This document shows, one piece after another, positions 1 to 35,585 of a stretch of 35,585 bases of DNA. The notes beneath the pieces were generated by a model that saw nothing but the letters and a program-made list of their open reading frames with translations, was not told the DNA's origin and did no database searches. Within the stretch, counting starts at the first letter, position 1. Every line of letters begins with the position of its first letter. This DNA is from Candidatus Bathyarchaeota archaeon (GTDB lineage: Archaea > Thermoproteota > Bathyarchaeia > Bathyarchaeales > SOJC01). The translations under genes and the position numbers were made by a program. The stretch covers positions 1 through 35,585 of the forward strand of contig JAGLZJ010000001.1 of NCBI GenBank assembly GCA_023131555.1. Reading direction: 5' to 3'.

Positions 1-1350
<1,350 letters not shown>

Positions 1351-1372
1351 CCTCATAGACAATGTGCTGATT

Positions 1373-3484
1373 TCATAGGATATATCGATGTCTATCTTTG
1401 AACTCCTGAACTTTTCCTGCGTTCCATCCTCGCAACTGCTGATAGTATCCCGTAATTCTCGACCAATGCTCCAGCTCATCGTCGGTCGCCCCGCAATTCT
1501 TACATTTAATTTGCAGACTTCCTTCCATCGTGCCACATCTTCTACAAATCGTGATGTCTCGAGTGAAGGCGAAGTACGAAGCCAACGATTTCGTAGCGAT
1601 TCGCTTTGTGAAGCTCCAAAGAGCCCTAGGTGAAGGGTGTTCTTCTCCCAGCCAAATGTGCATTATCGCTCCACCCTTGGTTAAAGGGTGGAAGCTTGCT
1701 TCGATCTGCATTCTCTCGGTCAATGCAATTCCTGCGGAGGGACGAACGTGAGAGCTATTTGTGTAGTATATGCCACCATTACCAGTGTCCCCTTGAACAA
1801 CTGCTGCACTTCCCAACAGTTTTCTATCAATTAGAGCCAATCTGTGGGCGCAGCTCTCTGCTGGGGTTTGAATGCACCCAAAGCGGTAGCCTGTCTCTTC
1901 CGCGTAGGCGTCAACTCGCTTGACCATGTGGTCAATAACTTCAAGGCCGAAACGCCATGAAGACGGGTCATCATGTAGCTCCATATTCAGGTGTGCTTTC
2001 AAGAGTTCATTGAGGCCAACGAAGCCTATGTTGAGTACTTGCTTGTCCAAGTTCAAGTAGGGTTCGCCAAAGCAATCCATTGTGCAGAATGGAAGCGAAC
2101 CTTCTTTCATCCTCTTTTTCACAATCCGACGTTTGATTAGCAGAACTTCCTTAGCAAAATCCATTCGCGAGTCCAGAATCTCATAGAGTCGTGAATCGTC
2201 TCCTTTTGCGTCATATGCGATACGAGGTAGGTTTATGGTGACAACTTGGAGGCTTCCCATTCTCATTGCACCTTTGTGGAAGTCTTTCAGTTCATCTCCA
2301 TCAGGCGTAAAGATGAGCCGGCAACATTGGCTGTTCACGATGTCGGGCATGTATTCTGGGCAGAGATTGAGGAAGTAAGGAGTTCCGAACTTCGATGCTA
2401 AAGCAGAAACCTTGAGATACTCGTCTTCAAATTCCTCCAAGTACTCGGGTCTGAGTTTTACTTCGCATTTGGGAAAGTTGAACATCTTTCCTGAGAAATC
2501 ACCGTTCATGTAGACATCGAGGATTGCGTTGAAGAATGCGTTGGCCTCTTCATAGTAGTCGGAGTATGTTGTCGCGTCACTAGCTTTCCCGCCTGGGAGA
2601 ACAGCAGGCACATCTTGGATGATCTTTGGCACAGCGCACTCCAAAGCGATGGATGAGAAGACTGTTTGTCCACCACGGGCAACATACATCTGTGACATCT
2701 CGTAGATGAACATTTGAGCCAGTTGCTTAAGGCGTTTGTATGGTAAACCTTTCAAGAAGGGAGCAAGATATACATTGAAGAAGTCGTAACCTTGACCTCC
2801 AGCCCAGTTAGTCTGAGCAGCAGCTAAAGCCTTTGCAGCGTGAAGGATAGCAACCTCAGGATGTCTTGCAGGTCCAGCAACTGCTGTATGTACGCCTTGC
2901 CCGTCGACAATTAGACCTTTTCTGAGAAAGAAACGCAGATCATGTTCTTGGCAGAAAGGTCTGGTTGCGAAATACTCGAGATCATGAATGTGGATAGTTC
3001 CGGCAATATGAGCATCAGCTAATCGCGGAGGTAAGCAGTTCAGAAGGGAGTATTGGTCGAAGATAGTGTCTGCAGCCAGTTTGTGAATGGTCTCCGGGTT
3101 GTGTTGCAGATTGGCGTTTTCCCGGTCACGAGAGCGAATAAGTCTTTCAACATCAAAGACGGGAAGACCGAGTCGTGTATACTTGGCTCGGGGGGTCTCA
3201 TAGTTGTTTTCCAATAGGGAAACACATACAAACTCTCGAATTAAGGGAGCCGACAGAAAGCCCAGATTTAAAGAGTTTAGTCGATTAGCTGTGTCTTGAG
3301 CAATCTTATCTGCAACTTCTTTTGAGAGTCCGGTCTCCTTCACCAAGGAATCGATGATTCTTTCCGGTTCGAAATCTTCAAACACAATCCCGGATGTTCT
3401 CACCTTGGGGAAATATTTAAGCGAATCAACGGCATACTCGGTTTCAGTCGTAGAAAACCCTCGCAACAGAGCATCATTACACAC
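1373..3484 (-). CDS. nrdD: Anaerobic ribonucleoside-triphosphate reductase, class III (NrdD), apparently intact
   Basis: 703 aa with an N-terminal ATP-cone-like segment and the finger-loop NSQCCRLIF (Cys codons at 2321-2326). A C-terminal Zn ribbon (CRRCG...CKNCG) is followed by the glycyl-radical motif SRITGYYQQ (Gly codon 1448-1450). The start is GTG at 3484. Confidence 0.92.
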   Translation of the reverse strand: MCNDALLRGFSTTETEYAVDSLKYFPKVRTSGIVFEDFEPERIIDSLVKETGLSKEVADKIAQDTANRLNSLNLGFLSAPLIREFVCVSLLENNYETPRAKYTRLGLPVFDVERLIRSRDRENANLQHNPETIHKLAADTIFDQYSLLNCLPPRLADAHIAGTIHIHDLEYFATRPFCQEHDLRFFLRKGLIVDGQGVHTAVAGPARHPEVAILHAAKALAAAQTNWAGGQGYDFFNVYLAPFLKGLPYKRLKQLAQMFIYEMSQMYVARGGQTVFSSIALECAVPKIIQDVPAVLPGGKASDATTYSDYYEEANAFFNAILDVYMNGDFSGKMFNFPKCEVKLRPEYLEEFEDEYLKVSALASKFGTPYFLNLCPEYMPDIVNSQCCRLIFTPDGDELKDFHKGAMRMGSLQVVTINLPRIAYDAKGDDSRLYEILDSRMDFAKEVLLIKRRIVKKRMKEGSLPFCTMDCFGEPYLNLDKQVLNIGFVGLNELLKAHLNMELHDDPSSWRFGLEVIDHMVKRVDAYAEETGYRFGCIQTPAESCAHRLALIDRKLLGSAAVVQGDTGNGGIYYTNSSHVRPSAGIALTERMQIEASFHPLTKGGAIMHIWLGEEHPSPRALWSFTKRIATKSLASYFAFTRDITICRRCGTMEGSLQIKCKNCGATDDELEHWSRITGYYQQLRGWNAGKVQEFKDRHRYIL

Positions 3485-3516
3485 ACATTGTCTTTTAGCA
3501 ATTCAATTGACAGAAT

Positions 3517-3527
3517 CATATAAAAAA
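3517..3527 (-). promoter_or_regulatory. Candidate TATA box of the nrdD promoter
   Basis: The minus strand reads TTTTTTATATG about 35 nt upstream of the GTG start at 3484, which is compatible with an archaeal TATA at about -27 and a short leader. Confidence 0.3.
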
Positions 3528-3684
3528 GCAGGGATGTGCTTGAGAATTTCAAAGCCTGTTTCGCATAAAATGTGTTAATTTTATAGCGGGGGGATTTGAC
3601 TTAAGATTTTTAGTACTTTTTGTATAAAATTTTAGAGTGTATAGCCCACGGAATTCACAGCGACTACCCGCGTCAGCTATGGAT

Positions 3685-5832
3685 TCAGAATGCAAGAAAG
3701 CGCTCGTAAGCAGGATCAGCCATTTCTGAGGTGTTCGTCAACGGGGACAGTCGAGTGGATCCGCAATGCGGACATCTAGCGTGGGTTCCAATGGTCGAAC
3801 TCCTGCATCTATGGCAAATCGTGAAGAATAGTTGGTAGTTGAAAAACCCAATATTCCTTATTGTAAGTTTTTCAGTAATTGGTGCTAGGCCCTCGGGAGT
3901 GAGTGGAGCAAGCTCGTGTAAGATGCAACTCATGTGACCTCCGTGTGAAAGCTGATGAATTCGCTCTTCAATGTCAAGTCTTTCTTCCTGGAAGGGGGAG
4001 ATTTCGTCGACATCTGAGTAGGAGGGCGCTGCTTGGAAGTAGGAGGTTTTTACCATACTTAAGCCGTATTTCTCTAGGTCAAGTTCATAAACTCGTCTTT
4101 TCGCCACCCTGTTTGGAACGATTGCGGGAACAAGTCTGCAATCCGGCTTCTTCCTGAATCGAGATATGTGCTTGTTTACATGTTTAAGGATCTTTTCGAT
4201 AAGGATGTATGTTCGCCCCATGTTGACTTCTTTGTGCGGAAGTATCAGTGCATTGACGGCGTTTGTCAGACCAAGAAGGTTAATTACACGCGTTGTATTC
4301 TCGAGTTTGAAGGAGTCTTCATCGACTTCACAGGCGAGGTATGGTAGAAGGTTCTGTTGGATTCTTTTTTCTATAGCGCGGTATTTAACGTCTAGTGCTT
4401 CAATCGCGATGTCAAGTTGATCTTCAAGCAGATCCAAGAACTTGTCCTCGTCAGATCTCGCTTCAAAGCTGATTCTAGGCAAGTTTATTGTTATAACGTC
4501 TAAGTTTCCCGTGCGATGAGTGTCCAGATCAGATTCTTTGTGCCAGTCGTCTGTCAGTCTAAGACCTGATGCAGAGTACGATGCATGCTTTTGGTTTTCG
4601 AATTGGAGATTTGCGAAATTTACCAGAATGCTCGTTGAGGCCAGTCGATGGGCTTCATGGATAATGTTATTAAAGGATTCATCTTGGGCAGTCTTTGATT
4701 CAAGCTTGACCACGATTCTCGGGTTTAAGAGAGGGTGTTCTATATTCTCTGCAATGAGAGCTCTGAGGAGAAGTGACGCAAAGCTTAAGCTATCACCTTC
4801 GAAGGAGCTTTCTTTTTCATTCGAAAAACTCAGGCTGATTGTCGTTGGGATGGCAGATGTAAGATTGAGACCTCTTATGAAAAGCCTCAGGAGATGCTCT
4901 ATTCTCTTAGACTTGAGATTCCGTGAATAAGCAGCTAGATGTAGATTGAAATCGTCCAGATTTTGGTACCCTGTTGTTTCTGTTGAGATTCTTCGAACGC
5001 TTTTTAATATTGTATTAAGCGCTGACTCCAGTGTTCGAGGGTTTTGCTTTTCCAGAAGATGTGAAATATCATGAGTCATCTCGTGAGGTTTCAGTACCCA
5101 TGTTCCCAGATTATCGAGATGGATGCTTCCACTAAGATGAGCGTCTGCAATTCTCCTTGGCAGAACGTTCAGTAGGGTGTATTCCTCCATGACTGAGTCG
5201 GCAGCTGCTTTGCGGATCGCACTTGCGTTTGGTTGCTGTGAATTAAGCAGACGCGTGACTTCGTGTACAGGTAGACCCAGACGGGTAAGTTTGTGTCTGT
5301 AGTCTTCATAGTGTTTCTCTAGCAGAATGGCGTTTACGATCTCGCGGATTAATGGAGCGGTGAGATACTTGGTTTTGAATCGTTGGAGGCGTTTCTCAGT
5401 CTCGCGAGCAATTCTAAGAGCAAGGTCTGTTGGCACTCCAGCCTCCGTCACCAAAGACTGGGCGATTCTGTTCCGGTCAAATTCCTCCATAGTAAGGTTG
5501 GATGTTCTTACCAGCATCTTCCAGCGTTTGTATGTCCGATCTTCTATCTCGTCTGTAATCTCGATTATTCGACGGCCTAAGACTGTCAAGCTATATCTCT
5601 TGGTCTCGATTTCGGGTTCTATCAGATCGGCGTTTATCAGAGACTTCAAATGATACGCAAATCGACCTGCGTCTCTGCTAGAGTCAAGCTTCAAGGAACT
5701 CATAATTTCGGTATAGGACATTGAGCCGCGGTCTAGAACCATGTCAAGGATCTGCAGACGTATTGGAGAGGATATGGCCTTCAGAACTTTCATTCCAGCC
5801 TTGTGTATCCCTACGTATTTCGGACTGGGCAT
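3685..5832 (-). CDS. Winged-helix DNA-binding domain + ATP-cone-like + NrdD-like body lacking radical-chemistry residues (pseudo-RNR, putative regulator)
   Basis: 715 aa. The N-terminus is ArsR-like wHTH: AISSPIRLQILDMVLDRGSMSYTEIMSSL...RFAYHLKSLINADLIE...YSLTVLGRRIIE. The remainder aligns block by block with the neighbouring NrdD (LTAPLIREIV, TRLGLPV, ADAH, VITINLPRI, terminal CxxC..CxxC). The finger loop reads SASGLRLTD (4555-4569) instead of NSQCCRLIF, and no R-x-x-G-Y motif follows the Zn ribbon. Confidence 0.8.
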   Translation of the reverse strand: MPSPKYVGIHKAGMKVLKAISSPIRLQILDMVLDRGSMSYTEIMSSLKLDSSRDAGRFAYHLKSLINADLIEPEIETKRYSLTVLGRRIIEITDEIEDRTYKRWKMLVRTSNLTMEEFDRNRIAQSLVTEAGVPTDLALRIARETEKRLQRFKTKYLTAPLIREIVNAILLEKHYEDYRHKLTRLGLPVHEVTRLLNSQQPNASAIRKAAADSVMEEYTLLNVLPRRIADAHLSGSIHLDNLGTWVLKPHEMTHDISHLLEKQNPRTLESALNTILKSVRRISTETTGYQNLDDFNLHLAAYSRNLKSKRIEHLLRLFIRGLNLTSAIPTTISLSFSNEKESSFEGDSLSFASLLLRALIAENIEHPLLNPRIVVKLESKTAQDESFNNIIHEAHRLASTSILVNFANLQFENQKHASYSASGLRLTDDWHKESDLDTHRTGNLDVITINLPRISFEARSDEDKFLDLLEDQLDIAIEALDVKYRAIEKRIQQNLLPYLACEVDEDSFKLENTTRVINLLGLTNAVNALILPHKEVNMGRTYILIEKILKHVNKHISRFRKKPDCRLVPAIVPNRVAKRRVYELDLEKYGLSMVKTSYFQAAPSYSDVDEISPFQEERLDIEERIHQLSHGGHMSCILHELAPLTPEGLAPITEKLTIRNIGFFNYQLFFTICHRCRSSTIGTHARCPHCGSTRLSPLTNTSEMADPAYERFLAF

Positions 5833-5961
5833 AGTCGCATTTCACTCCGTTTCATGCAGGTTGTCGTCATCAGAGAGTCAAGAGAGCCTACTTACGCTCG
5901 CCCGTAACCTTCAACCTGATAATCCTTAAATCATTATTGCTCAATTCTCATAGACAGATAG

Positions 5962-6063
5962 GCGGCGGTAGCCAAGCCAGGTCAACAGACAGTGACCAAA
6001 GGCGAAGGACTCAAGATCCTTTCCCATAGGGGTTCGCCGGTTCGAATCCGGCCCGCCGCACCA
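5962..6063 (+). tRNA. tRNA-Leu (anticodon CAA) with long variable arm, genomically encoded CCA and an extra 14 nt in the D-loop
   Basis: Acceptor GCGGCGG (5962-5968) pairs with CCGCCGC (6053-6059), followed by discriminator A and CCA at 6061-6063. The T-arm is GCCGG-TTCGAAT-CCGGC. The anticodon arm is AAGGA-CTCAAGA-TCCTT (CAA), and the variable arm is CCC-ATA-GGG. The total is 102 nt, which is 88 nt after removing the insertion. Confidence 0.88.
5986..5999 (+). other. Putative non-canonical tRNA intron in the D-loop (14 nt; boundaries ambiguous by up to 3 nt because CAA flanks both sides)
   Basis: The D-arm reads GCCAAGCCAGGTCAA[CAGACAGTGACCAA]AGGCG. Without the bracketed segment it matches the usual archaeal tRNA-Leu D-arm (GCC.AG.C.GG..AAAGGCG). 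GGTCA (5980-5984) and TGACC (5993-5997) can pair across the insertion. Confidence 0.5.
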
Positions 6064-6117
6064 ATACATTCTAAGCTTCTAGAAGTTCGACGATTCTATT
6101 CAGTATGAGTAGATCAG

Positions 6118-6750
6118 TTAGACGTGAGTTGACTCCTCGATGGCTCCTTCGGGTGTGAAGATGAGAAAATCCACGCCGTTACCACTCATTGAGTCACGGC
6201 TTATGGCTGATTTCATTGCGCGCATTGCTACCTCTTTGGATTCCTGTACGCTCATATCTTCCTTGAAGTTCTCCTCCAACACGCCTACAGCAATCTCAGC
6301 GCCAGTGCCAACAGCAGAATACTTATCGGGGATGACGGATCCTAAGACATCAAGGACGTACATTGAAGGGCCATCTTCATCTACGCCACCGATTATTGTC
6401 TGCGTGATCAGCGGGAAAAGACGCCTGCCAAAGAGGAGGTTCGACATCACCTTGGCTGCAGATCTGACGGAGATTCTTCTGTGTGTCTCAAATCTGAAAA
6501 GGTTTGCATAAGCCTCAACATCTCTAATGAGGACCTGCATGTCGGAAACAAGTCCTGCGCATCCTGCACCGATATGATCGGTGATTTTGAAAACTTTCTT
6601 TCCTGCTTTGCTTGTGACAAAGTAGCCGTATGTTACACGCTTCTCGGCAGCCAACAACACTCCCTTAGAGCCTACGATACCAAGAGTTGTCGCACCTGGC
6701 ATCAAATAATAAGGGTATTTCTGACCGAGTTCATTCAATTTGGATGCCAC
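6118..6750 (-). CDS. psmB: Proteasome subunit beta
   Basis: 210 aa. A short propeptide is followed by the active-site TTLGIVGSKGVLLAAEKR; GAGCAG and the overall Ntn-hydrolase pattern are also present. Confidence 0.93.
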   Translation of the reverse strand: MASKLNELGQKYPYYLMPGATTLGIVGSKGVLLAAEKRVTYGYFVTSKAGKKVFKITDHIGAGCAGLVSDMQVLIRDVEAYANLFRFETHRRISVRSAAKVMSNLLFGRRLFPLITQTIIGGVDEDGPSMYVLDVLGSVIPDKYSAVGTGAEIAVGVLEENFKEDMSVQESKEVAMRAMKSAISRDSMSGNGVDFLIFTPEGAIEESTHV

Positions 6751-6862
6751 CTTGATTTCGGTTGATTATAGAATGCCGATCATTTAAATCTACTCATAGT
6801 AGACAACGTGGGTTTTGGAAAGTATTTAATTGATTGGGCAACTAAATCAGGCAGGGGAGTCC

Positions 6863-7009
6863 ATGACTCCAAGAGGCAAGATAGTCAGCACGTACTGGCA
6901 AGGCGCGTTGAGACGATACTCAAGTTTCTGGAAGAAGGATACCATGCTAATGAAAGAGAAGTCAAACATCTCGCAACTTAGGATTGAACACTTCTGTTCA
7001 GAGAGCTAG
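6863..7009 (+). CDS. Possible small basic protein (48 aa), unknown function
   Basis: Below the track cutoff. The ORF ATG 6863 to TAG 7007-7009 translates as MTPRGKIVSTYWQGALRRYSSFWKKDTMLMKEKSNISQLRIEHFCSES. It is preceded by AGGGGAGTC (6853-6861), and its stop overlaps a second copy of AGGGGAGTC (7008-7016) that serves the next gene. I recognise no homology. Confidence 0.2.
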   Translation: MTPRGKIVSTYWQGALRRYSSFWKKDTMLMKEKSNISQLRIEHFCSES

Positions 7010-7022
7010 GGGAGTCTCAATT

Positions 7023-7541
7023 ATGAGAGGGCTATACATCGGTCGATTTCAGCCTTTCCACATGGGACACCTGCACGCTGTGAAGCACGCACTAAGCGAA
7101 GTCAACGAAGTGATTATTGTAGTTGGCAGTGCCCAGCGCAGCCACTCGCTCGACAATCCATTCACGGCTGGTGAGCGAATGGTGATGGTTCGAGAGGCTT
7201 TGAACGAAGGAGGTATTTCTCCACTGAAGTATTGGATCATTCCTATTCGTGACCTGAATGTTCACATGATGTGGGTATCCGAAGTAAAGGGTTACACACC
7301 AGAGTTTGAAAGAGTGTACTCGAATGAACCTCTCACTCGCCGGCTCTTCTTGGAGGCAGGCTACCGAGTTGAGTCGATTCCCTTCAAAAACAGAAGTCGC
7401 TATTCAGCTACAGAAATCCGAAGAAGAATGGTAAATGGTGAGCATTGGAAGAACCTTGTTCCAAAGATTGTCGCTGAATTTATAGAACAGATTGGGGGAG
7501 TTGACAGGCTAGTGGACTTGACCAAGACAGATGACGGTTAG
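7023..7541 (+). CDS. nadM: Nicotinamide-nucleotide adenylyltransferase (archaeal NMNAT)
   Basis: MRGLYIGRFQPFHMGHLHAVKHAL carries the (H/T)xGH nucleotidyltransferase motif, and the C-terminal SATEIRRRM is ISSTxxR-like. I prefer ATG 7023 with GGGGAG 8 nt upstream over the track TTG at 6984. Confidence 0.9.
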   Translation: MRGLYIGRFQPFHMGHLHAVKHALSEVNEVIIVVGSAQRSHSLDNPFTAGERMVMVREALNEGGISPLKYWIIPIRDLNVHMMWVSEVKGYTPEFERVYSNEPLTRRLFLEAGYRVESIPFKNRSRYSATEIRRRMVNGEHWKNLVPKIVAEFIEQIGGVDRLVDLTKTDDG

Positions 7542-7771
7542 CACGGTTTCTGTTTGCGTGCAGATATGTACATGAATCGCCGCTCCTTACAACGCGCGGA
7601 GGTTGATTCTTACTAATTCCGCATCACAATATTCGCACGCACGGTCAGGGCTTAAATATTACGCGCGCGCATTGGCACACATAGGCGGCTTTATAGTTGG
7701 TGTAGTGCTAGCACTGTTGCAAAGATTTTCTTCAAAAGAGCATGTATGAAAAAAGATTATTCTGGCAAGGA

Positions 7772-8392
7772 TCAAATAGCACCAAGAAGGAAAGCTAGTC
7801 CAACCGTGATTGCTCCAGCAGCAAGAGTTTGGACACCATAAAGTAGAATGTTCTCCTTTGCTATCCTGCCAAGATAGAGCCCTAATAAGAACAGTGCTGA
7901 TAGTGAAACAATAACGGAGATAACGTAAGCGTCCCATATCACTAGGGTTCCTCTTATCGTAAGTGCAAAGGGGATTAGGGAGAAAATGCCTGTAAGTATT
8001 GGTGATGCTCCATCGACTATTGCAGCGTAAATCGAAACGAAGTTTGAAGCTTCCTCGAAGATGGAGTCCTGTAAATCAGTAATCATCGCCGCTTCGAGCG
8101 TCTTGAGATGTCTCTTTCTCTCTGCGCGCTCTGTCATATAGGCTCCAAATAGACCAGATATCCCCATAGCCAGGCATGCGCCCAAGCCTGCCGTGACAAT
8201 TATGCGAGGTTCAATGACCCCCGCGATCCATGAACCTACAACGATACCGAGCATCGTCATAGACCCATCAAAACCATTCTTGACGAAATATCTCCGAGCG
8301 ATTGGATTCATCTGCGTAATCCGTAAATACATCTTAATTTTCTGGAAGAAGGCTCTAGTAGACTGCAAAATCTTACCACTCTGAGAAGACAA
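7772..8392 (-). CDS. VIT1/CCC1-family (DUF125) membrane protein, putative Fe/Mn transporter
   Basis: RRYFVKNGFDGSMTMLGIVVGS..., a central charged helix ERAERKRHLKTLE, and about 5 TM segments typical of the short archaeal VIT family. The track start is TTG 8392; in-frame ATGs at 8332 and 8311 are alternatives. Confidence 0.7.
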   Translation of the reverse strand: MSSQSGKILQSTRAFFQKIKMYLRITQMNPIARRYFVKNGFDGSMTMLGIVVGSWIAGVIEPRIIVTAGLGACLAMGISGLFGAYMTERAERKRHLKTLEAAMITDLQDSIFEEASNFVSIYAAIVDGASPILTGIFSLIPFALTIRGTLVIWDAYVISVIVSLSALFLLGLYLGRIAKENILLYGVQTLAAGAITVGLAFLLGAI

Positions 8393-8490
8393 AGTCTCTC
8401 ATTCGAGTCACATATCTAATTATCGAACACACCCAGAAGATATAAAGATTAACATATGTGCGACTCGTCGCCAAATTACGCGATGAGGTC

Positions 8491-8766
8491 TTAGGAGAGT
8501 TGAGGATCAGTATTAGCCACACTAATTTCGTCTACGCCTCTAATCGAAACACCGTATTTCGTCATCACCTTTGTAACTGCATCGTGATCTATCTGGGCCC
8601 CTTTTATAGTCAGCTTGATTGTCTCAGTTTTGGAGTCAACCTCGCTAACGATAATGTCCACACCTTCCACGCCTCCAGCGTATCCAACCGCCTTAGCTAA
8701 TTCAACGATGGAAGTTTCACGGGGTTTAAGAGCGTCAAAAAGAAGTCGCCTAATGGCCACACTCAT
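8491..8766 (-). CDS. DUF211-family small archaeal protein
   Basis: 91 aa. IRRLLFDALKPRETSIVELAKAV...VEGVDIIVSEVDSKTETIKLTIKGAQIDHDAV...GVSIRGVDEI matches my recollection of the DUF211 pattern (IRRLVLDVLKPHEPSI.ELA...GV.GVNI.V.E.D..TE.IKITIEG..ID). Confidence 0.7.
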   Translation of the reverse strand: MSVAIRRLLFDALKPRETSIVELAKAVGYAGGVEGVDIIVSEVDSKTETIKLTIKGAQIDHDAVTKVMTKYGVSIRGVDEISVANTDPQLS

Positions 8767-8843
8767 TTGATATCGATTATAGTTTGCACGCCTTGGCTTT
8801 AAATCTTTGTGGAGCCTTCTAGACAGTCCACTACTTTAATGGC

Positions 8844-9887
8844 TCAAGCGTTACCACAGGAGAATCCGCCAAGGTAGGAGCGTGAAATACTGGAAATCTC
8901 TCCAAGGAAACTCCCAATCTGCTGCCCTTCAGGCGTCAGAGCGTACTTGAGGATGAAACTCCGCCTGAAGACTAACTTCTTGCCTCTTAAGGTTCGTAGG
9001 TGTTTGTAGATCCTGCGCAGGTTTATTCCAGCGCTCTTTGAGAGACCCGATGCTGAAATCCCATCTACCGGAATTGAATCGCAGATCCTCATCTGTGTAG
9101 GAGTAAGTATCTCCAATGAAAGCGATCTTTTAGTACGGAAGTAGAATACGCGATATGGAGGAGAACTCCTTTTGAGAATTCCGTGCTCCAAGAGACGCTT
9201 CAGAGTCCTCGCTAGGCTGTTAGATGGAATAATCGTTAATAGTTCATTTCTTGATGCGGGGTCATTTAGAAGATAGCGGATCACCTTCTCATCATATGAC
9301 ACGGAGCTGATCGGCAATCTTCCTTGAATAGAGAATTTTTTAACTGCATCGATTATCTTTCGCCCATACAGGGTGAGTTCGAAACGGTTCTCATCTTCTC
9401 TAACCAATCTTGTTATTAAGAGAGGTTTTAGGTACTGAGAGATCACTTCTCTGCTGTGATGGAATCCAATGGACTTTAGTTCCTTCTGCAGTTGGGTTAT
9501 AGTCATCGCCCGCTTTCGAAGGAATCGTAATGTCGCAAATCTCCTGCGGTTCTTCAGAGCATTCAGCAGGGTTTCCTCGTGGCCTTTTTTTCTGAGACCG
9601 CTGTGTATATCTCTGAGTTCCCGTTTCACCCTCCAAGTTCCACACTGCTCAACACAAATAAGCGGGGAGGCTGCGTTGCACGTTTTGCATCGTTCTTCCA
9701 TCGTGTGTAAGGTCTGCTGAAGACTGCACCCTTCATCAACCATTTTTCGCGAGAGCCATACGGATTCACCTATCAGCGGCGCGTTCTTCCCCATCTCAGG
9801 ATAATTTAGAGTCACAGGAGTTTGTTTATCGCTTGAAATCAATCTTTTACCAGAGAAAGGAGCGTTTTTCAAAAGCTGATACCCCAA
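8844..9887 (-). CDS. Putative transcriptional regulator: N-terminal Cys cluster followed by three winged-helix-like repeats
   Basis: A Cys cluster (EGC...CKTCNAASPLICVEQC) is followed by three segments with wHTH character: FATLRFLRKRAMTITQLQKELK...VISQYLKPLLITRLVRED; VIRYLLNDPASRNELLTII...LARTLKRLLEHGILKR; and MRICDSIPVDGISASGLSKSAGINLRRIYKHLRTLRGKKLV. The track start is TTG 9887; ATG at 9794 (MGKNAPL) is an alternative. Confidence 0.55.
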   Translation of the reverse strand: MGYQLLKNAPFSGKRLISSDKQTPVTLNYPEMGKNAPLIGESVWLSRKMVDEGCSLQQTLHTMEERCKTCNAASPLICVEQCGTWRVKRELRDIHSGLRKKGHEETLLNALKNRRRFATLRFLRKRAMTITQLQKELKSIGFHHSREVISQYLKPLLITRLVREDENRFELTLYGRKIIDAVKKFSIQGRLPISSVSYDEKVIRYLLNDPASRNELLTIIPSNSLARTLKRLLEHGILKRSSPPYRVFYFRTKRSLSLEILTPTQMRICDSIPVDGISASGLSKSAGINLRRIYKHLRTLRGKKLVFRRSFILKYALTPEGQQIGSFLGEISSISRSYLGGFSCGNA

Positions 9888-9895
9888 GCACCTCT

Positions 9896-9927
9896 ATGAC
9901 GCGCGTCATGTCTATGACGAGCGTCAT
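9896..9927. promoter_or_regulatory. Two tandem 14-bp palindromes (candidate operator) next to a TATA-like element
   Basis: ATGACGCGCGTCAT (9896-9909) is a perfect palindrome. ATGACGAGCGTCAT (9914-9927) has one mismatch. They are 18 bp apart centre to centre, and each is preceded by CT. ACTTATATG follows at 9928-9936, about 38 nt before ATG 9970. Confidence 0.55.
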
Positions 9928-9969
9928 ACTTATATGTTTTCCCTGCAAGAGTAGAAGTCGGTTGAGATC

Positions 9970-10362
9970 ATGAGACAGCCCTGCGAAGTCAGTACGAAAT
10001 CCATCGTGCCTGCAATTCGAGCGCTCCTCGCAGATGAACTCTTGACCACTCATGGTCTTAGGCAGAGGGAAGTTGCAGTACTACTTGGCATAACTCAGAC
10101 TGCTATAAGTAAATACACACATCATGTGAGAGGAGCAACTGTTTCAATAGGAACGGAAAGGGAAATTAGGGTGCAGATAGAGAAAACAGCAACCCTGCTG
10201 GCCAGTGGTAACATAGAAAAGAAGATGCTTGCCCTCAGAATCTGCAGACTGTGCAGACTGGCTCGAAGAAAAGGCATAATGTGCAAATTATGTAGACACG
10301 CAACAGAGGCATCAATCAACTACAGCACACCATGTGAGCTTTGCACAGAACCTCTTAAGTGA
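9970..10362 (+). CDS. HTH transcriptional regulator (COG2522-like archaeal family) with C-terminal Cys-rich tail
   Basis: PCEVSTKSIVPAIRALLADELLTTHGLRQREVAVLLGITQTAISKYTHHVRG matches the archaeal PCE...LPAIR..LA..L...G.SQ.EIA..LG.T.AAVSQY pattern. The tail is CRLCRLARRKGIMCKLCRH...CELC (three CxxC pairs). Confidence 0.65.
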   Translation: MRQPCEVSTKSIVPAIRALLADELLTTHGLRQREVAVLLGITQTAISKYTHHVRGATVSIGTEREIRVQIEKTATLLASGNIEKKMLALRICRLCRLARRKGIMCKLCRHATEASINYSTPCELCTEPLK

Positions 10363-10389
10363 CAGTAAGCCACTCGCGCAAACGGATCT

Positions 10390-11559
10390 TTAAAGGACAC
10401 TGAGTAAGATAGAGGCGAGTAGAAAGCTCATCACAACTGCTCCAAAGGCTATGAAGAAAGCCCGTGTCCAAGATACACCGTCTATCTTCATCAGGGCTAT
10501 GGTGCATAGGACCGTGGTCCATACTATGTTTGTTATAAAGTTCAGTATTGAGACAGGTAGACTCCAAACCTGTGTGATACTCAAGTATTCGTCGTACGTG
10601 TATCTGTAAGGTAAAAAGATCGGAGGAAGCAATAGAAAGAGAACTGAAAGCACGAGGAGGTATATGATGTACGGAGAGTAGATGTATCCGACGGTGTACA
10701 GCAAAGATCTCCACGAGCCTTTCCATCCTGAGAAAACCTGCATAGCTACAGAAGCGATTGTGGCTAAGATCAGCCACTTCAAAAGGAAGTCCAAGCTAGT
10801 TACCCAGAGGGTCTGCATTCTGATTTCCAGACTGCTGTGAGATAGGGCTGAACTGAATCTGCCGAAGAAAAGACCATCAACCTTCAACGTGAGATTAGCG
10901 GGGTGGCTCCAAGAAAGGCGGAACCCGACTCCCGTGATGCTGTCCCAACTCGGCGAATTTTCTGGCGCTATCCAGGCATCATTGCAGAGAACCAAGGCAT
11001 TCAAGCCTGTAAGGTTCAGCCAGATGTTACTCTCATTTAATAGGTAGGGTTCCAGATCCAGTTCATATCGATGGCTCTCTTCACTGTGAGAAAAGAGTTG
11101 CAGGACTGCAGCTGTCGGGTTTTCCCCAGTCTCATGGAGCCATTTTAAGTTGAAAGATAGTCGATTCTCCTCTTGTTTCGAGAAATTCAAGTGCTCGATT
11201 CCATTGAGATTCAGCCAGATGATTGAATCGTTCTCGGAAGAAGTGTACACGCTATAGTTTCCAGATATTTTGTCGCTTTCGTCGAAACCCACAACTCCAT
11301 TCGATAGCCACGCAGGCGATGTCTGATTCAAAAGGCTTTCAGTCCACAGATCGTAATCAGGCGTAGGCTGTTCCAAGAAGAGCCGCGAGCCATTCAAATG
11401 TTGCACCCCAAGGGTTATCGGAATTGCGACCAGGAAAATTAGCAGCGGTCCTTTCACGCTGGGGCTCTTTACAATCTCATTAAAAGTTTTTGCTGGAGAC
11501 CAAAGGACTGCGAATGTCCACTTAATGAACCGCCACCAAAGATGTTCCTTTGTCTCCAT
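10390..11559 (-). CDS. Yip1-like multi-pass membrane protein with a large extracytoplasmic insertion
   Basis: 389 aa. The N-terminus has WSPAKTFNEIVKSPSVKGPLLIFLVAI (a Yip1/DUF1282-like motif plus TM1). A roughly 200-aa hydrophilic segment carries about 8 N-x-S/T sequons. Four to five TM helices follow at the C-terminus. Confidence 0.5.
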   Translation of the reverse strand: METKEHLWWRFIKWTFAVLWSPAKTFNEIVKSPSVKGPLLIFLVAIPITLGVQHLNGSRLFLEQPTPDYDLWTESLLNQTSPAWLSNGVVGFDESDKISGNYSVYTSSENDSIIWLNLNGIEHLNFSKQEENRLSFNLKWLHETGENPTAAVLQLFSHSEESHRYELDLEPYLLNESNIWLNLTGLNALVLCNDAWIAPENSPSWDSITGVGFRLSWSHPANLTLKVDGLFFGRFSSALSHSSLEIRMQTLWVTSLDFLLKWLILATIASVAMQVFSGWKGSWRSLLYTVGYIYSPYIIYLLVLSVLFLLLPPIFLPYRYTYDEYLSITQVWSLPVSILNFITNIVWTTVLCTIALMKIDGVSWTRAFFIAFGAVVMSFLLASILLSVL

Positions 11560-11579
11560 TGTCAGAACTCCAATGAGGG

Positions 11580-13103
11580 TTATATTGAACTTAGACCTTC
11601 CTTAAGCCTTCTGTAGGTGCCGTAGTCCACGTATTGCAGGAACTCGTTCTCGGCTTGATGTGCAACCGTGAATCTCTGGCGATTCTGACTCTCTTTCAGC
11701 TGTTTCGTTGCAATGAATGAGTAAGCATCAGCGCCAGCTCCAGATCCATAACTCGCCAATAGGATTCTATCGTCAGGTTCTGCTACATCTAAAACTGCCG
11801 CTAAGCCAATTGGTGAACAGCCTGAGTATGTGTTTCCGAATTTCTTCACTAGAAGACCCGGCTCGAATTGCTCCTCCCGAAAACCTAGTGCTTTAGCCAC
11901 ACGCGTTGGAAATGCAGCGTTCGGTTGATGAGCAACAAAGTAGGTGATGTCTTGGGGCTTTAAGCTTAATTTTTCCATCAGTTTCTGAACGACCTTAGTT
12001 ACATGCTTAAAGTATGCAGGTTTTCCAGTAAATCTACCTCCGTGGCTAGGATAAGGCTGCAGATCTCTTCTCCAGAAGTCTGGAGTGTCTGAAGTAATAG
12101 AGATCCAGCCTTCAAATTGAGCGATCACATCATACATGCCGAAAATGAAGGCGCATGCGCCGTAACCGACGAAGAAGTCTAGTTCGCCACCTGGTTCACC
12201 TCGTGGGGCGGCCTGCGAATTGTCAGTCCCAATGACCATAGTATAGGATTTCTTCGATTCCGGGTAAAAGACCAGAGAGGCTGCATCCTTAAACATGCTT
12301 GTTGCTGCCTTGCATGCGAACTCTGTGTCTACTGCATCAACGCATTGAAGTCCTTCCTTGTGTTCTTCCTCTCCCAAGTTTAGCACTTGTGCAACTTTAG
12401 AGGCGATCGGTTTTACAGCATAAGGATTGGACTCTGATCCAACGTACACTTTACTTACCAGTCGATGATCAATCTCAGAGTTGATGAGTCCAAATTTTCC
12501 AGCTTCAACGGCCGCGGTAATGGCATCTTCATCGAAAAACGGGATAGATCGCTCGATTGCACCTTCTTTGATCCGAAACCTTGAGGTGTAAGCACCATAC
12601 CCCACAATTCCTGGGCGTTCATATTCCTTTGAGGGTTTAGCGATTTTTCGTTCGTGATAAGGGTAGTATTCGTCGGCGAAAGTGAAGGCAAGAGTGATCG
12701 TAGGTACTATTCCACTTGAGTCAACAGCGTGTCGCCTTCGGAACCGAGGGACAACATTTCTGCCTTCCAGATCTTCGAAATCGACGTCTTCATCATTGGC
12801 GATTATTTTATCAGTCAGTCGTCCAGGAAAACGCACTGAGCCATCGTGGAATGAGACCAAACCATAGATGTAGGGACCTAATCGCGTGAATTTATTCGTT
12901 GGTTTGTCCACCAGAGTGCATGTCTCAAGCGTTCCTTCCTCATAGAAGAAGTCAATGTTCTTCATTTTCCCAAAGCTTTCTCTTCCACACGCACCACAGT
13001 AGTCTTTGAGTTTGAAGTACTCCTTTCCGCAAAGCTCGCAACGACTACCGCGTAGCCTGTCACCTATGTGCGACACTCGGTGTTCTATCGGTTCACTGCT
13101 CAA
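11580..13103 (-). CDS. Fusion of a DUF35 (Zn-ribbon + OB-fold) domain to hydroxymethylglutaryl-CoA synthase
   Basis: The N-terminus has CELCGKEYFKLKDYCGACG (C-x2-C-x10-C-x2-C) followed by an OB-like segment GTLETCTLVD...YIYGLVSFHDGSVRFPGRL. The HMGCS body starts around aa 165 (GIVGYGAYTSRFRIK) with VGSESNPYAVKP (Glu), DTEFACKAATS (Cys), TSDTPDFWRR..HGGRFTGKPAYFKHV, VAHQPNAAF (His) and GNTYSGCSP. The TTG start lies 1 nt after the stop of the upstream gene. Confidence 0.85.
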   Translation of the reverse strand: MSSEPIEHRVSHIGDRLRGSRCELCGKEYFKLKDYCGACGRESFGKMKNIDFFYEEGTLETCTLVDKPTNKFTRLGPYIYGLVSFHDGSVRFPGRLTDKIIANDEDVDFEDLEGRNVVPRFRRRHAVDSSGIVPTITLAFTFADEYYPYHERKIAKPSKEYERPGIVGYGAYTSRFRIKEGAIERSIPFFDEDAITAAVEAGKFGLINSEIDHRLVSKVYVGSESNPYAVKPIASKVAQVLNLGEEEHKEGLQCVDAVDTEFACKAATSMFKDAASLVFYPESKKSYTMVIGTDNSQAAPRGEPGGELDFFVGYGACAFIFGMYDVIAQFEGWISITSDTPDFWRRDLQPYPSHGGRFTGKPAYFKHVTKVVQKLMEKLSLKPQDITYFVAHQPNAAFPTRVAKALGFREEQFEPGLLVKKFGNTYSGCSPIGLAAVLDVAEPDDRILLASYGSGAGADAYSFIATKQLKESQNRQRFTVAHQAENEFLQYVDYGTYRRLKEGLSSI

Positions 13104-13104
13104 T

Positions 13105-14301
13105 CTAATCCATTCCTAATAGGAAGACGTATGCTTTTGTGCCAAAGCCCTCCAACTCGTGAACGCACCCATTCTTGAGAGCGTCCGCCTTAATCTGGCG
13201 TTCACCAGCCTCACGCCTCAATTGCTTAAATACTTCAAAGACTTGAGCGCCTCCTGTAGCACCTAAAGGATTTCCATCTGCTTTGAGCCCGCCGTTAACA
13301 TTGATAAACAGCTTTTCACCATTGATCTCGTAGCAACCTTCACTACTGATGTAGTTTTCTTGAACGCTTTTCCATGCTTCTCCTTTCCCGTAAAAGCCGA
13401 GGTCTTCCAGCGTTACCAGTCCAACGAAAGTGGATTGATCATAAATTTGAAGAACTGAGATGTCATTCAATCCTACACTTGATGCTTCCAGAGCTCCTTT
13501 CATTGCAAGTCTTGAGGATAGAAACCCAGTGAGGTCCCTTCTTGATGGAAACGTGATATAATCAGTCGCGAGCGAATAACCTAGGATGCTTACTGGCTTT
13601 TGAGTATACGAGTTCGCGCTATCTGAATCAGACAGGATCAGAGCAGAAGCTCCGTCTGATACTGGTGCAAAATCGTATAGTCCGAGAGGGCGCCTCAGTT
13701 TCCTTCTTGATCCTAACACCATATCTACTGAAATCTTTCGTTGGAACTGAGCAAACTCATTCTTCAACGCGTTCTCATGGTTTCTAACAGATAACTCTGC
13801 TAGGGTAAGCATCAACAAGTTTCTCTCATTGTCATGGAGACGATGTGTCTTCATGTAGGATCGAAGCATGAGTTCATGGTTTGACTCTGGTGTGCCACCC
13901 GCATAATAGCTCCAAGGATCCTCTAGAAGCATCAGATCGTCTCGGATTTTATCCCATCGGTCAGTCATCTTTTCCATTCCTCCAACAAGCACAAGCGAAT
14001 ACTTACCAGCCTGAACTGCATTGCACGCGTTAGAAAGAGCTGAGCTGAAAGACCGAGTGATCTCCATGGGAATATTCAGTTCAAGGAGTTCAGACAGAAA
14101 GCCTTCTTCAAGCCCAATCTTGTTCGTGATAGGAAGGAAGTAGTCGGCAAAGAAGCATGCGTCCAAGTCTTCTCTTTCTACATCTACTGACCTGAGCGCA
14201 ACAAGTCCGGCCTCTTCAACGAGGTGCTCAGGATCCCTTTCATAGTGTTCACCAAACTTAGTTCTACCTACGCCAACAACAGCCGGTCCTTTTTCCGTCA
14301 T
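13105..14301 (-). CDS. Thiolase-fold protein (archaeal/SCP-x thiolase-like); canonical catalytic residues not recognisable
   Basis: 398 aa with clear thiolase-family blocks: VGVGRTKFGE, LVLVGGMEKMTD, APVSDGASALIL, LEDLGF and NVNGGLKADGNPLGATG. However, the expected A-C-A-S-G nucleophile site reads RSFSS (14041-14055). The H-D-C-F site reads YDQS (13432-13443). The G-H-x-x-G-A-T-G site reads GNPLGATG (Asn codon 13270-13272). Confidence 0.75.
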   Translation of the reverse strand: MTEKGPAVVGVGRTKFGEHYERDPEHLVEEAGLVALRSVDVEREDLDACFFADYFLPITNKIGLEEGFLSELLELNIPMEITRSFSSALSNACNAVQAGKYSLVLVGGMEKMTDRWDKIRDDLMLLEDPWSYYAGGTPESNHELMLRSYMKTHRLHDNERNLLMLTLAELSVRNHENALKNEFAQFQRKISVDMVLGSRRKLRRPLGLYDFAPVSDGASALILSDSDSANSYTQKPVSILGYSLATDYITFPSRRDLTGFLSSRLAMKGALEASSVGLNDISVLQIYDQSTFVGLVTLEDLGFYGKGEAWKSVQENYISSEGCYEINGEKLFINVNGGLKADGNPLGATGGAQVFEVFKQLRREAGERQIKADALKNGCVHELEGFGTKAYVFLLGMD

Positions 14302-14434
14302 ATCAAATACTTGCCTTCTTCTAGAGAATGTTTAGGCAGTTATCCAATCTCGTCTATTAAGCGTTTTTTCCTTCAAGACTGGTGCAATCTTAAACAGCCA
14401 CAAGCTCAAAATCGAATGAAAAGGGGGGTCTCCG

Positions 14435-14701
14435 ATGCGTCTGTTCCATGCGACTTCTGATGAAGAAATATGTAAAGGTGAAACAAACGATGTTCATTTC
14501 GTCTGGATCAAGGAGAAACTTCTGGCTAAAGGGTTAGAGCAAACTAAAGCTGTTTCCGAAGTAACTTCAGGTTATCTTCTTCAGAACTGGTCGGGGAGGA
14601 TTCTCTGTGGAGTCGAAGAGCTGGCAAACCTATTCAGAATGCACGCGCGTATATCAGTGGAACTCGCTGAATGCATCAGTTTTGTGTATTTTTGCTCATA
14701 G
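14435..14701 (+). CDS. Hypothetical protein (88 aa)
   Basis: ATG preceded by AAGGGGGGT 5-6 nt upstream. It lies in a 470-bp gap between divergent genes and has no recognisable motif. Confidence 0.3.
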   Translation: MRLFHATSDEEICKGETNDVHFVWIKEKLLAKGLEQTKAVSEVTSGYLLQNWSGRILCGVEELANLFRMHARISVELAECISFVYFCS

Positions 14702-14774
14702 ATCTTGGCGCGTGCCGAAGAGTCAAGGAAAGTATTGTAACCGAATACTTATTTACTCGTGAGGTTTATGAAGA

Positions 14775-16814
14775 ATGAAATCAAGTTTGAGAGGAGCCAC
14801 AGACATGCATAGATTTTTCAGGCAAAAAAGGGCGCTCTCAACTCTCCAAATGGTAATTCTACTCTTGATTGCGGGTATTACAGGTGCAATCCTTTCCTAT
14901 CTGTGGACTGAAGGATACTATGTTGATAAGGGATTCAACATTCCTGAAGACACAACAGCTGTCACAATCCTTAACGCTACTTTTCCTATTGAAAACAGCA
15001 CCTACTTCAATGTGACAGTTCTTAATCCTTCGTTCTCAGTTGGTGCTGCTAACGTGACAAGCATTGCATTGGTCACATCCGCTGGTGACTTCGAAACAAT
15101 CCACCTGATTCCAGGAAGCTCAGTAGAACCAACGCTTCCACGACTTATCTCAAGAGGCGTATCCCCAACATTCAAGTGTCATTTCAACTGGGATTCTTTC
15201 GCAGGACAAATCGTTCGAGTTGTCACTTTCTTAGCAGACGGGTCTGGGGCAACATTTCCCTATAGAACAGGAGAGGTCGAGTTGGAGATTCTTGAAGTAA
15301 AATTCAACACTTCAGTAAGCGCCGAACGGTTCAATATAACAATAGGGAACTCCGCGGGATCTCTTATTCCACTCAATGTTACAGAGATAATGTTTGACTC
15401 AACCATCATACCGACGGAGAACATAACAGTTAAAGACGGACCACCTTCACTCCCTAAAACGTTACAACCAAGTCATAATGAAACCTTCGTCTGCCTTTTA
15501 GATCTGCAGCAACTTGGTGCATTTGACTCCTTGCACAACATCACAGCTAAAACTGTGCAGGGATATTCAGCTCAATTAGCTATCCAGACCCCTCCACCGG
15601 TACAACTTAACATTTCCAATGCAATATTCGCGCATCCTGAAACGGGTAGCTTCAGACTAACAATAGTGAATCTGAATACATCCCCCCATTCTGCAAGCAT
15701 CAGCCATGCAACAGTAGAAAGCGAAAACCAGACGTTCAGAAACGTTGTATTGACTGCCGATTCAGGAGACCCAAAACTAGAGCCAGGAGAGAATCGAACG
15801 TTCACAGCTAATTGGAATTGGAGCAGTTTCGCAGGTGAAGAATTACAGATCACAGGCCATACAATTCAAGGATTTACGACTGGAGAATTCATGTACGAAG
15901 TTGATCCAGCCTTCGGACTACCGAAAGCAGTTTTCACATACTTACTACGTGCGTTTTCAGTGGCATTCAACGCTTCGGGAAGCTACGACACCTATGGTGA
16001 AATAATCAACTTCGCATGGGATTTTGGAGATGAACAACTCGGAACTGGCGAGGTTACGAGCCATATCTTCAACCAAAGTGGAGAGTTCACCGTAACATTG
16101 AACGTTACAGACAATGATGGACTGTCAGATGAAGCTTCACTCATCATAGATGTCTACAACAAGCCGCCTGTGGCATCCTTCACCGTGTCTAATGAAACAG
16201 TGTATACTTTGGAACCAGTTTTCTTCAATGCCTCTCAAAGCTTCGATCCAGATGGAGACGTAGTAGCCTTCCTTTGGGATTTCGACGACGGAGGTGTCGG
16301 AGAGGGAGCAGTGGCCAATCACACATATCTAGAAGATGGTATCTATGAAGCAGCTCTTACTGTTGAGGACGACCTAGGCGCTCGCGCCAACGCAACAATG
16401 ACAATAACTGTTCGAAACAGGTCACCCGTTGCTTCCTTCACAGAGTCTACATTGACACCATTGGTCAATGAGAATGTAACTTTTAATGCAACCCAGAGTT
16501 TCGATCTTGATGGAACCATCATTCAATACATATGGGATTTCGGTGATGGAACGAACAGTACGGAGGCCGTAGCGACACACATGTATTCCTCCAACGGGAC
16601 ATTCATCGTAACTCTGTTTGTCACAGACGACGATAACTCCACAGCATCAGCAAACAAGACTTTGACAGTCATCCTTCCTTTGTTGCAAACTAGGATACAG
16701 ATGCCCCAATCTGGGGAAAGGACGATTCGACAGGAAAAGTCGCTTGAAAACCTGTGTCCGATACCTCACTGGTTTTCGCCAGAGTCTGCCGAGGGAAGAA
16801 AATCAAAGGCTTAA
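14775..16814 (+). CDS. Secreted/surface glycoprotein: pilin-like (class III) signal peptide candidate, three roughly 105-aa N-terminal repeats and three PKD domains
   Basis: The N-terminus is ...RQKRALSTLQMVILLLIAGITGAILSYLW. Three PKD units are recognisable: FNASGSYD...WDFGD...TVTLNVTDNDG; FNASQSFDPDGD...WDFDDG...AALTVEDDLG; and FNATQSFDLDG...WDFGDG...VTLFVTDDDN. I count about 29 N-x-S/T sequons. An alternative start is ATG 14805, preceded by GAGGAG. Confidence 0.8.
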   Translation: MKSSLRGATDMHRFFRQKRALSTLQMVILLLIAGITGAILSYLWTEGYYVDKGFNIPEDTTAVTILNATFPIENSTYFNVTVLNPSFSVGAANVTSIALVTSAGDFETIHLIPGSSVEPTLPRLISRGVSPTFKCHFNWDSFAGQIVRVVTFLADGSGATFPYRTGEVELEILEVKFNTSVSAERFNITIGNSAGSLIPLNVTEIMFDSTIIPTENITVKDGPPSLPKTLQPSHNETFVCLLDLQQLGAFDSLHNITAKTVQGYSAQLAIQTPPPVQLNISNAIFAHPETGSFRLTIVNLNTSPHSASISHATVESENQTFRNVVLTADSGDPKLEPGENRTFTANWNWSSFAGEELQITGHTIQGFTTGEFMYEVDPAFGLPKAVFTYLLRAFSVAFNASGSYDTYGEIINFAWDFGDEQLGTGEVTSHIFNQSGEFTVTLNVTDNDGLSDEASLIIDVYNKPPVASFTVSNETVYTLEPVFFNASQSFDPDGDVVAFLWDFDDGGVGEGAVANHTYLEDGIYEAALTVEDDLGARANATMTITVRNRSPVASFTESTLTPLVNENVTFNATQSFDLDGTIIQYIWDFGDGTNSTEAVATHMYSSNGTFIVTLFVTDDDNSTASANKTLTVILPLLQTRIQMPQSGERTIRQEKSLENLCPIPHWFSPESAEGRKSKA

Positions 16815-16862
16815 TCTCTGATTAGCATATTCTTCTACTATCCAAATGGGAGACGACTTCGA

Positions 16863-18149
16863 TTGAGTGAGTATGATGCAATTGTTGTCGGAGCAGGCGT
16901 GATTGGATTAGCCACAGCCTACCATATGAAGAAGACTAGACCAAACGATCGGATTCTTGTTGTAGACAAGATGAGTGGGGCGGGACAAGGCAACACTGCA
17001 AAAAGTGCTGCAATGTTCAGATCCTTCTTCCACTCTCAAACAAATCTCACGCTCGTAGACACCACCGTTGAGTTCTTCAAGCACCTTCATAATCAGCTAG
17101 ACTACGACTTGAAGCTGAAATGGACGGGCTATCTCTGGCTTTTCTCGGAAGCTCAGTACTCTACAATTGAGCCAGTTCTCAAATCTATGTCTGAAAAAGG
17201 CTTGTCCTATCACATTTACGAAGAAGAAGAATTGGCAAATCATCTTTCCATGAGAACCAAGGTCTCAGAGGACGAGGAGGCACAAATGATGAAGCTGAAA
17301 GATGTGGATCGAGGAGTGTTCATTCCTAAAGCAGGATCAATCGACATAGATGCACTGGTCAAGTTCTATGAAACAGAGTTCAGAAGAATGGGCGGCGAGA
17401 TTCATTACAACACGGAGGTTGTGAGGATCATAATAGAGCCTGAAGAACCTCTTGGCATCCCAGACGAACCTTTCTTCTGGCAGAATTCAAGGGCGGCAGG
17501 AGTTGACACGCGCAGGGGGCGAATCCTAGCGAAGAAAACGGTGATTGCAGCAGGCGTATGGGCTAACATGTTGCTTCATAAAGTAGGAGTGTATGTTCCT
17601 ATGGTGCCCATAAAACGGCAACTCTTCTCAATCAAGGCCTCAAGACCAAGTCTGAGAAGTCTGCTTACAACTGAGGGTTTCAATTCCGAAAGGTGCCTTC
17701 CATTCACCATCTTGCCAGATCCACCAATATACATCAAACCAGCTTTAGATGAAGACGCCTTCTGGTTCAGCTTCGGTGACCATTTCCCGAGGGCCTTCAA
17801 ACTGGAGGATGACCCGCAACCTGAAGAGAATTTCTATCGATATGGAATATATCAAGTTGTCACCAAGTATTTCAGGCAGTTCCTTGGCGTATACCCTTAC
17901 AGTTCATGGGCAGGCCAATATGCACTCAACACAATTGACGGACAACCCATTGTGTTTGAAGAAAACGACCTGCTAGTAGTGGGAAGCTGTAGTGGAAGCG
18001 GAAATATGAAATGCGACGCAATCGGCAGGGTTGCAGCGGCGTTATACGTAAACCAAGCACATGCACCCTTATACGGGTCAACCGATTTCAGAGTGAGTGA
18101 CCTTAGCTTGGCAGACCGCAATGTAGACCCTGAAAAACTTATAATTTAG
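16863..18149 (+). CDS. FAD-dependent oxidoreductase (DAO/glycine-sarcosine oxidase-like family)
   Basis: YDAIVVGAGVIGLATAYHM is a GxGxxG dinucleotide fold at the N-terminus. The 428-aa length and the C-terminal VVGSCSGSGNM are typical of DAO-type flavoproteins. The start is TTG. The substrate cannot be inferred. Confidence 0.7.
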   Translation: MSEYDAIVVGAGVIGLATAYHMKKTRPNDRILVVDKMSGAGQGNTAKSAAMFRSFFHSQTNLTLVDTTVEFFKHLHNQLDYDLKLKWTGYLWLFSEAQYSTIEPVLKSMSEKGLSYHIYEEEELANHLSMRTKVSEDEEAQMMKLKDVDRGVFIPKAGSIDIDALVKFYETEFRRMGGEIHYNTEVVRIIIEPEEPLGIPDEPFFWQNSRAAGVDTRRGRILAKKTVIAAGVWANMLLHKVGVYVPMVPIKRQLFSIKASRPSLRSLLTTEGFNSERCLPFTILPDPPIYIKPALDEDAFWFSFGDHFPRAFKLEDDPQPEENFYRYGIYQVVTKYFRQFLGVYPYSSWAGQYALNTIDGQPIVFEENDLLVVGSCSGSGNMKCDAIGRVAAALYVNQAHAPLYGSTDFRVSDLSLADRNVDPEKLII

Positions 18150-18159
18150 GGGAGTAAGG

Positions 18160-19371
18160 ATGAAAGCTCATTATACTGCGGCTAAAAGAGCCTCCACCAT
18201 AAAATATGCAATCAGAGACGTTGTAAAATACGCAAAGGACCTGGAAGAAAAGGGGAATAAAATCTGTTATCTCAACATTGGGGACCCTGTGAAGTTTGAC
18301 TTCGACACACCGAAGCACCTTAAATCTGCACTGTGGGAAGCTGTGAAGAAGGGTGAAAACTGGTACGGTCCATCAGAAGGGCTTCTAAAGCTGAGGAAGG
18401 CGGTCTGCAGAAAAGAGAAGCGGATTAATGGAATCGACATCTCACCTGAAGATGTTGTGGTTACATCAGGTGTTTCGGAAGGCATACTTTTTACAATGGC
18501 TGCATTGATCGAGGGAGGAGACGAGGTGCTTGTGCCAGGTCCAACGTACCCTCCTTATACTTCATATTCTAAGTTTTTTGGAGGAACCCCGATCTCATAC
18601 AGAACCATTGAGGAAGAGGGGTGGAGACCGGACATAGCGGATATTAAGTCAAAAATCTCTGCCAAAACCAAATGTATTGTCCTGATAAGCCCGAATAACC
18701 CATGTGGGGCGGTATATGACTCTAGGACGATAGCTGAAATCTCCGAATTGGCGAATCAGAACGACTTAATCATTTTATCCGATGAAATCTACGACCGAAT
18801 TGTCTACGAAGAACGTTTCTCAAGCGCAGCCCGAGTCGCTAAGAATTCTTCAGTAATTGGATTGAATGGCTTCTCCAAGGTATATCTGGCTACAGGATGG
18901 AGAGTAGGGTACTTGTATTTCCACGACCCTGATGGAAGGCTAGACGTAATCAAAGAAAGTGTGAAGAAGCAGGCTAGAATAAGACTCTGCGCAAATACTC
19001 CGATTCAGAAGGCAGCAATCGCTGCACTAGACGGACCTCAAGACCACATTAAGCAGATGGTGGAGAAACTGCGTAAAAGGCGAGACTTTGCATGGAAACG
19101 GTTGAACCAGATTGAGGGAATAACTTGCTCAAAACCAAAGGGTGCATTCTACCTCTTCCCAAGGGTTCATGGAATAGGGCAACGTTGGAAAACCGACCGT
19201 GAATTTGTCTTGGAGGTTCTCCGTAAGACCGGTGTCCTTTTCGTTCATGGATCAGGCTTCTGCGAGACCTACGGAGCCGGGCACTTCAGAAGTGTGTTTC
19301 TTCCGCCGGTTGAAACCTTGACACATGCCTTCAACTTGTTAGAACAGTTCATGGAGTCCAAAGGGTCATAG
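18160..19371 (+). CDS. Class I/II pyridoxal-phosphate aminotransferase (alanine/aspartate aminotransferase-like)
   Basis: LNIGDPVKFDF, YGPSEG, LISPNNPCGAVY and the PLP-lysine context NGFSKVYLATGWRVGY. GGGGAG lies upstream of the ATG. Confidence 0.85.
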   Translation: MKAHYTAAKRASTIKYAIRDVVKYAKDLEEKGNKICYLNIGDPVKFDFDTPKHLKSALWEAVKKGENWYGPSEGLLKLRKAVCRKEKRINGIDISPEDVVVTSGVSEGILFTMAALIEGGDEVLVPGPTYPPYTSYSKFFGGTPISYRTIEEEGWRPDIADIKSKISAKTKCIVLISPNNPCGAVYDSRTIAEISELANQNDLIILSDEIYDRIVYEERFSSAARVAKNSSVIGLNGFSKVYLATGWRVGYLYFHDPDGRLDVIKESVKKQARIRLCANTPIQKAAIAALDGPQDHIKQMVEKLRKRRDFAWKRLNQIEGITCSKPKGAFYLFPRVHGIGQRWKTDREFVLEVLRKTGVLFVHGSGFCETYGAGHFRSVFLPPVETLTHAFNLLEQFMESKGS

Positions 19372-19372
19372 C

Positions 19373-20266
19373 TTACCTGACTGGTACTCCATGGTCTGGA
19401 TCTTTGACTAGCTGGTGGTATTTCTCCATCAGTCTCTTGGTTACTGAACCAGGTTTACCGTCGCCGATTTTTCGCTTGTTAATTTCGACTACTGGAACGA
19501 TCTCAGCAGCTGTTCCTGTGAAGAATGCTTCATCAGCGAGGAAGAGGTCTGCAGGCGTGATGTCTTTCTTCACGACAACATATCCAAGTGCTTCTGCAAT
19601 TTCGATGGCAACTTGCCTCGTAATGCCACGGAGAGCTCCAGTAGAAGTTGGAGGAGTCACAACGACATCGTTTGAGACTATGAAGATGTTCTCTGCAACG
19701 CCCTCGCAGACAAAGCCTTCCTTATTCAGGCATATCGCTTCGTCGACTTGTGCGTTGTTGGCTTCGAGCTTGGCCAGTATGCTGTTTAGGTAATTCAAGG
19801 ATTTGATTTCGTGGCTTGTTGCATCTACTGGATCACGTTTAACCCAAGTGATTATAGCTGTAAGGCCGTTCTCCTTTGCCTCTCTTCCGTGGAGCTTGAT
19901 TTCGTCAGTGATTATTATCACTGTTGGCTTTGGACACTTTCTAGGGTCAAGACCTAAATCGCCTTCACCTCGGGAAACAACTAAGCGTATGTAAGAGTCC
20001 TCATACAACCCGTTTTTTTTCAGAGACTCAACCACAGCATTGAGCATCTGATCTTTAGTCAGCGGAATGTCCAACATGATTGCTTTGGCAGATGAATACA
20101 GCCGGTCAATGTGTTCACGAAGCTTGAAGACGTTGCCACTGTATGCTCGTATTCCTTCAAATATCCCATCGCCATACAGGAATCCATGATTATACACCGA
20201 GATTTTCGCTTCGGATTTCGGGAAGTATTCTCCGTCAATGTATATCAAAAGTTCTTCTTTCTTCAT
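19373..20266 (-). CDS. ilvE: Branched-chain amino acid aminotransferase (fold type IV)
   Basis: YIDGEYFPKSEAKISVYNHGFLYGDGIFEGIRAY, IRLVVSRG, HEIKSLNYLNSILAK, EGVAENIFIV and GITR. Confidence 0.9.
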   Translation of the reverse strand: MKKEELLIYIDGEYFPKSEAKISVYNHGFLYGDGIFEGIRAYSGNVFKLREHIDRLYSSAKAIMLDIPLTKDQMLNAVVESLKKNGLYEDSYIRLVVSRGEGDLGLDPRKCPKPTVIIITDEIKLHGREAKENGLTAIITWVKRDPVDATSHEIKSLNYLNSILAKLEANNAQVDEAICLNKEGFVCEGVAENIFIVSNDVVVTPPTSTGALRGITRQVAIEIAEALGYVVVKKDITPADLFLADEAFFTGTAAEIVPVVEINKRKIGDGKPGSVTKRLMEKYHQLVKDPDHGVPVR

Positions 20267-20340
20267 TCCGCGACACCTTTTAAGAATCTTACAGTGTTCA
20301 AGATCATCTGATATAGTTTTTGATCTTGGGTTCTGTGAGG

Positions 20341-22200
20341 TTATCCATAGAATTGAGGGCGTTTAGATAATCGAGTAGGGAGAGGTAGGGGTCTCCACGG
20401 TTTCCCTTGAATCTCTTTCGTTGCTTTTTCCAGAAACTCTTGAAGGGGGATGTCCTTAATTTTCCCAGTAGATCTGTCGCGCACGGACAGTAAGCCCGAA
20501 TCCAGCTCTTTCTGGCCAATCGCAACCACGTAGTTAATCCATTCCATCTCAGCCGCTCTCACTTTCTTCTGCATTGTAAGGGGACGATCATCCAAATCCA
20601 CGCGGAGCTTATGGTTCGTAATCTGTTCAGCGATTTCTTCGGCGCTTTCTATGAATTTGTCTGATACCGGTATTACTCTGATCTGTGTGGGAGAGAGCCA
20701 CAGCGGAAAGATCGGTGGTTTTCCCTTCTTTTGGTCTTTGTAAGCTTTCTCCAAAAGCGCGTAGATGCATCTTTCGATGCCCCCGCTAGGTGAGCAGTGG
20801 AGAATAATTGGATACTGCCGTCCTCCATCGTGATCAACGTAAGTGATGTCATATCTTCTGGCATTTTCAACATCAAGCTGATCTGTTGACAGTGCTGAGG
20901 CTTTCTCCTGGTTGTCTATAAAATTGAATTCCCACTTGAGAACCCAATACAGGATCTTTTCCCCAAACATCTCAACAAGGGCAGGTTTATCTAAAAATCT
21001 AACCAAAGAAGTAATGAAGTCCTTGTTAGTTTCATAGAAGTCCTTTGTGAATCGGATTCCAAGTTCATAGTCTCCACGGGATAGCCCTAGACCCTCAAGA
21101 GTCTCTCTGCACAAATTGAAGCGCTCAAGAAACTCTTCCTTCGCTTGTTCTAGATTGGAGCAGAGGGCGTGGCAGTCGGGCATTGTAAAAGCGCGCTGTC
21201 TCCGCAATCCTGCAAGTTCACCACTTTTCTCCCGTCTGAAACTGTATCTTGTCAGTTCATACATCCTTAAGGGAAGTTGACGATAGGAGAATTGGGCATC
21301 GTGAAGAATTAAGAATTGACCAAAACAAGCTGCAAATCTGAGAAAAAGATCCTTCTCTTCAGATTGGATGAGATATTGCCTAGCGGGGAACCGGTCAAGG
21401 TAACTGCTCAGCGTAGGATGGTGAAAGTCGTACATGACCGGCGTCTCAACTTCCATAGCTCCATACTCCATCATGATGGTGGTGACAAACTGTTCAAGGA
21501 GAGATTTGATCAACCGTCCTTTCGGATACCATCTTAGATTTCCTGGATCGCTACCCGGCTCATAATCCGCGATCTCAAGCTTCCTCATCAGCTTTATGTG
21601 TGGAGGCATCTCTCGGCTGACTCTCACCTTTGAGATCTCGTATTCTGCAAACTTTGCTAGTTCTTTGTGCTTTGAGAAATCAAAATCCTTGACGGGAGCA
21701 ATATCCCCGTCTGGTGATAACACGTACCAAGAGGACTCACGTTTCTCTTCCGCTTTCAACGCTTCTGAAACTTTTTCTTGCATTTGAGGCTCTTTAAGAA
21801 TGACTCGTGACTGTTCCGCTAGTGGGTGACCTTTTACTGAGATCGTGAACTGTTTGTTCCAGCCAAAAGGTGCACGATAAGCTTCAATCTTGGCATCTTG
21901 GGCAATTCGCTCCATTGCTCTTACTACTCGGAGTGCTAGTGAAGGACTTGCCAAGTTAGCACTTAGATGAGCGTAGGGGTAAATCAGAACCCTATTCATC
22001 TTAAGTTTGTCAAGGAAGGCCTTGACTTGCGTAATGGCTTGCGCTGCTACTGTTTCATCATCGCCTTTCTCAACAGCAGTAAAGAGTACGAGTACATCGT
22101 CTATTCGGCTCTCTTTTTTCTCCGCTTCCTCTGCTTCCGCGATCTCTTTCTTTACTGGCTTGTATGTGATGTATTTAGAGTGAAGTTGAAGGATTCGCAA
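20341..22200 (-). CDS. thrS: Threonyl-tRNA synthetase, archaeal type with N-terminal archaea-specific editing domain
   Basis: 619 aa. The N-terminus MRILQLHSKYITYKPVKKEI...VLIYPYAHLS...APFGWNKQFTISVKGHP is the DTD-like editing domain. A class II core (FRREKSGELAGLRRQRAFTMPDCH, HCSPSGGIERCIYALLE) and an anticodon-binding domain follow. Confidence 0.93.
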   Translation of the reverse strand: MRILQLHSKYITYKPVKKEIAEAEEAEKKESRIDDVLVLFTAVEKGDDETVAAQAITQVKAFLDKLKMNRVLIYPYAHLSANLASPSLALRVVRAMERIAQDAKIEAYRAPFGWNKQFTISVKGHPLAEQSRVILKEPQMQEKVSEALKAEEKRESSWYVLSPDGDIAPVKDFDFSKHKELAKFAEYEISKVRVSREMPPHIKLMRKLEIADYEPGSDPGNLRWYPKGRLIKSLLEQFVTTIMMEYGAMEVETPVMYDFHHPTLSSYLDRFPARQYLIQSEEKDLFLRFAACFGQFLILHDAQFSYRQLPLRMYELTRYSFRREKSGELAGLRRQRAFTMPDCHALCSNLEQAKEEFLERFNLCRETLEGLGLSRGDYELGIRFTKDFYETNKDFITSLVRFLDKPALVEMFGEKILYWVLKWEFNFIDNQEKASALSTDQLDVENARRYDITYVDHDGGRQYPIILHCSPSGGIERCIYALLEKAYKDQKKGKPPIFPLWLSPTQIRVIPVSDKFIESAEEIAEQITNHKLRVDLDDRPLTMQKKVRAAEMEWINYVVAIGQKELDSGLLSVRDRSTGKIKDIPLQEFLEKATKEIQGKPWRPLPLPTRLSKRPQFYG

Positions 22201-22281
22201 ATCTACGCCTCTGTCAATCCGTTCTCATCAATGGCCAGCCAGCTTAAAAAATGGTTGGGGGGGAAGCTCGTTGGATTCTGA

Positions 22282-22623
22282 TCAGTACGAATCTCTCTGT
22301 CTCCACCTCTCCAATGTTCTTTCTTTTCTTGTGGCTTTCTTAAACTCTTTATAGTGTTCTTTACAGAGGTAAGCTCGCTTTTCAGAACCAATTTTCAACC
22401 CTGCTGAGGTAACCTTTCCTGCGCCAATAGATCGGACTGCTACATTTCCACAACCTAGGACACTGCACTTCTCGCCTTTTTCGATCCTTCCCAAGGTGAA
22501 ACCTCTTACAAGTTCGTATGTTGCATGCGTGTATATTTTGGTTGTCCTTGACTCTGCTATGGAGGGGATTGCAGCGATGGTGGTTCGTGCAGCAGACGGA
22601 GCGTGGATATATATAAGAGTCAT
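22282..22623 (-). CDS. Small basic Cys/His protein of unknown function (true start probably internal)
   Basis: The conserved-looking part is GRIEKGEKCSVLGCGNVAVRSI...RAYLCKEHYKEFKKATRKERTLERWRQR (CxxxC ... CxxH). The first 43 codons of the track ORF are low-complexity and would leave only about 28 bp to the divergent eS26 gene. TTG at 22494 (about 70 aa), with an AAAATATAC element about 40 nt upstream, is a plausible start. Confidence 0.45.
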   Translation of the reverse strand: MTLIYIHAPSAARTTIAAIPSIAESRTTKIYTHATYELVRGFTLGRIEKGEKCSVLGCGNVAVRSIGAGKVTSAGLKIGSEKRAYLCKEHYKEFKKATRKERTLERWRQRDSY

Positions 22624-22651
22624 TGCAGATCAAATGTTGACGCAAGGTTGA

Positions 22652-22951
22652 GTGTTGTATTTGCCCGTTAAACGGAAAAGTCGCGGAAGATCCAAGGGCG
22701 CAAAAGGGAGGGGTTCAAATATTCAATGTCATAGTTGTGGTCAAACTGTGCCACGTGACAAGGCTAAACGTGTTTCTAAAAGGATTTCGATGGTGGATTA
22801 TGTCCTGAGCAAGGAGTTGCGACAGAAGGGTGCATACATTGCATCGCCCGTGACAACAAAGTACTATTGCGTCTCCTGTGCCGTCCATCGAGGCGTGGTA
22901 AAGGTTCGATCGAAGAGCGAACGTAAGGGGCGGAGAAAGGGAAGGCGTTAA
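22652..22951 (+). CDS. rps26e: 30S ribosomal protein eS26
   Basis: PVKRKSRGRSKGAKGRGSNIQCHSCGQTVPRDKA...YYCVSCAVHRG is the eS26 Zn-ribbon signature. The start is GTG 22652 or, better matching the family N-terminus, TTG 22661. Confidence 0.9.
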   Translation: MLYLPVKRKSRGRSKGAKGRGSNIQCHSCGQTVPRDKAKRVSKRISMVDYVLSKELRQKGAYIASPVTTKYYCVSCAVHRGVVKVRSKSERKGRRKGRR

Positions 22952-23556
22952 TTCAGGCTTTCAGCAATCCTCGTATTTTTGTAGAAGTAGTACGACCGAT
23001 GCATGACAGTGAAATGTGTCAAGGCTGCAAGGACGATGATGCTCCAAGAGAGCGCTTCAAATCGAAAGGGAGTAAGGAAACTGCCTGCTGCTAGAATTAT
23101 CATTCTCTCTGCTCTCTCTGCTAAACCCATTGTCTCCATCTTGAGTCCCGCAGCTTCTGCTCGTGCACGTGAATAGCTGACGAGCAGACTTCCTACCAGA
23201 GCAACTGCCCCCCAGAGAGGATCACACAGACCAGCTACAATAATGGCGATCAGAACGAAAGCATCTGCATACCGATCCAACAGGGAATCAAAGAACCCCC
23301 CTACGATTGTGGCTTCTCCATACAGTCGAGCAACTGTACCGTCGAGAGTGTCAAGAAAACCAGATACTAGGAAAAAGATCGCGGCAAGGGGAACGAAGGC
23401 ATGATTAAATCTCCAAGTTAGAAAAAAACACCCAGCCAAGGCTGCAAAAAATATTCCCAGAATGCTAATCTTGTTCGGGGTCATCCCAGCGTTGTGAAGA
23501 ATCCTCGCTTCAGTCTTAAGCATTGATTGAAACTGCTCTTTGAAGCGTGTGAGCAT
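22948..23556 (-). CDS. CDP-alcohol phosphatidyltransferase family protein (archaeal polar-lipid headgroup synthase)
   Basis: Signature D-G-x2-A-R-x8-G-x3-D-x3-D, seen as LDGTVARLYGEATIVGGFFDSLLDRYAD. About 6 TM segments in 202 aa. The headgroup specificity is not determinable from the sequence. Confidence 0.85.
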   Translation of the reverse strand: MLTRFKEQFQSMLKTEARILHNAGMTPNKISILGIFFAALAGCFFLTWRFNHAFVPLAAIFFLVSGFLDTLDGTVARLYGEATIVGGFFDSLLDRYADAFVLIAIIVAGLCDPLWGAVALVGSLLVSYSRARAEAAGLKMETMGLAERAERMIILAAGSFLTPFRFEALSWSIIVLAALTHFTVMHRSYYFYKNTRIAESLN

Positions 23557-23680
23557 ACTGTCTAATCACCCATTTTCTTCGAAGAAGCAGATGTGACGAA
23601 ATCTCTCGACCTAGTTAGCGTTTCCCTGAATATGGAAGCACAGCGCATGCTGATTCAGCCTCACAAGAGCGTTTCTCTCA

Positions 23681-25117
23681 TCAGTACGCTATGGCCAGTC
23701 TCACCAAGCTCGAGGCTTTCTTTCCACATGAAGCACATCTACCTTCTGTCTTTTCCTCAATATCAATTGGAACTCCAAGCAACTTTGCGTTCACTTGTTC
23801 AAGACCGTGGCCACAGTCTTCAGTCCCACACCAGAATACTTCCACAATTCCGCCTTTTTTTGCCAAGATCCCTTTTGCTTTTTCCAAGGTGTCAACTCGG
23901 AAAATTCTCGAGTTCATCCAACTCCATGCTTTCGTTCTCATATCTGTTGACATCTGCTCCACTATTTGGCGCACCTCGAGAGGCAAATCGTCTAAGACAC
24001 AGGCCTTCTTCTCAAAAGTATCCCGACGGACAACGATGGCCTGCTTCTTCTTGATGTCTCTGGGACCGATTTCGATTCGAATCGGAACGCCACGAAGCTC
24101 CCAATAGAAGAACTTTGCTCCGGGTGTCAACTCCTCTCGTTTATCAACCTTAACGCGGAAGCCTGAATCCGAAAGCTTCTCTGCAACTGTTTCACTTACA
24201 GCTAATATTGACGGCATAACTTCTTTGTCAGGTATCGGGATAATGACGACCTGTGTTGGTGCGAGGTTGGGGATCAGCACAACGCCATTGTCGTCGCCGT
24301 GAACGCTTAGTTGGGCGCCGATTCCACGTTCGCTTATTCCATAGCATGTTTGGCAGACGTTTTCATGTTCGCCGTTTGAAGCTTCATACGTTATATCAAA
24401 AACGGTGGAGAAATTTTTCCCTAGATTGTGTATGGTTCCTGACTGCATTGTACGTCCATCAGGCATTAGAACGTCAAAGGCAACTGAGTAGAGAGAGCCT
24501 GGAAACTTGTCCCAATCTGGGCGTCGACTGATCAGATATGGCACACCGCATGCATCGAAGAAGCGCTTATAGATTCCAATAGCTTCGGAGACCTGTTCTT
24601 CCGCTTCCTCCAGCGTGGCATGGCAAGTGTGGGCTTCCTTGAAGGTGGTGACTTCACGCACCCTGATGATTGGTCTAGTTGTCTTTGTTTCATATCTGAA
24701 CACGCTGCCAATCTGGTACATCTTAATTGGTAAATCGGCGTGGCTTCGAATCCAAAGTTTGAACATTGGATACATTGCTGTTTCACTCGTCGGTCTCAAA
24801 GCATATCGTATCTTCAAGGGTTTTCTGCCGCCGTGAGTCACCCAGAACACCTCGTTTTCAAAGTCCTTGATGTGGGATGCTTCCTTTCGAAGATTCGGCT
24901 CGGTCACCATTATGGGAAACAGTACTTCTTCATGTCCGGACTTGTCATGCAAATCTCTGAGAAGGTTGGTTACCATTCGACGTATCTGGAAACCATAAGG
25001 GAGCCAGACACCGCAACCTTTGATTGGATAACGATAATCCAGAATTCCTGCTTCGACAAGTACTTTCCGAAACCATTCGCCGAAATTTGTATTACGTTTC
25101 GCGAGGGGGGGGGTCAT
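23681..25117 (-). CDS. proS: Prolyl-tRNA synthetase (archaeal/eukaryotic type)
   Basis: 478 aa. Motifs: FGEWF..VL..AGILDYRYPIKGCGVWLPYG, LRPTSETAMYPMF, FRYETK.TRP..R.REV. There is a C-terminal Zn-binding domain ending in the conserved terminal Tyr (...LAIAY). Confidence 0.93.
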   Translation of the reverse strand: MTPPLAKRNTNFGEWFRKVLVEAGILDYRYPIKGCGVWLPYGFQIRRMVTNLLRDLHDKSGHEEVLFPIMVTEPNLRKEASHIKDFENEVFWVTHGGRKPLKIRYALRPTSETAMYPMFKLWIRSHADLPIKMYQIGSVFRYETKTTRPIIRVREVTTFKEAHTCHATLEEAEEQVSEAIGIYKRFFDACGVPYLISRRPDWDKFPGSLYSVAFDVLMPDGRTMQSGTIHNLGKNFSTVFDITYEASNGEHENVCQTCYGISERGIGAQLSVHGDDNGVVLIPNLAPTQVVIIPIPDKEVMPSILAVSETVAEKLSDSGFRVKVDKREELTPGAKFFYWELRGVPIRIEIGPRDIKKKQAIVVRRDTFEKKACVLDDLPLEVRQIVEQMSTDMRTKAWSWMNSRIFRVDTLEKAKGILAKKGGIVEVFWCGTEDCGHGLEQVNAKLLGVPIDIEEKTEGRCASCGKKASSLVRLAIAY

Positions 25118-25153
25118 ATGCTATAGCAACCTTTGCATTCTATCCAATCTTCC

Positions 25154-26407
25154 TTATTTTAAGGTTAAACGTTGACTATTCTTTTTCTGAGTACTAGCGG
25201 CGATCTCGGCTACAATTATTTCTTTGATGGTTTTCGCTGACGCATCTGTTTTCACTGCAGTCGGTTTAAAATGCGTTAGACCAGCTTGGTGCCCTTTCTT
25301 CTGTAGCTCTGAAATTATCTTTTTCACTGAAGGAACAGGCAGATTCAGGCTGTCGCAGATTCTGTCTACAACGTAGAACGTTGCAGGAGCGTTTGCTTCC
25401 TGCTTTATTTGAGTAAGAAGCTTAGTTACTTTATACACTCGTCTTTTCGGAAGACTGCACCGTGCTTCTTCGAGCATTAAGGTCACAAAATGCTCATCAA
25501 TGAGTCTGCCTACCCAGAGAGGTCCAGCAACGCTCAGCTTCTCGTGGCATTCTGGACAAGTGTTCGATCCGAGGAGAAACATGTGACCCGTCACTTTGCG
25601 GTGGAAGCAAGAGAAGCAATGTTTTATCAGGCCCAGTTGTTTGAGGCTTGCATCTGCTCTCTTGGCTCCACTCTCTACAATTACATAAAGTCGGATGTAA
25701 TGCGCTACGTAGTAGCTGAAGACTACTCGGACAGAAAGGTCAAACTTCGCCACAGACCTCACGACAGCCCCGGTCAAGAGGCGGATTGCCAGTTCATGGC
25801 AGTACTCGGTTCGAAGTGGGAAACCACCATATCTCCGAAAACAAGGTCGAGGATAGACTCCGCATAATGAGGCTAGATCTGTAGCTGTTAGAGCTAAGAG
25901 GCCCCCTCGCCTCAAGGACCTAATCGCAGAGTCTACAAAGGGCATCGGTGATCCAAAAGGGTCAATGTCAACACAGTCAAAACGTCGCCGTGGAGACGCA
26001 TAGTGACTCAGCAAGTCATTAGCATCCTTGTTCTCGACTGCAACCTTCTCATCCAGACCGTTCTCTTTAACATTCCATTCAGCCAGCTTGGAAGCTTCTG
26101 AGCTAAGGTCATTGACGATTACTTTTTTGACGTTCTCAACTTCACGTGCAAAACGTATTCCCCTAATTCCGCATCCAGCTAACGGTTCACAGACAGTTAG
26201 ATCACGCTGTACAAGACTGTGTAGAACTCTAAGGCTCAGAACAGCAATGTCTCTATTTAGCTCCATTACAGGATTAAAGAAAACAGGTGCCTTAGCTGGT
26301 GCATAATCAGAAGGGGCTTTGGCGAATGCTTTTAGCTCTGGTACAACAACAGAAACAGCTCCTTCAGATGCATTGGCTGTCGGAAAAGAGAACCGCAATT
26401 CTTTCAC
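25154..26407 (-). CDS. trm1: tRNA (guanine26-N2)-dimethyltransferase Trm1
   Basis: FFNPVMELNRDIAV, CEPLAGCGIRGIRFA, VDIDPFGSP and a Cys cluster CFSCF...CPEC. The start is GTG at 26407. Confidence 0.9.
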   Translation of the reverse strand: MKELRFSFPTANASEGAVSVVVPELKAFAKAPSDYAPAKAPVFFNPVMELNRDIAVLSLRVLHSLVQRDLTVCEPLAGCGIRGIRFAREVENVKKVIVNDLSSEASKLAEWNVKENGLDEKVAVENKDANDLLSHYASPRRRFDCVDIDPFGSPMPFVDSAIRSLRRGGLLALTATDLASLCGVYPRPCFRRYGGFPLRTEYCHELAIRLLTGAVVRSVAKFDLSVRVVFSYYVAHYIRLYVIVESGAKRADASLKQLGLIKHCFSCFHRKVTGHMFLLGSNTCPECHEKLSVAGPLWVGRLIDEHFVTLMLEEARCSLPKRRVYKVTKLLTQIKQEANAPATFYVVDRICDSLNLPVPSVKKIISELQKKGHQAGLTHFKPTAVKTDASAKTIKEIIVAEIAASTQKKNSQRLTLK

Positions 26408-26462
26408 TCAGAAAAAGGGTGGATTCAAAGCTTAAAAAGCTGTTTTCTTCAATATTTCCAGG

Positions 26463-27017
26463 ATGAAAAGACTCATTCTACTTACAGGCCCCCCGAGAAC
26501 AGGTAAGACAACGATCGTCCAAAAGGTCGTCGAGAAACTTACGAAAGAGAACTACAGGCTAGGCGGAATGATCAGCAAAGAGATTCAGACTGACAGAACT
26601 AGACTTGGCTTCGAAATATGTGACATCTTCACAGGTCGAAGAGGGATACTTGCACACGTTCGCCAACCAACGGGACCCAAAATCGGCAAGTATAGAGTCA
26701 ACCTGCGTGATCTTAATTCGATCGGAGTAGCAGCCATATTAGAAGCAGTGGTGAAGGCGGATGCGGTCGCGATTGATGAGATTGGACCAATGGAACTCGT
26801 CTCTGAAGAGTTCGTAGATGCAGTTAGAAAAGTAATTGCTAGTCAGAAGCTTTTAATCGCTACGATCCACTACCGTGTGAATGCCCAAATTGTTGGAGAG
26901 CTGAAATCTGATGAAGAAGCTCACTTGGTGGAAGTTACTTCTAAAAATAGAGAACAGCTTCCCGCACTAATTACTGAAGAGGTTGCTGAACTAATAGACG
27001 CGAAATTAAACTGCTAA
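26463..27017 (+). CDS. Nucleoside-triphosphatase, THEP1/NTPCR family
   Basis: P-loop LLTGPPRTGKTT, Walker B AIDEIGPMEL and a length of 184 aa, typical of the archaeal THEP1 family. Confidence 0.8.
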   Translation: MKRLILLTGPPRTGKTTIVQKVVEKLTKENYRLGGMISKEIQTDRTRLGFEICDIFTGRRGILAHVRQPTGPKIGKYRVNLRDLNSIGVAAILEAVVKADAVAIDEIGPMELVSEEFVDAVRKVIASQKLLIATIHYRVNAQIVGELKSDEEAHLVEVTSKNREQLPALITEEVAELIDAKLNC

Positions 27018-27130
27018 CTAGAGACTAGCCGAGCGCACGAATATGTTAGCGTAGGGCTAACTCTTAATTGAGCCACGGCATATAGAGCAGGTTGTCTGCA
27101 CATTAACAGCCTTCAGGTGGTCTAATCTGG

Positions 27131-27808
27131 TTGCTTTTGCTTGGAGTCGACGAGGCAGGTCGTGGTTGTGTAATAGGGCCATTGATCATTGTCGGGGTAT
27201 TGGTCGACGCAGAAGGGCAGGTGAGACTCTTGGAGATTGGTGTAAGGGACAGCAAACTTCTAACACGGTCTCAAAGAGAAGTCCTTGCTCCAATGATTAG
27301 GGACATTGCTCTTCGAGTCTGCATTGAAGAGGTTTCGCCATCGGATATCGATGAAGTTGTGATGAAAGGTAGGCGATTGCATAAGCTTAACCGGTTAGAG
27401 GCGAGAAGGATGGCGGCTATAGTAGAAGAGTTAAAGCCTGATGTGGCAGTGGTGGATGCAGCTGACGTCCGACCAGAACGCTTCAAACAACACATTATTG
27501 AGAATCTTTCATCACCTCTTGAACTGGTATCGGAGCACAAGGCCGACGAAAATTATCCCGTGGTGTCAGCTGCGTCTATAATCGCCAAGGTGGTGAGGGA
27601 CCGTAAAGTGGATGGACTGAAATCGACCTACGGTGATTTTGGGAGTGGCTACATGGGAGACAGAAGAACGAAGGATTTTCTATTGAACCTTGCAAGAACC
27701 TGCAAGGACTATCCTGATTTTATTAGGCGCTCTTGGAAACCAGCAAGGCTTGCTAAGAGATTAGGTAATACCAAGCAGACTAGATTAGATGAAAAGGCTA
27801 AGTGTTGA
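27131..27808 (+). CDS. rnhB: Ribonuclease HII
   Basis: LGVDEAGRGCVIGPL, DSKLL, VVDAAD and SAASIIAKVVRD. The start is TTG. Confidence 0.9.
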   Translation: MLLLGVDEAGRGCVIGPLIIVGVLVDAEGQVRLLEIGVRDSKLLTRSQREVLAPMIRDIALRVCIEEVSPSDIDEVVMKGRRLHKLNRLEARRMAAIVEELKPDVAVVDAADVRPERFKQHIIENLSSPLELVSEHKADENYPVVSAASIIAKVVRDRKVDGLKSTYGDFGSGYMGDRRTKDFLLNLARTCKDYPDFIRRSWKPARLAKRLGNTKQTRLDEKAKC

Positions 27809-28727
27809 TGTAGGAGAACAGCTGCTGGGGATCGCTGATTTCCGCTAAGTCTCTTTGGTATAGTATGGGAACGCGACCTTCCAAACCTTCTTCATTTGTG
27901 ATCAAAATGGGTTGGGCGCCAATTACTTTGCTTATGTTCACAACATCTTCAGTTCTGGCTTCAAGATCCCGCATTCTTCCATGATGGATAACCACTAAAA
28001 TGGTCAGGTTTCCATCTGGACACTTAGCTACGAAATCGAAAGGCGTTCTCCTCATCGGGAAAACTGCAAAGTTGAGCTGCTTCAGTTTACGTAAAACAAA
28101 CTGAAGAAAACGGTTTTCGCATATGATGCGTCCAGCAGTTGCAAGAAGGCACGTGCCATGGATATTAACGGGTTTGACGATGGGGATTCCTAAAACCCAT
28201 TCTAGCTTGTAAGCGGTCGCTACAGACGCCTTTGCTAAACCTTTCTCGTAACCATAGAGAGTTCGTCGGGAGACTCCTGTGACCTCAGCCATCCGCCCCA
28301 TAGAAAACTCTTTCTCAAGTCGTTTCCTCTTGATTGCTTCTCCGTCGAGTCGAACGTAGTAGCCCCCAGGGCCTGCTTCAACTAGGGGTTCTACATTATG
28401 CAACATCATATTTTGGAAGGTTTCCAAAGTGACTGCGTAAACGCCGTATCTTGAATATACCGTGTCGTCTTCAAGGGGCTTGCTTCTAGAGTTTTCGCAT
28501 ATGAACAATGGGAAGCCACGAAGCGCCTTAGACAAGTTGAGGAGTCCTTTTGCGTCCTTCTCAGAGACACTACTGATGCTATGATATGCTTTTGTGAAGA
28601 TTAACTGTTCATCCCTTCGGGCGGCAAGATCGAAACAGCATGGTTGCAGGCAACATCTGTCTGAATGTTCGAAGCCTGCGTTCCGGAATGTGGATTCAAC
28701 GCGGTCTAAGATTCGCGTTCGTTCCAT
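27798..28727 (-). CDS. Archaeal HTH-type putative transcriptional regulator (COG1395-like, central XRE-type HTH)
   Basis: 309 aa with a central LEKEFSMGRMAEVTGVSRRTLYGYEKGLAKASVATAYKLEWVLG. The size and the position next to flpA/nop5 are typical for this conserved archaeal family. Confidence 0.7.
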   Translation of the reverse strand: MERTRILDRVESTFRNAGFEHSDRCCLQPCCFDLAARRDEQLIFTKAYHSISSVSEKDAKGLLNLSKALRGFPLFICENSRSKPLEDDTVYSRYGVYAVTLETFQNMMLHNVEPLVEAGPGGYYVRLDGEAIKRKRLEKEFSMGRMAEVTGVSRRTLYGYEKGLAKASVATAYKLEWVLGIPIVKPVNIHGTCLLATAGRIICENRFLQFVLRKLKQLNFAVFPMRRTPFDFVAKCPDGNLTILVVIHHGRMRDLEARTEDVVNISKVIGAQPILITNEEGLEGRVPILYQRDLAEISDPQQLFSYINT

Positions 28728-28781
28728 CTCTCCCCAACAACATAGGGAAATGTACAGTTGATGAATAAATGGTTTGCGCCT

Positions 28782-29507
28782 TCAAGTTTGAGGTTGAAGG
28801 GATCGGGGGCCTTTCTTCAGAAGTGAGACGATCATCGCGTGAGCTTTTTCATATGGTTCAAGTGGTTTTATCTCTTTAATGGTGAACCCGCGTCTTTCCA
28901 GCGTTTTTGCTTCCCTTCTGTATATTTCAGATGGTCTTTTTGTGACGTCGATGCTCTGGGACTTAACCGCAAGCATTGACCAGCTACCCTCACGCAGAAA
29001 TAGATCTGCGTTGTCCGCTAATATCTTTGCTTGTTGAGGCTGAGCAACATCACAGTAGATCCCATCAGCATTTTTAACAAATGCAGAGTACTCTTCTGGA
29101 GTACGGGCATCGTTCAAGATCGGAGTTACGTTGCTGCGATAAGTACACACGTTATCGAGGAGCTCCCTCATGGAACGTGGGGCGAAGTCCACGCAGTAAA
29201 CGTGACCTGTCTGATCGACTATGTCAGAGACATGGCTAGCTGTAGTCCCTGATGCTGAACCCAAGTATAGAACCTGCTGTCCCCTCCGAATTGGGATCGA
29301 ATCTAGACCTTTAAGGATTGAGGCAGCGAGTTTACTCCGATAAGGATCCCATACTCGATATTCAACATTGTACTTCCGAATCAAGCGTTCTCCATAGACT
29401 CGTCTACCGGGAGTTAGATTTCGAGTAGCCAGTCTTTGGTTTCCATCCTCTAGTGTGATCCAGTAGACTCCGTGATGTTTCTCATGTTCTTCGACGTTTG
29501 CGGTCAC
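28782..29507 (-). CDS. flpA: Fibrillarin (rRNA/tRNA 2-prime-O-methyltransferase of C/D box sRNP)
   Basis: YRVWDPYRSKLAA, VLYLGSASGTTASHVSD and DVAQPQQAKIL. The GTG start at 29507 overlaps the nop5 3-prime end by 26 nt. Confidence 0.93.
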   Translation of the reverse strand: MTANVEEHEKHHGVYWITLEDGNQRLATRNLTPGRRVYGERLIRKYNVEYRVWDPYRSKLAASILKGLDSIPIRRGQQVLYLGSASGTTASHVSDIVDQTGHVYCVDFAPRSMRELLDNVCTYRSNVTPILNDARTPEEYSAFVKNADGIYCDVAQPQQAKILADNADLFLREGSWSMLAVKSQSIDVTKRPSEIYRREAKTLERRGFTIKEIKPLEPYEKAHAMIVSLLKKGPRSLQPQT

Positions 29508-30720
29508 GTCTTTTTTTTCCTTTTCTTCGGTTAGTCTTCAGCTTCTTTTTCTCTAAGGGTGAAGGCTTTGATGGCTTTCGGTATTTCGTTCTAATCTCGT
29601 CAGCTCTCTTCAGCAACTCCGCTTTCAGGAATTCGCCGATGTATCGTTTGCTGAAGGCATCTGCTCTTGCGGCGATAGCTAGTTTTCCAGCTAAGGCTCG
29701 TGACATCTTGCCACGTTGCCACTTCTTAGAGGCATGGATGAGAGCATCTTGAAATATAACTCCATGTTTTGGAGGCTTCGCTCCTGTCTTCAATGCTCTA
29801 AACAGTGCTTTTTCTGCTCCAAGAACCTGAATTGTGCTGGCAGGCATTTTGGCTAGGTTCATAAGTCCACCAGCTGAAGTGATAAGCCGAGATGCTAGCA
29901 GAGAGCCGACTAGAGCTTGAATGTTCGGAGCAACCTCTTCTACTACTGAATTCGAGTAACCTTCAAGAGACTGTCTGAGAAGAGACAGCTGAATGCACTG
30001 TTTGCACAAATGTTGGATTGTCGCTATGTCATTATCTGCGAAATCAGCGCCCATTGACTTCTGAGCAGCACCACTAATTTGGGTGATTTTAGTTGTTGGT
30101 AGATCTGTCGTCTCCAAGTTCGCTTCAGTGAAATCACGTCTTGAACCAAGGCTCAAGACGAGTTTGGCGTAAGTCTCATGTTTTTCAACGATTCGACTCA
30201 GCTCTGGGAAGTGGAATCCATACCATTCTCGAATTCTGTTCATGAAAAGATTTATTGTTCTATCTAGATCGTCGATACTCAGAATCGCTTGTGCAACCAT
30301 CTGGTCTCGTTTCTCACCAGCCTTCTTTACGCGAAGTTTGCTGAGTTCTATGGAGATTTCGCGCGTCAGCTTGCTGAATTCTTCAGCGTTTGACACAAAT
30401 CCAGTTTCCAGCGCTCGAGTTTCAAGATTTTTCAATGATTCTCGGATGGATGAAGAGCTGGTGACATCTGCCTTCAACTTCAGTTTTTTCTCAACCGCTC
30501 GCGCGATTGACTTACTTTCGAAGGTGAAAGATGTGTAGCCCTTCTTCTTCATTCCCTTAACTAGGGAGAGCAGTTCCTGAACGGCTTTACCGGAAGTGTT
30601 GGATTCAAGATTCCTGGCAATATGCTCAGGATTCTTCTCAAAGAGAACTTTACCAATTAGCTTACCGTTTTCACTGAAGCTGAGGACTCCAATTGGGGAC
30701 ATGATGATAGTTGCCTTCAT
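29482..30720 (-). CDS. nop5: Nop56/58 (Nop5) C/D box sRNP core protein
   Basis: WYGFHFPEL, NLAKMPASTIQVLGAEKALFRALKTG.KPPKHGVIFQ and GKMSRALAGKLAIAARADAF. The tail is strongly basic (KKKLKTNRRKGKKRRDRKRRRT). Confidence 0.92.
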   Translation of the reverse strand: MKATIIMSPIGVLSFSENGKLIGKVLFEKNPEHIARNLESNTSGKAVQELLSLVKGMKKKGYTSFTFESKSIARAVEKKLKLKADVTSSSSIRESLKNLETRALETGFVSNAEEFSKLTREISIELSKLRVKKAGEKRDQMVAQAILSIDDLDRTINLFMNRIREWYGFHFPELSRIVEKHETYAKLVLSLGSRRDFTEANLETTDLPTTKITQISGAAQKSMGADFADNDIATIQHLCKQCIQLSLLRQSLEGYSNSVVEEVAPNIQALVGSLLASRLITSAGGLMNLAKMPASTIQVLGAEKALFRALKTGAKPPKHGVIFQDALIHASKKWQRGKMSRALAGKLAIAARADAFSKRYIGEFLKAELLKRADEIRTKYRKPSKPSPLEKKKLKTNRRKGKKRRDRKRRRT

Positions 30721-30815
30721 TTTCCTCCCAGATGTACGCGTGTAATCCCTTTAACTCAACTCCTTTAAGGTTTATCTCTGCTAATCAATAACATTTATTG
30801 AGCGGGATTAGACTC

Positions 30816-31727
30816 ATGGGGAACATCTTGGAAACGGACCTTGCAGGATTGAAGCTTGATAATCCGACGATGCTTGCTGCAGGCGTATTAGGGTTATCAC
30901 GCAAATCTCTGATGCGGGTAGGCAACGCGGGCGCAGGCGCAGTAGTGTCGAAGTCGCTAGGAATCGAACCTCGCCACGGGTATGAAAACCCGACCTTGGT
31001 TCAGGTTGAAGGCGGTATCCTCAATGCGATGGGGCTGCCTAATCCTGGAATCCGTACTTTCATGCAGGAGATAGCAGAGAGTAGATTAAACGTTCCACTC
31101 ATCGTAAGCCTCTATGCGTTCTCCCCGAGGGAATTCGCAACGGCTGCACACAAAGCCTCGGCAATGGGCGTAGACGGGTTGGAGCTAAACGTCTCCTGCC
31201 CACATACAATTGGGACAGGTCAGGAGATTGGCAGAGATCCTGAGCGGATAAAGAACATCGTAGAGTCAGCAAGAAAGGTGGTGGACGTGCCGTTGTTCGT
31301 CAAGTTGACGCCAAATGTTACAGACATCGTGGAGCTAGCTGAGGCTGCTGAGAGAGCGGGAGCCGATGGAATAACAGCAATCAATACTGTCAAAGCTATG
31401 GCTATAGACATCGAAACTTCGAAGCCAATCCTTTCCAATAGGATAGGAGGCTTATCTGGCTCAGCCATTAGACCAATAGCAGTAAGATGTGTATACGAGA
31501 TCTATCAAGCAGTAAAAATCCCGATCATCGGCTGTGGAGGAGTAGACTCGTGGCAAGCGGCTGTGCAGTTTATCCAAGCAGGAGCCTCTGCTGTTCAAAT
31601 CGGAACAGCCATTGCCACTAAAGGGCTTTCGATCTTCAGGAACGTAAATGAAGGGGTTGAAGGTTTTCTCAATCGAAAAGGTTACGGAAGCGTGAAAGAG
31701 ATTGTTGGGCTATCGCATCGAAGCTAA
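30816..31727 (+). CDS. pyrD: Dihydroorotate dehydrogenase catalytic subunit (class 1B)
   Basis: LKLDNPTMLAAG, LELNVSCPH, INT... and GGLSGSAIRPIAVR. I prefer ATG 30816 over the track TTG at 30798. Confidence 0.9.
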   Translation: MGNILETDLAGLKLDNPTMLAAGVLGLSRKSLMRVGNAGAGAVVSKSLGIEPRHGYENPTLVQVEGGILNAMGLPNPGIRTFMQEIAESRLNVPLIVSLYAFSPREFATAAHKASAMGVDGLELNVSCPHTIGTGQEIGRDPERIKNIVESARKVVDVPLFVKLTPNVTDIVELAEAAERAGADGITAINTVKAMAIDIETSKPILSNRIGGLSGSAIRPIAVRCVYEIYQAVKIPIIGCGGVDSWQAAVQFIQAGASAVQIGTAIATKGLSIFRNVNEGVEGFLNRKGYGSVKEIVGLSHRS

Positions 31728-31731
31728 CGTT

Positions 31732-32532
31732 ATGAGAACAACGCGGATCGAGAAAGTCGATGACGAAAACGAGGTGGTTAAGACACTTCATTTCAGAGAT
31801 CATCTTTGTGCAAATGCGGAGCCAGGTCAGTTTGTCATGGTGTGGCTCCCAGGAGTCGATGAAATCCCTATGAGCATTTCCTCCGCTTACCAGAGCAGAA
31901 TGGCATCGATAACTGTGGGAAGAGTTGGAGAAGCAACTAGAATGCTGCACAAAAAGACAAAAGGAGACTTTATCGGTATCCGAGGACCATTCGGAAACAG
32001 CTTCAGACCAATTGAAGGAAGGGTTTTGGTTGTCGGCGGCGGGACGGGGATCGCGCCATTAGCGTTTCTGCTAGAAAGATTGGTCGCCAGTGCTCAGACA
32101 GTGAAGTGCTTCCTCGGAGCCAAGAATCGACAAGAGCTCCTCTTCCTGTCGAGAATTCGCAGCCTGTTTGCGGGAAGAGCAGAAACAGAAATCGAGACTT
32201 CAACCGAGGACGGAAGCTTCGGACACAAGGGAGTTGTAACAGAACTGGTAGAAGCTACATTGGCTACGCAGACCTTTGACATGATATATGCTTGTGGAAG
32301 AGAATCAATGCTTCTCGAAATCTTCCATCTTGCTCAGAAGTATGAAATTCCACTTCAGGTTAGTTTGGAGAGAATCATGCGGTGTGCAATAGGGTTGTGT
32401 GGAAGCTGCAACATCGGCAAGTACAGAGTCTGTGCTGACGGACCGATCTTCACTCATAAGCAACTCGCGGAAGTAAAAGTCGAATTCGGGTTTCAAAAGA
32501 GAGATTTCGACGGAAGAAGAATATCGAGCTGA
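31732..32532 (+). CDS. pyrK: Dihydroorotate dehydrogenase electron-transfer subunit (FAD / 2Fe-2S)
   Basis: PGQFVMVWLPGVDEIPMSIS, VGGGTGIAP and MRCAIGLCGSCNIGKYRVCADGPIF. ATG 31732 lies 4 nt after the pyrD stop; the track start at 31702 overlaps pyrD. Confidence 0.88.
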   Translation: MRTTRIEKVDDENEVVKTLHFRDHLCANAEPGQFVMVWLPGVDEIPMSISSAYQSRMASITVGRVGEATRMLHKKTKGDFIGIRGPFGNSFRPIEGRVLVVGGGTGIAPLAFLLERLVASAQTVKCFLGAKNRQELLFLSRIRSLFAGRAETEIETSTEDGSFGHKGVVTELVEATLATQTFDMIYACGRESMLLEIFHLAQKYEIPLQVSLERIMRCAIGLCGSCNIGKYRVCADGPIFTHKQLAEVKVEFGFQKRDFDGRRISS

Positions 32533-32634
32533 CGAAGCAGGCGCGCGACCAACGAAGCACATTGTGGATTAATTCACAAAAGTTATATTCAGGAGAGGGT
32601 TTCCTCTGTGGATGGCGGGATGTGTATTTGAAAG

Positions 32635-35585
32635 GTGACCGTCAAATCCCGAGTTGATTCTGCTGACTGGCTTTCCTTAGGTTACCGCCCGCGCGAACTT
32701 GAACAAAATATACGTGACTTCTGGAAGAAAAGCCGAACAGCTGAGAAGCTGGAGAAAACGAGAAGGAAAAACCATAAGGGAATTCAGGGCTACGTAGAGG
32801 GACCGCCGACACTTAATGGTTATCCACATGTAGGTCATCTCCGGGGGAGGGTGATGAAGGACCTGCATTATAGATGGAAGACGATGCAGGGCTACTACAT
32901 TCCTTTCTGGACTGGCTGGGACTGTCAAGGGCTACCTGTAGAGCTGGAAGTAGAACGTCATCTGGGCGTACGGAATAAGAAAGACCTCTTGAAGCGAGTA
33001 GGAGAAGAACGATTCATCGAAGAATGCAAGGCAACGGTGAAGAAGTACTATGAGGCATGGCACGCTGCCGATGTGGCCGCAGGAGTCTTCATAAACGACA
33101 AGAAAGCCTACTGGACATACTTGGATGACTACATAGATAGAGAATGGAAATATCTCAAATCCGCGTGGGACCAGGGATTGTTGGGGGAAGGCTACTACGT
33201 TGTGGCCTATTGTCCTCATTGTCAGACTTCGTTGAGTAACGCGGAAGTTGGGATGAGCTACAAGGATGTTGAAGATCCTTCACTCTACTTCAAGATAAGG
33301 CTTGAAGAATCAAATGAAGAGTACTTCCTAGTCTGGACAACCATGCCATTCACCCTGGTTACGGACTTAATGCTGGCTGTGCACCCTGACGCAGATTACG
33401 TCAAGGCGAAAGTGGGTGATGAGACGTGGATAATGGTTGAACAACGCCTAGAGGACACAATGCGGGAGCTTAAGATAGAAGATTATGCAGTCACTGAGTC
33501 TTTGAAAGGCAAGCAACTTGAAGGCTTGAAGTACGAGTACCCGTTTCTGGATTTAATACCTCAACAACTTGAGCTTGATAAGAATCCCAACGTTCACAGG
33601 GTGGTTTCTGAAAACTTTGTGGACGTTACTACAGCGACCGGAGTCGTTCATCTTGCTCCTGGAAATGGTGAAGAAGACTTCTTCGTTGCCCAAAAGCGCG
33701 AGGTTCCGATATTCGCGCCCTTTGATGATGAAGTGGTCTTCACCGAAGCCGCTGGTGCGTTCGCAGGTCTATTTGCCAGAGACGCTGACAGGATGGTTCT
33801 TGAAGAATTGCGGAAAAGAAAGCTTCTAGCGTCAGTAGAACAGGTCCGCCATGAGTATCCAACCTGTTGGCGCTCAGGACACAAGCTTGTCTGGCTTGCC
33901 CGAAGAGAGTACTACCTGTGGACGAACAGGATCTCAGAGAGAATCGTCGGAGCAGCACAGAAAGTTGAATACTACTTCGATCCCCCGCGAAACCGGTTTC
34001 TGGCGTTTCTGCAAGAAGGAAAACCCTGGTGCGTCTCCAGAGAGAGAATCTGGGGTACCCCCTTACCGATCTGGGTCTGCTCCGAAGCTGAATGCAGACA
34101 AAAGATCCTGATATCCAGCAAAAAGGAGTTACTCACGAAGGCGAAAGAGGTTCCAGAAGGCCATTTCGAGCTTCACAAACCCTGGGTAGATCAAGTGGTG
34201 CTAGAGTGCCCTGAATGTGGAGGCAAAATGCTCCGCGAACCCTTCGTTTTAGACACATGGCATAACAGTGGAGCAGCCCCTTATGCGAGGTTCACAGATG
34301 AAGAATTTGATAGTTACATTCCTGCAGATTTCCTTGTAGAGGCAATCGACCAGACCAGAGGGTGGGCAAATACACTATTGCTTGAACACGTTATACTAAC
34401 CGCCAAACCTGAATCGCCATACAAGGCTTTCTTATTTTATGGTCACGTACTTGACGCAAAAGGACGGAAGATGAGTAAAAGCGTAGGAAACGTATTAGAT
34501 GCCAACGAAACACTAGAAGAATGTTCCGCAGACTTATTCCGATTCTACATCCTCAGAAAATGCGCACCGATAGACTCGATGAGCTTCGACATAAAAGAGC
34601 TCAACAAGAGACCTTACCAAATTCTTAGCACCCTTCTACACCTTTACCGGTTTTTCACACAGAACGCCGAATACGACCACTTCAACCCTAAAATGCACAC
34701 CCTAGTTTCAGCGAAAAAAAACAGGACACTGACGCAACCAGATCAATGGTTACTCTCGAAACTCCAAACTGCAGTAGAAGGCGTTACAGATAGATTTGAG
34801 AAGTGTGAATTCAATCTTGCATTGTCAGAACTGGAAGAGTTTGTCGTCAACTCTCTAAGTCACCACTATGTTCCGATGGTAAGGCCTGAACTTTGGAGTG
34901 ACGACGTTTCAACACATAGTCGAAGACTCACAATCTATGCAACCCTATGGACAGTTCTAAAGACCCTTACCCTTCTCTTCAATCCAATAACACCTTTCCT
35001 GAGCGAAGCAATGCATCTTCACGCCAACAAGATTTTCGAAGGCAAGCACCCCAAATCAATCAACTTTGAAAACTGGCCAACCCCGAACCCAACGCTCAAG
35101 AACCCAGATCTGGAGCGGGATTTCGAAGCACTCTTCAAATACGTTTCTCTAACCTATTCGGCTCGGCAAGCGCTAAAGCTGAAGCGAAGATGGCCATTGG
35201 AGAAAGCGGTTCTGGCGGGACCAAAAGAGGCAAAAGAAGCCGTAAAAAGACTAGAACCGATATTTCTTGAGCGTGCGAACGTCAAAACGGTTGAGTATCT
35301 TTCAGACTCTGAAATCCTCAAGCTGGAAACCGGACACATAGCTTCAGAAGAGAACCTCTCTGTATTCATGGATTCATTTAGAGACAACAATCTGGTGGGA
35401 GAAGGCTTCATGCGTGACCTAGCACGTCGCGTTCAAGCGCTGAGAAAACAGTTGGGATTCTCGCCCACGGAAATCTTAGAGTCGGTTCACCTAACTCAAC
35501 TCGATCCTGAAGCAGTCAGACTGCTGAGTCCCCACTTAGAAAAAATGCTTGAGTTGGTAAGAGCACGAGAGATCGACCTGCAAGC
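32635..35585 (+). CDS. ileS: Isoleucyl-tRNA synthetase, N-terminal roughly 983 codons (runs off the right edge)
   Basis: Not in the track because it is open at the window end. My translation gives ...YRPRELEQNIRDFWKK...EGPPTLNGYPHVGH (HIGH), GWDCQGLPVE, YCPHCQTSLS, TGVVHLAPGNGEEDF, HEYPTCWR, PWCVSRERIWGTPLPIW, DQTRGW, GRKMSKSVGN (KMSKS at 34468) and RRVQALRKQLGF. The first in-frame start after the TGA at 32629 is GTG 32635. Confidence 0.88.
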   Translation, partial: MTVKSRVDSADWLSLGYRPRELEQNIRDFWKKSRTAEKLEKTRRKNHKGIQGYVEGPPTLNGYPHVGHLRGRVMKDLHYRWKTMQGYYIPFWTGWDCQGLPVELEVERHLGVRNKKDLLKRVGEERFIEECKATVKKYYEAWHAADVAAGVFINDKKAYWTYLDDYIDREWKYLKSAWDQGLLGEGYYVVAYCPHCQTSLSNAEVGMSYKDVEDPSLYFKIRLEESNEEYFLVWTTMPFTLVTDLMLAVHPDADYVKAKVGDETWIMVEQRLEDTMRELKIEDYAVTESLKGKQLEGLKYEYPFLDLIPQQLELDKNPNVHRVVSENFVDVTTATGVVHLAPGNGEEDFFVAQKREVPIFAPFDDEVVFTEAAGAFAGLFARDADRMVLEELRKRKLLASVEQVRHEYPTCWRSGHKLVWLARREYYLWTNRISERIVGAAQKVEYYFDPPRNRFLAFLQEGKPWCVSRERIWGTPLPIWVCSEAECRQKILISSKKELLTKAKEVPEGHFELHKPWVDQVVLECPECGGKMLREPFVLDTWHNSGAAPYARFTDEEFDSYIPADFLVEAIDQTRGWANTLLLEHVILTAKPESPYKAFLFYGHVLDAKGRKMSKSVGNVLDANETLEECSADLFRFYILRKCAPIDSMSFDIKELNKRPYQILSTLLHLYRFFTQNAEYDHFNPKMHTLVSAKKNRTLTQPDQWLLSKLQTAVEGVTDRFEKCEFNLALSELEEFVVNSLSHHYVPMVRPELWSDDVSTHSRRLTIYATLWTVLKTLTLLFNPITPFLSEAMHLHANKIFEGKHPKSINFENWPTPNPTLKNPDLERDFEALFKYVSLTYSARQALKLKRRWPLEKAVLAGPKEAKEAVKRLEPIFLERANVKTVEYLSDSEILKLETGHIASEENLSVFMDSFRDNNLVGEGFMRDLARRVQALRKQLGFSPTEILESVHLTQLDPEAVRLLSPHLEKMLELVRAREIDLQ

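Follow-up and report, generated by a model that had tools for sequence, protein, structure and literature searches.

The window, that is the whole stretch of 35,585 nucleotides that was analysed, contains an open reading frame encoding a 715-aa protein, followed after 200 nt, and with the same orientation, by nrdD, which encodes a class III ribonucleotide reductase (RNR), with pyrB convergent to the latter (see the table). The product of nrdD matches the full Pfam NRDD profile (527 bits, positions 1-562), scores 518.3 bits with TIGR02487 (cut-off 326.35) and displays all of the motifs RENANL, HIHD, the β-1 Cys, the finger-loop Cys-Cys-Arg (Cys-Cys codons at 2321-2326) and RITGYY, which holds the radical Gly (1442-1459). 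The start codon of nrdD is GTG. ARAGORN reported no tRNA and Rfam, unlike ARAGORN, found one.

Table. Features of the locus, in coordinates of the window.
Feature	Position	Strand	Basis or remark
Regulator-candidate gene, 715 aa (winged helix, ATP-cone, dead NrdD-like body)	3685..5832	-	ORF list; Pfam and NCBIfam
ArsR-like winged helix-turn-helix, residues 11-100	5533..5802	-	DUF7347; Foldseek; coordinates verified
Recognition helix RDAGRFAYHLKSLIN	5632-5676	-	within winged helix
ATP-cone, 'VRTS' variant, residues 106-178	5299..5517	-	Pfam PF03477
Class III RNR-like body, residues 198-693, catalytically and allosterically eroded	3754..5241	-	Pfam NRDD; Foldseek
HLDN, in place of the HxHD phosphate motif (HIHD in the neighbour)	5110-5121	-	
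Met252, in place of the second (β-1) Cys	5077-5079	-	
Finger loop YSASGLRLT of the 715-aa protein	4552-4578	-	
Leu424, thiyl Cys position	4561-4563	-	profile alignment
C-terminal CxxC...CxxC Zn ribbon (C673, C676, C687, C690)	3763..3816	-	conserved Cys
nrdD promoter module with candidate operator	3599..3659	-	comparative; Bathyarchaeia groups A and B
TGTGAATTC, TGTCAA-type element (degenerate window site)	3651-3659	-	30 nt before TATA TTTTATAC
TATA TTTTATAC	3622-3629	-	nrdD promoter module
CTAAAAA..TTAAGT	3599-3613	-	after TATA in nrdD promoter module
Second TGTCAA-type element TGTCAATTGAAT (candidate), between TATA-like TTTTTTATATG and the nrdD GTG start	3501..3512	-	direct reading; palindrome scan
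nrdD, class III RNR, 703 aa, presumed target	1373..3484	-	ORF list; Pfam, TIGR02487
pyrB (aspartate carbamoyltransferase)	289..1350	+	convergent with nrdD; conserved neighbour

An earlier note on this DNA had proposed an ArsR-type winged helix at the N-terminus of the 715-aa protein. Domain and structure searches agree with this proposal: Pfam assigned the winged helix DUF7347 to residues 16-91 (31.4 bits, cut-off 27.6), with weak matches to HTH_5 and HTH_20, HTH_5 remaining below its cut-off (19 versus 22), and the N-terminus of an AlphaFold model (pLDDT 80, pTM 0.74) was matched by Foldseek to the ArsR/SmtB proteins HlyU, ArsR, SmtB and CzrA with a probability of 1.00, TM scores of 0.64-0.73 and an rmsd of 2.4-2.7 Å. 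FAYHLK in the window protein corresponds to the H-L-[KR] recognition helix of the ArsR/SmtB type, and the motif [DE][AS]G[RK]F.YHL[KR] is retained and nearly invariant throughout the family, which is consistent with a common half-site. Residues 11-100 include no Cys and a single His, so that the metal or redox sites made of Cys/His clusters in α-3 or α-5 are absent.

The segment that follows, previously described as ATP-cone-like, passes the Pfam threshold for an ATP-cone (PF03477, residues 106-178, 28.4 bits, cut-off 25.8). The Lys-Arg pair of the canonical VxKRDG motif (Lys7/Arg8 of PcNrdD) is replaced by V108-R109-T110-S111, and the YxxYR motif and R184 are retained. A phmmer search of the segment against solved ATP-cones gave nothing useful and the family profile aligned to solved NrdDs over the barrel alone, so these residue equivalences come from a by-eye motif alignment. 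The 'VRTS' type is that of the inner cone of double-cone archaeal NrdDs; in tandem ATP-cones, the inner one can be incapable of ligand binding (10.1101/2022.04.23.489257). The nearest NCBIfam matches of the cone include that of archaeal 2-phosphoglycerate kinase, and no NrdR model was among the NCBIfam matches of the 715-aa protein.

The remainder of the protein is related to class III RNRs. Residues 198-693 match Pfam NRDD (PF13597, E 1.4e-55, positions 5-530 of 562), TIGR02487 gives 191.3 bits, under its cut-off of 326.35, and BLASTP against the NrdD of the window (29% identity over 649 columns, E 2e-69) recovers the blocks that had been aligned one by one in the earlier note. The modelled body resembles the class III RNR structures 9dau, 8p2s, 4coj and 1hk8 (Foldseek, E 1e-19 to 1e-23), with TM scores of up to 0.73 against solved NrdDs. 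With this identity to the neighbour, the common ancestry of the 715-aa protein and NrdD is clear.

The residues required for radical chemistry are not preserved. When the family profile was aligned to the NrdDs of T4, S. thermophilus and P. copri (structures 9d3x, 8p23 and 1h78 were used), g-l-r faced G-C-R, so that the thiyl Cys position is taken by Leu424. The second catalytic Cys and the HxHD motif are substituted (see the table), and the NxN flap (RDRENAN), the specificity-site (s-site) hairpin and loop 2 are deleted; the roles in NrdD of HxHD (substrate), of the NxN flap and of loop 2 with the s-site hairpin are given in PMC11226230. The C-terminal Zn ribbon, noted before in both proteins, is present, and all four of its Cys are conserved in 59/61 group A and at least 58/59 group B homologues. 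The protein ends 25 residues after this ribbon with neither RxxG[YF] nor a glycyl-radical domain. A rescue of the Gly motif by frameshift, as in a pseudogene, was ruled out, since the open frame downstream reads CEFRGLYTLKF, as already reported, and lacks the motif, and orthologues share the same end. On the basis of the residues lost, the 715-aa protein is predicted to be incapable of catalysis.

The structure and profile comparisons upheld the class III RNR fold and the loss of both the finger-loop Cys and the Gly loop. The claim that the allosteric nucleotide-binding parts had been kept did not survive: hairpin, loop 2, NxN flap and HxHD are deleted or mutated, the ATP-cone alone is left, and the erosion of the body, as read from the alignments, exceeds that described at first. 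The non-canonical ATP-cone is thus the sole remaining possible nucleotide site and, with the allosteric sites lost and the Lys-Arg pair missing, nucleotide sensing by the 715-aa protein is plausible but uncertain.

The 715-aa protein is not a local oddity. Relatives were recovered from at least 408 species genomes of Bathyarchaeia, from ammonia-oxidising Nitrososphaeria and from one Thorarchaeota MAG, with more than 120 homologues of the same architecture and thousands of metagenome proteins; the hosts of the Nitrososphaeria members are ammonia oxidisers with an aerobic lifestyle, for example Ca. Nitrosotenuis. A comparison with the 79%-identical orthologue of locus L006 gave an overall dN/dS of about 0.11, with 0.020 for the winged helix, 0.017 for the ATP-cone and 0.18 for the RNR body, whose barrel is the fastest-evolving part, and many columns of the family alignment are invariant. 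Neutral decay is ruled out: the gene is functional and under strong purifying selection. In distant members the NRDD score falls from 295 to 21 bits and the winged helix and cone remain detectable at E 1e-7 to 1e-10.

Catalytic residues were checked in an alignment of 110 representatives with a long N-terminus, drawn from a 50%-identity set. None of the three was present in 92 of them. At the thiyl position, Cys occurs in 0/61 group A versus 46/59 group B sequences; at the glycyl position, group B reads RVS-A-K (Ala in 42, Ser in 6, Gly in none), group A is truncated, and about 12 distant representatives have Gly. Cys and Gly occurred together in three representatives only, all of them true NrdDs that have two ATP-cones and lack a winged helix; these were accordingly rejected as active intermediates carrying a winged helix. 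Across clades, the decay can be followed in steps, with Gly changed to Ala and Cys kept, then truncation of the glycyl-radical domain with loss of Cys, and finally a barrel that is almost gone. Rather than a paralogue that arose recently and is specific to the nrdD of the window, the protein is a member of an old family found in Bathyarchaeia, Nitrososphaeria and Asgard archaea; in Nitrososphaeria it precedes a class II nrdJ.

A survey of gene neighbourhoods revealed a recurrent association with RNR genes. In Bathyarchaeia, nrdD lies directly downstream on the same strand at 44/70 informative loci and does not adjoin the gene at the other 26, around which no class II RNR was found within 5 kb. 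Two loci of CP070730.1 (L018 and L086) were rejected as cases lacking nrdD, because a 100-N scaffold gap directly follows a conserved nrdD promoter. At Nitrososphaeria-type loci a class I/II-type RNR gene is found directly downstream on the same strand in 72/73 cases, and no nrdD was found in these loci; the two downstream RNRs compared with NCBIfam (L143 and L089) both exceed the cut-off of the class II (B12) model NrdJ_Z. No RNR gene was found near the Thorarchaeota locus or those of a 566-589-aa subfamily, and at loci with no nearby RNR gene any target would need regulation in trans.

Conserved non-coding elements were found upstream of these RNR genes. In groups A and B of the Bathyarchaeia, nrdD or grx-nrdD is preceded by a module AATTT-N14-TAYACAGAATTTTATAC-N8-YCTAAAAA, despite NrdDs that are just about 41% identical between the two groups. 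In at least 12 Bathyarchaeia loci, the sequence TGTCAATTT, in its fuller form TGTCAATTT(G.TTGAG), precedes the nrdD TATA by exactly 29 nt. It is related to a palindrome, TGTCAA-N5/6-TTGACA, that lies in front of nrdJ in Nitrososphaeria and was derived from archaeal RNR promoters only. This palindrome scores at least 10 of 12 in 45/72 nrdJ-upstream regions, against 21/210 intergenic windows elsewhere in these loci and 73/1440 shuffles, these counts covering related sequences and not independent events. The full palindrome is weakly enriched in Bathyarchaeia (10/44 regions scoring at least 10, versus about 9% of shuffles). In the window, the candidate DNA-binding region can be narrowed, from this comparison, to the promoter module with its TGTCAA-type element (about 3599-3659). 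The second element, TGTCAATTGAAT, is less canonical and specific to the window, and might at most be a further candidate. No motif common to the upstream regions of the regulator-candidate genes was found in Bathyarchaeia. An operator shared between these and the nrdD promoters was rejected, as k-mers and CTAAAA-type counts were enriched in the nrdD promoter only, which leaves autoregulation unsupported in Bathyarchaeia.

Since relatives lie directly upstream of RNR genes in many archaea, it is probable that this protein is the RNR gene regulator that had been missing in archaea. We consider it fairly probable that the 715-aa protein is a non-catalytic, RNR-derived transcription regulator dedicated to RNR genes, and an archaeal functional analogue of NrdR. 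Going by NrdD structures, the NrdD-like body and Zn ribbon would form a dimeric scaffold, and comparative footprinting suggests that the two ArsR-like winged helices would bind the dyad site TGTCAA-N5/6-TTGACA close to the promoter of the neighbouring RNR gene, which in the window would be nrdD. By analogy with NrdR and with the ATP-cone control of class III enzymes, the cone between head and body would bind an adenine nucleotide, of which ATP and dATP are the likeliest, and a shift in cone position or oligomeric state would then alter DNA binding. The idea of a dead, RNR-derived, DNA-binding and NrdR-like regulator, as put forward in the earlier note, is thus strengthened by the large size of the family and the purifying selection on it, by linkage to two classes of RNR genes and by the palindrome, and loses its nrdD-specific scope and its retained allosteric sites. 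More tentatively, we regard as a serious possibility that the family is the widespread archaeal counterpart of NrdR in Bathyarchaeia, ammonia-oxidising Nitrososphaeria and some Asgards, a master regulator of dNTP synthesis made from a dead class III RNR, which would sense adenine nucleotides by means of the ATP-cone and recognise TGTCAA-N5/6-TTGACA before whichever RNR class is present.

The protein might also be a regulator that binds DNA but has main targets or a signal other than RNR genes and dNTPs, for instance pyrB/pyrI or replication-linked genes, with a cone that is structural or holds another phosphorylated ligand. pyrB is a conserved convergent neighbour, found after nrdD at 13 Bathyarchaeia loci, directly abutting the regulator-candidate gene at 23/26 of those without nrdD, and following nrdJ in L087; the cone is non-canonical, with the 2-phosphoglycerate kinase match already mentioned, and several subfamilies have no RNR neighbour. 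However, a convergent pyrB shares no promoter region with the gene, its linkage is absent from most Nitrososphaeria loci, where that to RNR holds in 72/73, and the conserved non-coding elements sit before RNR genes. We regard this explanation as unlikely.

It is quite improbable that the protein acts as a non-catalytic partner subunit, which would tune the activity or stability of active NrdD in a hetero-oligomer, after the example of yeast Rnr4 with Rnr2 or of dATP-induced NrdD tetramers, the winged helix being accessory or used for tethering. The cone and the helices after it are the most NrdD-like and most constrained parts, and the two genes are adjacent on one strand at 44/70 Bathyarchaeia loci. 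Yet the family also stands upstream of class II nrdJ in aerobic Nitrososphaeria, at loci with no nrdD, and at 23 Bathyarchaeia loci the gene is intact and conserved with nrdD missing from its slot. Moreover, the deletions include the s-site hairpin and loop 2, by which the site at the NrdD dimer interface is formed and read, and conservation is highest in the winged helix, unlike what would be expected of a mere accessory domain.

It is very improbable that the protein would still be an enzyme, whether a reductase relying on different residues or a different source of radicals, or a novel chemistry hosted by the RNR barrel. Conservation covers the Zn ribbon, the fold of the barrel and, within the barrel, certain residues (the N443 equivalent, the PR motif), and the Cys of group B and the Gly of distant representatives could be read in the same way. 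Against this, no winged-helix member has Cys and Gly together, loop 2 has been lost along with HxHD and the NxN flap, the barrel evolves fastest and is near-undetectable in distant members, no activase gene was found in the window, and aerobes are among the hosts in which the family thrives. In aerobic ammonia oxidisers, glycyl-radical enzymes, being sensitive to oxygen, would not be expected to function. Finally, a decaying nrdD copy with a chance fusion, which the loss of all catalytic residues might evoke, has a practically negligible likelihood and is refuted by intact orthologues in at least 408 species genomes and thousands of metagenome proteins, the dN/dS of 0.11 and the many invariant columns.

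The RNR-dedicated regulator that we favour can be compared with several known systems. In PMC9110341, NrdR is described as present in most bacteria and only some archaea, and as controlling RNR transcription in an adenine-nucleotide-dependent manner through changes of oligomeric state. The gene of the 715-aa protein, like that of NrdR (N-terminal Zn ribbon and ATP-cone), is associated with RNR genes of several classes, and the protein is predicted to share with NrdR the joining of a DNA-binding module to an ATP-cone and, presumably, the logic of control. It differs by an ArsR-type winged helix in place of the DNA-binding Zn ribbon, a dead class III RNR body of about 500 aa, a cone without the canonical Lys-Arg pair and an archaeal distribution. 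With class III NrdD (PF13597/TIGR02487) it has in common the fold, the N-terminal cone type of archaeal NrdDs and the C-terminal Zn ribbon; it departs from NrdD in having gained a winged helix, in scoring under the TIGR02487 cut-off and in having lost the two catalytic Cys and the glycyl-radical domain, together with HxHD, the NxN flap, loop 2 and the s-site hairpin.

Pseudoenzymes acting as one-component regulators include B. subtilis PurR (winged helix and inactive phosphoribosyltransferase), NrtR (Nudix-like domain and winged helix) and the ROK repressors, in which, as proposed here, a DNA-binding head is fused to a dead enzyme of the regulated pathway and the gene lies beside those of the pathway. 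The difference lies in the use of an RNR as sensor scaffold, for which we know of no description; moreover, the protein's own enzyme ligand sites are eroded, so that sensing would fall to the accessory ATP-cone. Dead RNR subunits kept for another role are also exemplified by yeast Rnr4 and by herpesvirus R1 homologues such as MCMV M45. Unlike the 715-aa protein, these are class I subunits that act by protein-protein contacts, with no known DNA-binding domain or proposed role in transcription.

Neither an account of a family combining winged helix, ATP-cone and dead NrdD (full-text search) nor one of RNR gene control in Bathyarchaeia or ammonia-oxidising archaea was found in open-access papers and preprints. 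With this family, RNR control becomes testable, since it supplies a concrete candidate regulator and a candidate operator as well as hosts in culture or enrichment, Nitrosotenuis species for example. If true, the family would illustrate clearly how an essential radical enzyme can be reused to regulate the pathway to which it belongs. In databases, the family is mostly labelled 'anaerobic ribonucleoside-triphosphate reductase', in thousands of entries including RefSeq proteins of obligate aerobes, and metabolic reconstructions would be wrong in taking this label as a sign of anaerobic capacity or of a class III RNR.

The 715-aa protein and the genuine class III ribonucleotide reductase (RNR) NrdD are encoded on the same strand, with 200 nt between their ORFs; every coordinate quoted in the earlier note was re-derived and found correct. 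A Pfam search matched three modules in the 715-aa protein: a DUF7347 winged helix (residues 16-91, 31.4 bits, above cut-off; HTH_5 and HTH_20 matched weakly), an ATP-cone (residues 106-178, 28.4 bits for a cut-off of 25.8) and an NRDD body (residues 198-693) reaching only positions 5-530 of the 562 of the profile, which the neighbouring NrdD covers entirely with 527 bits. Against the NCBIfam NrdD model TIGR02487 (cut-off 326), the two proteins scored 191 and 518 bits, respectively. BLASTP recovered the blocks that the earlier note had aligned between them, with 29% identity over 649 columns (E 2e-69). In an AlphaFold model built with 60 homologues as input (pLDDT 80, pTM 0.74), the predicted body resembles solved class III RNRs (E 1e-19 to 1e-23), and the first ~90 residues are predicted to fold like the ArsR/SmtB regulators HlyU, ArsR, SmtB and CzrA (probability 1.00, rmsd 2.4-2.7 Å). 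The ArsR-type winged helix suggested from the sequence is supported by both profile and model. With moderate confidence, we favour the view that the 715-aa protein regulates transcription of RNR genes and has a dead NrdD as its scaffold; its winged helices would recognise a dyad site close to the RNR promoter, and the ATP-cone would be the likely sensor. Such a mode of action would be like that of NrdR, although the 715-aa protein is not a member of the NrdR family.

Features of the window, with positions and strand
Feature	Position	Strand	Remark
pyrB	289-1350	+	convergent with nrdD
nrdD	1373-3484	-	703-aa product; ORF list
Adjacent Cys codons, NrdD finger loop	2321-2326		followed by Arg
Second TGTCAATTGAAT	3501-3512
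Inverted repeat AAAATTYACA-N6-8-TGTRWA	~3561-3584	-	between conserved nrdD promoter and nrdD start
TGTGAATTC	3651-3659		30 nt upstream of nrdD TATA
715-aa protein gene	3685-5832	-	ORF list
tRNA gene	5962-6060	+	99 nt; Rfam RF00005, 50.7 bits
pyrD and pyrK	30798-32532	+	~27 kb away

In Bathyarchaeia, the unit is ordered as regulator gene, optional glutaredoxin-like gene, nrdD and convergent pyrB. Among 70 informative loci, nrdD lies directly downstream of the regulator gene in 44 and is absent there in 26; in 23 of these 26, pyrB abuts the regulator stop codon, so that nrdD is gone from its slot. A regulator with another target or ligand, pyrimidine genes for example, is a possible alternative to control of RNR genes. 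CP070730.1 (locus L018/L086) was rejected as an nrdD-less locus because a 100-N scaffold gap directly follows its conserved nrdD promoter, and the NrdD match in CP070765.1 (L006) goes no further than residue 162. At the expected place of nrdD these two MAG 'chromosomes' thus depart from related ones, and the gene seems to be missing or collapsed in both assemblies. Both in Bathyarchaeia and in locus L087, the regulator-RNR unit has pyrB, often accompanied by pyrI, beside it as a conserved gene.

The erosion of the NrdD body was inferred from alignments and from the roles that PMC11226230 assigns to residues of P. copri NrdD. Since the g-l-r of the family profile stands opposite the G-C-R of T4, S. 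thermophilus and P. copri NrdD, the thiyl Cys of the finger loop corresponds to Leu424 in the 715-aa protein. The beta-1 Cys is Met252, and the HxHD motif, which binds the substrate triphosphate in NrdD (PMC11226230), reads HLDN. The NxN flap (RDRENAN in the neighbour), the specificity-site beta-hairpin and loop 2 are deleted, and the glycyl-radical domain is absent. The proposal that the radical chemistry is gone agrees with Leu424, Met252 and the missing glycyl-radical domain, and a still-active enzyme is very unlikely. As judged from these alignments, active site and specificity site are both eroded, leaving the ATP-cone as the sole possible nucleotide site. Retention of the allosteric nucleotide-binding parts, as had been supposed, hence holds at most for the cone and not for the specificity-site hairpin and loop 2. 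The cone itself is non-canonical, with V-R-T-S instead of the Lys-Arg pair of VxKRDG; the YxxYR motif and R184 are retained. True archaeal NrdDs have cones of this type as well, among them the inner cone of double-cone enzymes, and ligand binding by the cone of the 715-aa protein is therefore uncertain.

Judging from cluster names, the family extends to Nitrososphaerales and Thorarchaeota, and three distinct subfamilies have a Ribonuc_red_lgC-type RNR gene after the regulator gene. When metagenomes were scanned with a profile of non-Bathyarchaeia members, 80 loci were obtained, 73 of them informative, and such an RNR gene was located 131-671 nt downstream on the same strand in 72 of the 73. 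Two of the downstream RNRs exceeded the NrdJ_Z cut-off of 400 (731 and 533 bits) and are therefore both class II. Named homologues came from aerobic ammonia oxidisers, namely Ca. Nitrosotenuis aquarius, cloacae, chungbukensis and sp. DW1. That the 715-aa protein might be a hetero-oligomeric partner of NrdD, next to which it is encoded in the window, is contradicted by these loci: a dead class III protein preceding a class II gene in aerobes cannot be a partner of NrdD, and behaves like a regulator dedicated to RNR. The Nitrosotenuis homologues are annotated 'anaerobic ribonucleoside-triphosphate reductase' or 'ArsR family transcriptional regulator', and RefSeq/PGAP and JGI names for the homologous proteins P0297, P0326, P0327, P0363, P0364 and P0366 include 'ribonucleoside-triphosphate reductase (formate)'. 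The marine protein of locus L143, 85-92% identical to the Nitrosotenuis homologues, scored 82 bits with TIGR02487 (cut-off 326), and thiyl Cys and radical Gly are absent from the aligned representatives of this clade; the NrdD naming looks like a systematic misannotation. At the Nitrososphaerales-type locus L087/L088 (10270-13719), an intein (Intein_splicing and LAGLIDADG_3 domains) is present in the class II RNR gene that follows the regulator gene.

The 715-aa protein has more than 120 close homologues of the same architecture, and dozens of clusters of a 50%-identity library show it too, down to ~27% identity. Relatives are encoded in at least 408 species-representative genomes; among the best 80 of the 408 is the complete Ca. 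Bathyarchaeum tardum genome, and all 80 are Bathyarchaeia/Thermoproteota by label except one Krumholzibacteriaceae contig. The latter (L034, DATKLC010000012.1, labelled Candidatus Krumholzibacteriaceae bacterium) has a regulator gene of the typical Bathyarchaeia type with pyrB after it, and is probably mis-binned. Decay is graded from clade to clade. Group B proteins (740-775 aa) keep the finger-loop Cys in 46 of 59 and end in RVS-A-K instead of RIT-G-Y, with Ala (42) or Ser (6), never Gly, at the radical position. Group A (~700 aa), to which the window belongs, lacks the Cys and is truncated after the Zn ribbon, and group C has the finger loop FSxSGVKL and ends at FDRFxST. Cys and Gly occur together in just 3 of 110 aligned long-N-terminus representatives, which are true NrdDs with two ATP-cones and without the winged helix. 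Computed against a 79%-identical orthologue, at a dS of ~1.1 that is near saturation, dN/dS was 0.11 for the whole protein, 0.020 for the winged helix, 0.017 for the cone, 0.030 for residues 181-260 and 0.18 for the barrel; a pseudogene is refuted. In distant members the NRDD score drops from 295 to 21 bits, and winged helix and cone scores stay strong. This persistence and the lowest dN/dS values indicate that winged helix plus ATP-cone is the conserved core.

Candidate sites for an RNR regulator were found in both lineages. In Nitrososphaeria, the region upstream of nrdJ contains an inverted repeat TGTCAA-N5/6-TTGACA (TTGTCAAGAAGAGTTCACAG in the soil clade, GGTGTCAACAAAATTGATCC in the marine clade), which is perfect in L100 and L117. 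Among sequences related by descent, the best score reached at least 10 of 12 in 45/72 nrdJ-upstream regions, 21/210 other intergenic windows from these loci and 73/1440 shuffles; upstream of the regulator gene the signal was weak (16/75). Marine Nitrososphaeria carry there, ~117-136 nt upstream, a near-perfect palindrome AAATGTCCATCTTGTGGACAGAC (TGTCCA-N5-TGGACA), kept in L149, L151-L153, L167, L169, L170 and L172, with a core unlike that of the nrdJ-upstream repeat. The promoter of nrdD or grx-nrdD in Bathyarchaeia shows unusual conservation (TAYACAGAATTTTATAC-N8-YCTAAAAA) for NrdDs only ~41% identical, and in at least 12 loci TGTCAATTT, often followed by G.TTGAG, precedes the TATA box by exactly 29 nt. 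The full palindrome is only weakly enriched in Bathyarchaeia, and a shared site upstream of their regulator gene was looked for and not found. The recognition helix [DE][AS]G[RK]F.YHL[KR] is nearly invariant family-wide, which fits a predicted shared half-site.

The repeat in the nrdD leader has equivalents in L001, L008, L012, L013 and L016, with arms that appear compensatory between loci (ACAT/ATGT, ACAA/TTGT, GAC/GTC), and could serve either as a hairpin in the RNA or as a second site for a protein. For an archaeal mRNA, the implied leader (~120 nt) is long.

The proposed regulator combines two known kinds, ATP-cone-based RNR regulators and pseudoenzyme-based one-component regulators. No description of the architecture or family was found in open-access papers and preprints; as far as can be told, scaffold, family and candidate operator are new.

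The adjacent cysteines of the NrdD finger loop, together with a glutaredoxin-like gene (102-108 aa) preceding nrdD in group B loci (L003-L005), suggest that the genuine NrdD depends on a redoxin rather than on formate; group A loci, the window among them, have no such gene in the regulator-nrdD gap. NrdD translation starts at GTG or TTG. Neither the window nor L006 has the CCTTTAAAC promoter that is usual for the regulator. A tRNA gene that ARAGORN missed in bacterial mode separates the regulator gene from a proteasome beta-subunit gene; it probably has an intron and a long variable arm and, read by eye, looks like tRNA-Leu(CAA). Several orthologous loci (L006, L010, L012, L014 and L015) have the same tRNA gene upstream of their regulator gene.
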